Shown: positions 1 to 7,977 of the stretch, piece after piece
Layout: each line of letters begins with the position of its first letter
Position numbering within the stretch: the stretch's first letter is position 1
Source: a virus
Lineage: Duplodnaviria > Heunggongvirae > Uroviricota > Caudoviricetes
Direction: 5' to 3' (one strand)
Length of the DNA stretch: 7,977 nucleotides
IMG/VR virus record: IMGVR_UViG_2545824714_000009
Notes under the pieces: generated by a model
Told to the model about the DNA's origin: nothing
Databases searched by the model: none
What the model saw: the letters and a program-made list of their open reading frames with translations, nothing else
Position numbers and translations under genes: made by a program

Positions 1-583
<583 letters not shown>

Positions 584-676
584 TTTGTTCTCCACGTATA
601 TGCGCTGCACCGCGCTGAATTCTGGTAAAAAGAATCCCTCACCATCCGGCGATTATTGAGTAAATTACGTTTCCAT

Positions 677-698
677 AAATGCCCCCGCAGGGGCATTT
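677..698 (-). terminator. GC-rich hairpin just 3' of the yfdQ-like gene; possible weak intrinsic terminator or RNA-stabilising stem
   Basis: AAATGCCCC (677-685) and GGGGCATTT (690-698) form a 9-bp stem with a 4-nt loop, 13 nt downstream of the yfdQ-like stop. The U-tract on the minus strand is short (AUUUAU), so terminator function is uncertain. Confidence 0.35.
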
Positions 699-710
699 GC
701 AGTAATGAAA

Positions 711-1535
711 TCAGGCGGTGAAAGTACCAATAAAGGTTTCTACTTTGCTGTCCTTGAATTTCTCAACAAGCAGATCACGAAATTCGTTAGCCATTTCTTC
801 CTGCACCGCCTCCAGCTGAATAATGCGCAGAACCAGTACCGGACGATCGCCAGTGATAATGCTGAGGCGTAATTTAAACGGACGTTCTTTCAGACCTTCA
901 AACGGAATGCATTTAAATTCAAATGCCACTGGCATAATGTCTTTGGTCTTCGCTTCGACAGACTCCATCAGGGAGCGTTTGCCGCTGAAGTCATTATCTT
1001 CAAAATCAGCGGTCTGGTTTGCTTCAATCGTGATTTTACGGACCGCCGCAGCCGCTTTTGTTGCCTGAATGGTGTCACCATTAGCATCAAAGCCCACAAG
1101 GTAGTCGGCCCAGTCTTCAATCCATTCTGCCAGTGATTTCTGGGAGTTACGCTCGCCATTAACAGACAACAGAGCAGAGAACGGTGCTGTCTTTTTCAGT
1201 TTGAGAGTGGCGGTGTTATCTGCGTGACCTGGTTCATCAATAGTACCCAGGTTAAGCACACTGACGGCTCGCATATTATCAGCATCGATAAAGCAGCGGG
1301 TGCCTTCATCTGCAAGATCTTTAGAATAACGGGTAAAGTCATCGATGCTGGCAGTGGAAAGCGCACCACGGAAACGGAAGCGATTTAAATTAAATTTTTC
1401 CAGATCATGAATGCGGAAATTCTCAGGCAATGCCACAGCATCGGCACCAATCTTACTGATAATTTCATTAACACCCTGAGCAGAAATAAGGGCATGGATT
1501 TGATTAATTGCGGTTGTGTCTAAGTTCTGAGACAT
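711..1535 (-). CDS. yfdQ: YfdQ-like prophage protein of unknown function (DUF2303-type), 274 aa
   Basis: Long minus-strand ORF with GAGG 7 nt upstream of the ATG at 1535 and protein-like composition throughout. Length and position (between yfdP-like and yfdR-like genes) match the CPS-53 yfdP-yfdQ-yfdR arrangement as I recall it. Confidence 0.8.
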
Positions 1536-1600
1536 AATAAGTCCTCACTATATAAAGATATTCAGTGATGAGATAAATAATCAGTTAATTAAGAACGATA

Positions 1601-1963
1601 TTAATGACCTGCTGCGCGGAGTTTTCCGTCAGGTTCACCGGCAAGAGTCAGTAATTGTCCCTGGTCTTCCTGCAGAATAGTCAGGCGACCACCGCGATTG
1701 ACATACATCGGCGTTTCGGTGGTGTCTTCTTCGGAAATTTTCCCGCGGTTAGTCGGGCGAACATATGAGAGTTTGTGTTTGATTTTCACACGGTTCTCAT
1801 CAAATGGTTCGATTTCCAGGTTGAGTGAGACCTTACCTTTGGTTTTCGTGTTCATCACACCGGAAGCGACTTCACTGAGAACTGCGCCGATTTTGGTTTC
1901 AAATACGCCGCCGTCCAGCTCCCCGATAAATGCCTGTACATCAGTACTGCGTTCGCTAGCCAT
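1601..1963 (-). CDS. yfdP: YfdP-like small prophage protein, 120 aa, unknown function
   Basis: Minus-strand ORF. The ATG at 1963 is preceded by GAGGAG with a 7-nt spacer (two further in-frame ATGs lie 18 and 21 nt upstream). The 226-aa ORF in the track (to 2281) is an in-frame extension into GC-rich non-coding sequence (Arg/Cys/Pro-rich translation). Confidence 0.6.
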   Translation of the reverse strand: MASERSTDVQAFIGELDGGVFETKIGAVLSEVASGVMNTKTKGKVSLNLEIEPFDENRVKIKHKLSYVRPTNRGKISEEDTTETPMYVNRGGRLTILQEDQGQLLTLAGEPDGKLRAAGH

Positions 1964-2011
1964 TTTGCTGCTCCTCATCATATCGACCCTGCAAGGCCGA
2001 TTAGTTTCTCC

Positions 2012-2100
2012 ACAAAACAGAGAAGAACACCTGCGGTGGCAGCCGCCCGGATGGATTGGGTTATGAGCCCGTCGTCCGGTGATGCTCTTCTCTGTTTTGT
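2012..2100. repeat. Perfect 15-bp inverted repeat ACAAAACAGAGAAGA / TCTTCTCTGTTTTGT flanking a 59-bp GC-rich spacer
   Basis: Read directly: 2012-2026 is the exact reverse complement of 2086-2100. It sits about 50 nt upstream of the yfdP-like start on the transcribed (minus) strand, so it would form a long stem in the leader RNA. Confidence 0.7.
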
Positions 2101-2145
2101 AAAAAGGACGGTACCAGCCGGAAGCAAGGGTACAAACTGGTACCG
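2101..2145 (-). terminator. Candidate intrinsic terminator/attenuator within the leftward operon leader
   Basis: On the minus strand, CGGUACCAG (2145-2137) pairs with CUGGUACCG (2117-2109) as a 9-bp stem around a 19-nt loop, followed by UCC and U5 (complement of the A-run 2101-2105). The loop is large for a canonical terminator. Confidence 0.4.
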
Positions 2146-2400
2146 CCAGGACTACACACAGCATAAAGTTGTGGTGCCGGGTGCCTCCCGGTGCCTGGCG
2201 AAGGTTGCACACCAGACGGGTGGGTATCCACAGAAGGTCGACTGTCAGCCTCAACCTTAACCCGCGTGCGCTGAGCCGCATTCACCACAACGCTAAGGAT
2301 TCTCTTTGGTTGAAAATACTTAGCTGTTATGTGCCTGTCTTTTCACCACTTCAGGCTCGGTGGTATCCTTTTAAGCCCGTATACATAAAAGGAAAATCAA

Positions 2401-2646
2401 ATGACTTTTGATGAAAAAGAACTTGATAATGCAATTAATAAAATCATCGTAACGTCGCTCTTTTCCTGTCTCAGCGACACTCAGCAGAAACAGTTCTACG
2501 AATCGGCTTTCAACATGATCGAGCGTTGTTGTTTCTGCGATGCCGACGAGTTACCTGAAAAAATCAGGAAACAGTTGGCTGATGCTCTTCGAGTGCGACT
2601 TTCTGACCAATTTTCTGAAATGTGCTCTCCGAATTTGGACAAATAG
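2401..2646 (+). CDS. Hypothetical small protein (81 aa), oriented against the leftward early operon; possible moron
   Basis: ATG at 2401 preceded by AGGA with an 8-nt spacer; protein-like composition (MTFDEKELDNAINKII...). No family recognised and no clear sigma-70 promoter found upstream. Confidence 0.5.
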   Translation: MTFDEKELDNAINKIIVTSLFSCLSDTQQKQFYESAFNMIERCCFCDADELPEKIRKQLADALRVRLSDQFSEMCSPNLDK

Positions 2647-2839
2647 AAAAAGGCCATTTCCATTCAGGGTCTGATGGAAATACTTCAGCCTGTTCCAAAG
2701 CACGGCGTAAAGAGAACACAACTCCAGCCATAATCTGATGTTTCCCATTGGTCCAGCTATCGCCGCTCTGATCTACAGGGGCGGCTATGTCGTATGACCA
2801 AACGACTTCACAGTTATTGTTTAAAATCTGGACTTTCAT
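2564..2839 (-). CDS. Hypothetical small acidic protein (91 aa), first gene downstream of the putative PL/OL region
   Basis: Minus-strand ORF. The ATG at 2839 is preceded by AGGTG with a 6-nt spacer (an alternative ATG at 2860 has a weaker RBS). The N-terminal part looks protein-like (MKVQILNNNCEVVWSYDIAAPVDQSGDSW...). The 3' 83 nt overlap the convergent plus-strand ORF, so the true C-terminus is uncertain. Not Arg-rich, so not N-like. Confidence 0.45.
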   Translation of the reverse strand: MKVQILNNNCEVVWSYDIAAPVDQSGDSWTNGKHQIMAGVVFSLRRALEQAEVFPSDPEWKWPFSICPNSESTFQKIGQKVALEEHQPTVS

Positions 2840-3046
2840 TTCATACACCTGCTTTAACATGAGTGCCTAGTGGCACAACATGACTCAACGAATCATCCTG
2901 GACTTCATATGCCCCAGGCGGCTACTTCGTGGGCGTCCTGCCTGTTCGTTTTTGACATTTACTGACTGCTTACGACACATGCACCGTGTTGCAACCAGAT
3001 TTTGTTGTAATCCTGTAGTTGGTCTGGAACAAAAGATAAAATTAAA

Positions 3047-3083
3047 TTGCGAGACATGCAAGTGATATTTGCGAGATATGCAA
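3047..3083. promoter_or_regulatory. Putative OL operator pair (two 15-bp near-palindromic sites) with the likely PL promoter
   Basis: TTGCGAGACATGCAA (3047-3061) and TTGCGAGATATGCAA (3069-3083), 22 bp centre to centre, share the TTGCG-N5-(A/T)GCAA architecture with the site at 3851-3865 between cI and cro. They lie just beyond the cI terminator, where OL/PL sits in lambdoid phages. Confidence 0.5.
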
Positions 3084-3096
3084 ATTTATAGGTAAT

Positions 3097-3117
3097 AAAA
3101 AGCCACCTTTCGGTGGC
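3097..3117 (-). terminator. Intrinsic terminator downstream of the repressor gene
   Basis: Minus-strand RNA GCCACC-GAAA-GGUGGC (6-bp GC stem, GNRA tetraloop; 3117-3102) followed by UUUUUAUU (3101-3094), 21 nt after the cI stop. Confidence 0.65.
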
Positions 3118-3137
3118 CGATGGATGGGATATTGAGG

Positions 3138-3830
3138 TTAATTATGTCTCTTAAGGGTTTGCGACTGACTGATTAAGACCTTTCCAAAGACCATGAATCG
3201 GTGTTCGTTTTCGCTAGTAATTCCCCATTCACGGTAAATCTGGTTATCAGAAATCACCAGCAGTTTGTCAGGAATCATTTGAAGTCTTTTAACGTATATT
3301 TTGTCATCAAAACCAAAGACATATATACCATCACCATCAAACTGATTGATGCTGACATCAACGAAGATGAGATCTCCGGGCTCAATGGTTGGACACATAC
3401 TGTCCCCACGAACGTTGATAACTTTGATGTGATTGGCTGGTCGTCCGCCGAACATTGATACAGCATTATCAGTTCTGTATTCGATGGCATGAATCACATC
3501 AATGACATCACCGCCCTGGATAAGGCCATTTCCCGCACTGGCACTGATATCCAGCATTTCAATACGGAACACATCCTTCACCTGCGCAACATCCTCATTA
3601 TTACTGTTTTTATATACAGTATTACTTTTGTGGGCAGAGGTAAAGAGATCAGCAATATCAACACCTAAGCTCTTGGCAATATTACTCAGTGTTTGTTCGG
3701 TAAATTGTTTTTGCTTACCCGTTTCTAAGCGCGAGATGTTCGCCGCATCTACTCCTATCGCTTCAGCGAGATCGGCGATTTTCATGTTCTTCGCTTGGCG
3801 AAGTTGTCTGACTCGGTTTCCTATGTTCAT
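3138..3830 (-). CDS. cI: CI-like prophage repressor: N-terminal XRE-type HTH plus C-terminal S24 (LexA-like) autopeptidase domain
   Basis: 230-aa ORF. N-terminus RVRQLRQAKNMKIADLAEAIGVDAANISRLETGKQ is an XRE-type HTH; there is an Ala-Gly candidate cleavage site (SASAGNG), a catalytic Ser in GDSM and a Lys in YVKRL. It is divergent from a Cro-like gene. No SD upstream; the -10/-35 spacing suggests a leaderless mRNA. Confidence 0.9.
   Translation of the reverse strand: MNIGNRVRQLRQAKNMKIADLAEAIGVDAANISRLETGKQKQFTEQTLSNIAKSLGVDIADLFTSAHKSNTVYKNSNNEDVAQVKDVFRIEMLDISASAGNGLIQGGDVIDVIHAIEYRTDNAVSMFGGRPANHIKVINVRGDSMCPTIEPGDLIFVDVSINQFDGDGIYVFGFDDKIYVKRLQMIPDKLLVISDNQIYREWGITSENEHRFMVFGKVLISQSQTLKRHN
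3602..3621. promoter_or_regulatory. Near-consensus LexA (SOS) box located inside the cI coding sequence
   Basis: TACTGTTTTTATATACAGTA matches the E. coli LexA box consensus TACTGTATATATATACAGTA at 18 of 20 positions, with intact CTGT-N8-ACAG. It is the only CTGT-N8-ACAG in the window and encodes TVYKNS in the CI inter-domain linker. Confidence 0.45.
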
Positions 3831-3927
3831 GCGTTTATTACATTTCTTTATTGCGTGATAAGCAAATCAACTTGCGCAAAATAATTGCGTGAAATAACAT
3901 GCATAACGCGCAATATTTGGAGGGCGT
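3831..3927. promoter_or_regulatory. Divergent immunity control region (OR-like operators, PRM-like and PR-like promoters)
   Basis: Operator-like site TTGCGTGATAAGCAA (3851-3865), palindrome TTGCGCAA (3872-3879) and further TTGCG/CGCAA half-sites (3885-3889, 3909-3913). Leftward promoter candidate: -35 TTGCTT, 17-bp spacer, -10 TGTAAT at -12..-7 relative to the cI ATG. Rightward candidate: -35 TTGCGC (3872-3877), 17 bp, -10 TAACAT (3895-3900), then GGAGG SD 5 nt before the cro ATG. Confidence 0.6.
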
Positions 3928-4188
3928 ATGCAATCACCATTACGAAATGTGCGTAAGGCGCATGGTTTCACTTTGCAGCATGTTGCTGCGGGTGTTCAAG
4001 TCAATCCAGCGACGTTGAGTCGTATTGAGAGGCTGGAGCAGATTCCATCTATCGAGCTTGCAGAACGTTTAGCCAATTTTTTTAAGGGTGAAGTCAGCGA
4101 AATGCAGATTCTTTATCCGGCACGTTTTCAATCTAGCCAAAACCAGAATGGGTTTAAACCACAGGAACAGGAGGTGAACCGTGGGTAA
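3928..4188 (+). CDS. cro: Cro-like HTH regulator (86 aa)
   Basis: ATG at 3928 with GGAGG 5 nt upstream. N-terminal HTH (GFTLQHVAAGVQVNPATLSRIE); divergent from the CI-like gene across an operator-bearing region. Confidence 0.8.
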   Translation: MQSPLRNVRKAHGFTLQHVAAGVQVNPATLSRIERLEQIPSIELAERLANFFKGEVSEMQILYPARFQSSQNQNGFKPQEQEVNRG

Positions 4189-4732
4189 GCATCACTGGAA
4201 AGTAGAAAAACAGCCTGAGTGGTACGTGAAAGCTGTCAGAAAAACTATCGCAGCGTTGCCGGGGGGGTACGCTGAAGCTGCTGACTGGCTGGATGTAACA
4301 GAGAACGCATTATTTAACCGCCTTCGTGCCGATGGCGATCAGATTTTCCCGCTGGGATGGGCAATGATTTTGCAACGTGCTGGTGGAACTCACTTCATTG
4401 CTGACGCTGTGGCGCAGTCTGCAAATGGCGTCTTTGTGTCTCTTCCTGATGTCGAGGATGTGGACAACGCCGATATCAACCAACGCCTGCTGGAGGTCAT
4501 TGAACAGATCGGCAGTTATTCAAAACAGATTCGTTCAGCAATCGAAGACGGTGTAGTGGAACCGCATGAGAAAACTGCAATTAACGACGAGCTATATCTC
4601 TCAATTTCGAAGCTGCAGGAGCATGCAGCACTGGTCTACAAAATCTTTTGCATTTCAGAAAGTAATGACGCCCGCGAGTGTGCAGCTCCGGGCGCCGTGG
4701 CGTGTCGTGACTGTGGAGAAACTAACGCATGA
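4181..4732 (+). CDS. CII-position early protein (183 aa); possibly YdaT/CII-like regulator, with a C-terminal Cys cluster
   Basis: GTG start at 4181 preceded by AGGAGGT with a 5-nt spacer, overlapping the cro stop by 8 nt. Sits directly after cro. C-terminus contains CxxxxxxxCxxC ([12 protein letters not shown]). Family assignment is from recollection and context only. Confidence 0.7.
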
Positions 4733-5067
4733 ACAGTTTAACAACACACTACCGTCGCTCGCAACTGATTGCGCTTCCTGTACCGGGTGGAAAAGCGAAG
4801 GTGGAGTATTGCTATGCAGTAAATGTACCAGGTGACAGGGAAATTGTAACCCACAGCTTTGCAGAGTGGGCTGTGGGTGATTTCAACCGGCAGAAGGAGA
4901 CAGTCCTTTGCGACAAGTTAACCGCTGGTTCAAAGATCACTACGGAGTGCCCGTCAGAGTCATTCGTTGGGAACCGGAAACACAACGGGTTATCTACCTC
5001 CGCGAAGGCTATGAGCATGAGTGCTTCAGTCCGCTCGAACAGTTTCGTCGTAAATTCAGGGAAATAG
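4729..5067 (+). CDS. Hypothetical early protein with likely disrupted reading frame (frameshift candidate or two overlapping small genes)
   Basis: ATG at 4729 overlaps the upstream stop (ATGA). The first ~63 codons look protein-like (…[38 protein letters not shown]), then the frame becomes Ser-rich. The other frame from ~4908 to 5087 reads as genuine protein ([54 protein letters not shown]) and has AAGGAG 9 nt before a TTG at 4908. Confidence 0.4.
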
Positions 5068-5076
5068 AGGTCGGTC

Positions 5077-6018
5077 ATGAGCACTAAATTAACCGGCTAT
5101 GTATGGGATGGTTGCGCAGCGTCAGGCATGAAATTATCCAGCGTGGCAATTATGGCCCGCCTGGCTGATTTCAGTAATGACGAAGGTGTGTGCTGGCCAT
5201 CAATTGAAACCATTGCCCGTCAGATTGGCGCGGGGATGAGTACCGTCAGAACGGCTATCGCACGGCTGGAAGCAGAAGGCTGGTTAACGCGTAAGGCGCG
5301 TCGCCAGGGTAACCGCAATGCGTCGAATGTTTATCAGCTTAACGTTGCGAAGCTTCAGGCAGCGGCATTTTCTCAACTGTCAGATTCTGACCCGTCAAAA
5401 TCTGACGCATCAAAATCTGACCCGTCAAAATTTGATGCGTCGAAATCTGGCAAAAAAGCGGGTTTTCACCCGTCAGAATCTGGCGGGGATCCGTCAGTAA
5501 AATCAAAACATGATCCGTCAGATAAAAAAACTTCTCGTCCGGACGCTTCGCAACCGGACACGCAGACGGCTGAACAGGAGTTTTTAACTCGCCATCCTGA
5601 TGCGGTTGTATTCAGCCCTAAAAAGCGCCAGTGGGGAACGCAGGATGATTTGACCTGCGCACAGTGGCTCTGGAAAAAAATCATCGCCCTGTACGAGCAG
5701 GCCGCCGAATGTGACGGCGAGGTGGTTCGTCCCAAAGAACCGAACTGGACAGCCTGGGCAAACGAAATTCGCCTGATGTGTGTGCAGGATGGTCGTACTC
5801 ATAAACAAATCTGCGAGATGTACAGCCGCGTCAGTCGCGATCCGTTCTGGTGCCGTAACGTGCTCAGCCCGTCGAAGCTGCGGGAAAAATGGGATGAGCT
5901 TTCCCTGCGCTTATCGCCGTCCGTCAGCACGTACACCGAAAAACGCGAAGACCCGTACTTCAAAGCCAGTTACGACAACGTGGACTACAGCCAGATCCCG
6001 GCAGGATTCAGGGGGTGA
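5077..6018 (+). CDS. Phage replication initiator: N-terminal winged-HTH domain, internal repeat region, DnaT-like C-terminal domain
   Basis: 313-aa ORF with GAGG 7 nt upstream. N-terminus (…WPSIETIARQIGAGMSTVRTAIARLEAEGWL) is HTH-like. The C-terminus ends …DYSQIPAGFRG, resembling the C-terminal end of E. coli DnaT as I recall it (…SQIPPGFRG). An iteron array lies inside the gene, as in lambda O. Confidence 0.85.
   Translation: MSTKLTGYVWDGCAASGMKLSSVAIMARLADFSNDEGVCWPSIETIARQIGAGMSTVRTAIARLEAEGWLTRKARRQGNRNASNVYQLNVAKLQAAAFSQLSDSDPSKSDASKSDPSKFDASKSGKKAGFHPSESGGDPSVKSKHDPSDKKTSRPDASQPDTQTAEQEFLTRHPDAVVFSPKKRQWGTQDDLTCAQWLWKKIIALYEQAAECDGEVVRPKEPNWTAWANEIRLMCVQDGRTHKQICEMYSRVSRDPFWCRNVLSPSKLREKWDELSLRLSPSVSTYTEKREDPYFKASYDNVDYSQIPAGFRG
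5386..5530. repeat. Iteron array plus A-rich tract inside the replication gene: candidate origin of replication
   Basis: 15-bp periodic units TCTGACCCGTCAAAA / TCTGACGCATCAAAA / TCTGACCCGTCAAAA / TTTGATGCGTCGAAA (5386-5445), with further CCGTCAG cores at 5470, 5491 and 5515, followed by GATAAAAAAAC (5521-5531). The coding-level equivalent is a DPSKS/DASKS pentapeptide repeat. Confidence 0.65.
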
Positions 6019-6020
6019 GC

Positions 6021-6509
6021 ATGAGTCTTTTGAATGACGTTCAGAAATTCATTGAAGCCCATCCGGGCTGTACTTCCGGAGATATTGCGGATGCTTTTGC
6101 CGGTTACTCACGGCAGCGCGTTCTGCAGTCAGCAAGCAAGTTACGTCAGAGTGGGCGTGTGGCTCACCGTTGTGAAGGAGATACACGCAGACATTTCCCG
6201 CGCCTGACTGAGAGAGCGCAGGAACCGGAACCACAACCAGTTCGTGAAACCAGACCTGTGCGCAATTTCTATGTCGGCACTAACGATCCCCGTGTGATTT
6301 TGTGCCTGACCCGCCAGGCGGAAGAACTGGAGTCCAGGGGCTTATACCGTCGTGCTGCAACCGTGTGGATGGCGGCATTCCGTGAAAGCCACTCCCAGCC
6401 AGAACGAAACAATTTTCTGACGCGTCGTGAGCGGTGCTTACGGAAAAGCAGCAAGCGCGCTGCATCGGGTGAAGAGTGGTATCTGTCAGGGAATTACGTG
6501 GGGGCTTAA
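6021..6509 (+). CDS. Regulator with PerC/Pch-like C-terminal region and an N-terminal winged-helix-like extension
   Basis: ATG at 6021, 3 nt after the replication gene stop, with a G-rich SD. The motif AEELESRGLYRRAATVWMAAF…RRERCLRK resembles the PerC/Pch signature as I recall it; the N-terminal ~45 aa look like a small winged helix. The track's start at 6015 is a GTG that overlaps the upstream stop. Confidence 0.7.
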   Translation: MSLLNDVQKFIEAHPGCTSGDIADAFAGYSRQRVLQSASKLRQSGRVAHRCEGDTRRHFPRLTERAQEPEPQPVRETRPVRNFYVGTNDPRVILCLTRQAEELESRGLYRRAATVWMAAFRESHSQPERNNFLTRRERCLRKSSKRAASGEEWYLSGNYVGA

Positions 6510-7162
6510 TGAGTAATAAATATTGCCAGGCGCTGGTGGAACTGCGGAACAAACCAGCCCATGAACTGAAGGAAGTGGGCGATCAGTGGCGCACGCCGGA
6601 CAACATTTTCTGGGGAATTAACACCCTGTTTGGCCCGTTTGTTCTGGATCTGTTCACTGACGGTGATAACGCCAAATGTGCCGCGTATTACACGGCGGAA
6701 GACAACGCGCTGGCGCATGACTGGTCAGAACGTCTTGCGGAGCTTAAAGGTGCTGCCTTTGGTAATCCCCCATACAGCCGCGCCAGTCAGCATGAGGGGC
6801 AATACATCACCGGCATGCGTTACATCATGAAACATGCCAGTGCCATGCGTGATAAGGGCGGGCGCTATGTTTTCCTGATCAAAGCTGCCACCAGCGAAGT
6901 GTGGTGGCCGGAAGATGCAGATCATATTGCTTTTATTCGCGGGCGTATTGGTTTTGAACTGCCTGTCTGGTTTATCCCGAAAGACGAGAAGCAGGTACCG
7001 ACAGGAGCTTTTTTCGCTGGTGCTATTGCTGTTTTTGACAAGACCTGGAAGGGACCGGCAATCAGCTACATCGGGCGCGATGAACTTGAGGCATGTGGTG
7101 AGGCGTTTCTGGCGCAGGTTCGCCAGCAGGCGGAAAAACTGGTCAGGGAGATGGCGGCATGA
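6509..7162 (+). CDS. Phage Dam-family DNA N6-adenine methyltransferase (orphan; no restriction partner in window)
   Basis: ATG at 6509 overlaps the upstream TAA (translational coupling; alternative GTG at 6476). Contains the NPPY catalytic motif (FGNPPYSR) and WRTPDNIFWG…FVLDLFTD, typical of phage Dam-type methyltransferases. Confidence 0.85.
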   Translation: MSNKYCQALVELRNKPAHELKEVGDQWRTPDNIFWGINTLFGPFVLDLFTDGDNAKCAAYYTAEDNALAHDWSERLAELKGAAFGNPPYSRASQHEGQYITGMRYIMKHASAMRDKGGRYVFLIKAATSEVWWPEDADHIAFIRGRIGFELPVWFIPKDEKQVPTGAFFAGAIAVFDKTWKGPAISYIGRDELEACGEAFLAQVRQQAEKLVREMAA

Positions 7163-7485
7163 CGACGTTAACTCAATGCCAGCAGCAGGTGCTGGATATG
7201 CTGATTTCTTATCAGAAAGAACGTGGCTTCCCGCCAACCAATCAGGAGGTGGCAACCATGCTGGGATACCGTTCGGTGAATGCAGCGGTGGAGCATCTTC
7301 GCGCACTGGAGAAAAAAGGCGTCATCACGATAAAGCGTGGCGTGGCCCGGGGGATAACGCTTCATACCGCGGTGAAGGACGACGACAGCGAGGCGGTCGG
7401 GATTATCCGCGCACTGCTTGCCGGTGAGGAAAACGCAAGGCTGCGTGCAACCCACTGGTTACATGAGAGGGACCTGAAAGTATGA
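7159..7485 (+). CDS. LexA N-terminal DNA-binding-domain homolog lacking the S24 autocleavage domain (108 aa)
   Basis: ATGA overlap with the Dam stop; AGGGAG 8 nt upstream. LTQCQQQVLDMLISYQKERGFPPTNQEVATMLGYRSVNAAVEHLRALEKKGVITIKRGVARGITL aligns closely with E. coli LexA residues ~5-70 ([65 protein letters not shown]), including the recognition-helix SxNAAxEHL. The following ~40 aa have no Ser/Lys peptidase motifs. Confidence 0.8.
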   Translation: MTTLTQCQQQVLDMLISYQKERGFPPTNQEVATMLGYRSVNAAVEHLRALEKKGVITIKRGVARGITLHTAVKDDDSEAVGIIRALLAGEENARLRATHWLHERDLKV

Positions 7486-7763
7486 AGCTGATCCTGCCTT
7501 TTCCGCCCAGCGTGAACACGTACTGGCGACACCCCAACAAAGGGGCGTTTGCTGGTAAGAGCCTGATAAGCGCGGCGGGGCGAAAATTCCAGAGCGCGGC
7601 GTGCGCAGCAATAGTTGAGCAGTTACGTCGTCTGCCGAAACCAACGTCGGCACCTGCTTCAGTGGAGATCGTGTTGTTTCCTCCGGATAGACGGGATGGA
7701 AAACCGCCGCCATCGCCTGAACTGGGAAATGAGCCGGGACAGGTGTTTGCGGCTTGGCAGTAA
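7482..7763 (+). pseudogene. rusA: RusA-like Holliday-junction resolvase, N-terminal ~72 aa only; catalytic DxD region missing
   Basis: ATGA overlap with the upstream stop. LPFPPSVNTYWRH…VEIVLFPPDRR matches the RusA N-terminus (LPWPPSNNRYYRH…IRIECHMPDRRRRDLDN), but after PDRRD the translation becomes GKPPPSPELGNEPGQVFAAWQ, lacking the catalytic Asp residues. This is consistent with an IS junction near 7698. Confidence 0.6.
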
Positions 7764-7977
7764 CCGGCTCATTTAAACCGTCTTGTCTGTTTCCTCCGGC
7801 TCTACAAAAATAATGTCCATCATTTTTAATGGACACTATCGTATGAAACACCGGACCTGGATCACTGAAGCTTTACGTCTTCACTTTGAAGAACATTTAC
7901 CCCGGGTTGTGGCCGGGCGTCGCCTGGGTGTACCAAAATCAACAGTTTGTAGTATGTTCGTGCGCTTTCGGAGAGCT
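7698..7977 (+). mobile_element. Left end of a second insertion sequence (probably IS21-family, distinct from the one at the window start); boundary approximate
   Basis: Placed where the RusA homology stops (~7698) through the start of a transposase-like ORF at 7843. CCGGCTC is repeated at 7764-7770 and 7795-7801. No confident terminal repeat identified. Confidence 0.35.
7843..7977 (+). CDS. Transposase N-terminus (HTH), probably IstA of an IS21-family element; 3' end outside the window
   Basis: ATG at 7843, open to the window end: MKHRTWITEALRLHFEEHLPRVVAGRRLGVPKSTVCSMFVRFRRA. The pattern resembles IstA N-termini of the IS1326/IS408 group as I recall them. Not in the ORF track because no stop falls inside the window. 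Confidence 0.45.
   Translation, partial: MKHRTWITEALRLHFEEHLPRVVAGRRLGVPKSTVCSMFVRFRRA

Follow-up and report, generated by a model that had tools for sequence, protein, structure and literature searches.

A probable modular non-coding RNA locus with an RprA-type seed in the early-left operon of an SfV/SfII-type lambdoid prophage

The host sRNA RprA pairs with csgD and dgcM through nt 60-73, and this site has been validated experimentally (the RprA sequence, which was also used here as the reference, is from PMC5606850 and PMC7311995). It was demonstrated by compensatory mutation that RprA nt 60-97 and GCUG pair with csgD site I and ydaM, and full repression of csgD by RprA requires site II in addition to site I (PMC3465796). 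The last 47 nt of RprA constitute an active processed species, and the RprA promoter is reportedly under strong control of the Rcs phosphorelay (PMC9262595). Canonical copies of STnc100 are expressed, one of them having been verified by northern blotting, and PasD is bound by Hfq (PMC5331693; bioRxiv 10.64898/2026.05.13.724894).

Modules resembling these RNAs were found in the window, i.e., the whole stretch of 7,977 nucleotides that was analysed. It is probable that the minus strand of 2012-2324 is a modular non-coding RNA locus within the leftward early (PL) unit of an SfV/SfII-type lambdoid prophage, that this locus is the positional counterpart of the K-12 Qin dicF locus with its modules shuffled, and that an sRNA carrying the RprA seed is made from it; this estimate applies to the three statements taken jointly. 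The original prediction, which described 1964-2400 as a GC-rich, structured, non-coding part of the leftward early operon, was borne out by GC content, by folding and by the frame tests given below. The GC content was 0.56-0.58 over 2001-2300 vs 0.36-0.48 in the flanks, as had been stated. When the full 437 nt were folded, shuffled sequences were beaten on either strand, more strongly on the minus strand (z -5.4) than on the plus strand (z -3.2). Among the three roles that had been offered, that of a structured ncRNA received support, namely, from STnc100 homology, from covariation of helices and the pseudoknot, and from a seed and terminator related to RprA and DicF.

The extent of the region held up to 2324. 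The non-coding, GC-rich and strongly structured part is 1964-2324 on the minus (leftward) strand, whereas the remaining approximately 75 nt (2325-2400) read as the promoter region and 5'UTR that precede a rightward gene of 81 aa (2401-2646; phrog_3311, E 1e-55) and would lie outside the leftward RNA modules. The promoter-like block is also found upstream of members of this gene family elsewhere among phages, with 95% conservation in those of Klebsiella. The 9-bp stem 2168-2176/2283-2291, the pseudoknot 2252-2258/2201-2207, the promoter and 5'UTR of the rightward gene and the strand-specific modules had been overlooked. The coordinates of the features are collected in the table.

Table. Features of the locus and its flanks, in the order of their coordinates in the window.
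Feature	Coordinates	Strand	Evidence
yfdP-like gene, start 1963, Shine-Dalgarno GAGGAG 1971-1976	1601-1976	-	phrog_204, E 1e-49
Small hairpin (UGCA loop) preceding the ribosome-binding site of yfdP	1984-1999	-	-10.4 kcal/mol, z -3.7
GGAGAAAC, adjoining the long hairpin on its 3' side	2004-2011	-	conserved across the hairpin family
Long hairpin, 20-bp stem 2012-2031/2081-2100, three-way apex	2012-2100	-	covariation
Apex CGGGCUCAUAACCC	2058-2071	-	14/14 identity to the initiator tRNA-fMet anticodon stem-loop (K-12 metY alignment)
Intrinsic terminator, 13-bp hairpin 2106-2147 and U-run 2101-2105; DicF-like stem GGCGGUACCAGUUU	2101-2147	-
Single-stranded seed UGCUGUGUGUAGUC	2150-2163	-	14/14 identity to RprA nt 60-73
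STnc100/PasD-class pseudoknotted RNA domain (P1-P5 and pseudoknot)	2168-2291	-	RF02076 match, invariant 22-mer
P5 hairpin CCGGG-AGGCA-CCCGG	2177-2191	-	compensatory variants
P4 hairpin GUCUGGUG / CGCCAGGC, loop = 3' strand of the pseudoknot	2193-2217	-	stem position conserved
Pseudoknot, AAGGUUG with CAACCUU (2201-2207) in the P4 loop	2252-2258	-	permutation test and compensatory change
P2 hairpin UGCG-GCUCAG-CGCA, early-left-operon subtype	2267-2280	-	homologue comparison
P1, 5' strand GUUGUGGUG pairing with CACCACAAC (2168-2176)	2283-2291	-	9-bp perfect inverted repeat
P0 hairpin, adjoining the pseudoknotted domain on its 5' side	2292-2324	-	-10.4 kcal/mol, z -5.9
Promoter-like block (TTCACC, 16 nt, TGgTATCCT) and 5'UTR	2342-2400	+	upstream of the 81-aa gene

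The region was matched in 2785 of the 5426 complete E. coli genomes (about half), and in 1814 of the 5426 (about a third) the match covered at least 80% of its length. E. coli ECONIH4 is one strain that has it at 100% identity. In K-12 CPS-53 it is deleted, with only the last ~35 nt before yfdP left. Break-points of phage-phage recombination fall on module borders, e.g., at about 2148 and at CACCACAAC.

An Rfam scan at gathering thresholds gave no matches, and the leads came only from a permissive scan. In the latter, the full-length model of RF02076 aligned with 2098-2313(-) at 39.5 bits (E 9e-7, more exactly 9.3e-7), under the gathering score of 47 bits. An exact invariant 22-mer is present at 2172-2193(-); the same 22-mer was found in >120 viral contigs, accompanied there by the UGGUG closing stem. 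Like STnc100 and PasD, the window has a closing stem formed by UGGUG...CACCA, contains the invariant CACCGGGAGGCACCCGGCACCA, and carries a penultimate hairpin that is hypervariable and a 3' single-stranded spacer followed by a terminator. The closing stem (P1) is kept in nearly all members of the family, and its outer pairs covary. Of the 24 cluster representatives, 23 had a stem of 5-9 bp at the P4 position; the sequences of these stems mostly differed, and a few of the automatic calls are doubtful. P5 varies to CCUGG/CCAGG in K-12 Qin and to GGUGG/CCACC in other phages, the AGGCA loop being kept; the 10-bp tandem repeat that had been noticed at 2177-2186/2187-2196 exists literally but is really the arms and loop of this one hairpin.

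The loop of the penultimate hairpin pairs with the segment after P2, forming a pseudoknot that was derived in this analysis as a feature of the class and that is not included in the nested Rfam structure of STnc100. In 24 clusters, the mean complementarity was 7.06 with the own partner vs 5.15 with cross-partners (permutation p < 1/5000), and the phiES15 pseudoknot has the compensatory combination AAGGCUG/CAGCCUU. This permutation test took the place of an earlier one, in which G-U pairs were allowed and the loop was shuffled against everything upstream; that test gave p <= 0.05 in 4/24 and had too little power. Because the MAFFT alignment of the family was out of structural register in P4, neither a covariance model nor column counts are given for the core domain, and its support is not column-based.

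The domain of the window also differs from canonical STnc100. The canonical P2 is CCCCU-nnGCGG-AGGGG, and late-operon copies have CCCCU/AGGGG at this place, whereas P2 of the window is UGCG/CGCA, a type also found in ST64B, phiES15, K-12 Qin and the contigs L011 and L059. There is an extra P0, whose position in ST64B and phiES15 is taken by a hairpin of wholly different sequence. Canonical copies are located between Q and the holin gene and closely follow a strong promoter, whereas the copy in the window has no consensus promoter of its own, its neighbours in the early-left operon being orf33 and yfdP, and the seed on its 3' side is RprA-like. The best guess is that the pseudoknotted domain serves as a stabilising or factor-binding 5' domain.

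The seed shares with RprA not only its 14 nt but also its place 5' of a terminator and the predicted duplex with csgD site I. The centroid fold of the module leaves the seed single-stranded, and the terminator hairpin follows it directly. The duplex predicted for the seed and the csgD 5'UTR was -23.7 kcal/mol, compared with -24.6 for RprA and -16 for shuffled sequences (p 0.01); the predicted pairing with dgcM was no better than that of shuffles (p about 0.1). The RprA covariance model (RF00034) gave no match up to E 10 on 2090-2180 or 1800-3200. Other phage copies resemble RprA over up to 31/31 and 41/45 nt, terminator included, and one of them scored 53.7 bits (E 5e-6) on the Rfam RprA model. 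In a sample of 80 upstream regions picked independently by the hairpin apex, 36 carried an RprA-type seed and the remainder carried other seeds in the same place. Conservation was about 0.99 at seed positions vs 0.63-0.77 in the flanks, a comparison that is partly circular.

In contrast to RprA, the RNA of the window is phage-borne, is located in the PL operon outside an Rcs-controlled promoter setting, and has another terminator; it also lacks the 5' hairpins, the anti-site II and the rpoS-pairing region. Judging from the sequence, the lack of anti-site II would be a point against full RprA-like repression of csgD by the phage RNA. Full-text literature searching within one collection found no description of a phage RprA-like sRNA. 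PasB and HnrS were considered as the identity of the seed module and rejected, since they are different RNAs of late or structural regions.

The leftward terminator-like hairpin that had been recognised at 2101-2145 is present. Its inner arms (2109-2117/2137-2145) can be extended to a stem of 13 bp, and this GC-rich hairpin is followed on the minus strand by UUUUU, as in Rho-independent terminators, with a short U-run of 5 nt only. A simple terminator scan missed 2101-2147 because its loop limit was 8 nt. The fold of the seed-terminator module was -20.7 kcal/mol (z -3.1). The terminator being real by sequence, the downstream genes need read-through.

On the DicF model (RF00039), the window scored 15.7 bits (E 2.7 when 1.4 kb was scanned, E 0.17 for a stretch of 91 nt), which is below the 48-bit threshold, whereas true dicF scored 76.7 bits. 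The likeness to the dicF locus is one of arrangement. In both cases, the sRNA is part of an operon and does not form a gene by itself, the non-coding stretch belongs to the operon that leads away from the repressor gene, the terminator stem (GGCGGUA.CAGUUU) is similar, and the adjoining STnc100-like domains have P2 hairpins of one subtype. In K-12 Qin, this domain (34.4 bits, E 2e-5) lies directly downstream of dicF and reaches up to the start of dicB, from which no terminator separates it; a relative of the domain located upstream of dicF stands in front of an RprA-type seed in another phage. The order of the modules is reversed: in SfV, the domain precedes the seed and terminator, whereas in Qin it follows dicF; moreover, the seed is unrelated to that of DicF, and the downstream gene is yfdP, not dicB.

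Between the terminator and yfdP lies the long hairpin. The perfect 15-bp inverted repeat that had been located within 2012-2100 was confirmed as the outer part of longer arms (2012-2036 and 2076-2100). When folded alone, 2012-2100 gave -45.5 kcal/mol (z -7.3), and none of 200 shuffles was as good. Compensatory changes, which the original prediction had suggested looking for in this stem, were found: in 18 diverse copies, 94.3% of cells were paired and 9 pairs were changed on both sides. This degree of pairing was reached by 0/500 shuffles, and slid controls gave about 40%. The hairpin was found in >120 viral contigs (34 clusters), always directly after a terminator U-run.

Processing of DicF is RNase III-dependent. 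The 20-bp stem of the long hairpin offers the about two turns of uninterrupted dsRNA that characterise an RNase III substrate, and the idea of RNase III processing would fit this covarying hairpin. As at the RNase III site of the lambda N leader, a stem of at least 20 bp is located between the early promoter and the first downstream gene. In contrast to that site, the hairpin has a conserved, tRNA-fMet-like apex, a feature for which a plain RNase III site has no need. The near-invariance of CGGGCUCAUAACCC in the hairpin family is partly due to retrieval of the contigs by a pattern containing it. No tRNA or tmRNA was found by ARAGORN and no tRNA by Rfam, the match being limited to 14 nt of the anticodon arm.

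The first gene downstream of the RNA modules is the yfdP-like gene (yfdP in RefSeq, orf32 in SfV), and the homologues of the small hairpin in front of it have differing stem sequences and a (U/G)GCAG loop. A promoter scan found no sigma-70-like promoter on the minus strand close to the element. Therefore, the element would be silent in a repressed lysogen. Just downstream of the PL promoters of these phages, a conserved covarying RNA element was found at 2889-2947, which is the better candidate for a put-like element. A likeness to the put RNA of HK022 consists in terminators that have to be read through in a phage without N. Comparison with HK022 24000-34000, which should include the PL region, revealed no put motif, no BLAST match and no similarity longer than 10 nt; HK022-type put RNA was rejected as the identity of the locus on this lack of sequence similarity.

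Annotation would make the region a decayed protein-coding gene, since PGAP labels 1978-2288(-) as a "frameshifted hypothetical protein" (pseudogene) and two ORFs match the PHROG families phrog_3651 and phrog_33599. This explanation is extremely improbable. The ORFs had no match in Pfam, no open frame was kept across SfV, ST64B, phiNP, mEp460 and phiES15, so that the decayed gene with a recoverable frame, which the original prediction had named as a possible refutation, did not appear in the homologues, substitutions did not follow a 3-nt period (p 0.66 and 0.61), and the gaps measured 1, 2 and 7 nt, i.e., not multiples of three. Conserved frame, codon periodicity and in-frame indels were thus all lacking, and the substitutions were compensatory in RNA helices instead. 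PHROG is built from predicted ORFs, and its families can therefore arise over conserved non-coding DNA; the PGAP pseudogene and PHROG ORF calls over the region are artefacts. That the inverted repeats act as DNA, either as a protein-binding or recombination site or as the remnant of an integration site in tRNA-fMet, might be thought from the 14-nt identity to this tRNA and from the recombination break-points at module borders. Such a role is very improbable, since the G-U pairs, the U-run on the minus strand only, the stronger folding of that strand and the pseudoknot argue for RNA, and since ARAGORN and Rfam found no tRNA.

Control in cis deserves more weight. The tandem termination signals (2101-2147, perhaps with the long hairpin) could act mainly as an attenuator gating yfdP and the downstream early-left genes, the short RNA being a by-product; this would require processive antitermination and is compatible with production of an sRNA. 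The hairpin and U-run directly upstream of yfdP, the lack of an N-like gene between cI and yfdP in these phages, the conserved covarying element just past the PL promoters, and the put-type antitermination speculated for the ST64B/LLS group (PMC12315714) point in this direction. As the main function, attenuation is nevertheless rather doubtful, since it leaves unexplained the invariant 14-nt seed shared with RprA, which is constant across many terminators and upstream domains, as well as the swapping of seeds and the 120-nt pseudoknotted domain. It may be a secondary role, which the terminator supports at the sequence level. It is unlikely that the pseudoknotted domain is a riboswitch-like aptamer that senses a ligand or factor and controls the adjacent terminator. 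An aptamer would be in keeping with the complex fold of this domain, in which a pseudoknot and invariant junction nucleotides are combined with stems that vary and covary, with the location of canonical copies between Q and the holin gene, where a promoter immediately precedes them and a terminator follows, and with a 7-bp alternative pairing in SfV of the P4 3' strand (CGCCAGG) with CCUGGCG in the 5' arm of the terminator. However, ST64B and phiES15 have not conserved this pairing, the domain is followed by a freely varying spacer and terminator, a terminator is lacking within 110 nt in some copies, the Qin domain reaches the dicB start without an intervening terminator, and no ligand candidate is known.

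The best reading of the sequence is that the PL transcript would yield an Hfq-type sRNA with the RprA seed. After induction or infection, this transcript would be terminated at 2101 and, alternatively or additionally, might be cleaved by RNase E or RNase III in the manner of DicF and RprA. The sRNA released would either consist of seed and terminator (about 65 nt), resembling processed RprA, or include the 5' domain as well (about 215 nt). Its RprA seed would pair with RprA targets, e.g., csgD leader site I and dgcM, so that the phage would copy part of the host Rcs/RprA signal and lower curli and biofilm formation. RNA polymerase passing the terminator would continue into yfdP-yfdQ-yfdR, and the long hairpin upstream of yfdP would be a processing or translational-control element of the read-through mRNA.

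It is proposed, tentatively, that the N-less phages of the SfV/ST64B/mEp460 group run the early-left operon as an RNA-only control array, consisting of a promoter-proximal put-like element, shuffled cassettes of structured domain, swappable seed and terminator, an RprA-mimic cassette among these, and the hairpin with the initiator-tRNA anticodon-arm mimic, and that the RprA-mimic cassette, present in approximately a third of complete E. coli genomes, reprogrammes curli and c-di-GMP (csgD, dgcM) on induction; the same tentative estimate covers both parts. As a corollary, the core sRNA RprA, and also DicF, may descend from phage cassettes.

If the RNA is made and active, a region matched in approximately half of complete E. 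coli genomes, carried nearly whole by approximately a third and now annotated as a hypothetical protein or pseudogene encodes the seed of a core envelope-stress sRNA. This would give phages a direct handle on the control of curli and biofilm (csgD, dgcM), and it would be an overlooked player in RprA genetics because rprA deletions would leave the phage copy in place. The STnc100/PasD RNAs, which are widespread and functionally unexplained, share a conserved pseudoknotted fold; one such fold is held by the dicF-dicB spacer of K-12, so that it can be tested in the model strain. For the diversification of phage sRNAs, the locus points to shuffling of domain, seed and terminator modules.

The GC-rich region at 1964-2400, originally predicted to be a structured leader in the leftward early operon, was identical (100% over its 437 nt) to Shigella phage SfV (U82619.2, 24617-25053) and also to many E. 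coli chromosomes. Among 5426 complete E. coli genomes, 2785 contained a match to the region, and 1814 a match covering at least 80% of it. The predicted contrast in GC content was found (0.56-0.58 in the region vs. 0.36-0.48 outside), and both strands folded better than shuffled sequences, the minus strand (z -5.4) more so than the plus strand (z -3.2). The leftward structured part of the interval was retained, but the right-hand 75 nt (2325-2400) fell outside the leader: a rightward gene of 81 aa has its 5'UTR there, preceded by a promoter-like block. In this block, TTCACC, 16 nt and TGgTATCCT form a promoter-like candidate, and other phages have the block ahead of genes of this family. It also holds (2332-2369) a conserved hairpin, ACCAC...GTGGT, with 95% identity in Klebsiella phages.

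The absence of a convincing ORF was borne out. PGAP calls a "frameshifted hypothetical protein" at 1978-2288(-), two ORFs of the region match the PHROG families phrog_3651 and phrog_33599 (public calls span 1978-2288(-) and 2036-2260(+)), and hypothetical proteins are annotated over the RNA region in mEp460, cdtI and SfII/SfIV. However, a Pfam search of the region's ORFs gave no match, no open frame persisted across SfV, ST64B, phiNP, mEp460 and phiES15, the variable columns lacked 3-nt periodicity (33/27/27, p 0.66; 15/20/15, p 0.61), and alignment gaps were 1, 2 and 7 nt long. These results speak against a protein-coding gene or pseudogene; the PGAP and PHROG calls here are ORF-calling artefacts on conserved non-coding DNA or RNA genes. 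The region is almost certainly a non-coding structured RNA, a role proposed originally and supported by an Rfam match, module homologies and covariation.

Features of the leader locus and its neighbours in the window
Feature	Position	Strand	Basis or remark
yfdQ	711-1535	-	window gene order; after yfdP
yfdP	1601-1963	-	window gene order; first gene after the leader
Module 3, long hairpin	2012-2100	-	covariation
Apex stretch CGGGCUCAUAACCC	2058-2071	-	14 nt identical to initiator tRNA-fMet anticodon stem-loop (checked against K-12 metY)
Module 2, sRNA seed and terminator	2101-2167	-	RprA identity, hairpin and U-run
Seed UGCUGUGUGUAGUC	2150-2163	-	between P1 and terminator
Module 1, STnc100-class pseudoknotted domain with P0	2168-2324	-	Rfam match, covariation
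Pseudoknot AAGGUUG/CAACCUU	2252-2258/2201-2207	-	complementarity
P0 hairpin	2292-2324	-	extra element of the window copy
81-aa gene	2401-2646	+	phrog_3311, E 1e-55; lacks annotation
orf33 (phrog_3195)	2564-2860	-	between PL and the leader
Operators and PL (early-left promoter)	about 3040-3090	-	window gene order
cI-type repressor	3138-3830	-	window gene order

A permissive Rfam scan, the covariance-model check suggested with the original prediction, gave a full-length STnc100 (RF02076) match at 2098-2313(-), with 39.5 bits (E 9e-7), below the gathering score of 47. The 124-nt domain is closed by an additional, previously unlisted 9-bp repeat (2168-2176/2283-2291). The 10-nt direct repeat reported at 2177-2196 is present as sequence but is actually a hairpin, CCGGG-AGGCA-CCCGG, and not a tandem repeat. 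Exact CACCGGGAGGCACCCGGCACCA was found in more than 120 IMG/VR contigs, in 25 sequence clusters. Family-wide, the domain has a UGGUG...CACCA closing stem, a small P2 hairpin (UGCG/CGCA in the window copy) and an invariant P5 hairpin, with covariation in relatives (CCUGG/CCAGG, GGUGG/CCACC). The penultimate hairpin, P4, is hypervariable: automatic detection, with a few doubtful calls, gave a 5-9 bp stem of mostly different sequence in 23 of 24 clusters. The P4 loop and the segment 3' of P2 have complementary sequences, giving a pseudoknot; complementarity averaged 7.06 with the segment's own partner vs. 5.15 with mismatched partners (permutation p < 1/5000), and the phiES15 pseudoknot is doubly compensated (AAGGCUG/CAGCCUU). 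P0 has counterparts of wholly different sequence in ST64B and phiES15. The Rfam STnc100 structure depicts no pseudoknot.

The terminator-like hairpin predicted for the leftward transcript is present (2109-2117/2137-2145, followed by a U-run on the minus strand). Its neighbouring seed was kept in all four of SfV, ST64B, phiNP and phiES15, although their terminators differ. A full-text string search located the seed within the host sRNA RprA (nt 60-73), where the processed 47-nt form begins (PMC9262595); for the region that includes it, compensatory mutations demonstrated pairing to site I of csgD and to ydaM/dgcM (PMC3465796). The predicted duplex of the SfV seed with the csgD leader (UACUACACACAGCAG) reached -23.7 kcal/mol, compared with -24.6 for RprA and about -16 for shuffles. 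More than 120 viral contigs came out of a seed scan and grouped into 65 clusters; some of these were unrelated matches within coding sequence, and in most clusters, seed and terminator hairpin lay beneath diverse upstream domains. Of 80 unique upstream regions in a sample defined by the downstream hairpin's apex, independently of the seed, 36 contained this seed (30 exact), and the rest carried other seeds at the same position. Over the 3' half of RprA, identity reached 31/31 and 41/45 nt in the best phage copies (viral contig L255, 3221-3325; also L254, L252 and many of L232-L316), and one copy scored 53.7 bits (E 5e-6) on the Rfam RprA model. These data indicate that seed and terminator together form a genuine family. 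Within the searchable literature, neither this phage module nor the pseudoknot appears to have been described.

Several RprA-like phage copies immediately follow the stop codon of an ORF, as 3'UTR-derived sRNAs do. RprA nt 30-50 (GCAUGGAAAUCCCCUGAGUG) apparently resembles the canonical STnc100 start (GCAUGGUGAAUCCCCCUGAGCGG), and this likeness is colinear with that of the seed further 3'. Conceivably, RprA arose from an STnc100-type phage element by internal deletion.

The predicted inverted repeat is real, with arms at 2012-2036 and 2076-2100, and the long hairpin invariably begins directly after a terminator U-run. Viral contigs with this hairpin exceeded 120 and formed 34 clusters. In 18 diverse copies, 94.3% of cells were paired and 9 pairs had changed on both sides; none of 500 shuffles equalled this pairing, and slid controls gave about 40%. 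The stem is long enough for RNase III, one of the originally proposed roles, but a more specific function is suggested because the apex is conserved. This near-invariant apex includes a tRNA-fMet-like part, three G-C pairs with the loop CUCAUAA; its constancy is due in part to the retrieval of the contigs by a pattern that included it. The tRNA-fMet anticodon arm is precisely where VapC/MvpT cleaves in Shigella and Salmonella. The apex could conceivably serve as a decoy, as a processing signal or in translation control. On the 3' side follow conserved GGAGAAAC, a small hairpin (1984-1999) and the yfdP ribosome-binding site. One stem position (columns 16/120 of A3, the 18-copy alignment; window about 2090/2022) is non-pairing in 14 of 18 homologues and G-C in the window copy; the conserved mismatch may be important for nuclease recognition.

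In canonical STnc100 copies the neighbours are the Q antiterminator (PF03589, PF06530) on one side and holin/lysozyme genes on the other, whereas the window copy lies in the early-left operon. The canonical copies (contigs L002-L121, e.g., L008, L006, L023 and L045) are located a few nucleotides after a strong TTGACA...TAAATT-type promoter and usually have a terminator 3' of them, a position that would be expected of a late-operon leader (PR'-tR' type transcript). A promoter search for the window copy gave no match of its own, and this copy belongs to a separate early-left-operon subtype of the class. Documented expression is confined to canonical copies: in EDL933, 11 are expressed and a northern blot verified one, and Hfq binding is known for the related PasD RNAs (PMC5331693; bioRxiv 10.64898/2026.05.13.724894). 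In EHEC-type copies the upstream neighbour is instead a methylase-like ORF, and the downstream one an ORF of ~620 aa.

The surroundings of the leader are mosaic: 1964-2400 is 100% identical to SfV, and 2880-2960 is 100% identical to SfII and merely 97% to SfV. The 81-aa gene and orf33 are convergent with an 83-nt overlap, and orf33 contains a hairpin at 2656-2681, accompanied by a T-run of the minus strand at 2641-2651. By eye, from translations, both ends of the prophage segment (1-330 and 7700-7977) are interrupted by mobile elements. The left one shows the end of an IstB-like ORF (1-285) and then a yfdR-like ORF that is truncated (329-610); on the right, a RusA-like ORF (7482-7763) apparently has an abnormal end, with the start of a transposase-like ORF at about 7843. 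Direct repeats of the TCTGACCCGTCAAAATCTGACGCATCAAAA type (5390-5460(+)) within a 313-aa replication-initiator-like gene look like origin iterons; K-12 CPS-53 retains a fragment of them, fused upstream of yfdP.

Alongside the observed anatomy, homologies and covariation, we infer a course of expression that is somewhat favoured overall. The locus would be transcribed from PL once derepressed. Termination at 2101 and/or processing by RNase E or RNase III, of the kind known from DicF and RprA, would set free an Hfq-type sRNA bearing the RprA seed; this sRNA would act on RprA site-I-type targets, and read-through transcripts would extend into yfdP. The main rival, compatible with such an sRNA, is a pure attenuator needing antitermination. 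It is favoured by the lack of an N-like gene in these phages and by a conserved, covarying put-like candidate just downstream of PL. This structured element of about 60 nt (2889-2947(-); ...CAGGCAGGACGCCCACGAAGUAGCCGCC, hairpin, AUGAUUCG) lies about 10-15 nt downstream of PL-type promoters in 45 phage records from Escherichia, Shigella, Salmonella, Yersinia, Klebsiella and Pectobacterium, none of the listed records annotating it separately. RNAalifold on 15 copies revealed compensatory change in 7 of 15 predicted pairs, and no similarity to HK022 was found in its positions 24000-34000. The element is a candidate put-like antiterminator RNA of these N-less phages, for which put-type antitermination was already suspected by others (PMC12315714). 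A riboswitch is a weak reading because no expression platform is conserved.

The sRNA interpretation has a counterpart at dicF. The SfV terminator stem (GGCGGUACCAGUUU...) is similar to that of DicF, and the Rfam DicF model gave a non-significant match on this stretch. The element directly 3' of dicF in K-12 Qin is an STnc100-like domain (34.4 bits, E 2e-5) that shares the P2 subtype of the window copy, fills the dicF-dicB spacer (Qin segment L318, 2433-2642) and ends at the dicB start codon. The structured region 5' of dicF resembles the domain before an RprA-type seed in another phage. The Qin domain is unannotated in K-12 and of the pseudoknotted type, with a compensated P5 (CCUGG-AGGCA-CCAGG). 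Break-points between phages coincide with module borders, at about 2148 and CACCACAAC. Given the STnc100-like domain beside dicF and the likeness of the region upstream of it to a domain preceding an RprA-type seed, the SfV region corresponds to the dicF locus both in position and in its modules, although domain, seed and terminator have been recombined. The structured ncRNA locus is real, and it is a variant of the STnc100/PasD, DicF and RprA types rather than a new category.

Follow-up and report, generated by a model that had tools for sequence, protein, structure and literature searches.

Two small open reading frames, one on each strand, converge and overlap at their 3' ends between positions 2401 and 2860 of the window, by which the whole 7,977-nt stretch of viral DNA analysed here is meant. 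The locus raises the question of whether both frames are genes, whether their overlap is an error of stop assignment or a maintained structure, and what two genes joined in this manner might do for a prophage. The analysis identifies them as an uncharacterised, conserved, dual-coding convergent pair located at a cassette hot-spot of SfV-like prophages.

The two reading frames and their prophage setting

The plus-strand frame, designated gene B (phrog_3311), occupies 2401-2646 and encodes 81 aa from an ATG start, with a ribosome-binding site, AAGGA at 2389-2393, located 7 nt before the ATG. The minus-strand frame, gene A (phrog_3195; orf33 of phage SfV), can be read from two start codons. From the first ATG it spans 2564-2860 and encodes 98 aa, as in the SfV annotation of orf33; from the second (2839-2837) it spans 2564-2839 and encodes 91 aa, as annotated by PGAP, with AGGTG (complement of 2846-2850) lying 6 nt upstream. 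The 91-aa start is the better of the two. It is preferred because PGAP uses it, because the homology of many relatives ends exactly at 2841, so that only the 91-aa frame is present in them, and because every divergent homolog of A without an N-terminal extension starts with MKVQ. The list of open reading frames and the sequence itself confirmed what an earlier note on this DNA had described, namely two frames each provided with a Shine-Dalgarno site and a convergent 3' overlap of exactly 83 nt (2564-2646, both strands), within which a conserved dual-coding core is located at approximately 2588-2622.

The window is an SfV/CPS-53-like lambdoid prophage. Across 2250-3140 it shares 100% identity with E. 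coli FORC_031 and with a set of ETEC chromosomes, and Shigella phage SfV matches this region with 99.4% identity across 79% of the query. The annotated neighbours of the pair on the minus strand are a yfdR remnant, yfdQ (DUF2303) and yfdP, and a GC-rich non-coding stretch lies between this block and the pair. On the other side are found a cI-like S24/HTH repressor gene (3138-3830, minus strand), a cro-like gene to its right (3928-4188) and a cII-like gene (4181-4732), with replication genes also in this layout. The GC content of the A/B module is 0.43, compared with 0.49 for the window. Two exact copies of a 15-mer, TTGCGAGAYATGCAA, were found at 3047 and 3069 and a weaker copy at 2970, all left of the repressor gene, with variants at 3851 and 3899 to its right; five matches were observed where 0.55 were expected. 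The copies flanking the repressor gene are the operators OL and OR, the two exact 15-mers of OL covering 3047-3083. Hexamers read by eye (-35 TTGCAT and -10 TATCTT, approximately 3059-3031, minus strand) point to a putative leftward promoter, PL, and with OL and PL in this location the early-left operon begins with A. The repeats left of the repressor gene and the PL hexamers thus bear out the claim that the pair adjoins PL and OL.

A structured and widely conserved element is located in the PL leader between PL and A (2889-2948). It is present in 56 phage records from nine genera and is not specific to the A/B module; seven of its 13 predicted pairs display compensatory changes, and a search of Rfam returned no match. 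A terminator-like hairpin on the plus strand (2929-2945) lies inside this element, which may have another role. Identity with the put site of HK022 was considered, and BLAST gave no match in the HK022 fragment, which may not contain the PL of that phage. The feature recorded as a terminator in the SfV entry (L002 3132-3164) was rejected, since it coincides with no hairpin in the sequence.

Conservation and selection in divergent lineages

Initial protein searches yielded little besides near-identical sequences from E. coli and variants with frameshifts. Nearly all matches in the viral and metagenome scans were likewise near-identical E. coli copies, and two scans of GTDB species representatives returned no relative. 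The first true divergent homolog of A (P0040, 64% identity) is located on contig L006, which also holds an uncalled but intact convergent homolog of B of 76 aa and 62% identity; the DNA of the module is approximately 70% identical between the window and L006. A profile search with A against 1.84 billion representatives gave nine further divergent homologs (P0051-P0059), and on the contigs of all nine an intact opposite-strand homolog of B, detected by tblastn or by listing of open reading frames, overlaps the 3' end of A. A profile search with B returned stand-alone proteins of 75-84 aa in Klebsiella, Salmonella, Enterobacter, Serratia and E. coli; starting reciprocally from the Serratia homolog of B, a convergent homolog of A was found with an overlap of approximately 110 nt.

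In total, 11 divergent lineages were compared, from E. coli, Klebsiella, Salmonella, Enterobacter, Serratia and metagenomes. Intact convergent homologs of both genes are present in all 11, with overlaps of 74-173 nt in the lineages other than that of the window, and a pseudogenised partner occurs in none. Identity to the window falls to approximately 25% for B and 41% for A. The homologs of B are 76-85 aa long in every lineage, each with an AAGGA-type Shine-Dalgarno site. It can also be observed that the conserved-core ends of A and B share one register across lineages: the cores overlap by 35 nt in L006, L094 and L095 and, as judged from the ends of tblastn alignments, by approximately 26-53 nt in L096, L098, L099 and L101, and a value of approximately 35 nt holds for the six lineages that allowed a clean reading. 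A and B thus always occur together, convergent and sharing a dual-coding 3' core. The suggestion that one of the stops had been mis-assigned was rejected, since the overlap was found in 11 of the 11 lineages examined. What the earlier note had missed is that the two frames are not chance neighbours but a two-gene module, inherited strictly together and joined by a dual-coding core that both share.

Selection was analysed by Nei-Gojobori counts in eight lineages. Between the window and L006, differences outside the overlap fall on codon positions 1, 2 and 3 as 14, 4 and 30 for B and as 17, 7 and 37 for A, a third-position bias that indicates coding sequence in both. For codons 1-62 of A, where A alone is encoded, pS was 0.77 and pN 0.32 (pN/pS = 0.41) with no stops in the frame of A, whereas every one of the five remaining frames contained 17-43. 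For codons 1-20 of B, which encode B only in all lineages, the corresponding values in the frame of B were 0.81, 0.25 and 0.31, and for codons 21-54 they were 0.76, 0.39 and 0.52, in both cases without stops; pN/pS in this frame was 0.44-0.52 over codons 1-54 and 21-54. Read in the antisense frame of the A tail, codons 21-54 of B gave pS = 0.40, pN = 0.47 and pN/pS = 1.19 with 12 stops. The latter result bears on those homologs of A that possess long C-terminal tails (122-126 aa in total) and whose motif CHQHRNNSTDQSC is the mirror image of the motif DRCCYCDADD of B: with such a ratio and so many stops, the long tails of A are unselected read-through.

The shared core, codons 55-74 of B and roughly residues 65-84 of A, differs from the flanking regions in its silent sites. 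Here, pS was 0.45 in both frames, against 0.77-0.81 outside, a drop that is expected if each frame constrains the silent sites of the other; pN was 0.37 in both frames, with pN/pS of 0.82 and no stops for B and 0.81 and one stop for A. Frame arithmetic places codon position 3 of B on codon position 2 of A. Among the less saturated pairs of lineages, pairwise dN/dS was 0.08-0.29 for B and 0.06-0.39 in five of six pairs for A, with 0.73 in the remaining pair, L103-L105. The earlier note had allowed for only one of the frames being conserved at the protein level in relatives; both A and B display synonymous-site variation there, and both are under purifying selection. Within the E. coli lineage, 121 full-length copies represent 41 haplotypes, of which 38 have an intact B and 37 an intact A; some of the disrupted haplotypes (four for A, three for B) may be assembly errors. 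Polymorphism within this lineage is uninformative, with non-synonymous to synonymous ratios of 16:7 for A and 10:8 for B.

These substitution patterns indicate with high confidence that A and B are both genuine protein-coding genes whose stop codons are right and, with the same confidence, that the dual-coding overlap is old and maintained. That one of the frames is only a non-coding antisense artefact of the other is hardly credible. Annotation might be taken to favour it, since PGAP calls A alone in most genomes and the SfV record lists orf33 alone, but the non-overlapping parts of both genes show third-position bias in what is the sole stop-free frame, and B is intact with its Shine-Dalgarno site in all 11 lineages. 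Long conserved antisense overlaps of two coding genes are seldom found in bacteria or phages, and claims of them usually meet with doubt; the comparative evidence for A and B is unusually clean.

The cassette site and the element upstream of gene B

In seven of the ten lineages with enough flanking sequence, A is the first or second gene after a same-strand cI-like repressor gene, and at least four types of repressor and cro accompany the module. In these cI-linked contexts A belongs to the PL operon, which it usually opens, whereas B is directed toward the repressor and so against the early-left operon. The Serratia module is placed differently, beside Mu-like baseplate genes and a frame with an RHS-core-like motif (judged by eye, with no Pfam match), with neither repressor nor PL adjoining. 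This location away from the repressor implies that A and B move as a unit. Among related phages, SfV, 720R4 and SKA5 carry the module, whereas in SfII, SfIV/Kati, mEp460 and ST64B the interval between these flanks holds different sequence or is empty. Its absence from SfII, SfIV, mEp460 and ST64B despite the same immunity region indicates a dispensable, accessory module.

Other convergent pairs of small genes occupy the same position. That of SfII encodes 63 and 68 aa with a 39-nt overlap, that of Kati 144 and 68-73 aa with a 29-nt overlap, and that of YeP1, which is also the second cassette of L099, 77 and 86 aa with a 4-nt overlap; tandem arrangements of two cassettes occur in L052, L041, L054 and L099. 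The A/B site is a hot-spot at which cassettes are swapped in. Comparison of the A and B profiles by hhalign with the cassette proteins of SfII, Kati, YeP1, AH07, ZF40 and SPN3UB and with a 105-aa frame of L006 revealed no homology, and the B-like frames of L103 and L105 alone matched, with probabilities of 96-97%. The earlier note was correct that the plus-strand frame opposes the early-left operon; like a moron, it does so from within a variable cassette. Presence or absence among collinear relatives, a further mark of morons, was found for this cassette, and a moron-like reading of B is plausible.

The module is present in 425 of 5,426 complete E. coli genomes (approximately 8%) at a coverage of at least 80%, mostly with at least 98% identity, and its carriers include O157:H7 and ETEC strains. 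Among GenBank phages it was found only in SfV, vB_EcoM-720R4 and SKA5, and tblastn of the divergent B proteins against the GenBank phages added no others. These three phages are cultivable. Gene B of the module is usually missing from routine annotation.

Upstream of B, a conserved element of the form TGCCTGTCTTTTCACCAC-loop-GTGGTATCCT is located at 2332-2369 on the plus strand; taken to 2370, it reads TGCCTGTCTTTTCACCAC-loop-GTGGTATCCTT. Its 39 nt are identical between the window and L006 despite the approximately 70% DNA identity of the genes. The element holds a CCAC/GTGG inverted repeat, with GTGGTAnCnT invariant, and also contains a candidate extended -10 (TGgTATCCT, 2361-2369) and a candidate weak -35 (TTCACC, 2342-2347). 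It is recognisable in eight of the 11 lineages and as a rule lies 31 nt ahead of the start codon (ATG) of B; L103 and L105 lack it at this place and none was detected in L112, which implies that it is not essential to the module. The same element precedes the plus-strand genes of the SfII cassette and of the YeP1/L099 cassette, usually also 31 nt from the start codon. We infer from its motifs and position that it is the promoter of B, in which case the 5' end of B would be near 2376 and the leader approximately 25 nt long. Measured against consensus this candidate promoter is weak, with TATCCT as -10 and four of six matches at -35, and a simple promoter scan did not flag the element at 2361-2369. 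The inverted repeat could also be something other than part of a promoter. A hairpin at 2346-2363 was rejected both as an intrinsic terminator, as it has no U-run on the minus strand and a weak, non-conserved one on the plus strand, and as an RNA hairpin, as the CCAC/GTGG stem never varies and so displays no covariation.

Possible function of the pair and its relation to known systems

Both proteins match families annotated as of unknown function: B matches the HMM of phrog_3311 over residues 1-81 of 81 (E = 1.2e-55) and A that of phrog_3195 over residues 1-98 of 98 (E = 6.4e-70), as do their divergent homologs. The earlier observation that neither resembles a named family was borne out by searches of Pfam, NCBIfam, PADLOC and PDB. 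Scans of A, B and the neighbouring cassette proteins with Pfam, NCBIfam and PADLOC gave nothing meaningful, and profile searches of the PDB with A and B found no relative. At E ≤ 0.1, Pfam gave chance-level matches only, the SieB family not among them, so that membership of that family was rejected for both. A known anti-phage defence protein was likewise rejected, since the PADLOC scan gave no match for A and, for B, only a chance-level one to SspC (E = 0.035, 10 bits). Homology search thus placed both proteins in families, whereas structure prediction yielded no match of fold. The AF2 models, made before the deeper alignments existed, are of low confidence, with three helices for B (pLDDT 58) and four strands and two helices for A (pLDDT 48), and Foldseek with these models returned no match below E = 2.6. 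Both proteins are predicted to be acidic (pI 5.0 for A and 4.6 for B) and soluble, with no transmembrane segment and a maximum 19-residue Kyte-Doolittle score of 0.8-0.9. In A, residues V3, W14, G26, W29, L44, A47, Q50, P55, W60 and P63 are invariant, and in three lineages A forms the C-terminal domain of a protein of 170-198 aa.

The reading that we prefer, with a probability of roughly 45%, is that A and B may together constitute a single accessory module, conserved among lambdoid prophages of Enterobacterales, in which a lysogen-phase B is set against an early-lytic A. B would be transcribed from its own promoter at 2332-2369 and hence be made in the repressed prophage, in the manner of a moron, and A would be made only once repression of PL by cI is lifted. 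The convergent mRNAs would be complementary over at least 74 nt. When PL fires, B would be shut off by polymerase collision and antisense pairing; conversely, transcription of B in the lysogen would dampen leaky expression of A, and converging transcription would render the two mutually exclusive. The two proteins would form a functional pair, with B acting in the lysogen as an effector, such as a factor for exclusion or host modulation, and A an early-lytic factor that neutralises or replaces B so that lytic growth of the prophage itself escapes. Antisense coupling of the two genes, which the earlier note had also proposed, is likely given their geometry. The fixed spacing of the upstream element before the plus-strand genes of three types of cassette supports this explanation, as do the coding status and constant co-occurrence of both genes, the fixed register and depressed pS of their core, the place of A after cI and PL, and the other convergent pairs at the hot-spot. 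Counting against it are the weak promoter consensus, which the scan did not flag, and the absence of the element before B in L103 and L105 and its non-detection in L112, the Serratia module away from repressor and PL, the disrupted haplotypes of E. coli, and the fact that neither homology nor a reliable structure links A or B to families of exclusion, defence, toxin or antitoxin proteins. If the pair is an exclusion factor and escape factor, or a toxin and antidote, wired by convergent transcription, the module would tie an accessory function of the prophage compactly to the state of lysis or lysogeny. It would also offer an experimental entry to a hot-spot of similar two-gene cassettes, and the system is easy to test.

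[quoted passage not shown] A and B might then be unrelated accessory genes packed tail-to-tail, inseparable through their overlap alone and free of any regulatory role, an explanation that we consider somewhat unlikely. The extent of the overlap is in keeping with it: the range of 74-173 nt arises because the A tails are unselected read-through, and other cassettes overlap far less (4 nt in YeP1, 29 nt in Kati, 39 nt in SfII). However, both genes are intact and selected in 11 lineages down to approximately 25% identity, none pseudogenised, and their cores overlap in a fixed register and in the most constraining codon phase (position 3 of B on position 2 of A), which is costly unless tolerated for a reason; moreover, transcripts complementary over at least 74 nt must interact if both are made. 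The polarity could also be the reverse of that preferred, with A a host-harmful early protein of the kil or takeover kind and B, or its antisense RNA, an antidote that guards the lysogen from leaky PL and blunts superinfecting relatives. The same geometry and co-occurrence fit this arrangement, the first gene after PL is a frequent place of host-directed early functions, a transcript of B would be antisense to the 3' end of A, or to the whole of A in the case of read-through, and convergent 3'-overlapping antisense control operates in type I toxin-antitoxin systems and in lambda oop/cII. It is nevertheless unlikely, since A has neither a membrane segment nor similarity to known toxins or kil proteins, and since classical toxin-antitoxin pairs are co-transcribed and A and B are not.

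Very unlikely, by comparison, is a role of A or B as a regulator of lysis and lysogeny, acting on the repressor/Cro/CII circuit or on elongation in the manner of N, CIII or an antirepressor. A directly after PL stands where N stands in lambda, and no N is recognisable in these phages, but the module is missing from many close relatives with the same immunity region (SfII, SfIV, mEp460 and ST64B), at least four types of repressor accompany it, and in Serratia no repressor is nearby. Furthermore, the N-terminus of A, MKVQILNNNCEVVWSYDIAA, contains one K and no R in its first 20 residues and so is not arginine-rich; together with the absence of a Pfam match, this led to rejection of A as a lambda N-type antiterminator. 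Returning to the opposition of a lysogen-phase B and an early-lytic A, a wider extension of it is doubtful: A and B would be the best-conserved case of a general strand-switch design of cassettes in SfV/ST64B-like prophages, in which a lysogeny gene and its lytic antagonist are welded by a dual-coding overlap, firing of PL silences the first and makes the second, and non-homologous cassettes are swapped at a single hot-spot whose borders, common to the cassettes, are a promoter element and a structured leader RNA.

Several known systems resemble the pair in part, and none of the precedents, whether morons, phage Fc02, P22 sieB/esc/sas or lambda oop/cII, is homologous to it. A moron was reportedly described by Juhala et al. 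in 2000 as a unit of promoter, gene and terminator expressed from a repressed prophage. B resembles a moron in that it is small, is oriented against the lytic operon and lies in a cassette present or absent among otherwise similar phages, with a conserved promoter-like element upstream. Self-promoted genes antisense to lytic genes are typical accessory loci in Salmonella prophages (PMC7067206). A moron is nevertheless a single gene, whereas the A/B unit comprises two convergent genes with a shared coding core. The sieB/esc system of superinfection exclusion in P22 is said to have been characterised by Ranade and Poteete in 1993. In the sieB/esc/sas locus, an exclusion factor is combined with a protein that inhibits it and with an antisense RNA (PMC12197685, PMC7067206). 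As an accessory locus of the early-left region that combines a lysogen factor, a counter-factor and an antisense RNA, it follows the logic proposed for A and B; it shares no sequence similarity with them, however, and unlike A and B, which are separate genes on the two strands, Esc is produced in frame from within sieB.

Lambda cII/oop and the type I toxin-antitoxin pair txpA/RatA are convergent antisense pairs overlapping at their 3' ends, in which mutual down-regulation through duplex formation and RNase III is expected. Their 3' ends are complementary, as are those of A and B, but one partner is a non-coding RNA, and toxin-antitoxin pairs have a small hydrophobic peptide as toxin. A and B, in contrast, both encode soluble proteins that are under selection. 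A type I toxin-antitoxin system was accordingly rejected, given the Kyte-Doolittle maximum of 0.8-0.9, which indicates no hydrophobic toxin, and given that both strands are coding under purifying selection. A type II system was also rejected, as A and B are convergent and not co-directional and gave no toxin or antitoxin match in Pfam, NCBIfam or PADLOC. In Pseudomonas phage Fc02, a lytic-operon gene lies antisense across part of an exclusion gene on the lysogen strand (PMC9936078). Fc02 is a Mu-like phage with unrelated proteins, and conservation of the overlap in distant lineages is not the point there; both olg1/olg2 and gene 10 have accessory (exclusion) activity. The geometry of the two loci is alike, in that a lysogen-strand gene near the repressor is overlapped in antisense by an early lytic gene.

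A cassette site between the conserved element and the PL leader

The stretch at 2370-2885, which lies between the conserved element at 2332-2369 (the inferred promoter of gene B) and the leader of the early-left promoter PL, is a hot-spot for small-gene cassettes. Equivalent sites are present in the related records L003, L052, L090, L093, L099, L107, and L108, and at least four non-homologous cassettes were found across these positions and the window, mostly as convergent pairs and at times with two in tandem. A trace of this exchange can be observed in SfII, where codons 1-14 of gene A, the first gene after PL, persist ahead of a new gene as a stub that reads MKVQILNNNCEVVW followed by A and a stop. 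This stub is left behind by a cassette swap.

Some relatives carry as their first PL gene a minus-strand gene for a 73-aa protein (L018 4448-4669 and L052 5076-5297), nearly all of which is a ClpX-type C4 zinc finger (PF06689, E 1.4e-10). Near this gene in L018, a 306-aa ORF with a BRCT domain (PF00533, E 1.4e-6) is located on the opposite strand. The module of convergent genes A and B was also found in Serratia marcescens CP092184.1 (L112 3501-4188), away from any repressor, where gene A forms part of a longer called ORF. There, the module is flanked on one side by Mu-like baseplate genes and on the other by a 363-aa ORF, in which an RHS-core-like PxxxxDPxGH motif was read by eye; a Pfam search of this ORF gave no match.

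Structured and repeated elements around the module

Within the PL leader, a structured non-coding element was located at 2889-2948, kept across 56 phage records from Escherichia, Salmonella, Shigella, Yersinia, Klebsiella, Citrobacter, Pantoea, and Pectobacterium. Compensatory changes were observed in 7 of its 13 predicted pairs, in two helices, and folding was equally good on either strand. No Rfam family corresponds to it. In position and two-stem shape the element is similar to the put antiterminator RNA of HK022; a BLAST comparison with one HK022 fragment, which may not include the HK022 PL, revealed no similarity.

Just past the stop codon of gene B and within gene A, an 8-bp AT-rich inverted repeat, ATTTCCAT...ATGGAAAT, occupies 2652-2681 and is followed by a T-run on the minus strand. 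Because the repeat is not conserved between the window and L006, a divergent A/B lineage, it is not taken for a functional terminator.

On the minus strand at 2098-2313, a stretch resembling the prophage sRNA family STnc100 (RF02076) scored 39.5 bits (E 5e-6), below the gathering score of 47. PasD is a reported relative of STnc100 (bioRxiv 10.64898/2026.05.13.724894). The same region is annotated by PGAP as a "frameshifted hypothetical protein" pseudogene and is also crossed by long spurious ORFs in the ORF listing.

The left arm and the replication gene

An ORF at 100-285, whose translation was read by eye as the C-terminus of a putative IstB of the IS21 family, abuts a truncated yfdR (329-610) of 93 aa, versus 178 aa in the matching prophage copy of E. 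coli FORC_031. The left arm of this prophage copy therefore appears to be interrupted by a putative IS21-family insertion sequence, in contrast to the copies in FORC_031 and SfV.

TCTGAC...GTCAAAA is repeated along 5378-5452, within the O-like replication gene (5077-6018), and these repeats encode a repetitive DPSKSDASKS stretch. A mir-5880 match there is spurious, produced by the repeats themselves, and the repeat tract probably contains the origin iterons.

Follow-up and report, generated by a model that had tools for sequence, protein, structure and literature searches.

A probable lambda-type CI/Cro switch with 15-bp operators and a predicted leaderless cI mRNA in the immunity region of SfII-type prophages

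In phage lambda, the first nucleotide of the PRM transcript is the A of the cI AUG, no SD sequence is present, and this leaderless maintenance transcript coexists with an establishment transcript. The CI repressor of the lactococcal phage TP901-1 acts at three operators, OR, OL and OD, of which OD lies inside the first lytic gene. The TP901-1 repressor is non-cleavable and unrelated to the one considered here, and looping has been shown in that phage. The immB regions of N15, PY54 and phiKO2 are also CI/Cro-type switches, and leaderless transcripts have been discussed for the prophage repressor (PMC4488713), an indication that lambda is not the only phage with a leaderless repressor mRNA. These three phages differ from the locus described below in having unrelated proteins and operator sequences.

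The window, by which we mean the whole 7,977-nucleotide stretch of viral DNA that was analyzed, was 99.3% identical to the immunity region of Shigella phage SfII, annotated there as cI, cro and cII, and is the immunity region (lysis/lysogeny switch) of an SfII-type lambdoid prophage. The gene order by Pfam was cI (S24 plus HTH_3), cro (HTH_3) and cII (CP76). We consider it probable, from the sequence and its conservation, that the locus encodes a lambda-type CI/Cro switch of the SfII type, in which 15-bp operators flank cI and PRM gives a leaderless cI mRNA. It is a well-defined further case of the lambda-type switch and introduces no new mechanism. The likeness to lambda that had been drawn in the original prediction holds for the switch only, given that this is a cI/cro phage with a CP76-type cII and without N; in SfII-type phages, an N gene is unreported (PMC3851460). 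At least 80% of the 1341-bp immunity region was carried by 1040 of 5426 complete E. coli genomes (~19%). The same immunity type was present in the Stx2-converting phages Stx2a_1447, WGPS2 and phiSTEC1575-Stx2k, in serotype-converting SfII and Salmonella ST64B-like phages, and in prophages of Klebsiella, Citrobacter, Pantoea, Proteus and Serratia. Public dRNA-seq data cover the ST64B homologue of cI, STMMW_20241 or SL1344_1967, whose start lies at 2098186 in D23580. A search of the accessible literature found no description of these operators, and they go unmentioned in the announcement of the SfII genome. No Rfam family was detected in the window at gathering thresholds, or within 2800-4300 at E<=5.

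The cI gene (3138..3830, minus strand) encodes a 230-aa repressor, 100% identical to SfII CI, with an N-terminal HTH_3 domain (1e-11, residues 7-62) and a C-terminal S24 autopeptidase domain (Peptidase_S24, 6e-19). The translation contains Ala99-Gly100, Ser144 and Lys181, all invariant in the alignment, and together with the S24 domain these residues suggest that CI cleaves itself at Ala99-Gly100. We found no family membership for CI at the sequence level beyond the HTH_3 superfamily. Its HTH weakly matched the 434 repressor chains 1per and 1sq8 (phmmer, E 4e-4 to 8e-3), the best PDB E-value was 1e-4, and there is no solved structure of CI itself. The true cI start is at 3830, as residues 1-15 are conserved as protein, within the HTH_3 match; Met16, used in the mEp460 and Stx2a_1447 annotations (215 aa), was rejected as the start, this position being Ile or Leu in other lineages. 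The divergent cro gene (3928..4188, plus strand) encodes an 86-aa HTH_3 protein. Its helix, PATLSRIER, and the CI recognition helix, AANISRLETGK, share (N/T)-(I/L)-S-R-(L/I)-E. Dimers of CI and of Cro are predicted to bind the same sites, of the form TTGCR-N5-YGCAA, and the order in which these would be occupied is likewise a prediction.

A candidate repressor-binding motif on both sides of cI had been proposed, with TTGCG-N5-WGCAA sites at 3047, 3069 and 3851 and related half-sites through 3913. All three exact sites can be read from the sequence, and the pattern TTGCGNNNNNWGCAA matched three times in 7977 bp and nowhere else. Dinucleotide-preserving shuffles gave a mean of 0.10 matches and a maximum of 1, with 0 of 200 reaching three, and an unbiased repeat finder returned the identical three sites as its family D1. 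The half-sites were found as well, namely TTGCGCAA at 3872-3879, TTGCG at 3885-3889 and the one-mismatch ATGCATAACGCGCAA at 3899-3913. The idea of a shared repressor motif flanking cI was thus borne out by the sequence, and the motif appears to generalize to TTGCR-N5-YGCAA, of which the complete 41.5-kb SfII genome contains just two perfect copies, the OL pair. When one mismatch was allowed, there were 5 sites in the window against 2.1 expected, which is not an enrichment by count, and 9 in the SfII genome against 8.9 expected. Because these numbers are near chance, the case for the weaker sites is made by their clustering and conservation and not by their number. A one-mismatch site within cII (4410-4424) was rejected as being at chance level and missing in diverged relatives.

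Such chance-level frequencies in the window and the SfII genome would fit a reading in which the repeats arose by chance, are remnants of recombination or are bound by a host factor instead of the phage repressor. We regard this as extremely improbable in the face of three exact copies where 0.10 were expected, and of a site density across 22 lineages of 18.4 per kb in regulatory stretches versus 0.13 per kb elsewhere, a roughly 140-fold difference at fixed offsets. The motif also covaries with the CI/Cro recognition helix. The helix (A/G/S)N(I/V)SR(L/V)ETGKQK was kept in every motif-bearing locus, and neither this helix nor the motif was present in phage Turner (helix QAAIQKIETGK, 43% identity) or in a homologue from Acinetobacter. 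The motif is absent from heteroimmune neighbors such as e14, which has GGTACA-type operators. We rejected e14 (YmfK/YmfT) as a member of the same immunity type: S24 alone aligned (38% over 39 aa), its intergenic repeats are of the GGTACA type, and it shares only a downstream ymfL-like gene.

The reading of these repeats as operators of the phage's own CI and Cro is further supported by their positions. A search of related prophages showed that the motif keeps its distances from the cI ATG in more than 20 prophages whose cI is 40-96% identical. The offset comparison took in relatives with cI identities of 96, 83, 71 and 67%, together with 24 genome loci in which identity fell as low as 40%. Sites with zero or one mismatch lay at -35, at -83, often at -56, and at -133/-134 from the cI ATG, and the same relatives had two more sites ~50-90 bp beyond the cI stop. 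The 19 non-redundant relatives of the core set represented roughly a dozen or more genera of enterobacteria and had cI identities down to ~54%; in one additional locus (cI identity 40%), the positions were shifted. An ungapped alignment of the 19 non-redundant lineages retained only TTGCG..GCAT, TAAYAT, TTGCGCAA, TTTGC, CGCAA, TGTAAT and the ATG as conserved elements, with divergence in the N5 spacers and flanks.

On the left side of cI, the promoter-proximal OL1 (3047..3061, TTGCGAGACATGCAA) and the promoter-distal OL2 (3069..3083, TTGCGAGATATGCAA) are both perfect matches to TTGCR-N5-YGCAA, and the OL2 homologue lies 22-24 bp from OL1 in most relatives. The first six bases of OL1 on the minus strand, TTGCAT (3061..3056), form the -35 of the predicted PL (3033..3061, minus strand), followed by a 17-bp spacer, a -10 of TATCTT (3038..3033) and a predicted leftward start near 3024-3027. 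Wherever a lineage has two OL sites, TAnnnT was found exactly 17 bp beyond the OL1 TTGCRN. This arrangement suggests that OL is a second operator cluster controlling the leftward early promoter. An intrinsic terminator 3' of cI (3094..3118, minus strand; GGCCACCGAAAGGTGGCT and then a T run), annotated as a terminator in SfII, sits between the cI transcript and OL/PL. A possible third OL site from the repeat finder (2970-2984, TTACGACACATGCAC) carried two mismatches and was not conserved, and we consider it lineage specific or due to chance.

Within the PL leader, we also observed a conserved, covarying structured RNA (2882-2954, minus strand) that was not found in Rfam. This RNA is a more novel item than the switch itself. 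No signal came from MFE folding of the complete PL leader (z = -0.4); the structure emerged from comparative analysis only. HK022 put was rejected as its identity after the covariance model of the element found nothing in HK022 23.5-31.5 kb. E. coli K1 sRNA-17 was rejected as the PL leader, its homologue lying ~900 bp further left, near 2108-2128. No second copy of the element was found downstream of PR.

The 97-bp cI-cro intergenic region holds OR3, an OR2 octamer and OR1, at conserved offsets of -35, -56 (half conserved) and -83 from the cI ATG, respectively. The OR3-like operator (3851..3865, TTGCGTGATAAGCAA) has one mismatch to TTGCR-N5-YGCAA; across the 22 lineages, this position carried zero or one mismatch and was perfect in 16. 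It spans -35 to -21 of the predicted PRM (3837..3865, minus strand), which consists of a -35 of TTGCTT (3865..3860), a 17-bp spacer and a -10 of TGTAAT (3842..3837); its predicted +1 is the A (3830) of the cI ATG. Given that it overlaps the PRM -35, the site adjoining cI is OR3-like and would be auto-repressing. Conservation at the OR2-like position (3872..3886, TTGCGCAAAATAATT) is limited to the palindromic octamer TTGCGCAA, which also supplies the PR -35 (TTGCGC). The left half of OR2, in cI orientation, is not conserved, with one mismatch in 8 lineages and two to four in the other 14. A lambda-like three-dimer OR is not established, since OR2 in the window has one recognizable half-site. 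Relative to the predicted PRM start, OR2 is centered at -49 with a single conserved half-site, and no geometry for positive autoregulation of PRM like the -42 of lambda is evident. The OR1-like operator (3899..3913; consensus across lineages in cI orientation, TTGCGTatTncGCAT) reaches across the predicted start into the last bases of the PR -10, to which its outermost AT belongs. The predicted PR (3872..3900, plus strand) has its -35 at 3872-3877, a 17-bp spacer and a -10 of TAACAT (3895-3900), and would start near 3906-3908, leaving a ~21-nt leader with GGAGG at 3919-3923 ahead of the cro ATG at 3928. The lineage alignment showed TTGCGCAA and TAAYAT as gap-free, conserved columns.

An operator half-site coincides with the -35 hexamer in all three predicted promoters. 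A simple sigma-70 scan of 2800-4250 called no promoter at a threshold of 9/12. PL was missed because no more than 7 of its 12 positions agree with the consensus, PR and PRM agree at 8 of 12 each, and with all three below the threshold, the promoter calls rest on conservation.

A leaderless cI transcript had been proposed on the basis of a TGTAAT at -12..-7 from the cI ATG and the lack of an SD. We confirmed both features. The hexamer occupies 3842..3837 on the minus strand relative to the A at 3830, and the anti-SD duplex energy was -0.9 kcal/mol for the 20 nt 5' of the cI ATG versus -9.8 kcal/mol for cro (means over 19 lineages, -1.4 and -10.3 kcal/mol, respectively). The geometry TTGCNN-17-TGTAAT-6-ATG was invariant in the 19 non-redundant lineages, and the six bases before the ATG varied; across all lineages, the -12..-7 hexamer was TGTAAT, or TTAAAT/TTTAAC. 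Every lineage with the leaderless geometry had an ATG start codon, and none had an SD. With the -10 fixed, the six bases free to vary and no SD present, a leaderless cI is strongly supported, and the cI mRNA very probably begins at its own start codon.

We considered that the operators could be real and cI could still be expressed mainly from a leadered transcript, either from a cII-dependent establishment-type promoter in or beyond cro or by read-through, with TGTAAT conserved for another reason, such as being part of a protein-binding site. The CP76-type cII gene after cro makes it probable that an establishment promoter, giving a long leader, exists, and PRM, which matches only 8 of 12 consensus positions, was missed by the scan. 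Even so, we judge this reading unlikely. It does not account for a hexamer that 19 lineages hold at -12..-7, at a distance of exactly 17 bp from an upstream TTGCNN, even as the 6 nucleotides between hexamer and ATG drift, and a leadered mRNA would also be poorly translated given that no lineage has an SD. A leadered form can be recognized in the Rosenbergiella clade, which kept the promoter-operator block and has ~40 extra nt, an SD-like GAGAG and an apparent GTG start, whereas the lineages with leaderless geometry all use ATG. The two kinds of transcript are also not mutually exclusive, as lambda has both. The preferred reading remains a leaderless cI mRNA from PRM, as supported by the invariant PRM-ATG geometry, the absent SD and the ATG starts.

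A fourth operator-like site, O-cro, lies within cro codons 8-12 (3949..3963, GTGCGTAAGGCGCAT), centered at about +49 from the predicted PR start. It carries two mismatches in the window and zero or one in most relatives, at a fixed offset. The Leu codon within O-cro was TTG in 12 of 12 lineages, compared to 4-6 codons at each other conserved Leu, and its Arg codons were CGN in 15 of 17, compared to mixed usage elsewhere. This conservation raises the possibility that the right side follows a logic different from that of lambda, in which PRM is constitutive and moderately strong and is only repressed, by OR3 over its -35, and never activated, and in which PR is held by OR1 and O-cro, ~50 bp apart and possibly looping, instead of by an OR1-OR2 pair. 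PRM (TTGCTT-17-TGTAAT) is on paper no weaker than PR, OR3 spans PRM -35 to -21 and is perfect in most lineages, and the distal half of OR2 is not conserved, all of which would fit. The TTGCGCAA octamer is nevertheless invariant, and a full OR2 with one mismatch occurs in 8 of 22 lineages, so lambda-like cooperativity between OR1 and OR2 could still operate. The two mismatches of O-cro in the window also weigh against the different logic, and codon conservation near a start may have other causes; cro codon 3 is likewise an invariant TCA (Ser). On balance, we find this logic doubtful. With the same reserve, we tentatively propose a four-site right switch, in which PRM would be constitutive and auto-repressed via OR3 only, OR2 would be a half-site, and a selected O-cro together with OR1 would hold PR off by looping or as a roadblock; separately, the PL-leader RNA may be a protein-independent antitermination or stabilizing element in these N-less phages.

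In the lambda-type switch that we favor, dimers of CI (434/XRE-type HTH, LexA-type S24) and of Cro would recognize the 15-bp inverted repeat TTGCR-N5-YGCAA. The two perfect left sites would cover PL, with OL1 containing its -35 and spacer, and on the right, OR1 would cover the PR -10 and start, TTGCGCAA would serve as the PR -35 and OR3 would contain the PRM -35. In a lysogen, CI would shut PL and PR, and transcription of PRM from the A of the cI AUG would yield the leaderless mRNA. A filled OR3 would shut PRM, resulting in negative autoregulation. In many relatives, OR3 over the PRM -35 is a perfect site, which is hard to reconcile with a PRM that stays on in the lysogen, and the analysis gave no sign of positive autoregulation. 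RecA-stimulated self-cleavage of CI at Ala99-Gly100 would lift repression, and Cro, produced from PR with a strong SD, could then occupy the same sites.

The original prediction viewed the motif as a testable immunity specificity, and with the operator consensus now defined from sequence and distinct from the ACAA-N6-TTGT of 434, this view appears sound. The consensus and the promoter map together make such a specificity testable and should make homoimmune prophages predictable. The map also corrects misannotated cI starts and gives handles on the induction of Stx- and serotype-converting phages. The conceptual gain is small: this is the lambda layout (leaderless repressor mRNA, -35 in operator half-sites) once more, with another DNA-recognition code.

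The locus resembles lambda in having divergent cI and cro genes, with operators between them that both proteins are predicted to share, and a further operator cluster over PL to the left of cI. The repressor likewise combines an N-terminal HTH with a C-terminal S24 self-cleaving domain. As in lambda, the site adjacent to cI overlaps PRM, and PRM, in the geometry predicted here, starts at the A of the AUG without an SD. The distance between the PRM and PR starts is ~77 bp here and 82 bp in lambda. The operators are 15 bp rather than 17 bp, there are two OL sites rather than three, and OR3 lies over the PRM -35 (center at -28) rather than between the -10 and -35 (center at ~-19). Also unlike lambda, OR2 is half conserved, an additional site lies within cro, no rexAB separates cI from OL and the terminator is directly 3' of cI, cII is of the 186/CP76 type, and the cI HTH is HTH_3/434-like. 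The 434 and P22 repressors (XRE/HTH_3; 14- and 18-bp operators) have the same fold class and likewise use short symmetric half-sites around a non-contacted spacer of free sequence; the 434 half-site is ACAA, whereas here it is TTGCR with five central bases, which corresponds to a different immunity specificity. The closest precedent for O-cro is OD of TP901-1, a repressor site downstream of the lytic promoter in a cro-like gene.

The 7977-bp window contains the early control region of a lambdoid prophage. The stretch from 2860 to 4200 matches Shigella phage SfII (KC736978), whose genes there are annotated as cI, cro, and cII, at 99.3% identity and the chromosome of E. coli strain FORC_031 at 100%; of 5426 complete E. 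coli genomes, 1040 carry at least 80% of it. Pfam analysis assigned a CI-type repressor with Peptidase_S24 and HTH_3 domains (cI, 3138-3830, minus strand), a small HTH_3 protein (cro, 3928-4188, plus strand), and a CII of the CP76/186 type (4181-4732, plus strand), and a strong intrinsic terminator lies 3' of cI (3118..3094, minus strand). In the translated CI, Ala99-Gly100, Ser144, and Lys181 occur at LexA-like spacing and are invariant in the alignment of relatives. At the left end of the window (100-285, plus strand; 329-610, minus strand), we found the last 52 residues of an IstB protein of the IS21 family (Pfam IstB_IS21, 8e-24). The short ORF adjoining this remnant had no Pfam match and may resemble YfdR of CPS-53. 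An IS element was apparently inserted into the early-left region of the prophage, where the window differs from SfII. The ORF-poor interval 1600-2400, in which a long ORF has no Pfam match, holds a plus-strand match (about 2108-2128, 1 mismatch) to the beginning of sRNA-17, a small RNA modulated by ArcA and reported in E. coli K1 RS218, where it belongs to an mEp460-like prophage (PMC7719688).

The original prediction placed a 15-bp repressor-binding motif on both sides of cI, and TTGCGNNNNNWGCAA indeed matched at 3047, 3069, and 3851 only, compared to an expectation of 0.10 matches, with none of 200 shuffled sequences reaching 3. The same three-site family was recovered by an unbiased repeat search. 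Related half-sites had also been proposed through position 3913, and a one-mismatch site is present at 3899-3913. By count alone, one-mismatch sites were not above chance in the window (5 versus 2.1 expected) or the whole SfII genome (9 versus 8.9 expected), so the weaker sites rest on position and conservation; the only perfect matches in the SfII genome are the two of the OL pair.

A search for the motif in related prophages, which the prediction had called for, bore it out. Phage relatives included mEp460 and Stx2a_1447 (cI identity of about 96%), a Salmonella ST64B-like phage (83%), Klebsiella phages (71%), phage Eeyore (67%), and phage Turner (43%), and sampling one genome per species gave 24 loci with cI identity from 100% down to 40% in Citrobacter, Kluyvera, Klebsiella, Pantoea, Mixta, Rosenbergiella, Dryocola, Proteus, Serratia, and Phaseolibacter, plus a 30% identical homologue in Acinetobacter. 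The generalized motif TTGCR-N5-YGCAA, allowing 0 to 1 mismatch, is found again at constant distances from the cI ATG: OR3 at -35, OR1 at -83, OR2 at -56 in many loci, a site inside cro at -133/-134, and OL2 and OL1, 22 to 24 bp apart, about 50 to 90 bp past the cI stop. Across 22 lineages, site density was 18.4/kb in those regulatory stretches versus 0.13/kb in the remaining fetched DNA, a ratio that is descriptive given that the windows were defined after the data were seen. When 19 non-redundant lineages were aligned without gaps, only TTGCG..GCAT, TA(A/T)YAT, TTGCGCAA, TTTGC, CGCAA, TGTAAT, the cro Shine-Dalgarno (SD) sequence, and both start codons were conserved, and the N5 spacers and intersite DNA were variable. 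The operator motif tracks the repressor protein: all motif-bearing loci keep the CI recognition helix (A/G/S)N(I/V)SR(L/V)ETGKQK, with (N/T)LSRIER in Cro, and the motif is missing from Turner and from the Acinetobacter homologue, whose helices differ. The e14 prophage, neighboring in appearance, proved to be of a different immunity type.

The -35 hexamer of each predicted promoter is an operator half-site. Predicted PRM consists of TTGCTT (3865..3860), a 17-bp spacer, and TGTAAT (3842..3837), followed after 6 bp by the ATG at 3830; predicted PR, of TTGCGC (3872-3877), 17 bp, and TAACAT (3895-3900), and then, after a leader of about 21 nt that carries GGAGG (3919-3923), the cro ATG at 3928; and predicted PL, of TTGCAT (3061..3056), 17 bp, and TATCTT (3038..3033). 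These spacings are all kept gap-free in relatives. A simple consensus promoter scan called none of the three because each matches only 7 to 8 of 12 positions, and the promoter calls are therefore phylogenetic. OR1 lies over the end of the PR -10 and the predicted start point, the OR2 octamer supplies the PR -35, and OR3 covers -35..-21 of PRM; OL1 stands in the same relation to PL, with OL2 upstream of OL1. OR2 is conserved in one half only, with its center at -49 from the predicted PRM start, and OR3 is a perfect site in some relatives.

The classical working of the switch is most likely. CI dimers on OL1/OL2 and on OR1 (plus OR2) would silence PL and PR, PRM would supply a leaderless cI mRNA and be shut off via OR3, and SOS-induced self-cleavage of CI would release the switch, with Cro next acting on the same sites as CI.

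Leaderless repressor mRNA is established for lambda, and the same arrangement is strongly supported here by comparative sequence evidence. The proposed placement of the -10 hexamer at -12..-7 relative to the cI ATG held in every lineage, as did the lack of an SD sequence, with a mean predicted duplex with the 16S 3' end of -1.4 kcal/mol versus -10.3 for cro. The six bases between the -10 and the ATG are variable (AAACGC, AGGCGC, GAGTGA, TGGCCT, TCAGCA, and others), and the start codon is ATG in all lineages with this geometry. The Rosenbergiella prophages (L023 and L024) are a leadered variant and a natural exception in an otherwise leaderless family: their operator/PRM block (TTGCAT-17-TTTAAT) is still complete but lies about 130 nt upstream of the cI match, displaced from the coding region by about 40 nt (43), and the inserted stretch carries GAGAG, with cI seeming to start at GTG. 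Such a leader, GAGAG, and apparent GTG would be expected were an AUG at the 5' terminus a requirement of leaderless translation. A cII-dependent promoter likely gives an establishment transcript as well, which is compatible with a leaderless maintenance mRNA. Public dRNA-seq covers the repressor homologue of ST64B, and leaderless repressor mRNAs are also discussed for the telomere phages (PMC4488713).

The cI start at 3830 is genuine: CI residues 1 to 15 are conserved in the alignment and form part of the HTH_3 domain hit. A start at Met16, annotated in mEp460 (L002, 2666-3313) and Stx2a_1447 (L003, 2664-3311) as giving 215 aa, was rejected, as Met16 is not conserved; given the conserved N-terminal 15 residues and the HTH_3 match, the true start in both lies 45 nt upstream, in agreement with the 230-aa SfII annotation. 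A perfect 12-nt inverted repeat, AACGCATGAACA (3824-3835 and 4724-4735), covers two start codons, that of cI (minus strand) and, at 4729 on the plus strand, that of the ORF following cII, probably by chance within 2.2 kb.

The fourth operator-like site, GTGCGTAAGGCGCAT, occupies 3949-3963 within cro codons 8 to 12; its position is conserved in most relatives, and it is perfect in several. Its Leu codon is TTG in 12 of 12 lineages, compared to 4 to 6 different codons in five other conserved Leu columns (TTG in 16 of 82), and its Arg codon is CGN in 15 of 17. The TGCG/CGCA core is kept despite amino acid changes (Leu to Val, Ser to Ala). Selection appears to act on the DNA sequence of the site, which could serve in looping with OR1 about 50 bp away, as a roadblock, or in Cro autoregulation. 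Two Pantoea prophages (L018 and L021) have the extra right-hand site at -112/-113 from the cI ATG, on the cro start codon itself and not at codons 8 to 12 (ATGCAAATCCCGCAA and ATGCAAATTGTGCAA in cro orientation).

Within the predicted PL leader lies a 73-nt element (2882-2954, minus strand; RNA sense 5'-CGAACAGGCAGGACGCCCACGAAGUAGCCGCCUGGGGCAUAUGAAGUCCAGGAUGAUUCG-3'). Copies of it turned up in unannotated DNA in 49 phage records that cover several immunity types, among them SfV, SfIV, ST64B, e14, YeP1, ZF40, SPN3UB, mEp237, and a T5-like Providencia phage, and in 63 of 80 viral contigs bearing its 14-mer core; it had no Rfam match, and no copy was detected in the part of HK022 that was fetched. 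The element is present once per phage and in most cases lies 13 to 25 nt after the -10 of a good early promoter overlapped by diverse operator-like repeats. Its 26-nt core is nearly invariant, and its two helices show abundant compensatory changes: 95.5% of cells were paired across 17 sequences, with double changes in 9 of 13 pairs, and 96.4% across 58 distinct sequences from viral contigs. None of 500 shuffles reached the observed pairing and covariation score, and slid controls gave 16 to 53%. Our guess is a cis-acting antitermination or stabilizing element. In the ST64B prophage of Salmonella D23580, the annotated ncRNA STnc1310 (2099207-2099280) maps about 330 nt downstream of the cI homologue STMMW_20241 and is induced, together with early-left genes, by peroxide and nitric oxide shock (PMC7067206); this location and co-induction are consistent with STnc1310 being part of the PL transcript of SfII-type immunity.

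We found no description of TTGCR-N5-YGCAA operators in the searchable literature, a scope that leaves aside the ST64B and SfV genome papers. Annotation and immunity typing can make use of the switch map, which is only modestly surprising as a finding. The layout is common to lambda and the switch in this window, the CI DNA-binding domain is of the same class as the 434/XRE repressors, and the operator code is distinct.

What the first reader, a model, noticed from the sequence alone, without database searches (positions are those of the whole stretch)
3602..3621. Near-perfect SOS (LexA) box embedded in the CI repressor coding sequence
TACTGTTTTTATATACAGTA differs from the idealised LexA box at only 2 of 20 positions, both in the AT-rich spacer. 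It is the only CTGT-N8-ACAG in 8 kb, where about 0.1 is expected by chance. It lies in the linker between the HTH and S24 domains of the repressor (codons TVYKNS), not in a promoter. That placement suggests a direct SOS input into the immunity switch: a LexA-controlled internal promoter, an antisense transcript, or a roadblock. I found only weak -10/-35 candidates on either strand, so the mechanism is open.
Basis: partly seen in the sequence, partly recalled or inferred. Interest (0 to 1): 0.65.

Follow-up and report, generated by a model that had tools for sequence, protein, structure and literature searches.

The report
SOS operator nested inside phage repressor gene
A top-strength binding site for the bacterial DNA-damage regulator LexA is conserved at the DNA level inside the coding sequence of a very common phage repressor gene, and it probably switches on a hidden promoter that makes a shortened, DNA-binding-deficient copy of the repressor when the cell is damaged.

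Summary
TACTGTTTTTATATACAGTA lies at 3602-3621. On the cI-coding strand it is identical to the E. coli umuDC and sbmC LexA operators, and it is the only strong LexA site in the window.

It is not chance. In 34 of 35 family representatives (48-100% amino-acid identity, many Enterobacterales genera, phages SfII, ST64B, mEp460, Stx2a_1447, ENT47670) a 14-30-bit LexA box sits at the same codons of a hypervariable linker. Those seven codons have the lowest third-position entropy in the gene (0.24 vs 1.44 bits) although the amino acids vary.

Three further signals point to a nested, sense-strand expression unit:
- A -35-like hexamer lies exactly 17 nt upstream in 33/34, the geometry of the umuDC promoter.
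- An SD plus in-frame GTG/ATG lies 40-58 nt downstream in 32/34, against 3.7% of control windows.
- The Val87 codon is GTG in 27/29.

Best reading: a LexA-repressed intragenic promoter yields a UmuD-sized C-terminal (S24/dimerisation) isoform of CI that antagonises the full-length repressor. The operator is well supported. The promoter and isoform are inferred, and the isoform's effect is a hypothesis. I found no published description. It is a new variant of LexA-controlled antirepression.

The parts
3602..3621 (-). LexA (SOS) operator, TACTGTATATAAAAACAGTA on the cI sense strand. Its first six bases (3616-3621) are also the proposed -10 hexamer TACTGT.
   Evidence: Searches show the sequence. 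Searches show identity to the umuD and sbmC operators. One search gives 26.6 bits. Searches show DNA-level conservation in 34/35 family representatives.
3639..3644 (-). Proposed -35 hexamer TTTACC (codons F63-T64), 17 nt upstream of the box.
   Evidence: TTTACn-17-TACTGT scores 7.3-8.6 bits. The spacing is 17 nt in 33/34 representatives. The layout is the same as umuD TTGATC-17-box and as a functional 47-bp synthetic SOS promoter. This is inferred; no TSS data were available.
3592..3596 (-). Shine-Dalgarno-like GAGGA upstream of the internal start.
   Evidence: Duplex energy with the anti-SD is -6.4 kcal/mol. An SD-like element is conserved in 32/34 representatives although different amino acids are encoded.
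3579..3581 (-). Candidate internal start GTG (codon 84), 40 nt from the start of the box. An alternative GTG lies at codon 87 (3570-3572).
   Evidence: The Val87 column is GTG in 27/29 family members, against 6-34% at the other Val columns outside the box.
3138..3581 (-). Nested in-frame ORF for a C-terminal isoform of CI (147 aa from V84, or 144 aa from V87). It contains the Ala99-Gly100 cleavage site, Ser144, Lys181 and the whole S24 domain, and no HTH.
   Evidence: One search gives the translation and motifs. One search places PF00717 at residues 104-218. One search shows the nearest solved relatives are UmuD/UmuD'.
3138..3830 (-). cI repressor gene (230 aa, HTH + S24 peptidase).
   Evidence: It is 99.3% identical to the Shigella phage SfII cI region.
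3101..3118 (-). Intrinsic terminator directly after cI. It would end both the full-length transcript and the internal transcript.
   Evidence: It is annotated as a terminator in SfII.
3851..3913 (.). OR region with CI operators of type TTGC-N7-GCAA (3851-3865; 3899-3913 with one mismatch). These are unrelated to the LexA box.
3047..3083 (.). OL operators TTGC-N7-GCAA (3047-3061 and 3069-3083), downstream of the cI terminator.

Best explanation
The 20-mer is a genuine, high-affinity LexA operator kept by selection inside the cI reading frame. It overlaps the -10 and start region of an intragenic, sense-strand sigma-70 promoter: -35 TTTACC at 3644-3639, a 17-nt spacer, and -10 TACTGT, which is the left half-site. 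In an undamaged lysogen LexA keeps this promoter shut. When LexA is depleted, which for an operator of umuDC strength should happen only under heavy or sustained damage, a short mRNA starts inside the box. It carries an SD (GAGGA) and an in-frame GTG (codon 84 or 87) and ends at the cI terminator. Its product is a 144-147-aa CI isoform. This isoform lacks the HTH domain but keeps the cleavage loop and the S24 dimerisation domain, and it is about the size of UmuD. I propose that it forms mixed dimers or oligomers with full-length CI. Such dimers have one DNA-binding domain or none, so operator occupancy at OR and OL falls and induction is promoted. This would add a LexA-gated input to the RecA-stimulated autocleavage that this CI appears able to undergo. 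What is shown: the sequence, its identity to the umuDC operator, DNA-level conservation, the conserved spacing, the SD and the start codon. What is inferred: LexA binding, promoter activity and translation of the isoform. What is hypothesis: the dominant-negative, pro-induction effect. The confidence given (0.5) is for the whole chain. For the operator alone it is about 0.9, and for the operator plus sense promoter and nested isoform about 0.6-0.65.
For: (1) Operator quality. The box is identical to the umuD and sbmC operators and scores 26.6 bits, above recA, sulA and lexA. (2) Selection on DNA rather than protein. The box is at the same codons in 34/35 representatives down to 48% amino-acid identity. 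Thr71 is always ACT and Ser76 is AGT in 94%, against 30-60% top-codon use at most other invariant 4-6-fold degenerate residues. The 7-codon window at codon 70 has the lowest third-position entropy of 222 windows (0.24 vs a mean of 1.44 bits), while its amino-acid entropy is above average. Residue 75 is N/H/Y/D/T/P/S, always from an nnC codon. (3) Sense promoter. TTTACn-17-TACTGT scores 7.3-8.6 bits; 68% of representatives exceed the control 95th percentile, against 15% for the antisense strand. The Phe63 hexamer to box distance is 17 nt in 33/34 even though the sequence between them is hypervariable. Where that -35 is poor, Pantoea allii and Rosenbergiella carry a perfect TATAAT in the box spacer with its own -35. 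(4) The layout matches umuD, which has TTGATC-17-the same 20-mer and 39 nt from box start to ATG, against 40 nt to GTG84 here. A 47-bp synthetic TTGACA-17-box fragment is a working SOS-inducible promoter (PMC9074414). (5) Nested translation signals. An in-frame GTG/ATG with SD dG <= -5.3 is present in 32/34, against 3.7% of 874 control windows. The SD is encoded by different amino-acid pairs in different lineages. Val87 is GTG in 27/29, against 6-34% at 14 other Val columns. (6) Correlated loss. In Dryocola the box is lost or degenerate, and the GTG (now GGT/GGA) and the SD are gone too. (7) A terminator directly follows cI, so the transcript can encode only the CTD. (8) It is the only LexA site of at least 15 bits within +/-3 kb in all family loci. 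(9) An operator this tight fits a product whose leaky expression would be harmful. This last point is inference.
Against: There is no experimental evidence for LexA binding, for a transcription start in the box, or for the short protein. dRNA-seq TSS tables for ST64B-carrying Salmonella could not be accessed. The -35 hexamer comes from conserved Phe-Thr codons, so its presence may reflect protein constraint alone. In the ENT47670 subgroup it is poor (TTCTCT, 4.9 bits), and some members there have better antisense scores. The half-site TACTGT scores as a -10 simply because it fits TAnnnT. In the E. coli and Salmonella group the SD-to-GTG84 spacing is long (about 11 nt), and GTG87 has only a weak SD. 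Two box-bearing representatives lack an in-frame start in the window. The representatives are related to one another, so the counts are not independent events. Whether a CTD isoform promotes or delays induction cannot be decided from sequence. The AF2 model was too poor to define the domain boundary.
Confidence: 0.5

Rival explanations
1. The same nested unit exists, but its function is the opposite. The SOS-induced CTD isoform protects the lysogen. It could act as a decoy substrate or competitor for activated RecA, or it could bind CI monomers and shield them from cleavage. Either way it would raise the damage threshold for induction. Functionally this resembles 434 Hex or DinI.
For: All the structural evidence for the nested unit applies equally. 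The isoform keeps the Ala-Gly site and the Ser/Lys dyad, so it should itself interact with RecA*. 434 Hex shows that phages do encode modulators that block RecA-mediated repressor cleavage (PMC3564112).
Against: A protective factor does not need the tightest class of LexA operator. Mixed dimers with only one DNA-binding domain would still weaken repression. ST64B, which carries the box, is reported to be induced quickly by ciprofloxacin, earlier than the Gifsy phages.
Confidence: 0.15
2. Roadblock. LexA bound inside cI stalls RNA polymerase coming from PRM or PRE. This limits full-length cI mRNA in undamaged cells, and the block is released during SOS, which would buffer CI levels.
For: The site is about 210 nt into the transcribed gene and has very high predicted affinity. 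cI transcript levels in ST64B rise modestly under peroxide shock. Strand-independent function would explain why the full palindrome is conserved.
Against: It does not predict the invariant 17-nt distance to a -35-like hexamer. It does not predict the SD plus in-frame start in 32/34 or the frozen GTG at Val87. It does not predict their joint loss with the box in Dryocola. A repressor that throttles its own maintenance transcript in healthy cells has no obvious benefit. LexA is not known to me as an efficient elongation block.
Confidence: 0.1
3. Antisense promoter. The box controls a + strand promoter whose RNA runs antisense through the 5' third of cI and PRM towards cro. After LexA loss it would silence cI or feed transcription into the lytic operon.
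For: The right half-site TACAGT also fits TAnnnT and is the best antisense -10 in 19/34. A few members, such as P. allii, L160 and L162, reach about 10 bits. The phi106 aimX case shows LexA acting through a sense/antisense arrangement in another phage.
Against: The antisense -35 would lie in the hypervariable segment and is not conserved. Only 15% of representatives exceed the control 95th percentile, and in the window the best antisense score is 4.8 bits. The model does not explain the sense-strand SD and GTG signals. No antisense ORF is conserved and no Rfam family matches.
Confidence: 0.1
4. The site is mainly the target of the phage's own LexA-DNA-binding-domain protein (7159-7485) rather than host LexA. 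For example, it could shut the internal unit or modulate cI during lytic growth.
For: That protein has a LexA_DNA_bind domain (2.9e-19). It is 43% identical to the E. coli LexA N-terminal domain, and its recognition helix is nearly identical. GIL01 gp6 is a precedent for a phage LexA-NTD homologue with a regulatory role (PMC6182141, listed).
Against: The gene was found only in SfII-type loci (L001, L087, L089), whereas the box is family-wide. However, flanks were limited to 3 kb. The box matches the host consensus in every host genus. This reading is compatible with the main model rather than an alternative to it.
Confidence: 0.05
5. There is no regulatory function. The motif is kept because the peptide T-V-Y-K-N-S matters to the protein, or the match is a chance or hitch-hiking feature.
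For: T71, V72 and S76 are invariant amino acids. A single CTGT-N8-ACAG in 8 kb is not significant on its own.
Against: Synonymous positions are frozen (ACT 100%, AGT 94%, TAT), while residues 70, 73, 74 and 75 vary as amino acids and yet keep the bases the operator needs. ENT47670 encodes D-T-V-D-T-Y-S and still has a 22-bit box. All boxes score in the range of proven operators.
Confidence: 0.03

Closest known systems
E. coli umuDC promoter-operator and UmuD
   Same: The 20-bp operator is identical. The layout is the same: a -35, a 17-nt spacer, the box with TACTGT at the -10 position, and 39 vs 40 nt from box start to the start codon. The product is an S24-fold protein of similar size (139 vs 144-147 aa) with an N-terminal arm before a cleavage site. 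UmuD/UmuD' are the nearest solved structures to the CI C-terminal part.
   Different: Here the whole unit lies in-frame inside a larger repressor gene, and its -35, operator and SD double as linker codons. No umuC follows; a terminator does. Sequence similarity to UmuD is remote (E about 2e-4). Nothing suggests a role in translesion synthesis.
LexA-controlled antirepressors of temperate phages (coliphage 186 Tum, Gifsy GfoA/GftA, N15 AntC)
   Same: Host LexA directly gates production of a protein that inactivates the prophage repressor, which links induction to the SOS response (Gifsy summary in PMC7067206; the rest is from general knowledge).
   Different: Those antirepressors are separate small genes unrelated to their repressors, and the repressors they target are not self-cleaving. 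Here the proposed antagonist is an in-frame truncated isoform of the repressor itself, and the repressor retains the Ala-Gly/Ser/Lys autocleavage motifs. It would therefore receive both RecA and LexA inputs.
Nested in-frame inhibitor isoforms (Tn5 transposase/inhibitor; phiC31 repressor isoforms)
   Same: A second promoter and start codon inside an ORF give an N-terminally truncated protein. That protein lacks the DNA-binding end, keeps the multimerisation domain, and antagonises or modulates the full-length form (general knowledge).
   Different: Those cases are not phage CI/S24 repressors, and the internal promoter is not under a LexA operator embedded in the codons. Neither the isoform nor its activity has been demonstrated here.
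Bacteriophage 434 Hex
   Same: A second product linked to the repressor transcription unit tunes RecA-dependent induction (PMC3564112).
   Different: Hex is a distinct ORF 3' of cI, made from the PRM transcript. It is not LexA-regulated and is not a repressor isoform, and it stabilises lysogeny.

Membership tests
Gammaproteobacterial LexA operator (SOS box) | Palindrome CTGT-N8-ACAG with an AT-rich spacer and TA flanks, scoring within the range of proven sites | tested here: met
   The box is identical to the umuD and sbmC operators. It scores 26.6 bits with a PWM that excludes those two sites, against 6.6-27.6 for the known sites.
Gammaproteobacterial LexA operator (SOS box) | Conservation of the site in orthologous positions across species | tested here: met
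   34/35 representatives carry the box at the same codons. The third-position entropy of this window is the lowest of 222 windows.
Gammaproteobacterial LexA operator (SOS box) | Overlap with a promoter so that binding blocks initiation | tested here: inconclusive
   TTTACn-17-TACTGT has the same geometry as umuDC and as a functional 47-bp synthetic promoter. No transcription start data were available, and the -35 is weak in one subgroup.
Gammaproteobacterial LexA operator (SOS box) | LexA binding and LexA/RecA-dependent expression | not testable with these tools
   This needs EMSA or footprinting, ChIP, and reporter or 5'-end mapping in lexA mutants.
CI/LexA-type self-cleaving S24 repressor | N-terminal HTH domain plus C-terminal Peptidase_S24 domain | tested here: met
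   PF01381/PF13443 match residues 7-64 and PF00717 matches residues 104-218.
CI/LexA-type self-cleaving S24 repressor | Ala-Gly cleavage site and Ser/Lys catalytic dyad | tested here: met
   A99-G100, S144 (GDSM) and K181 (VKRL) are invariant in the family. The Ser and Lys align to UmuD. Actual cleavage was not tested.
LexA-controlled phage antirepressor module (Tum/GfoA/AntC type) | A separate antirepressor gene with a LexA box in its own promoter | tested here: not met
   No other LexA site of at least 15 bits lies within +/-3 kb in any family locus. The only box is inside cI. The apparent second box in the Rha gene of relatives scores 6.7 bits.
LexA-controlled phage antirepressor module (Tum/GfoA/AntC type) | The target repressor is not RecA-cleavable | tested here: not met
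   The cleavage motifs are intact.
Nested in-frame truncated regulator isoform (Tn5 Inh type) | In-frame internal start codon with its own ribosome-binding site | tested here: met
   32/34 representatives have it, against 3.7% of control windows. Val87 is GTG in 27/29. This is a sequence-level test only.
Nested in-frame truncated regulator isoform (Tn5 Inh type) | The short product exists and inhibits the full-length protein through mixed multimers | not testable with these tools
   This needs immunoblots, pull-downs and induction assays.

The most novel reading that the evidence does not exclude
The cI gene of this widespread immunity type is a two-in-one gene. This type includes SfII, ST64B, mEp460 and several Stx2 phages, and occurs in about one in five complete E. 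coli genomes. Its linker codons would double as a complete umuDC-style promoter, LexA operator and ribosome-binding site, so that severe DNA damage makes the repressor gene express its own UmuD-like C-terminal half as an antirepressor. This would be a LexA-gated induction pathway working alongside RecA-mediated cleavage. It may have arisen by fusion of an HTH domain onto a LexA-regulated umuD-like gene.
Probability: 0.4. Interest if true: 0.85.

Novelty: new variant of a known kind. Interest (0 to 1): 0.78.

Why it matters
Textbook lambdoid induction has one SOS input, RecA-stimulated repressor cleavage. A second class of phages uses LexA-controlled antirepressor genes. If the model holds, this family would combine both inputs in a single gene, with regulatory DNA written into coding sequence. 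That would be a clear case of dual-use codons under measurable selection. The repressor type is common: at least 90% identical copies occur in about 1,040 of 5,426 complete E. coli genomes. It also occurs in Stx2-converting phages, Shigella serotype-converting phages and Salmonella ST64B. Its induction logic therefore bears on Shiga-toxin release and on prophage-mediated killing by quinolones. It also gives a simple test: synonymous mutations that destroy the operator. More generally, it shows that transcription-factor sites inside ORFs should not be dismissed when their synonymous positions are frozen.

Tried and rejected
- **Close relatives only:** a viral-contig scan with the window protein returned only 100% identical copies. 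That was useless for divergence, so I re-queried with distant members and with genome contigs.
- **Second CTGT-N8-ACAG in the relatives' Rha/antirepressor gene:** it scores 6.7 bits and was rejected as chance.
- **STnc1310:** this DNA-damage-induced ncRNA near ST64B cI lies about 330 nt downstream of the gene, in the early-left operon. It is not the internal transcript.
- **TSS tables for D23580 and 4/74:** they are not held as text.
- **AlphaFold2 model from a 22-sequence alignment:** mean pLDDT was 48, so it could not be used for the CTD boundary.
- **'S24 family peptidase' genes in E. coli:** I considered them as possible free-standing CTD genes, but they are ordinary full-length repressors without a box.
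- **Box as a CI operator:** rejected, because the CI operators are TTGC-N7-GCAA.
- **Conserved overlapping or antisense ORF:** rejected.
- **Known RNA family:** none matches.
- **434 Hex as a precedent:** it has a different architecture.
- **e14 ymfK and LexA literature:** nothing relevant was found.
- **Promoter scan tool:** the generic scan found no promoter near the box at its thresholds. The candidate emerged only from a PWM scan and the umuDC comparison.
Full report
**1. Observation**

The window is a lambdoid prophage immunity region. It is 99.3% identical to Shigella phage SfII. Its genes are:
- cI at 3138-3830 on the minus strand (230 aa, HTH + Peptidase_S24), followed by an intrinsic terminator at 3118-3101;
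- cro at 3928-4188;
- a CII/YmfL-like gene at 4181-4732.

The reported 20-mer TACTGTTTTTATATACAGTA is at 3602-3621. It is the only CTGT-N8-ACAG in the window, where 0.12 is expected; 21 of 200 shuffles gave at least one match, so this count alone is weak evidence.

On the cI sense strand the sequence reads TACTGTATATAAAAACAGTA. That is identical to the LexA operators of umuD and sbmC in E. coli (PMC3009722 Table 4). I built a PWM from the other 16 operators in that table. The box scores 26.6 bits, compared with recA 20.4, sulA 20.0 and lexA 19.1. The next-best site in the window scores 8.1. The box is not a CI operator. The CI operators here are TTGC-N7-GCAA, in OR (3851-3865, 3899-3913) and OL (3047-3061, 3069-3083).

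**2. Is it more than chance? Conservation at the DNA level**

Phages about 90% identical (mEp460, Stx2a_1447, phiSTEC1575-Stx2k, 1720a-02, PhiR47_1) keep the box, with substitutions clustered immediately on either side.

A protein alignment of homologs at 69-83% identity shows a hypervariable linker in which only T71, V72 and S76 are invariant.

I recovered DNA from one genome per species, from named phages and from viral contigs queried with distant members. This gave 165 genes, 117 unique proteins and 39 representatives below 90% identity to each other.
- Of the 35 representatives with at least 48% identity to the query, 34 have a LexA box of 13.6-29.6 bits at the same codons. They come from Escherichia/Shigella, Salmonella (ST64B), Citrobacter, Klebsiella, Kluyvera, Trabulsiella, Buttiauxella, Pantoea, Mixta, Rosenbergiella, Serratia, Proteus and Cronobacter (ENT47670).
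- Relatives at about 40% identity (BTP1, HK022, PhiR5_1, PHL101) lack the box.

The codon alignment reads nnT ACT GTA TAT AAn nnC AGT.
- Thr71 is ACT in 100% of sequences and Ser76 is AGT in 94%. Most other invariant residues of 4- to 6-fold degeneracy in the same sequences use their commonest codon only 30-60% of the time.
- The 7-codon window starting at codon 70 has the lowest third-position entropy of all 222 windows in the gene (0.24 bits against a mean of 1.44). Its amino-acid entropy (1.28) is above the gene mean (1.04).
- Codons 70, 73 and 75 vary freely as amino acids (1.7-2.6 bits) but are almost fixed at the third base (0-0.19 bits).
- ENT47670 encodes D-T-V-D-T-Y-S and still has a 22-bit box.

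This pattern indicates selection on the DNA sequence, not on the peptide.

**3. What the box controls**

*A sense-strand promoter.* A sigma-70 PWM scan finds TTTACn-17-TACTGT at a conserved position, with the -10 being the left half-site of the box.
- It scores 7.3-8.6 bits.
- 68% of representatives exceed the 95th percentile of control windows, against 15% for the antisense strand.
- The hexamer starts at the Phe63 codon. Its distance to the box is exactly 17 nt in 33 of 34 representatives, although the codons in between are hypervariable.
- Pantoea allii and Rosenbergiella lack a good hexamer at that position. They instead carry a perfect TATAAT inside the box spacer with its own -35, again on the sense strand.

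The native umuD upstream region has the same layout: TTGATC, 17 nt, the same 20-mer, and 39 nt from box start to the ATG. In cI it is 40 nt from box start to GTG84. A 47-bp synthetic fragment made of TTGACA, the native 17-nt umuDC spacer and the box is reported to be a tight SOS-inducible promoter (PMC9074414). So this geometry alone is sufficient for a LexA-repressed promoter.

*A nested translation unit.* In 32 of 34 box-bearing representatives an in-frame GTG or ATG with an SD-like element (dG <= -5.3 kcal/mol) lies 40-58 nt after the start of the box. The same combination occurs in 3.7% of 874 control windows, and at no more than 29% of representatives at any other single position.
- The SD is encoded by different amino-acid pairs in different lineages (E-G, E-D, G-D, Q-E, R-R-E-G, G-G).
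- The conserved Val87 is GTG in 27 of 29 cases. At 14 other conserved Val columns GTG accounts for 6-34%.
- In Dryocola the box is lost or degenerate. There the GTG has become GGT/GGA and the SD is absent as well.

*The product.* Because a terminator follows cI, such a transcript can encode only residues 84/87-230. This 144-147-aa product contains the Ala99-Gly100 site, Ser144, Lys181 and the whole S24 domain, and no HTH. Its nearest solved relatives are UmuD and UmuD', and it is about the size of UmuD.

**4. Mechanism proposed**

LexA represses an intragenic promoter. An operator of umuDC strength should be derepressed only when LexA is strongly depleted. The short mRNA then yields a C-terminal isoform of CI. 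S24-type repressors dimerise and cooperate through this domain (established knowledge for lambda CI and LexA). The isoform should therefore form mixed oligomers with full-length CI that bind operators poorly, which would promote induction. This CI keeps its cleavage motifs, so the LexA input would add to RecA-stimulated autocleavage.

The opposite outcome is also possible. The isoform could act as a decoy that competes for activated RecA and delays induction, much as 434 Hex stabilises lysogeny (PMC3564112). I favour the antagonist reading for two reasons. Very tight operators are what one expects for a product that is harmful if it leaks. ST64B is reported to be induced rapidly by ciprofloxacin. 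Both points are inference.

My confidence in each step is about 0.9 that this is a selected LexA operator, about 0.6-0.65 that it controls a sense promoter and nested isoform, and about 0.4-0.5 for the pro-induction role.

**5. Rival explanations**

- **Roadblock.** A LexA block to PRM transcription does not predict the fixed 17-nt spacing, the SD with GTG, or their joint loss with the box.
- **Antisense promoter.** This lacks a conserved -35 and scores poorly in most members. No antisense or alternative-frame ORF is conserved, and no Rfam family matches.
- **Binding by the phage's own LexA-DBD protein.** The protein at 7159-7485 is 43% identical to the LexA N-terminal domain. Binding is plausible, but the gene was found only in SfII-type loci.
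- **Protein-level conservation or chance.** The synonymous-site data contradict both.

**6. Comparison with what is known**

The closest regulatory template is the umuDC promoter-operator. The closest functional class is the LexA-controlled antirepressors (186 Tum, Gifsy GfoA/GftA, N15 AntC). The closest architectural class is nested in-frame inhibitor isoforms such as the Tn5 inhibitor.

This case fails the defining features of the antirepressor-module class, because there is no separate gene and the repressor is cleavable. So it works like that class without being a member of it.

Six searches of the full-text library aimed at LexA sites or truncated isoforms inside phage repressor genes found no description of this arrangement. 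The library does not cover everything, so an earlier report cannot be excluded.

**7. Scope and verdict**

At 90% identity or better, this repressor is present in about 1,040 of 5,426 complete E. coli genomes. It also occurs in Stx2 phages, Shigella serotype-converting phages and Salmonella ST64B.

The most likely mechanism, a LexA-gated nested C-terminal isoform, is a new variant of known SOS-phage coupling and can be tested directly with synonymous mutations.

Noticed in passing
window 7159-7485 (+): A 108-aa protein consists of a LexA DNA-binding domain only (PF01726, 2.9e-19). It is 43% identical to E. coli LexA residues 1-86, and its recognition helix is nearly identical (SVNAAVEHL vs SPNAAEEHL). 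It has no S24 domain, so it could be an uncleavable LexA mimic expressed from the early-right operon. It was found only in SfII-type loci.
   Followed up: partly
window 100-285 (+) and 329-610 (-): An IS21-type IstB C-terminal fragment lies next to a YfdR-like (HD-domain) ORF. This suggests an IS insertion has disrupted the left end of the prophage early-left region.
   Followed up: no
window 5077-6018 (+), repeats near 5390-5470: The O-like replication initiator gene contains in-frame peptide repeats (DPSKSDASKSDPSKFDASKS). These probably correspond to origin iterons embedded in the coding sequence.
   Followed up: no
window 3047-3083 and 3851-3913: The CI operators of this immunity type appear to be TTGC-N7-GCAA. 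Two lie in OL, directly after the cI terminator, and at least two lie in OR.
   Followed up: partly
L102 and L103 (Dryocola clanedunensis), gene nt ~210: This is the only family lineage without a proper box. One strain has lost it. The other has a GC-rich palindrome, CGCTGTGCAAAAGCACAGCG (7.5 bits), that keeps CTGT-N8-ACAG. Both have also lost the Val87 GTG and the SD.
   Followed up: partly
L108 (contig labelled Actinomadura rugatobispora, 1.4 kb): A short contig attributed to an actinomycete carries an enterobacterial-type cI fragment with a 25-bit LexA box. This is most likely assembly contamination.
   Followed up: no
L002 3336-3355 (mEp460) and the equivalent position in L003-L006: A second CTGT-N8-ACAG lies about 100 nt into the Rha/antirepressor gene of the ~90% relatives. 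It scores only 6.7 bits and is probably chance.
   Followed up: yes
L107 2766-2785 (Phaseolibacter flectens): This 40%-identical repressor lacks the internal box. It has a 16.9-bit LexA-like site about 235 nt upstream of the gene, in the divergent control region, which may be a different way of wiring in LexA.
   Followed up: no

Follow-up and report, generated by a model that had tools for sequence, protein, structure and literature searches.

[quoted passage not shown] Expression of the ymfM ORF blocks Z-ring formation and causes filamentation, in work that detected no protein and used no mutant specific to one frame (bioRxiv 10.1101/2020.11.19.390815). YmfM is described there as a single protein of 112 amino acids (aa), encoded directly after ymfL in the e14 prophage of E. 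coli K-12. RgdR (ECs1581) is a DUF4222 protein of 99 aa, extended at both its N- and its C-terminus and encoded by the P4-like prophage CP-933C/Sp7 of enterohaemorrhagic E. coli (EHEC) O157:H7. It activates LEE1, represses motility and binds DNA non-specifically. Its RGD motif is important for the activation of type III secretion (T3S) (PMC3378721).

The window analysed (the whole stretch of DNA, 7,977 nucleotides) contains homologs of both genes, one nested in the other. Its ORF A is K-12 ymfM (95-98% identity to the 112-aa YmfM proteins in databases) in the same place after ymfL, with which the synteny agrees. ORF B is, like rgdR, a DUF4222 gene directly 5' of the replication gene of its element; it encodes 59 aa and belongs to a lambdoid element. 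Whereas published work treats YmfM as one protein, the locus resolves here into a domain of ~58 aa, an unconstrained tail and the nested DUF4222 gene. The region holds a pair of genuine genes, which belong to the rightward early operon of a lambdoid E. coli prophage of the e14 type.

Three classes of described systems resemble this layout in part. In lambda Rz/Rz1 and in the phiX174 pairs E in D and B in A, one gene likewise lies inside another, in a different frame of one transcript; in those pairs both frames encode constrained protein, whereas here the outer frame shows only avoidance of stop codons over the overlap. Coupled chains of the trpE-trpD type, and those of lambdoid nin and early operons, have junctions like those found here (ATGA; a stop 9 nt before an ATG). 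Unlike in those chains, the coupling ORF here crosses a whole independently initiated gene, its openness alone is conserved, and coupling is proposed from the layout. The -1 frameshift sites of dnaX and lambda G/GT share with this locus the -1 relation of the frames and a nearby Shine-Dalgarno (SD)-like element; they differ from it in that the locus has no slippery heptamer, has a conserved downstream start, and keeps the upstream frame open far past the junction. The features of the locus are listed in Table 1.

Table 1. Positions of genes and signals at the ymfL-replication gene junction of the window
Feature	Position	Strand	Basis or remark
ymfL (CII-position gene)	4181..4732	+	Pfam Phage_CP76, E=1.5e-13; RefSeq annotation ymfL
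ORF A (ymfM)	4729-5067	+	frame 1; ATG 4729, TAG 5065-5067; 112 aa
ORF A, conserved N-terminal domain (~57-60 codons)	4729..4907	+	frame 1
ORF A, tail (52 codons + TAG)	4908..5067	+	frame 1; crosses ORF B
SD sequence of ORF B, AAGGAG	4894..4899	+	sequence; 8 nt 5' of TTG 4908
ORF B (DUF4222, RgdR family)	4908..5087	+	frame 0; TTG start, TAA 5085-5087; 59 aa
Replication-gene junction	5067..5079	+	sequence; GAGG 5067-5070, 6-nt spacer, ATG 5077
Replication-initiator-type gene (O-position)	5077..6018	+	Pfam HTH_36, E=4.2e-11; weak DnaD_N, RP-C

Overlapping reading frames between ymfL and the replication gene

An earlier note on this DNA had described a protein-like signal switching from frame 1 to frame 0 between a CII-position gene and a replication gene, and had offered three explanations: an indel of 1 nt that left a pseudogene, a mistake in sequencing, or a pair of small genes that truly overlap. 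The switch was confirmed: substitutions track frame 1 to about position 4907 and frame 0 thereafter, the signal in both frames is far above chance (by the profile matches given below), and the flanking genes are of the types described, with the 3' gene annotated as replication protein O or primosomal protein in related phages. ymfL ends and ORF A begins within one ATGA, in which the TGA of ymfL is 4730-4732, and this junction (ACGCATGA) is present in nearly all related clusters. ORF A and ORF B share 160 nt, which they read in different frames. The replication-gene ATG lies 9 nt after the stop of ORF A, with which the replication gene shares its frame, and 8 nt before the stop of ORF B; the GAGG in front of it shares bases with the ORF A TAG.

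ORF B, identical to RefSeq WP_001250269.1, scored 67.3 bits with Pfam DUF4222 (PF13973; gathering cut-off 27; E=8.6e-19), the match spanning positions 3-52 of the 53 in the profile. RgdR matches the same family (E=2.1e-23), and profile comparison of the two with hhalign gave a probability of 96.8% (E=3e-10), with 43% identity in a core of 47 columns. The RGD tripeptide of RgdR is absent from ORF B, where the corresponding residues are HYG (D-H-Y-G-V, of which Gly13 is invariant). AF2 modelled ORF B as a five-strand barrel with a helix (pLDDT 84), and the predicted fold is a Tudor/SH3-like barrel. ORF B was conserved with dN/dS of 0-0.36 at saturated dS, its dS being no lower than that of the ORF A N-terminal domain, and 13 of the 14 segregating sites found in the overlap within E. 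coli fall at third codon positions of ORF B. Its start is an ATG, GTG or TTG at the identical aligned position in every locus compared, and is preceded by a purine-rich SD-like sequence in most related clusters. A TGA in frame 0 (4878-4880) means that ORF B cannot start 5' of 4881. On these sequence features, translation of ORF B appears to begin independently, at TTG 4908 and with an SD of its own. A hairpin at the ORF B start (6 bp, AAGGA/UCCUU) was considered and set aside, since the region has z=-1.1 and other clusters do not preserve the pairing.

The two-ORF stretch is present in ~2,000 E. coli genomes (at a coverage of at least 80% of the stretch) and in the active temperate phages SfII, SfIV, mEp460 and PhiR49. 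The ORF A/ORF B arrangement recurs in diverged enterobacterial loci, down to ~40-45% identity. When loci were collected by homology to ORF B alone, ORF A read through ORF B in 31 of the 40 clusters obtained and did not in nine. These data bear on the proposal that an ancestral gene of ~120 aa was split by a 1-nt indel, or appears split through a sequencing error, leaving a pseudogene. A single ORF of about that length was sought in homologs and was found only as rare proteins in which the N-terminal part of ORF A is fused to DUF4222 (P0031, P0053, P0059, P0065 and P0090); these would speak for an ancestral fusion, but each has a different junction and comes from very few contigs, and they are sporadic indels or assembly errors rather than the ancestral state. 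The proposal is opposed by the identical layout that thousands of genomes share with phages known to function, by the frame 0 stop at 4878-4880 and by the conserved start at 4908. It is also opposed by the maintenance of the layout in homologs diverged to 40-45% identity, with purifying selection on both the N-terminal part of ORF A and ORF B (dN/dS well below 1), which is the outcome that the earlier note had named as refuting its indel reading. The split-gene proposal is thus extremely improbable, and of the three options in the earlier note it was the overlapping genes that proved correct.

Programmed -1 ribosomal frameshifting could in principle fuse the ORF A N-terminal domain to the DUF4222 domain: ORF B is in the -1 frame relative to ORF A, and a strong SD-like AAGGAG stands just 5' of the junction. 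Elements of this kind stimulate frameshifting in dnaX. The earlier note had thought frameshifting unlikely for want of a slippery heptamer, and the wider comparison agrees. No X XXY YYZ heptamer was found in the ORF A frame across the overlap in the window and none is conserved over the 31 clusters, eight of which had sporadic, non-homologous hits near the far end; the Rfam search gave no frameshift element. The start codon that ORF B has at a fixed position would be superfluous in a frameshift product, frame 0 is closed 27 nt 5' of that start, and the ORF A frame stays open for 150 nt past the junction, which a frameshift at the junction would not require. The junction CTT TGC was also considered as a site like the CUU UGA of prfB and rejected as a superficial likeness, a +1 shift there entering the third frame and not that of ORF B. 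Frameshifting is accordingly a highly improbable explanation, and we hold with high confidence that two real genes overlap here with no frameshift between them.

The RefSeq/PGAP view, that ORF B alone is real and ORF A a spurious long ORF, was weighed against the conservation of ORF A. The DUF4222 protein is all that PGAP calls here, as in derivatives of K-12, with 4733-4907 left unannotated; ORF A had no match in Pfam or NCBIfam, and searches of NCBIfam and of PDB sequences returned nothing useful. ORF A did match phrog_1170 over residues 1-112 (E=6.3e-70), and its N-terminal 60 aa matched phrog_20047 (E=5.5e-43). Across the diverged loci compared, dN/dS was 0.24-0.56 over its first 60 codons, with variation mostly at third positions, and within E. 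coli the variants in this domain were 17 synonymous and seven non-synonymous. The start on ymfL (ATGA) is conserved, and stand-alone ORF A homologs of 53-68 aa exist. The avoidance of stops in the tail (next section) makes sense only if ORF A is translated, which argues further against a spurious ORF; we consider that view very unlikely. AF2 gave three strands and two helices for the N-terminal domain (pLDDT 54-71). Proteins with Flg_new repeats were examined as relatives of this domain and dismissed, their multi-stretch hits being judged compositional.

Stop codons in the tail of ORF A

The frame-1 continuation past 4907 had been called Ser-rich and unconvincing. As a judgement on the protein this holds: dN/dS in the ORF A frame is 0.9-3.3 over the tail, like that of the non-coding third frame, and residues 67-112 were predicted by AF2 to be disordered (pLDDT <50). 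Four-fold sites of ORF B vary freely and use all four bases, with radically different tail residues as the result, so that dual coding at the amino-acid level was not seen over the overlap. The continuation is not, however, neutral read-through: selection keeps stops out of it, and its end always falls where the replication gene starts.

Stops in the +1 frame of ORF B were counted in the clusters that have a +1-frame ORF upstream, of which the raw criterion gave 32 and inspection left 31. An initial version of this test used loci chosen through a long ORF A and was biased for that reason; it was discarded and repeated on the loci chosen by ORF B homology. In the repeated test no +1-frame stop was observed in the read-through clusters, against 51-53 expected by resampling, and every read-through cluster had zero +1 stops where about four such clusters were expected. 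In the control +2 frame 86-91 stops were observed against 82-88 expected, and in the flanking genes the ratios of observed to expected were 0.90 and 1.00 for the two frames. The clusters are not phylogenetically independent, with synonymous sites of ORF B saturated between clades. Codon usage gave the same picture. Val and Leu codons before A were NTG or NTA in none of 64 cases, while NTG made up 34% before a pyrimidine; NTG is missing only where a stop, or TGG, would result. ORF B Val18 and Val28 are encoded by GTC and GTT only, whereas GTG before A does occur in clusters where ORF A ends at the ORF B start. Within E. coli, 10 of the 95 ORF B-synonymous changes create a stop, and with 14 variants seen their absence has P ~0.2, weak when taken alone. 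Shortened ORF A proteins were looked at as possible tolerated nonsense mutations and put aside; they are rearrangement junctions, frameshifts or contig ends and therefore say nothing on tolerance of nonsense.

Could the open frame across ORF B be an artefact of composition or ascertainment rather than of selection? The initial loci had been found via a long ORF A, and permuted ORF B codons gave probabilities of an open frame of 0.1-0.74, although this null errs on the conservative side, since ORF B already lacks the codons that are avoided. The codon-aligned antisense frame is often open too, and the clusters in which ORF A stops at the ORF B start are themselves partly depleted (seven +1 stops against 17-20 expected), for which shared ancestry or another pressure may be responsible. 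Set against these points, loci picked by ORF B alone gave no stop for the 51-53 expected, the +2 frame and the flanking genes fit the null, and the avoidance depends on context, as the use of NTG and GTG shows. An artefact is, on balance, a very improbable account, and selection keeps stop codons out of a tail whose amino acids are unconstrained.

A further alternative is that the full 112-aa YmfM is functional and that its tail is needed as protein (a disordered linker, a degron or the SfiC activity), which would explain the avoidance of stops. The filamentation and loss of Z rings on expression of the ymfM ORF (bioRxiv 10.1101/2020.11.19.390815) favour it, and so does the conserved length of the tail (~50-57 residues), from which stops are excluded. 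Against it, the tail has no amino-acid constraint (four-fold sites free, dN/dS of at least 0.9), its length is set by that of ORF B, and tail-less ORF A proteins of 53-78 aa occur naturally. In addition, the published constructs contain the whole ORF including the SD, the start and 53 of the 59 codons of ORF B (bioRxiv 10.1101/2020.11.19.390815), so the SfiC phenotype is not tied to one frame. We regard a requirement for the tail as protein as unlikely.

A proposed translation chain to the replication gene

The observations are probably best explained by two overlapping genes of which the first has a stop-free tail that ends at the replication gene. In all 31 read-through clusters the stop of ORF A either precedes the replication-gene ATG by 3-18 nt or follows it by 8 nt, and this geometry holds even where ORF B is 213-228 nt long. 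Taking as a criterion for a coupled gene chain a conserved stop-start proximity (overlap, or a gap of at most ~20 nt), both the ymfL/ORF A and the ORF A/replication-gene junctions qualify. The alternative natural layout, A-ATGA-B-ATGA-rep, is likewise an unbroken chain, and in two derivatives without ORF B (L007 and L008) ORF A still ends on the replication ATG.

Geometry and selection together make it possible, though we put this forward tentatively, that the tail serves as a ribosome relay, giving unbroken translation from ymfL through ORF A to the replication gene. Translation of the tail itself, and not its sequence, would then matter, and the relay would act via termination-reinitiation coupling or as a guard against Rho-dependent polarity, with ORF B nested within the chain as a separately initiated gene. 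No internal promoter, forward-strand terminator or Rfam element (at gathering thresholds) was found within the unit. Several points speak against a relay. A GAGG SD of its own precedes the replication gene; ribosomes leaving ORF B also terminate near the replication ATG, so that the need for those of ORF A is not obvious; folding gave no significant RNA structure masking the replication-gene start (z=0.23); and a compositional or length requirement may act on the tail as protein.

More tentatively still, the proposal may extend to ymfM-type genes as a class. These would carry a 'ribosome relay' tail of ~50 codons, irrelevant in sequence, in which uninterrupted translation across the nested DUF4222 gene is strongly selected, and which would feed ribosomes to the replication gene or shield the mRNA. 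As a corollary, SfiC may not be the 112-aa YmfM but the product of the nested RgdR-family gene or the N-terminal domain of ~58 aa.

Annotation and the identity of SfiC

Current annotations of this locus conflict: EcoCyc and UniProt give the 112-aa YmfM, RefSeq/PGAP only the DUF4222 protein. The present analysis resolves this conflict, which extends over thousands of genomes, in that both genes are real and both merit annotation. It also carries a caution for gene finders and for tests of overlapping genes by dN/dS, since a translated frame can look non-coding by every protein-level measure.

The identity of SfiC is reopened. All ymfM clones and deletions used so far also carry or remove a conserved gene of the RgdR family, and relatives of RgdR have pleiotropic regulatory effects. 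The locus is, further, a statistically strong natural case of selection for the continuity of an ORF without selection on the sequence that it encodes. This suggests that the act of translation is what serves the phage, by coupling or as a guard against polarity in its early operon.

Two reading frames in an e14-like prophage

The window represents an E. coli prophage of the e14-like lambdoid type; its features are listed in the table. Positions 4650-5150 match E. coli O6:H16 strain 2014EL-1346-6 at 100% identity, and at least 80% of this stretch is present in about 2,000 of 5,426 complete E. coli genomes. The replication gene is followed, in order, by a PerC-like gene, Dam, a LexA-N-domain protein and a truncated RusA.

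Features of the window (positions are those of the window)
Feature	Coordinates	Strand	Frame	Remarks
IstB helper ATPase (IS21-family)	100-285	+		C-terminal fragment
DUF2303 (YfdQ-like) gene	711-1535	-		E=9e-92
CI-like repressor	3138-3830	-		
Cro-like HTH gene	3928-4188			
ymfL, CII-type gene	4181-4732			Phage_CP76 match
ORF A (ymfM of K-12)	4729-5067		1	112 aa; ATG 4729, TAG 5065-5067
Antisense ORF	4812-5084	-		90 aa
ORF B	4908-5087		0	59 aa; TTG 4908, TAA 5085-5087; Pfam DUF4222, E=8.6e-19
Replication-initiator-type gene	5077-6018			
LexA-domain protein	7159-7485	+		108 aa
RusA-like ORF	7482-7763	+		

At its left end the window retains an IS remnant, the IstB fragment, which aligns to positions 188-238 of the 238 in the Pfam IstB_IS21 profile (E=7.8e-24). 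A locus in NZ_CP024232, elsewhere identical, departs from the window left of about position 2100 and carries an IS21-family element there, which indicates mosaic or rearranged flanks. The LexA-domain protein, encoded 3' of Dam in the early operon, has the DNA-binding domain alone (LexA_DNA_bind, E=2.9e-19), without an S24 peptidase domain, and could interfere with SOS-box regulation. The RusA-like ORF resembles RusA at its beginning but matches nothing in Pfam. In NZ_CP024232, where this region is identical, the annotation gives a RusA that lacks the C-terminus and then an IS66 element, which suggests that the prophage is truncated and defective.

The switch of frame described in the earlier note, at 4729-5087, was borne out when the sequence was read. 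AAGGAG is located at 4894-4899, 8 nt 5' of the TTG of B, and a TGA lies in frame 0 at 4878-4880. Annotation sources conflict on this region: in RefSeq/PGAP B alone is annotated (WP_001250269.1) and 4733-4907 is left empty, K-12 derivatives included, phage records variously give A, B or both, and PHROGs places the 112-aa form, a 63-aa form and B in different families. EcoCyc and UniProt list the 112-aa YmfM. AlphaFold2 gave modest order for A residues 1-66 (three strands and two helices, pLDDT 54-71), pLDDT below 50 for residues 67-112, and a confident fold for B (pLDDT 84, five-strand barrel and helix). In an exhaustive HMMER search, large proteins with Flg_new (Listeria-Bacteroides) repeats matched A residues 19-50 (4783-4878) in multiple stretches (13 in P0214), probably through compositional or beta-hairpin similarity.

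The note had considered an indel pseudogene, a sequencing error or two genuinely overlapping genes. The length of A is unchanged (112-117 aa) in homologs with as little as about 45% identity, and their DNA contains a DUF4222 ORF in the same -1 frame. B starts 180 nt after A in loci with a ymfM-type A, using ATG, GTG or TTG among the loci compared, with an SD-like sequence 5' of it. Functional temperate phages (SfII, SfIV, mEp460, PhiR49 and Klebsiella phages) have the same arrangement, and a single ORF of about 120 aa, joining the N-terminal part of A to DUF4222, was seen only in rare database entries with a different junction in each. A broken gene was rejected on these grounds, whether through an indel or a sequencing error. 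Programmed frameshifting, already thought unlikely, was rejected too: A's frame in the window contains no X XXY YYZ heptamer, nor do the 31 clusters described below share a conserved one, no Rfam family was detected at gathering thresholds, and B has its own start and SD-like sequence. With the layout shared among homologs and dN/dS low in both the A N-domain and B, both genes are very probably real, overlapping one another without a frameshift; at the level of sequence, B is shown to initiate independently of A.

No promoter or forward-strand terminator was found inside the unit. At 4893-4910, base pairing between the SD of B and the beginning of its TTG start could form a small hairpin (GAAGGA / UCCUUU); the z-score for the region is no lower than -1.1, and other clusters show no clear sign of this pairing.

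Selection and exclusion of stop codons

Selection was estimated by the Nei-Gojobori method on codon alignments of diverged loci. In its own frame, the N-domain of A (first ~60 codons; loci with a homologous N-domain) gave dN/dS of 0.24-0.56, and B gave 0-0.36, with dS from about 0.85 to saturation between diverged clades. Over the 52-codon A tail that overlaps B, the values were 0.9-3.3 in A's frame and 0.6-2.2 in the third, non-coding frame, where dS was non-zero. In 78 E. coli-type copies, picked for B identity so that the contrast is inflated, the N-domain held 17 synonymous and 7 non-synonymous variants, and 13 of 14 segregating sites in the overlap fell at third codon positions of B, which are second positions of A. 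All four bases occur at four-fold degenerate sites of B, giving unrelated residues in the A tail.

Since the initial loci had been found via long A ORFs and formed a biased sample, loci were resampled from IMG/VR by B homology alone (318 usable loci with 200 unique B sequences, which fell into 40 clusters at 85% nucleotide identity). An upstream ORF enters B in the +1 frame and runs through it in 31 clusters (read-through clusters); 32 were first so classed, and one (L199) was found on inspection to stop at the B start. For the null, synonymous codons of each B were resampled from flanking-gene usage and stops were counted at nt 25-155 of B. No +1-frame stop was observed, against 53.2 expected with locus-specific usage (32 clusters) and 51.4 with pooled usage (31 clusters); all 32 clusters were free of such stops, against 4.2 expected (locus-specific usage). 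The +2 control frame had 86-91 stops against 82-88 expected, and flanking genes treated in the same way gave observed/expected ratios of 0.90 (+1) and 1.00 (+2).

Val and Leu codons preceding the base A were never NTG or NTA (0 of 64), and 34% of those preceding a pyrimidine were NTG. Val18 and Val28 of B are encoded by GTC or GTT alone in read-through clusters; GTG does occur at these codons in clusters where A stops at the B start. The lack of stops and this context-dependent codon avoidance argue that the A tail is translated and that its interruption is selected against while its sequence is free. An action of the tail at the protein level, dependent on length or composition only, is unlikely.

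At B codon 51 (Leu; 5034-5036), read-through clusters have CTC and CTT only (CTG, 0 of 29); CTG followed by G would create no stop in A's frame, where it would read TGG. The antisense ORF, which extends across the overlap, uses the antisense frame that is codon-aligned with B, where stops are few by construction (5 observed against 14 expected, 31 clusters), and is most likely a by-product.

Junctions with the replication gene

The A ATG overlaps the ymfL stop (ACGCATGA) in nearly all clusters. The A stop lies either 3-18 nt (usually 9) 5' of the ATG of the replication gene, as in the window (TAG-AGGTCGGTC-ATG), or 8 nt 3' of that ATG, where the B stop forms ATGA with it. Both positions are kept even with B extended to 213-228 nt, well into the replication gene, and in two derivatives, from Entomohabitans (L007) and Atlantibacter (L008), most of B is lost and A still ends on that ATG. 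In an alternative natural layout, A (53 aa), B and the replication gene are joined by ATGA at both junctions (L199, L222 and relatives), and stand-alone A-domain proteins of 59-68 aa exist. The common rule appears to be that translated ORFs follow one another without a break between ymfL and the replication gene; in the layout of the window the link is supplied by A, with B nested and having its own initiation site.

The tail may bring ribosomes to the start of the replication gene, by termination-reinitiation or by covering the mRNA against Rho-dependent polarity. This relay is put forward tentatively, at somewhat less than even probability: a GAGG SD of its own precedes the replication gene, whose start is not masked by RNA structure, the ribosomes of B finish near that start too, and +1 stops are partly depleted in clusters without A read-through. 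In the clusters whose A stops at the B start or shortly beyond it (L199, L222, L203, L212, L223, L197, L182, L189 and L193), 7 such stops were found against 17-20 expected; L182 and L189 are at expectation, and LLDRYY-type clusters are depleted.

A and the replication gene share a reading frame and are separated only by three codons and the TAG, which arises where B uses the rare Ile codon ATA (GAA ATA GAG). This relation is kept in all clusters of the same junction type and may be forced by B's frame. Amber suppression or read-through of the TAG would fuse YmfM to the replication protein.

RgdR and the SfiC assignment

B is homologous to RgdR (ECs1581) of the EHEC prophage CP-933C/Sp7 (hhalign probability 96.8%, E=3e-10, 43% identity over the core), which itself matches DUF4222 (E=2.1e-23); the RGD motif and extensions of RgdR are absent from B. 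RgdR is a regulator that turns on LEE1 and type III secretion and represses motility, and its binding to DNA is non-specific (PMC3378721, PMC10877973). In E. coli O157:H7 Sakai, rgdR (ECs_1581; L337:13305-13604) shares 4 nt with the start of the primase gene ECs_1582, and a DUF4222 gene is thus found directly 5' of a replication gene in both P4-like (rgdR) and lambdoid (B) elements. No literature linking ymfM with DUF4222 was found.

ymfM has been reported to be SfiC, the SOS-associated division inhibitor of e14 (bioRxiv 10.1101/2020.11.19.390815). In that study and two earlier screens (PMC3614548, PMC6206680), fragments or the whole 339-nt ORF were used, the deletions removed both genes, and neither protein detection nor a frame-specific mutant was included. 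The 339-nt ORF contains the SD, the start and 53 of the 59 codons of B, and the assignment of SfiC filamentation is therefore ambiguous between the products of A and B.

The system belongs with overlapping, coupled phage genes, a known kind, its own coupling being a proposal drawn from gene arrangement and selection. Both genes are already present in databases; what appears to be new is the demonstration that both are real, that YmfM consists of a conserved domain and a sequence-free, stop-free tail with its end at the replication gene, and that SfiC may be the product of either.

Follow-up and report, generated by a model that had tools for sequence, protein, structure and literature searches.

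The gene at positions 5077-6018 of the window (the whole 7,977-bp stretch of DNA that was analysed) encodes what by its sequence is a lambda-O-type replication initiator, in which the P-associated tail has been replaced by the C-terminal tail of the host protein DnaT. Among the loci compared, tail type and loader type are statistically associated in both directions, and the tail of this SfIV/CPS-53-type initiator is, on a narrow balance, probably a docking peptide for the host DnaB-DnaC complex. In the literature searched, the terminal peptide is nowhere described as a portable module that specifies the loader. If the proposed role is wrong, the gene is an ordinary prophage initiator that is itself already catalogued.

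Genomic setting and predicted origin

Bases 352-7977 of the window are 100 % identical to a prophage located beside tRNA-Ser in strain E1739, and at least 80 % of the window is present in 246 complete E. coli genomes. These matches identify the window as the early region of an E. coli lambdoid prophage, one of the CPS-53/SfIV type. The initiator gene is already catalogued as SfIV gp41, its product being 100 % identical (tblastn) to SfIV_41, the protein named 'replication protein' in Shigella phage SfIV, and the yfdO remnant of CPS-53 in E. coli K-12 is a homologue. The start codon at 5077 has GAGG 8 nt to its 5' side, and the protein matches PHROG 391 ('replication initiation O-like') over its full length (E 2e-135). 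[quoted passage not shown] The features of the window are as follows:

Ahead of the repressor gene, minus strand: yfdQ/yfdP-type genes
3138-3830, minus strand: S24 cI-like repressor
3928-4188: cro-like HTH gene
4181-4732: YmfL/CII-like gene
Between the YmfL/CII-like gene and the initiator: small ORF
5077-6018, plus strand: initiator coding sequence of 313 aa, ATG 5077 to TGA 6018 (ORF list, tblastn to SfIV, PHROG 391)
5143-5286, plus strand: winged-helix DNA-binding domain, aa 23-70 (Pfam HTH_36, E 4e-11)
5379-5484, no strand assigned: iteron array, six copies of the 13-bp palindrome GTCARAWTCTGAC (motif count, TRF)
5488-5535, no strand assigned: two GATCCGTCAG(T/A)AAA repeats and an A-rich run adjoining the iterons (direct repeat D8, sequence)
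5572-5916, plus strand: helical C-terminal domain of the lambda-O C-terminal type, aa 166-280
5956-6015, plus strand: DnaT-type C-terminal tail, aa 294-313, ...PYFKASYDNVDYSQIPAGFRG (BLASTP, hhalign, conservation in DnaT orthologues)
6015-6509, plus strand: yfdN-type gene with an N-terminal winged helix and a C-terminal PerC/ANR-like domain (Pfam, NCBIfam, PHROG, RefSeq)
6476-7162: Dam methylase
7159-7485: LexA-DNA-binding-domain protein
After the LexA-DNA-binding-domain gene, last gene of the window: truncated RusA

The initial annotation had described a winged-HTH N-terminus and iterons within the initiator gene, as in lambda O, and both were borne out. The N-terminal domain belongs to the HTH_36 family, with weaker winged-helix matches to GntR, MarR and DnaD_N, and is presumed to read the iterons. 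The palindrome GTCARAWTCTGAC gave 11 strand-matches at six sites compared with 0.69 expected, and 11 or more were reached in 0 of 200 shuffles. Its copies start at 5379, 5394, 5409, 5424 and 5439, with an exact spacing of 15 bp, and at 5472, and TRF reported a period of 15 with 4.3 copies. The array encodes the Ser/Asp-rich linker SDSDPSKSDASKSDPSKFDASKS of the initiator. The GC content falls to 0.43 at 5480-5539, and the repeats at 5488-5535 are a candidate unwinding flank of the predicted origin.

By tblastn (35 % identity, E 4e-18), residues 131-277 align as homologues with the C-terminal half of lambda O, and the helical C-terminal domains of the two proteins are homologous. In an AlphaFold2 model that covers aa 166-313, with a mean pLDDT of 86.7, a confident helical domain extends to about aa 280 and is followed by a low-confidence, flexible tail region (pLDDT 50-65). 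The modelled fold is consistent with the replisome-organiser type (DnaD/G39P-like proteins compared), a weak assignment. Lambda O is likewise an origin-binding initiator with iterons inside its own gene, and its gene, like that of the window initiator, lies behind cII-like genes in the early right operon. It differs in its N-terminus, which is of the Phage_rep_O family shared with Gifsy-2, and in its iterons, those of the window being 13-bp palindromes at 15-bp spacing. It also ends in ...LDLTNTDWIYGVDL where the window protein carries the DnaT-type tail, and is followed by the P gene, whereas no P gene lies downstream of the window initiator.

Extent and distribution of the DnaT-type tail

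The C-terminus of the window protein, ...SYDNVDYSQIPAGFRG, and that of E. coli K-12 DnaT as translated from the genome, ...NTVSEPDSQIPPGFRG, are identical at 8 of 9 positions at their extreme ends (SQIPAGFRG and SQIPPGFRG; pairwise BLASTP E 0.009). When a profile of 16 tail-bearing sequences, made up of the window's own and 15 relatives, was compared with DnaT 160-179 using hhalign, 20 columns were aligned with a probability of 95 % and an E value of 3e-8. BLASTP of the window protein against DnaT found nothing beyond the tail: the N-terminus is a winged helix and not the oligomerisation domain of DnaT, and a match to the acidic PriB-binding linker of DnaT is likewise absent. The Pfam model PF17948 for DnaT, a three-helix DNA-binding domain for which positive controls gave E 1e-18, did not match the window protein. 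A profile of the C-terminal core (aa 183-285), built from 130 sequences comprising the window protein and diverse relatives from a search of 1.84 billion proteins, had no similarity to DnaT 84-160 (hhalign probability 0.1 %). By these comparisons the likeness to DnaT is significant and specific, and is confined to the last ~20 residues. The profile search that the initial annotation had proposed returned a significant match in the tail, and its description of a DnaT-like C-terminus stands for these residues and not for residues 190-313 as a whole. Its 'DnaT-mimicking domain' is not upheld, as aa ~166-280 are homologous to lambda O.

Among DnaT orthologues the tail hardly varies, and in the tail-bearing relatives IPxGFRG is fixed behind a variable linker. 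Some of these relatives match DnaT over more residues (...RDINRISRPDSSVPPGFRG compared with ...RDVNTVSEPDSQIPPGFRG in DnaT), and the motif is present twice in two proteins. The tail behaves as a portable peptide, being found on at least four unrelated C-terminal domains. Lambda-O-like domains carry it in the window protein and at loci L114 and L145. Among 136 representatives of this C-terminal family (50 % identity clusters), 14 end in ...[IV]PxGFRG, at least 21 have a lambda-O-type tail (NTDWxxG... or HWNxxEAWExxL), and the remainder end otherwise. The initiators of loci L224 and L199 share the N-terminus and iteron linker of the window protein, to which they are 81 % identical over aa 1-165 only, and combine them with a Phg_2220_C domain and the DnaT-type tail. 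In SPN1S-type initiators the tail follows a true DnaT domain (63 % identity to DnaT 86-179). The tail also occurs on initiators of the mEp460 gp43/SfV type, on Rac YdaU and POCJ13 gp16, and on Gifsy-2 O behind a Phage_rep_O N-terminus, and the C-terminus of P1 RepL, ...KEKEFYIPTGFRG, is of the same type.

A likeness of this length might be a relic of recombination between a prophage and the dnaT locus, or a matter of chance, with no function in common; lambdoid phages are highly mosaic, and the pairwise E value is only 0.009. The profile E value of 3e-8 speaks against this explanation, as does the strong conservation of the tail in DnaT orthologues and in many phage families. Moreover, in viral contigs 164 of 200 matches to the IPxGFRG-stop pattern marked the end of an initiator ORF 180 aa or longer, while a scan of bacterial genomes, used as a background control, gave genuine tails in only 3 of 120 matches. 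A relic or a coincidence is accordingly very hard to credit.

Loader genes and tail type

The start of the gene at 6015-6509 overlaps the initiator stop (GTGA). Its product is not a recognisable loader and matches PerC (PF06069) at aa 100-151 (E 5.6e-9, 36.6 bits compared with a gathering cutoff of 22.6), NCBIfam ANR (E 3e-5) and PHROG 1324, in agreement with the earlier view that the next gene is PerC-like and not a P or DnaC-type loader. The initial annotation had also held that a loader gene directly downstream in the complete element would speak against its proposal, and none was found in SfIV. Using lambda P, two other P-family proteins, five DnaC-type proteins, E. coli DnaB and P22 gp12 as tblastn queries, no homologue of lambda P (PF06992), DnaC or DnaB was detected in the window or in the complete 39.8-kb SfIV (best E 0.03, short fragments), and no helicase or loader is present among the 54 genes of SfIV. 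Loader detection here means homology to a limited reference set of lambda P, DnaC-like and DnaB-like proteins, and a loader of an unrecognised type is conceivable in the phages with solo initiators. SfIV is UV-inducible, forms plaques and lysogenises (PMC3851460), and a phage carrying this initiator thus replicates without a recognised loader gene. The SfV-type phage mEp460 has a different initiator, of which the last 33 residues are the same as those of the window protein. It is followed by PerC-like, Dam, LexA-like and RusA genes, as in the window, and the 8-kb early region contains no annotated loader.

It is conceivable that a phage loader does exist, that DnaB delivery falls to the winged-helix/PerC-like protein of 6015-6509 or to some other early gene without annotation, and that the tail is incidental. 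A wHTH-PerC-like gene does overlap the initiator stop in the window, in mEp460 and at 76 IMG/VR loci. Elsewhere, however, winged-helix genes of the DUF1627 and DUF977 types fill the same slot behind lambda-P or DnaC-like loaders, which indicates that the slot is a general one and no substitute for a loader. The SPN1S-type and P1 RepL solo initiators have no PerC-like neighbour, and in E. coli RepL by itself suffices for plasmid replication (PMC9948254). The PerC-like gene was judged unlikely to be a hidden loader, given the winged-helix genes behind bona fide loaders and the solo initiators that have no PerC-like gene, and delivery of DnaB by any concealed phage loader is highly improbable.

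The association between tail and loader was examined by scanning IMG/VR DNA for IPxGFRG-stop and for NTDWxxG, and by reading the ORFs and their neighbours. The former scan fixed Arg as CGN together with the stop codon and so left out AGR-coded tails, the window's own included; the latter gave 48 genuine initiators, which were filtered from noise by ORF context. Both samples were drawn with codon-restricted DNA patterns, and nearly all of their loci are enterobacterial. Initiators with a DnaT-type tail and at least 1.2 kb of downstream sequence (n = 139) were in no case accompanied by a lambda-P gene, and one had an adjacent DnaC-like gene; for the other 138, homologues of P, DnaC and DnaB were absent within 4 kb on either side. 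A PF06992 P gene overlapped the stop codon of every lambda-O-type-tail initiator evaluated (44/44). The raw Fisher p value is 2e-43, and after clustering of the initiators at 50 % identity the P gene accompanies 0/11 compared with 6/6 (p = 8e-5).

In the reverse direction, an initiator ending in GF[RKTV]G precedes 143 of 150 phage DnaC-like loader genes (150 evaluable loci, 12 clusters at 80 % identity). The tails concerned are GFRG (127), GFKG (4), GFTG (11) and GFVG (1), and the remaining seven are PxF[NS] (3), IPEDF (3) and one truncated end. The rare variants each pair with their own loader cluster. These phage DnaC-like proteins are ~50 % identical to E. coli DnaC, and the host dnaT-dnaC operon is arranged like Rac ydaU-ydaV, initiator first and loader second.

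Several pairs of initiators are alike in body and differ in tail. The initiator of locus L383 joins an NTDW tail to a DnaT-type domain that is 51 % identical to DnaT 82-162, and a P gene comes next; its relative L152/SPN1S has a DnaT domain with a DnaT tail and no P gene, and the same DUF1064 and Ead/Ea22-like genes lie behind both. In L327, a C-terminal domain of the window type (42 % identity, aa 165-278) ends in NTDWINGVFDEKSF and is followed by P. Lambda O and Gifsy-2 O have a common Phage_rep_O N-terminus and different tails; the gene behind lambda O is P, and the one behind Gifsy-2 O is DnaC-like. P22 gp18 has a third kind of tail, and its partner is the phage's own DnaB-like gp12. These body-matched swaps indicate that the tail predicts the loader, and that the DNA-binding and globular C-terminal domains do not. 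Part of the association reflects shared ancestry, adjacent genes being inherited together, an effect that dereplication and the mosaic swaps lessen and do not abolish. Across the phages compared, the tail marks initiators that use a DnaC-type loader, their own or probably that of the host, and not a lambda-P-type one.

The initial annotation had suggested that the phage recruits the host primosome or loader route. The loader half of this suggestion is favoured, since the tail tracks DnaC-type loaders, phage-encoded or host, and the primosome half is not, as the comparison of genomes does not tie the tail to PriB or the preprimosome.

Proposed docking role and related systems

In E. coli, DnaB is delivered by DnaC. 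In lambda, the C-terminal part of O contacts P, as established by hybrid-phage and biochemical work in the 1970s-80s. The N-terminal part of P is stated to bind O (PMC4926192). In the mechanism proposed for the window protein, the N-terminal winged helix would bind the six iterons within the coding sequence, the helical C-terminal domain of the lambda-O type would organise the complex, and the tail, D-x-x-I-P-x-G-F-R-G-COOH, would act as a portable docking peptide that links a protein bound at an origin or at a fork with a DnaC-type loader, that is, with DnaB6-DnaC6. The iteron-bound initiator would in this way recruit host DnaB6-DnaC6 directly and the phage would need no loader gene. A lambda-O-type initiator would thereby have been re-routed by its DnaT-type tail. 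Physical binding of the tail to DnaC or DnaB-DnaC is suggested by correlation, and a search of the PDB gave no structure in which the tail contacts a partner. For the mature complex, the deposited DnaT chain stops at residue 154, and the tail is unmodelled.

According to the literature, the mechanism by which the preprimosome recruits DnaB6/DnaC6 is unknown, and no direct contact of DnaC with PriA, PriB or DnaT has been demonstrated (PMC11087952, PMC13377028); the authors of the preprimosome structures speculate on the N-terminal domain of DnaT (PMC13377028). The tail might dock onto PriA and/or PriB instead, with the initiator assembling a preprimosome at the phage origin and replacing or recruiting DnaT. 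DnaT belongs to the preprimosome and makes contact with both PriA and PriB (PMC13377028), and the tail is the sole part of the window protein in common with it. In the cryo-EM structures, however, these contacts are made by the globular C-terminal domain of DnaT (with PriA) and by its acidic linker (with PriB) (PMC13377028), and a target in PriA or PriB does not predict that the phage tail lies near-invariably beside DnaC-type loader genes. Docking onto PriA or PriB is therefore distinctly improbable.

Alternatively, the tail may recruit no partner and may aid ssDNA binding by the C-terminal domain, or its self-association, on the unwound origin, a role already suggested for DnaT 154-179. Deletion of DnaT 154-179 lowers ssDNA affinity and cooperativity about two-fold, the Kd for dT30 being 27 μM with a Hill coefficient of 2.1 for DnaT 84-153, compared with 9.9 μM and 2.7 for DnaT 84-179 (PMC4132743). 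Such a role fits poorly with the retention of the tail on at least four unrelated globular domains, with its strictly terminal position as the most conserved element behind a variable linker, and with its presence or absence tracking loader type and not domain type. A tail that is portable, terminal, conserved and loader-tracking has the properties of a docking motif, and a role confined to ssDNA binding or self-association is rather unlikely.

The docking reading can be extended beyond SfIV. More tentatively, and with somewhat less than an even chance, the ...PDxxIPxGFRG-COOH peptide would serve enterobacteria and their phages generally as the signal for docking to DnaC-type loaders and would be the missing element by which PriA-PriB-DnaT recruits DnaB6-DnaC6, dnaT-dnaC would be a domesticated phage initiator-loader pair, and a tail swap would suffice to re-route initiators. 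SfIV gp41, Rac YdaU, Gifsy O, SPN1S Rep and P1 RepL would then all reach the host helicase via the tail, and exchange of DnaT-, lambda-O- or P22 gp18-type tails would re-route an initiator among the DnaC, lambda-P and phage-helicase pathways. The handover from PriA-PriB-DnaT to DnaB-DnaC in E. coli is an acknowledged gap (PMC11087952, PMC13377028), for which the phages offer a natural experiment, the same ~20-residue tail being grafted onto many unrelated initiators. As a small and mutable candidate interface, the tail would make the link between DnaT and DnaB/DnaC testable. Docking would also explain solo initiators without a loader gene, including the widely used P1 RepL amplification module, and would make the helicase-loading route of a lambdoid replication module predictable from the last residues of its initiator.

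DnaT and the window protein have in common the last ~20 residues with the IPxGFRG-COOH end, and both must hand DnaB-DnaC to a DNA site. They differ in that DnaT has the PF17948 domain and an N-terminal oligomerisation domain, both lacking in the window protein, and acts at a PriA/PriB-bound fork, whereas the window protein is predicted to recognise a specific origin sequence. In addition, dnaC adjoins dnaT in the host operon, and no dnaC-like gene lies beside the window initiator. The Rac YdaU-YdaV, Stx/POCJ13 and Gifsy-2 modules share with the window the DnaT-type initiator tail and the lambdoid early-operon position, and differ in having their own DnaC homologue directly downstream, which is absent from the window element.

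The replication protein of Salmonella phage SPN1S and P1 RepL are solo initiators, each being the product of a single initiator gene, with a DnaT-type tail and no phage loader, as in the window. The SPN1S protein differs in its complete DnaT domain. P1 RepL further resembles the window protein in that the origin lies within the initiator gene, and in E. coli it functions on its own (PMC9948254); it differs in having only a weak HTH_36 match (E 0.007) and no lambda-O-like domain. The DopC-DopE system of Cellvibrionales/Oceanospirillales (Brezellec 2017, PMC5509034) resembles the window protein in its HTH_36 N-terminus, its descent from a lambdoid O-type gene and its DnaT-related sequence. DopC differs in that the DnaT-related part is the globular C-terminal domain of DnaT, its partner is a P-type loader, and the system is chromosomal and no longer an origin (PMC5509034). 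Automatic annotations label some relatives of the window initiator 'primosomal protein I', so that the resemblance has been picked up by pipelines, if not interpreted.

DnaT-type tails in RepL and in other initiators

The DnaT-type tail, in the form ...KEKEFYIPTGFRG, is also the end of RepL, the lytic replication initiator of P1-type phage-plasmids, as read on the 280-aa ORFs of six IMG/VR loci (L248, L252, L255, L266, L299 and L308). A plasmid gene annotated as 'repL' (H112, CP056621.1 10392-11231) is 99.6% identical to these RepL ORFs across all 280 residues. RepL alone drives plasmid replication in E. coli, and its mode of action has been described as unknown (PMC9948254).

The tail motif is doubled in tandem in two initiators, the tail-bearing relative P0291 and that of IMG/VR locus L236, which read ...IPKGFRG...IPHGFRG and ...IPAGFRGARQERDINQISEPDSTIPPGFRG, respectively. 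Deviant initiator tails were found upstream of a few DnaC-like loader genes (IMG/VR loci L645, L695 and L704, and L685, L707 and L710). These tails read ...EFIPEDF or ...KPPEFN/KPAGFS, with a distinct loader cluster for each deviant tail among the DnaC-like loader loci, and the former recalls the C-terminal DDDIPF of SSB.

Genes around the initiator

Two predicted ORFs overlap in different frames at 4729-5087 (+), just 5' of the initiator:
4729-5067, +, 112-aa ORF of PHROG 1170, orf40 in the SfIV annotation
4908-5087, +, 59-aa ORF, DUF4222 according to the RefSeq annotation

In almost every lambdoid module sampled, the gene or genes for replication are directly followed by a small winged-helix gene (PerC-like, DUF1627 or DUF977), which occupies this slot regardless of loader type. 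Examples are window 6015-6509, gene cluster D1 of IMG/VR (e.g. locus L212), and clusters D9, D12 and D19 in lambda-P-containing loci.

Further 3', the position of a LexA-like gene after the Dam gene is kept in this prophage module:
7159-7485, +, LexA-type DNA-binding-domain protein of 108 aa (Pfam LexA_DNA_bind, E 3e-19)

The DNA-binding domain makes up the whole of this protein, and the S24 protease domain is absent from its 108 residues.

Ends of the window and state of the prophage

The following ORFs were considered at the two ends and in the left arm:
100-285, +, left-end ORF
329-610, -, left-end ORF
1601-2281, -, long ORF comprising a yfdP-like C-terminal part and an upstream stretch
7482-7763, +, RusA-type resolvase ORF, similarity ending after about 70 residues

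Window positions 1-351 are unlike the best-matching prophage, whose match begins at 352, and encode the C-terminus of an IstB-like ATPase of the IS21 family. A yfdR-type 5'-deoxynucleotidase gene appears to have been truncated here through IS insertion; for YfdR, both DnaA binding and inhibition of initiation have been reported (PMC4776307). The upstream stretch of ORF 1601-2281 is a separate frameshifted pseudogene according to RefSeq, and the joining of this stretch to the yfdP-like part suggests that the left arm of the prophage is decaying. The prophage is probably defective 3' of the replication module; the RusA-type gene is annotated as truncated in the matching genome, where it is followed by an IS66 element.

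Follow-up and report, generated by a model that had tools for sequence, protein, structure and literature searches.

The window, a 7,977-nt stretch of viral DNA, covers the early-right region of a lambdoid prophage of the SfII/SfIV type, with 98-99.5% identity to phages SfII, SfIV and vB_EcoS-569R4. Its genes are arranged in the order cI (on the minus strand), cro, a CP76-type cII, a small ORF, a 313-aa O-like gene and genes for PerC-like, Dam and LexA-like proteins. The O-like gene, which follows cro and cII in the pR operon, is the only recognizable replication gene of the SfII-type phage. No helicase, loader or primase gene was found anywhere in the 41.5-kb SfII genome, and a P-type helicase-loader gene is absent next to the initiator gene, the downstream genes being the PerC-like, Dam and LexA-like ones. 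Of 5426 complete E. coli genomes, 2058, including those of K-12 strains, carry the 261-bp region that contains the candidate origin described below. The element is also carried by Shigella serotype-converting phages. When a plasmid collection was searched for a small replicon relying on the O-like gene alone, the matches were prophages on large or mis-assigned replicons.

The initiator gene encodes two folded domains separated by a disordered linker, and the segment encoding this linker contains the entire origin candidate (Table 1). In the AlphaFold model, the N-terminal domain has the secondary structure H-H-H-H-E-E-H (pLDDT 80-90), and its Foldseek matches were MarR-type wHTH dimers, the PDB matches being generic winged-helix regulators only. 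Pfam searches with this domain returned HTH_36, GntR and other wHTH families; the Phage_rep_O N-terminal domain was not found by Pfam, and the BLASTP alignment to the O protein of phage 434 begins only at residue 70. None of the plasmid Rep families matched the initiator above cutoff, with only weak HTH matches detected (RP-C at E 0.005, below its cutoff). The C-terminal domain is homologous to that of the lambda, 434 and 933W O proteins (35% identity over aa 131-277, E 4e-18 by tblastn; E 7e-26 to 434 O by BLASTP), and the C-terminal region also matches 'replisome organizer' PHROGs as well as Bacillus phage proteins. Sequence searches of the PDB with the protein, the family profile and the tail gave MarR-type wHTH matches only, with nothing for the C-terminal domain or the tail.

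Table 1. Features of the initiator gene and the candidate origin within it (window coordinates; loci are those of the comparison set described in the text).
Feature	Coordinates	Strand	Evidence
O-like replication initiator gene, 313 aa	5077-6018	+	ORF; phrog_391 'replication initiation O-like', E 1.6e-135; 99-100% identical to SfII/SfIV 'O protein family' / 'replication protein'
N-terminal winged-helix domain, aa 1-99	5077-5373	+	Pfam HTH_36, E 4e-11, aa 23-70
Five head-to-tail iterons, 13-bp dyads (G)TCARAWTCTGAC, 15-bp spacing	5379-5451		TRF, shuffles, 12-mer search
Disordered linker-coding segment, aa 103-166	5383-5574	+	pLDDT <50; homologue length varies in 5-aa steps
Spacer with A6 run, T4 run and small palindrome CGGGTTTTCACCCG (5459-5472)	5452-5471		Sequence
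Sixth, separated iteron GTCAGAATCTGGC	5472-5484		Codons TCA, GAA and TCT fixed in 20/20, 35/35 and 37/39 loci
Two GATC-containing 15-mers, GATCCGTCAGTAAAA (5488-5502) and GATCCGTCAGATAAA (5512-5526), 24 bp apart	5488-5526		Repeat family D6
A/T-rich low-stability stretch, 72% A+T, candidate DNA unwinding element	5496-5535		Least stable 40-mer in gene, rank 0 of 902
Right-arm palindrome GTCCGG-N11-CCGGAC	5537-5559		Sequence; role putative
C-terminal helical domain, aa 189-278	5641-5910	+	Lambda O C-domain homology; model pLDDT 84-91
Tail SQIPAGFRG	5989-6015	+	8/9 residues identical to E. coli DnaT C-terminus SQIPPGFRG; both end the protein

The first-pass annotation had proposed contiguous 15-bp units in this gene, and these were readily recovered. 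TRF reported a period-15 array at 5386-5449 (4.3 copies, 81% matches, score 86), which fits a period of 30 as well (88%, score 100). With up to three mismatches allowed, the unit TCTGACCCGTCAAAA occurs in five copies versus 0.33 expected, a number reached by 0 of 200 dinucleotide-preserving shuffles. A better register is given by the 12-mer TCAAAATCTGAC, copies of which begin at 5380, 5395, 5410, 5425 and 5440; these five have 0-2 mismatches and lie in frame 0, and a further copy begins at 5473. Taken together with the preceding base, several of the copies are 13-bp palindromes, such as GTCAGATTCTGAC, and the others approximate one. The first five dyads span 5379-5391, 5394-5406, 5409-5421, 5424-5436 and 5439-5451, a contiguous 15-bp spacing that corresponds to ~1.4 helical turns, and the sixth is located 33 bp beyond the tandem five. 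In the spacer between iterons 5 and 6, a TTT codon is identical in 40/40 loci and a terminator scan called a minus-strand terminator-like hairpin. Six dyads of 12-13 bp, five of them contiguous, lie within the range expected of a lambda-type origin (at least 3-4 dyad repeats). The repeats occupy codons 102-150, just upstream of the lambda-O-like C-terminal domain, and encode SDPSK SDASK SDPSK FDASK within the disordered segment, which bears out the DPSKS/DASKS low-complexity linker noted earlier.

The SfII genome has no other tandem repeat, and outside the array it contains no match to the 12-mer with one mismatch or fewer. Homologues carry 2-9 units in 15-bp steps, and the proteins of close relatives have lengths of 313, 303, 318, 323 and 287 aa. 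In a Salmonella prophage whose early region looks complete, just two units and the distal block are present, indicating that the four-unit tandem array is itself dispensable.

The distal block lies beyond the sixth iteron. Both of its 15-mers consist of GATCCGTCAG plus A/T, with the consensus GATCCRTCAG plus A/T, and their codons are fixed among the loci (GAT 40/40, GTA 40/40, TCA 34/34 and 38/38, GAT 37/37). Within the gene, no DNA is more invariant than the segment that begins with the sixth iteron and includes both GATC 15-mers. The A-rich tract that had been reported to follow the repeats is real but modest, comprising an A7 run at 5524-5530 within the A/T-rich stretch. This stretch is among the least stable 3% of the window; it is interrupted by GATCCGTCAG, its A+T content is below the 78% of lambda and 434, and its nearest-neighbor free energy per 40 bp is -46.2 kcal/mol versus -42.4 for the lambda A/T-rich region. 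Applied to phage 434, the same calculation recovered the AT-rich region known from ori-lambda, and in loci L005, L012, L023 and L052 it returned the homologous block. GATC sites are not in excess in the window as a whole (28 versus 31 expected), and what is notable is solely that the two GATCs of the candidate origin are conserved; they could be Dam/SeqA control points. At the position of the right-arm palindrome, most class A loci have GGTTGC-N3-GCAACC, and the Providencia and Proteus loci have the lambda-like TTCGTC..GAATTC..GACGAA. A long-range inverted repeat (5110-5126 with 5539-5555, 15/17 complementary) was discarded, as it is not preserved in 40 relatives and shows no compensatory changes.

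The heptamer CCGTCAG had been taken as the core of the repeats, with three further copies beyond the contiguous units. Copies are indeed present at 5470, 5491 and 5515, but they are not alike: the first is part of the sixth iteron, and the other two belong to the separate GATCCRTCAG pair. Nor is CCGTCAG the core. A position-weight matrix built from 195 units of 40 diverged loci gave TCA-RAA-TCT-GAC plus a free 3-bp spacer, with the conserved core TCARAATCTGAC, and the 'CCG' is a variable spacer codon (encoding P, A, T, G, V or R). The window contains ten copies of the heptamer versus 0.74 in shuffles, and the SfII genome outside the array has 4.1 copies per 8 kb; the window-wide excess is thus mostly background. 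The copies in other frames (4951, 5217, 5243 and 5921) were set aside as belonging to this background, and their codons are not conserved in relatives.

We examined selection on the DNA of this region in a set of loci obtained by scanning one genome per species, which yielded 80 loci, 40 of which were kept such that their N-domain DNA was <90% identical to one another. Where two loci agree in the amino acid, they also agree in the codon in 41% of cases in the N-domain, and for the distal linker the figure is 90% (median 99.8%; Mann-Whitney p = 1.3e-9). Across the 40 loci, nucleotide identity is 71% in the N-domain versus 85% in the linker, whereas amino-acid identity is 80% versus 75%. At N-domain columns with a conserved amino acid, the share of the commonest codon is 0.44 for four-fold, 0.51 for six-fold and 0.63 for two-fold degenerate residues, compared to about 1.0 in the distal linker. 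Similarly, Ser is encoded by TCA or TCT in 81% of cases in the repeats versus 22% in the N-domain, and Lys by AAA in 97% versus 60%. Since synonymous sites in the linker are frozen while its amino acids vary more, selection acts on the nucleic acid. The constraints on DNA and protein, which had been thought to coincide, are therefore unequal, with those on DNA dominating: linker nucleotides vary less, and linker amino acids more, than those of the folded domain. As judged from codon usage, the SDxSK peptide repeat would largely be a by-product of DNA sites placed in a disordered linker.

The repeats also differ with the DNA-binding domain. A different dyad repeat occupies this position of the gene in every N-domain class. 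Class A initiators, including the one studied here, have TCARAATCTGAC. The class B repeat of Erwinia, Edwardsiella, Morganella and Mixta, where the N-domain is about 57% identical, is TTGA-SSSS-YCAA at 15-bp spacing and occurs in both orientations, such that a single dyad is translated as IDPSN or as VEGST depending on its direction. The repeats are TCTGAACGTTCAGA in L018, GTGAGGGCTCAC in L052, GGTGAA-N5-TTCACC in L076, TCAGAWTCTGAA in the L17 gene of phiP27 and GGGCAGGAGCTGCCC, in three copies, in the O gene of phi24B. The N-domain classes are also distinct in residues of the predicted recognition helix (aa 54-66), and these differences may explain the class-specific repeats. N-domain and repeats (aa 1 to about 161) are found fused to at least three unrelated C-terminal parts, with homology breaking off right after '..QPD'; such joint inheritance is the pattern expected for a DNA-binding domain that travels with its cognate sites. 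The GATC 15-mers, on the other hand, are shared with class B, class C, L052 and phiP27 initiators, whose iterons differ. Being common to classes with different iterons, the distal block is not the specificity element, and the GATCCRTCAG sequences would be better read as an unwinding or regulatory part.

Collectively, these comparisons support the earlier proposal of an iteron-type origin inside the initiator gene. The frozen synonymous sites, the covariation of repeats and N-domain, their co-inheritance, the uniqueness of the array, the low-stability block and the homology to the lambda O C-terminal domain all lead us to conclude that the repeats are, in all probability, the replication origin of the SfII/SfIV/CPS-53-type lambdoid prophages, resembling ori-lambda and lying within the gene for its own initiator. 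We envision that transcription from pR supplies the O-like initiator, dimers of which would bind the six dyad iterons TCARAATCTGAC through their winged-helix N-terminal domains. The resulting nucleoprotein complex would strain the conserved block at 5488-5535, which has the least stable duplex and two GATCs, and the DNA would open there; a phage-encoded Dam methylase gene lies downstream of the initiator gene. The lambda-O-like C-terminal domain and the DnaT-like tail would then recruit host DnaB, probably via DnaC, with no phage loader of the P or DnaC type.

The frozen synonymous sites establish that the nucleic acid is under selection but do not tell for which function, and the conserved DNA might serve as a cis site of another kind, such as an autoregulatory operator of the initiator, a site for a host factor or for SeqA/Dam, or an mRNA structure, with the true origin elsewhere. 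The two invariant GATCs of the distal block along with the phage Dam gene, and an A/T-rich stretch that is just moderately unstable, fit this view. We nevertheless consider it unlikely. There is no second repeat cluster or candidate origin in the SfII genome, the architecture and position are those of ori-lambda next to a C-terminal domain homologous to that of lambda O, and class-specific dyads that track the DNA-binding domain of the initiator are how initiators and iterons behave. In addition, an Rfam scan of the window matched no family, and a promoter scan of 4700-6200 found no promoter-like site, although four weak terminator-like hairpins were called.

Two further explanations do without a cis-acting site. 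The differences of whole 15-bp units between close relatives, in a segment that is disordered, could be those of a slippage-prone low-complexity linker that has no role as DNA and owes its regularity to tandem duplication and concerted evolution. This is very improbable given that the codons TCA, AAA, TCT and GAC, as well as GAT CCG TCA GTA, persist across genera while flanking synonymous sites are randomized, that the amino acids of the repeats change freely by single-base steps with the dyad kept, and that the two orientations of the class B dyad encode different peptides. We assign still less probability to an overlapping gene that freezes the synonymous sites. Candidate ORFs exist in the window (5318-5500 on the plus strand and 5339-5506 on the minus strand), and one antisense frame is free of stops in 24/40 loci, but no alternative frame is open in all 40 (0, 0, 0, 2 and 24 of 40), and the conservation runs past the ends of the candidate ORFs.

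How the helicase might be loaded at the proposed origin is suggested by the C-terminus of the initiator, …VDYSQIPAGFRG. The residues of the tail are invariant or nearly so in A1, and in some relatives the similarity to the DnaT tail extends over about 20 residues, as in RERDINAISRPDTTIPPGFRG. Elsewhere in the initiator, the likeness to DnaT is limited to a weak PNWTAWANEIRL / PDWQPDADFIRL match, the rest being not detectably DnaT-like. We compared the tail type with the presence of a loader gene in about 2.4 kb downstream in 79 loci, which are not phylogenetically independent. No loader gene was found in 50 of the 51 loci with a GFRG tail, the remaining one having a DnaC-like gene, while all eight loci with a lambda-like W..L tail have a lambda-P homologue (PF06992). 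The 18 loci with a W-x2-IW tail have no loader, and of the two with other tails, one (L070) has a DnaC-like gene and one has none. Lambda-P homologues thus follow only those relatives with a lambda-like tail. This correlation of tail type with the presence or absence of a loader gene suggests that the tail may select the loading pathway and that the GFRG tail may tap the host DnaT/DnaC route. The tail motif string was in no relevant paper that we found in the literature.

A more speculative extension, which we regard as possible but hold only tentatively, is an origin in two parts, class-specific dyads and a common GATCCRTCAG-A/T block whose GATCs would couple firing to Dam, together with a DnaT-mimic tail that would capture DnaB-DnaC directly without a phage loader. 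In a 2026 structural paper, how DnaT hands over DnaB/DnaC was still called unknown (PMC13377028), and if this extension is true, the tail would be the long-sought element for the handover. The greater significance could lie in the DnaT-tail reading, and the correlation between tail and loader offers a testable handle on helicase recruitment by DnaT. With regard to the origin itself, the arrangement, an ori inside the initiator gene, is a textbook one and this member of the phage family is undescribed in the literature that we found; we found no description of the origin of the SfII/SfIV/SfV family there and no annotation of it in the database records that we consulted. The candidate origin would account for the unusual pentapeptide repeat of a protein that is very common under the name 'helix-turn-helix domain-containing protein', and knowing an origin along with its cognate initiator domain helps to predict which prophages still replicate. 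If the origin reading is true, this gene is also a clean natural example of DNA-binding sites dictating the linker sequence of a protein.

Several known systems share parts of this organization. In the iteron plasmids (pSC101, R6K, P1 oriR), a winged-helix Rep binds direct repeats adjoining an A/T-rich unwinding element, and P1 oriR has GATC-containing, Dam-dependent repeats. In these plasmids, iterons of about 19-22 bp are found outside the rep gene with a phasing of about two helical turns (about 22 bp), whereas those described here are within the gene at 15-bp spacing, and the protein has no homology to plasmid Rep beyond weak HTH matches. Phages of Gram-positive bacteria (SPP1 with G38P and oriL, lactococcal TP901-1) also have an initiator that binds repeats within its own coding sequence; these phages infect distant hosts and differ in their repeats and partner proteins, only the C-terminal domain being related.

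The HTH_36-type initiators L17 of phiP27 and O of phi24B/Min27 are closer, having related N-terminal domains (44% and 43% identity) and dyads at the same position in the gene, although the records consulted for these phages carry no origin annotation for the repeats. Shared with phiP27 are the 15-bp TCAGAWTCTGAA units and two GATCC-containing A/T repeats spaced by 24 bp; the phi24B repeats are G+C-rich 21-mers. The C-terminal domains of both differ from the one described here, and phiP27 encodes a DnaC-like loader and a helicase, and phi24B a primase-helicase.

The most extensive likeness is to ori-lambda (lambda, 434 and the Stx phages), as the first-pass annotation had proposed. There, the dyad repeats bound by the initiator are likewise placed within its gene, in the middle part that encodes the linker, as illustrated by phage 434, where the annotated gpO iterons are codons 117-145 of O and are followed by an AT-rich region. 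In both systems, a low-stability A/T-rich stretch, here a candidate unwinding element, and then a palindrome follow the array, the gene comes behind cro and cII in the operon transcribed from pR, and the C-terminal domains are homologous. The number of iterons varies among relatives there as it does here: lambda and Stx phages have four and six, respectively, and the difference adds residues to O (PMC7466680). The Salmonella prophage with two units recalls the two-iteron minimal ori-lambda (cited in PMC7466680). The differences are that the N-terminal domain is HTH_36 here and Phage_rep_O in lambda O, that the iterons are 12-13 bp at contiguous 15-bp spacing rather than 18 bp at about 20-24 bp, that the A/T-rich stretch is weaker and contains two invariant GATCs, and that a P gene is lacking and the tail resembles that of DnaT rather than that of lambda O. 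Given these likenesses and differences, the candidate is best filed as a lambda-type origin that would be served by an HTH_36-type O-like initiator.

The 313-aa initiator ends in SQIPAGFRG (aa 305-313), which is the same at 8 of 9 positions as SQIPPGFRG, the end of the host primosomal protein DnaT (E. coli dnaT, L085); in both proteins these are the last residues. The phage lacks a helicase-loader gene. Across 79 related loci surveyed for initiator tail and loader gene, lambda P homologues were located downstream solely of initiators with a lambda-like tail (8/8); for initiators with a GFRG tail, a downstream loader gene was absent in 50/51 loci and a DnaC-like gene was present in the remaining one. 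For two K-12-like E. coli chromosomes (L003 and L004), the tblastn match to the initiator begins at residue 79, and extending the frame from this match gave 235 aa with no trace of the linker repeats. In these strains the prophage may be defective, with the gene either 5´-truncated or stripped of its repeats.

Coordinates of features in the window
Feature	Position	Location or note
Weak 9-bp tandem repeat ATGACATCA, 3 copies	3484-3510	within cI repressor gene region
112-aa ORF, phrog_1170	4729-5067	immediately upstream of initiator
A6 run + palindrome CGGGTTTTCACCCG	5447-5472	between iterons 5 and 6
GATC sites of the origin block	5488-5491, 5512-5515	
Palindrome GTCCGG-N11-CCGGAC	5537-5559	directly right of A/T-rich stretch
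Initiator C-terminus SQIPAGFRG	5989-6015	
Dam methylase gene	6476-7162	phage-encoded

At both GATC sites of the origin block, the GAT codon does not vary (40/40 and 37/37 loci, respectively) and so fixes the site. Together with the Dam methylase gene that the phage itself encodes, this suggests that firing is under methylation-dependent control. There was no GATC excess across the window as a whole. The phrog_1170 ORF, annotated as DUF4222 in relatives, travels with the initiator irrespective of which C-terminal domain the latter carries and may therefore be a replication accessory.

The element comprising the A6 run and CGGGTTTTCACCCG scores as a terminator-like hairpin on the minus strand, and the TTT codon within it is the same in all 40 diverged loci; the origin might have an intrinsic bend or some structural element here. 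CCGTCAG, the heptamer named as the repeat core in the first-pass annotation, is ~5-fold more common across the SfII genome (L084) than predicted by dinucleotide shuffles of the window, with 21 copies in 41 kb when the origin is left out. We also noted the tandem repeat in the cI region (TRF score 33).

At the position matching the GTCCGG palindrome, compared across L022-L081, most relatives have GGTTGC-N3-GCAACC, for which one variant, GGTTTC-TGC-GAAACC, looks compensatory. The Providencia and Proteus loci instead carry TTCGTC..GAATTC..GACGAA, resembling the right-arm palindrome of lambda. Additionally, lambda/434 DNA immediately to the right of its AT-rich region (L082 1560-1590, TCGTCAGAGAATTCTGGCGAATCCTCTGAC) resembles window 5469-5497 (CCGTCAGAATCTGGCGGGGATCCGTCAG). 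The likeness may be left over from a shared ancestor of the right arms of these origins, or may be due to chance.

What the first reader, a model, noticed from the sequence alone, without database searches (positions are those of the whole stretch)
7159..7485. Phage-encoded LexA DNA-binding domain without the autocleavage domain
The first ~70 residues align closely with the E. coli LexA DNA-binding domain, including the recognition-helix residues. The remaining ~40 residues show no S24 Ser/Lys dyad or Ala-Gly cleavage site. Such a protein would be a non-cleavable LexA-box binder if it can dimerise through its C-terminal tail. Together with the consensus SOS box inside cI, it could keep a target repressed during the SOS response, or compete with host LexA. 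It is translationally coupled between the Dam methyltransferase and RusA genes.
Basis: partly seen in the sequence, partly recalled or inferred. Interest (0 to 1): 0.6.

Follow-up and report, generated by a model that had tools for sequence, protein, structure and literature searches.

The report
Prophage LexA-type DNA binder lacking protease
A very common E. coli prophage gene encodes a small protein made of the DNA-binding head of the SOS repressor LexA plus a short helical tail; databases already annotate it that way, but nobody has tested what it binds or does.

Summary
The ORF at 7159-7485 (+) is real and encodes 108 aa. Residues 1-65 match Pfam LexA_DNA_bind end to end (E 2.9e-19). They are 50% identical to E. 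coli LexA, and the model superimposes on DNA-bound LexA at 1.0 Å. There is no S24 protease domain.

Two details in the finding are wrong. Only four of the five LexA DNA-contact residues are kept (Glu44 is Val). An Ala88-Gly89 does exist and aligns with the LexA cleavage site, but relatives do not conserve it.

The tail is a conserved two-helix hairpin, probably for dimerisation. The whole protein defines an enterobacterial prophage family (PHROG 362). It occurs in 2233 of 5426 complete E. coli genomes and always sits in the delayed-early region upstream of RusA/DUF968/Q.

None of 134 family representatives has Glu44, and position 45 varies between subfamilies, so SOS-box specificity is unproven. 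The strong SOS box inside cI is real but travels with the cI allele, not with this gene; phage Kati has the gene and no SOS box.

I found no functional study. The only characterised analogue is GIL01 gp6, an independent LexA-DBD capture that activates a late promoter. Moderately interesting, not new as an object.

The parts
7159..7485 (+). Gene for the 108-aa short-form LexA-type protein (stop codon included)
   Evidence: ORF. Pfam LexA_DNA_bind E 2.9e-19. PHROG 362 matches full length, 1-108 against 106 positions, E 3.8e-59. 100% identical copies are annotated 'LexA family transcriptional regulator' in many E. coli genomes.
7159..7368 (+). Residues 1-70: LexA-type winged helix-turn-helix (H6-22, H28-35, H40-52, strands 56-58 and 66-68)
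   Evidence: AF2 model with mean pLDDT 82.9. Foldseek hit to 3jso at rmsd 1.0 Å, 68 columns, 50% identity. phmmer to 1lea E 6e-16.
7276..7314 (+). Residues 40-52: recognition helix (V-N-A-A-V-E-H-L-R-A-L-E-K). N41, A42 and E45 are kept and LexA Glu44 is replaced by Val. S39 lies just before it.
   Evidence: Alignments. Contact residues from PMC3091678. Family table.
7369..7389 (+). Residues 71-77: acidic, low-confidence linker (AVKDDDS)
   Evidence: pLDDT below 50 for residues 71-76. Length varies among relatives.
7390..7467 (+). Residues 78-103: conserved two-helix hairpin (H78-88, H93-103). It is the putative dimerisation element and contains Ala88-Gly89.
   Evidence: Block pLDDT about 87. 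A97 and L101 are invariant, A93 is nearly invariant, and hydrophobic residues are conserved at positions 82/83/86/87/100 across 30 diverse members. No structural match was found for the tail.
6509..7162 (+). Upstream gene: phage N-6-adenine methyltransferase (Dam). Its stop overlaps the start of the LexA-type gene (ATGA).
   Evidence: Pfam Dam E 9.7e-46 and TIGR01712 at 256 bits. RefSeq start mapped.
7482..7697 (+). Downstream gene: rusA. Its start overlaps the LexA-type stop (ATGA). This copy is truncated by an IS66-family insertion.
   Evidence: PHROG 34 RusA-like matches residues 1-72 only. Similarity to phages ends at about 7697. RefSeq annotates 'RusA ... missing C-terminus' followed by IS66 tnpA/B/C.
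3602..3621 (.). Near-consensus SOS box TACTGTTTTTATATACAGTA inside cI. It is real, but it is not shown to be a target of this protein.
   Evidence: The only exact CTGT-N8-ACAG in the window. It scores 27.5 bits on an SOS PWM against 7.0 for the next site. Shuffled 37-kb genomes reach 18 bits or more in 0.5% of trials.

Best explanation
The gene encodes a RecA-insensitive, LexA-derived DNA-binding regulator of SfV/SfII/mEp460-type lambdoid prophages.

Origin (inferred): a proteobacterial lexA was truncated just after the cleavage-site region. The remnant linker was remodelled into a two-helix hairpin.

Mechanism:
- Shown by sequence and model: an intact LexA winged helix, no protease domain, and a conserved helical tail.
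- Inferred: two hairpins pack into a four-helix bundle, giving a dimer that reads a palindromic operator with helix 3 (S39, N41, A42, V44, E45).
- Inferred: for the E. coli subfamily, which keeps four of five LexA contact residues, the operator is most likely SOS-box-like, built from CTGT-type half-sites.

Expression (inferred): the gene is translationally coupled within the delayed-early rep-perC-dam-lexA'-rusA-...-Q operon, so it is made after the prophage repressor has been inactivated.

Proposed effect (inferred): RecA* cannot remove it, so it would re-occupy LexA-type operators while host LexA is being destroyed. These would be host SOS promoters and the phage-borne boxes in cI, the late methylase and dinI.

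I put about 0.8 on the general part (a dimeric, uncleavable LexA-type DNA-binding regulator). I put about 0.4 on the specific claim that its operators are SOS-box-like.
For: - Domain content and fold.
- Four of five LexA contact residues are retained and the DBD is 50% identical.
- The tail is conserved across genera down to 38-50% identity.
- Synteny and 4-nt overlaps are the same in E. coli, Cronobacter and Salmonella prophages.
- A free LexA NTD can still repress (PMC10584840).
- Strong SOS-type boxes (20-27.5 bits) occur in six of the seven complete carrier phages examined.
- All 13 full-length phage records with the box-bearing cI allele also carry the gene.
- In Klebsiella prophages the gene lies just downstream of an SOS-boxed dinI.
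Against: - Glu44 is missing in all 134 short-form representatives but present in 10 of 12 full-length LexA proteins retrieved alongside them.
- Position 45 differs between subfamilies, although the host SOS box does not (established knowledge).
- Basic residues R7, R28, R34 and R67 are replaced.
- Phage Kati and the Cronobacter and Salmonella loci carry the gene with no SOS-like site.
- The phage-borne boxes are each explained more simply as host-LexA sites belonging to other modules.
- The cI-box association is one-way and the two loci are only about 3.3 kb apart, so linkage suffices.
- Dimerisation is untested.
- No experimental paper on this family was found.
Confidence: 0.4

Rival explanations
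1. It is a phage-specific transcription factor that has diverged from LexA to read its own operator, which is not the SOS box. It would repress or activate a phage promoter, for example timing late or Q-dependent expression, as GIL01 gp6 does.
For: - GIL01 gp6 is 44% identical to its host LexA DBD yet binds GaCACAnnTGTGaC and activates P3.
- Glu44 is lost family-wide, and positions 44/45 diversify by subfamily. That is the pattern expected for co-evolving operator specificities.
- The gene always lies just upstream of DUF968/Q and the late region.
- Carriers exist without any SOS box.
- The DNA-facing surface is remodelled.
Against: - I identified no candidate operator. Intergenic gaps in the module are only 8-19 nt, and no promoter-like site was found near the gene.
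- The E. coli subfamily keeps S39, N41, A42 and E45.
- The gene persists intact in a degraded prophage that has lost all late genes. That weakly argues against a role solely in late-gene activation.
Confidence: 0.35
2. It acts mainly through protein contacts rather than as an operator-specific regulator. It might titrate or modulate a host factor such as LexA, RecA* or ClpX through the tail, or act as a nucleoid-type binder with little sequence specificity.
For: - The tail is conserved but matches no known dimerisation domain.
- GIL01 shows that small phage proteins can act by binding LexA, as gp7 does.
- The gene neighbours dinI, a RecA modulator, in Klebsiella.
Against: - The most conserved residues are those of the DNA-reading surface: S39, N41, R64-G65-I66 in the wing, and K53. 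That implies selection for specific DNA binding.
- Host LexA dimerises through its CTD, which this protein lacks.
Confidence: 0.1
3. The Ala88-Gly89 is a genuine cleavage site cut in trans by an S24 protease (host LexA, UmuD or the phage CI). The protein would then be SOS-sensitive after all.
For: - HMMER aligns ALLAGE with LexA RVAAGE.
- Intermolecular cleavage by the LexA CTD is described in the older literature. This is my recollection of Kim and Little 1993, not checked here.
Against: - Ala-Gly is replaced by A-N, V-G, E-R, D-D, A-E, N-N and others in relatives.
- In the model it lies at the C-terminal end of a helix, not in a strand-loop as in LexA.
Confidence: 0.03

Closest known systems
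Host SOS repressor LexA (E. coli; PDB 1lea, 1jhh, 3jso; TIGR00498)
   Same: Same DNA-binding fold and clear homology: 50% identity over residues 1-70 with no gaps, rmsd 1.0 Å. S39, N41, A42, E45, H46, K53 and the wing R64-G65-I66 are conserved. A relic of the linker and cleavage-site region is still alignable up to residue 90.
   Different: No S24 catalytic and dimerisation domain and no Ser/Lys dyad. It scores 70.6 bits against the TIGR00498 cutoff of 110.95. Glu44 is Val, several basic residues are replaced, and a two-helix hairpin replaces the CTD. It is encoded in a phage early operon, not at the lexA locus.
GIL01 gp6 (Bacillus thuringiensis tectivirus), the only characterised LexA-DBD-only phage protein I found (PMC6182141)
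   Same: A phage-encoded protein consisting of a LexA_DNA_bind domain without a protease domain, expressed from an early operon.
   Different: No detectable pairwise similarity and a different PHROG, 3502 against 362. gp6 is 66 aa with no helical tail. It derives from a Firmicute LexA, binds a non-SOS palindrome and activates a late promoter. The function of the present protein is untested.
PHROG 362 / NCBI 'LexA family transcriptional regulator' / 'LexA DNA binding domain protein' (SfV orf42, SfII gp44, mEp460 gp46, Stx-phage pham 237)
   Same: This is the family the window protein belongs to, at 96-100% nucleotide identity and in the same position between dam and rusA.
   Different: None in sequence. 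The family carries only computed names ('transcriptional repressor', and erroneously 'SOS-response repressor and protease LexA' or 'RecA-mediated autopeptidases'), with no experiment behind them that I could find.
LexA N-terminal cleavage fragment (residues 1-84)
   Same: A DBD-only species that retains some SOS-box binding and repression (PMC10584840). This is what the phage protein would 'work like' under the best explanation.
   Different: Per PMC10584840 the fragment is recognised by ClpX and degraded by ClpXP. From memory, it is recognised through its new C-terminus and it dimerises poorly. The phage protein ends in ...RDLKV and carries a dedicated tail.

Membership tests
Canonical LexA repressor (TIGR00498) | N-terminal LexA_DNA_bind winged helix | tested here: met
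   PF01726 matches 1-65/65, E 2.9e-19. Foldseek hit to 3jso at rmsd 1.0 Å.
Canonical LexA repressor (TIGR00498) | C-terminal Peptidase_S24 domain with the Ser119/Lys156 dyad | tested here: not met
   No PF00717 hit. The protein ends at residue 108, and the window's cI serves as a positive control in the same call.
Canonical LexA repressor (TIGR00498) | Conserved Ala-Gly scissile bond in a cleavage-site loop | tested here: not met
   A88-G89 aligns with A84-G85, but relatives do not conserve it and it lies at a helix end in the model.
Canonical LexA repressor (TIGR00498) | Whole-protein score above the curated equivalog cutoff | tested here: not met
   70.6 bits against a cutoff of 110.95.
Canonical LexA repressor (TIGR00498) | All five DNA-contact residues of helix 3 (S39, N41, A42, E44, E45) | tested here: not met
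   Four of five are kept and E44 is V. 0 of 134 short forms have E44.
Canonical LexA repressor (TIGR00498) | Binds CTGT-N8-ACAG SOS boxes | not testable with these tools
   Needs EMSA, SPR or ChIP.
Enterobacterial prophage short-form LexA_DNA_bind family (PHROG 362) | Full-length match: winged helix plus a roughly 35-aa helical tail, 105-135 aa in total | tested here: met
   phrog_362 matches 1-108 against 1-106/106, E 3.8e-59. The tail aligns in members of nine genera.
Enterobacterial prophage short-form LexA_DNA_bind family (PHROG 362) | Location in the delayed-early (nin-like) region upstream of RusA and/or DUF968 and Q | tested here: met
GIL01 gp6-type late-gene activators (PHROG 3502) | LexA_DNA_bind domain only, phage-encoded | tested here: met
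GIL01 gp6-type late-gene activators (PHROG 3502) | Sequence relatedness to gp6 | tested here: not met
   BLASTP gives no alignment at E <= 100. Best PHROGs differ: gp6 scores 1.8e-21 for phrog_3502 but only 2.8e-05 for phrog_362.
GIL01 gp6-type late-gene activators (PHROG 3502) | Binds a non-SOS palindrome at -43.5 and activates a late promoter | not testable with these tools
   Needs reporter assays and footprinting. I found no candidate site.

The most novel reading that the evidence does not exclude
A RecA-proof LexA mimic carried by prophages in about 40% of E. coli genomes binds SOS boxes and re-silences LexA-controlled promoters once host LexA has been cleaved. Its targets would include the host SOS regulon, SOS-boxed prophage genes (cI-internal box, late methylase, dinI) and LexA-controlled antirepressors of rival prophages. 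Resident prophages, including Stx-converting ones, would then set the amplitude and duration of the host SOS response, with effects on mutagenesis, antibiotic tolerance and toxin-phage induction.
Probability: 0.2. Interest if true: 0.75.

Novelty: new member of a known kind. Interest (0 to 1): 0.4.

Why it matters
If the protein does bind SOS boxes, a very common prophage gene would be an uncleavable brake on the SOS response. It occurs in 2233 of 5426 complete E. coli genomes and in SfII, SfIV, SfV, mEp460, cdtI, and Stx2a, Stx2c and Stx2k phages. That would bear on stress-induced mutagenesis, persistence, Shiga-toxin phage induction and competition between co-resident prophages.

If it instead has its own operator, it is a second, independent case after GIL01 gp6 of a phage capturing the LexA DNA-binding head and re-tuning it. 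It would also be a missing regulator in the circuitry of SfV-type lambdoid phages.

Either way the question is cheap to settle experimentally. As a sequence object it is already catalogued, so the value lies in the untested function, not in the discovery of the gene.

Tried and rejected
Model coordinates are not exposed, so I could not inspect the interface.
2. The Zhang et al. 2010 LexA-DNA paper could not be read. Two other LexA papers lacked residue-level contacts. I rely on PMC3091678 for the list of contact residues, and the exact role of Glu44 stays undocumented here.
3. Literature searches for functional work on the enterobacterial family returned only cataloguing papers and GIL01.
4. 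I considered the Ala-Gly as a real cleavage site and rejected it on non-conservation and helical context.
5. I considered an obligate partnership with the cI SOS box and rejected it.
6. Defence-system membership was checked. PADLOC gave only a sub-threshold CARF-like hit for the winged helix.
7. Promoter scans found no sigma-70-like site near the gene or around the cI box.
8. I planned negative-control phages (lambda, HK97, P22) but fetched only 200-bp stubs by mistake. I dropped the control once Kati gave a within-carrier counter-example.
9. Read-through from the SOS-boxed dinI promoter in Klebsiella is inconclusive, because a terminator-like hairpin lies inside the annotated 5' end of the gene.
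Full report
**1. The observation**

The ORF lies at 7159..7485 on the + strand and encodes 108 aa. Its ATG overlaps the TGA of the upstream gene (ATGA at 7159-7162). Its own TGA overlaps the ATG of the downstream gene (ATGA at 7482-7485). GGAG-type ribosome-binding sequences lie a few bases upstream of both starts.

- Pfam LexA_DNA_bind covers residues 1-65 against model positions 1-65 of 65, E 2.9e-19, 69 bits against a gathering score of 23.7.
- Other winged-helix families (HTH_Crp_2, Rrf2) fall below their cutoffs.
- There is no Peptidase_S24 hit, whereas the window's cI repressor scores 6e-19 for S24 in the same call.
- NCBIfam's LexA equivalog matches residues 1-91 at 70.6 bits, below its 110.95 cutoff.
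- Against PDB sequences the best hits are the E. coli LexA DBD (1lea, E 6e-16) and full-length LexA.
- Identity to E. coli LexA is 35/70 with no gap.

An AlphaFold2 model built on 30 diverse family members has mean pLDDT 82.9. It shows H6-22, H28-35, H40-52 and a β-hairpin at 56-58/66-68, then a low-confidence acidic linker at 71-76, then two helices at 78-88 and 93-103. The winged helix superimposes on LexA in the LexA-DNA crystal structure 3jso at 1.0 Å over 68 residues. The tail has no structural match.

**2. Two corrections to the observation**

First, the DNA-contacting residues of LexA are given as Ser39, Asn41, Ala42, Glu44 and Glu45 (PMC3091678). The phage protein keeps S39, N41, A42 and E45 but has Val44. 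It also replaces R7, R28, R34 and R67 and gains K59 and R60 in the wing, with net charge unchanged.

Second, the tail does contain Ala88-Gly89, and HMMER aligns 'ALLAGE' with LexA 'RVAAGE', the A84-G85 scissile bond. So the gene looks like a lexA truncated just beyond the cleavage-site region. The dipeptide is not conserved, however. Relatives have A-N, V-G, E-R, D-D, A-E, N-N and others, and in the model it sits at the end of helix 78-88. I read it as a relic and helix cap, not a cleavage site.

**3. What it belongs to**

The whole 108 aa, tail included, matches PHROG 362 ('transcriptional repressor', 106 positions, E 3.8e-59).

The gene is very common:
- It occurs at 95% identity or more in 2233 of 5426 complete E. 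coli genomes. There it is annotated 'LexA family transcriptional regulator' or 'LexA family protein'.
- It occurs in 50 phage records, including SfV (orf42, 'unknown'), SfII, SfIV, mEp460, cdtI, and Stx2a, Stx2c and Stx2k converting phages.
- A survey of Stx phages lists it as 'pham 237, LexA family transcriptional regulator, pfam01726' in 15 phages (PMC8136144).

An exhaustive HMMER search and a profile search found full-length relatives at 38-60% identity. They come from prophages of Salmonella, Citrobacter, Cronobacter, Klebsiella, Enterobacter, Atlantibacter, Kosakonia and Hafnia. In a 30-sequence alignment the invariant positions are Q8, V11, G23, P25, P26, E30, G36, S39, N41, L50, K53, R64, G65, I66, A97 and L101. 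The tail keeps a hydrophobic pattern at positions 82/83/86/87/93/97/100/101. It is therefore a real, selected protein with a conserved second module.

**4. Context**

In E. coli and Shigella phages the gene order is cI, cro, cII-like, (antirepressor), replication, PerC, Dam, LexA-type gene, RusA, KilA-N, DUF968/HNH, Q, then lysis. Cronobacter and Salmonella prophages have the same order and the same 4-nt overlaps. Salmonella has an extra Dcm-type methylase in between.

In Klebsiella the order is an SOS-boxed promoter, dinI, a hypothetical gene, the LexA-type gene, a small ORF, DUF968, and later the lysis genes. The promoter reads TTGAAC-N16-TATACT, overlapping the box TACTGTTTATTTATACAGTA at 26.9 bits. 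A terminator-like hairpin inside the annotated 5' end of the Klebsiella gene makes read-through uncertain.

The constant feature is thus a delayed-early position just upstream of the Q and late region.

The window itself comes from a degraded CPS-53/KpLE1-like prophage next to a tRNA-Ser gene in ETEC-type strains. An IS66-family element cuts rusA at about 7697 and the late genes are gone, yet the LexA-type gene and cI are intact.

**5. Does it read SOS boxes?**

For:
- The similarity to LexA is high, and four of five contact residues are kept.
- A free LexA NTD retains some ability to bind SOS boxes and repress, and cells must degrade it for SOS activation (PMC10584840).

Against:
- Among 134 short-form cluster representatives, position 44 is never Glu (V 58, A 28, T 17, N 14, L 9, F 6, R 1, Y 1).
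- Position 45 is E in 84, D in 35, and L, A, G, T, I or N in the rest.
- By contrast, 10 of the 12 full-length LexA proteins in the same retrieval have Glu44.

All these hosts use the same SOS box (established knowledge). Diversification of the reading helix between subfamilies therefore looks more like operators co-evolving with their regulators.

The characterised precedent points the same way. GIL01 gp6 is 44% identical to its host LexA DBD, binds GaCACAnnTGTGaC overlapping the -35 of the late promoter P3, and activates it (PMC6182141). gp6 is not a relative of the present protein in any closer sense. BLASTP finds no alignment, gp6 belongs to PHROG 3502, and it is 66 aa without a tail. At least two phage lineages have thus captured a LexA DBD independently.

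**6. The SOS box inside cI and other phage-borne boxes**

CTGTTTTTATATACAG at 3604-3619 is the only exact CTGT-N8-ACAG in the window. With flanks it reads TACTGTTTTTATATACAGTA, which is 18/20 to the textbook consensus.

I scored sites with a PWM built from about 20 E. coli SOS boxes. The cI box scores 27.5 bits, as high as the best host boxes, while the next site in the window scores 7.0. Shuffled 37-kb genomes reach 18 bits or more in 0.5% of trials. The box is therefore real.

It lies about 210 nt into cI, in the linker codons T-V-Y-K-N-S, and no sigma-70-like promoter sits around it. The same box is in SfII, and a one-base variant is in mEp460.

Other strong boxes in carrier phages:
- At codons 3-9 of the late-region DNA methyltransferase in SfV, mEp460, 569R4 and a Stx2c phage (22.7 bits).
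- As tandem pairs upstream of dinI homologues in mEp460, SKA5 and the Stx2c phage.

Several observations argue against a link to the LexA-type gene:
- Phage Kati has the gene and nothing above 11.4 bits in 46 kb.
- The Cronobacter and Salmonella loci have nothing above 9.4 bits.
- The cI allele is in 1040 genomes against 2233 for the gene.
- 37 of 50 carrier phage records have other repressors.

The reverse does hold: all 13 full-length phage records with the box-bearing cI allele carry the gene. But the two loci are only about 3.3 kb apart in one mosaic block, so linkage is a sufficient explanation. The boxes are most simply host-LexA sites belonging to other modules. They remain candidate targets, no more.

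**7. Most likely mechanism, and how sure**

I put about 0.8 on the general statement. That statement is an uncleavable, LexA-derived, sequence-specific DNA-binding regulator that dimerises through its C-terminal hairpin and is made with the delayed-early genes.

On the target I commit, at about 0.4, to SOS-box-like operators for the E. coli subfamily. The protein would then re-occupy LexA-type sites after host LexA has been cleaved.

The rivals are:
- About 0.35: a gp6-like phage-specific regulator with its own operator.
- About 0.1: a factor acting mainly through protein contacts.
- About 0.03: a trans-cleavable substrate.

Shown: the domain content, the fold, the conservation, the synteny, the coupling signals, and the reality of the boxes. 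Inferred: dimerisation, operator identity, timing of expression, and physiological effect.

**8. Novelty and verdict**

Some records over-annotate it as 'SOS-response repressor and protease LexA' or 'RecA-mediated autopeptidases', which the domain content contradicts. I found no experimental study of this family in the searchable literature.

It is a member of a known kind, a phage LexA-DBD-only regulator, with a distinct tail and an independent origin. The interest is moderate. The family is extremely widespread, sits in medically relevant prophages, and poses a clear question that is cheap to test. Nothing in the sequence is by itself surprising to a specialist.

Noticed in passing
window 3602-3621 (inside cI, 3138-3830, minus strand): A near-consensus SOS box, TACTGTTTTTATATACAGTA, lies about 210 nt into the cI coding sequence, in the linker codons TVYKNS. 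It scores 27.5 bits, equal to the best host boxes. It is identical in SfII and has a one-base variant in mEp460. No sigma-70-like promoter was found around it, so what LexA would control there (roadblock, internal promoter or antisense promoter) is unexplained.
   Followed up: partly
L003:34170-34189 (SfV), L004:41021-41040 (mEp460), L005:12739-12758 (569R4), L014:16751-16770 (Stx2c phage): An identical strong SOS-type box, TACTGTAAAAATAAACAGTG (22.7 bits), starts 8 nt after the start codon of the late-region DNA methyltransferase gene between Q and the holin. This suggests LexA control of that methylase in lysogens.
   Followed up: partly
window ~7698-7977 and 1-351: rusA is truncated at about 7697 by an IS66-family element (tnpA/B/C in the matching RefSeq genomes), and the prophage's late genes are missing. 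The left end of the window (ORF 100-285) looks like the C-terminus of an IS21-family IstB. This is my own reading, because the Pfam call that included it failed on another sequence. It interrupts yfdR, and it is absent from the otherwise identical genomes.
   Followed up: partly
window 6509-7162; RefSeq phage records NC_019716, NC_003444, NC_021857: The Dam methyltransferase (Pfam Dam E 1e-45, TIGR01712 256 bits) is named 'phosphoadenosine phosphosulfate reductase' in RefSeq phage records. This apparently follows PHROG 33262, a fused family. Likewise the 108-aa LexA-type protein is named 'SOS-response repressor and protease LexA' or 'RecA-mediated autopeptidases' in some records, although it has no protease domain.
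   Followed up: yes
proteins P0130, P0131, P0148, P0150, P0153, P0156, P0159 and others: Many metagenomic proteins of 140-350 aa match the query in two separate stretches. They would be tandem LexA_DNA_bind domains in one chain, possibly single-chain 'dimers' that dispense with a dimerisation domain.
   Followed up: no
L006:6001-6393 with hairpin at 6034-6066 (Klebsiella prophage): The 130-aa Klebsiella form has a non-conserved N-terminal extension whose coding DNA contains a 13-bp terminator-like hairpin followed by a T-rich tract. The true start may be downstream (a 109-aa variant, P0261, exists), and the hairpin may separate the SOS-controlled dinI unit from the LexA-type gene.
   Followed up: partly
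L006-L008:1-1542 (Klebsiella prophage loci): A gene pair with Pfam AAA_15/AAA_21 and DUF4435 lies upstream of the dinI/LexA-type region. From memory, this domain pair resembles the PARIS anti-phage system.
   Followed up: no
L004:23255-23302 (mEp460), L015:19364-19411 (SKA5), L014:49747-49794 (Stx2c phage): Tandem SOS boxes (20-24 bits each, 28 nt apart) precede prophage dinI homologues in several carriers of the gene. These phages therefore also encode a second potential SOS modulator under LexA control.
   Followed up: partly
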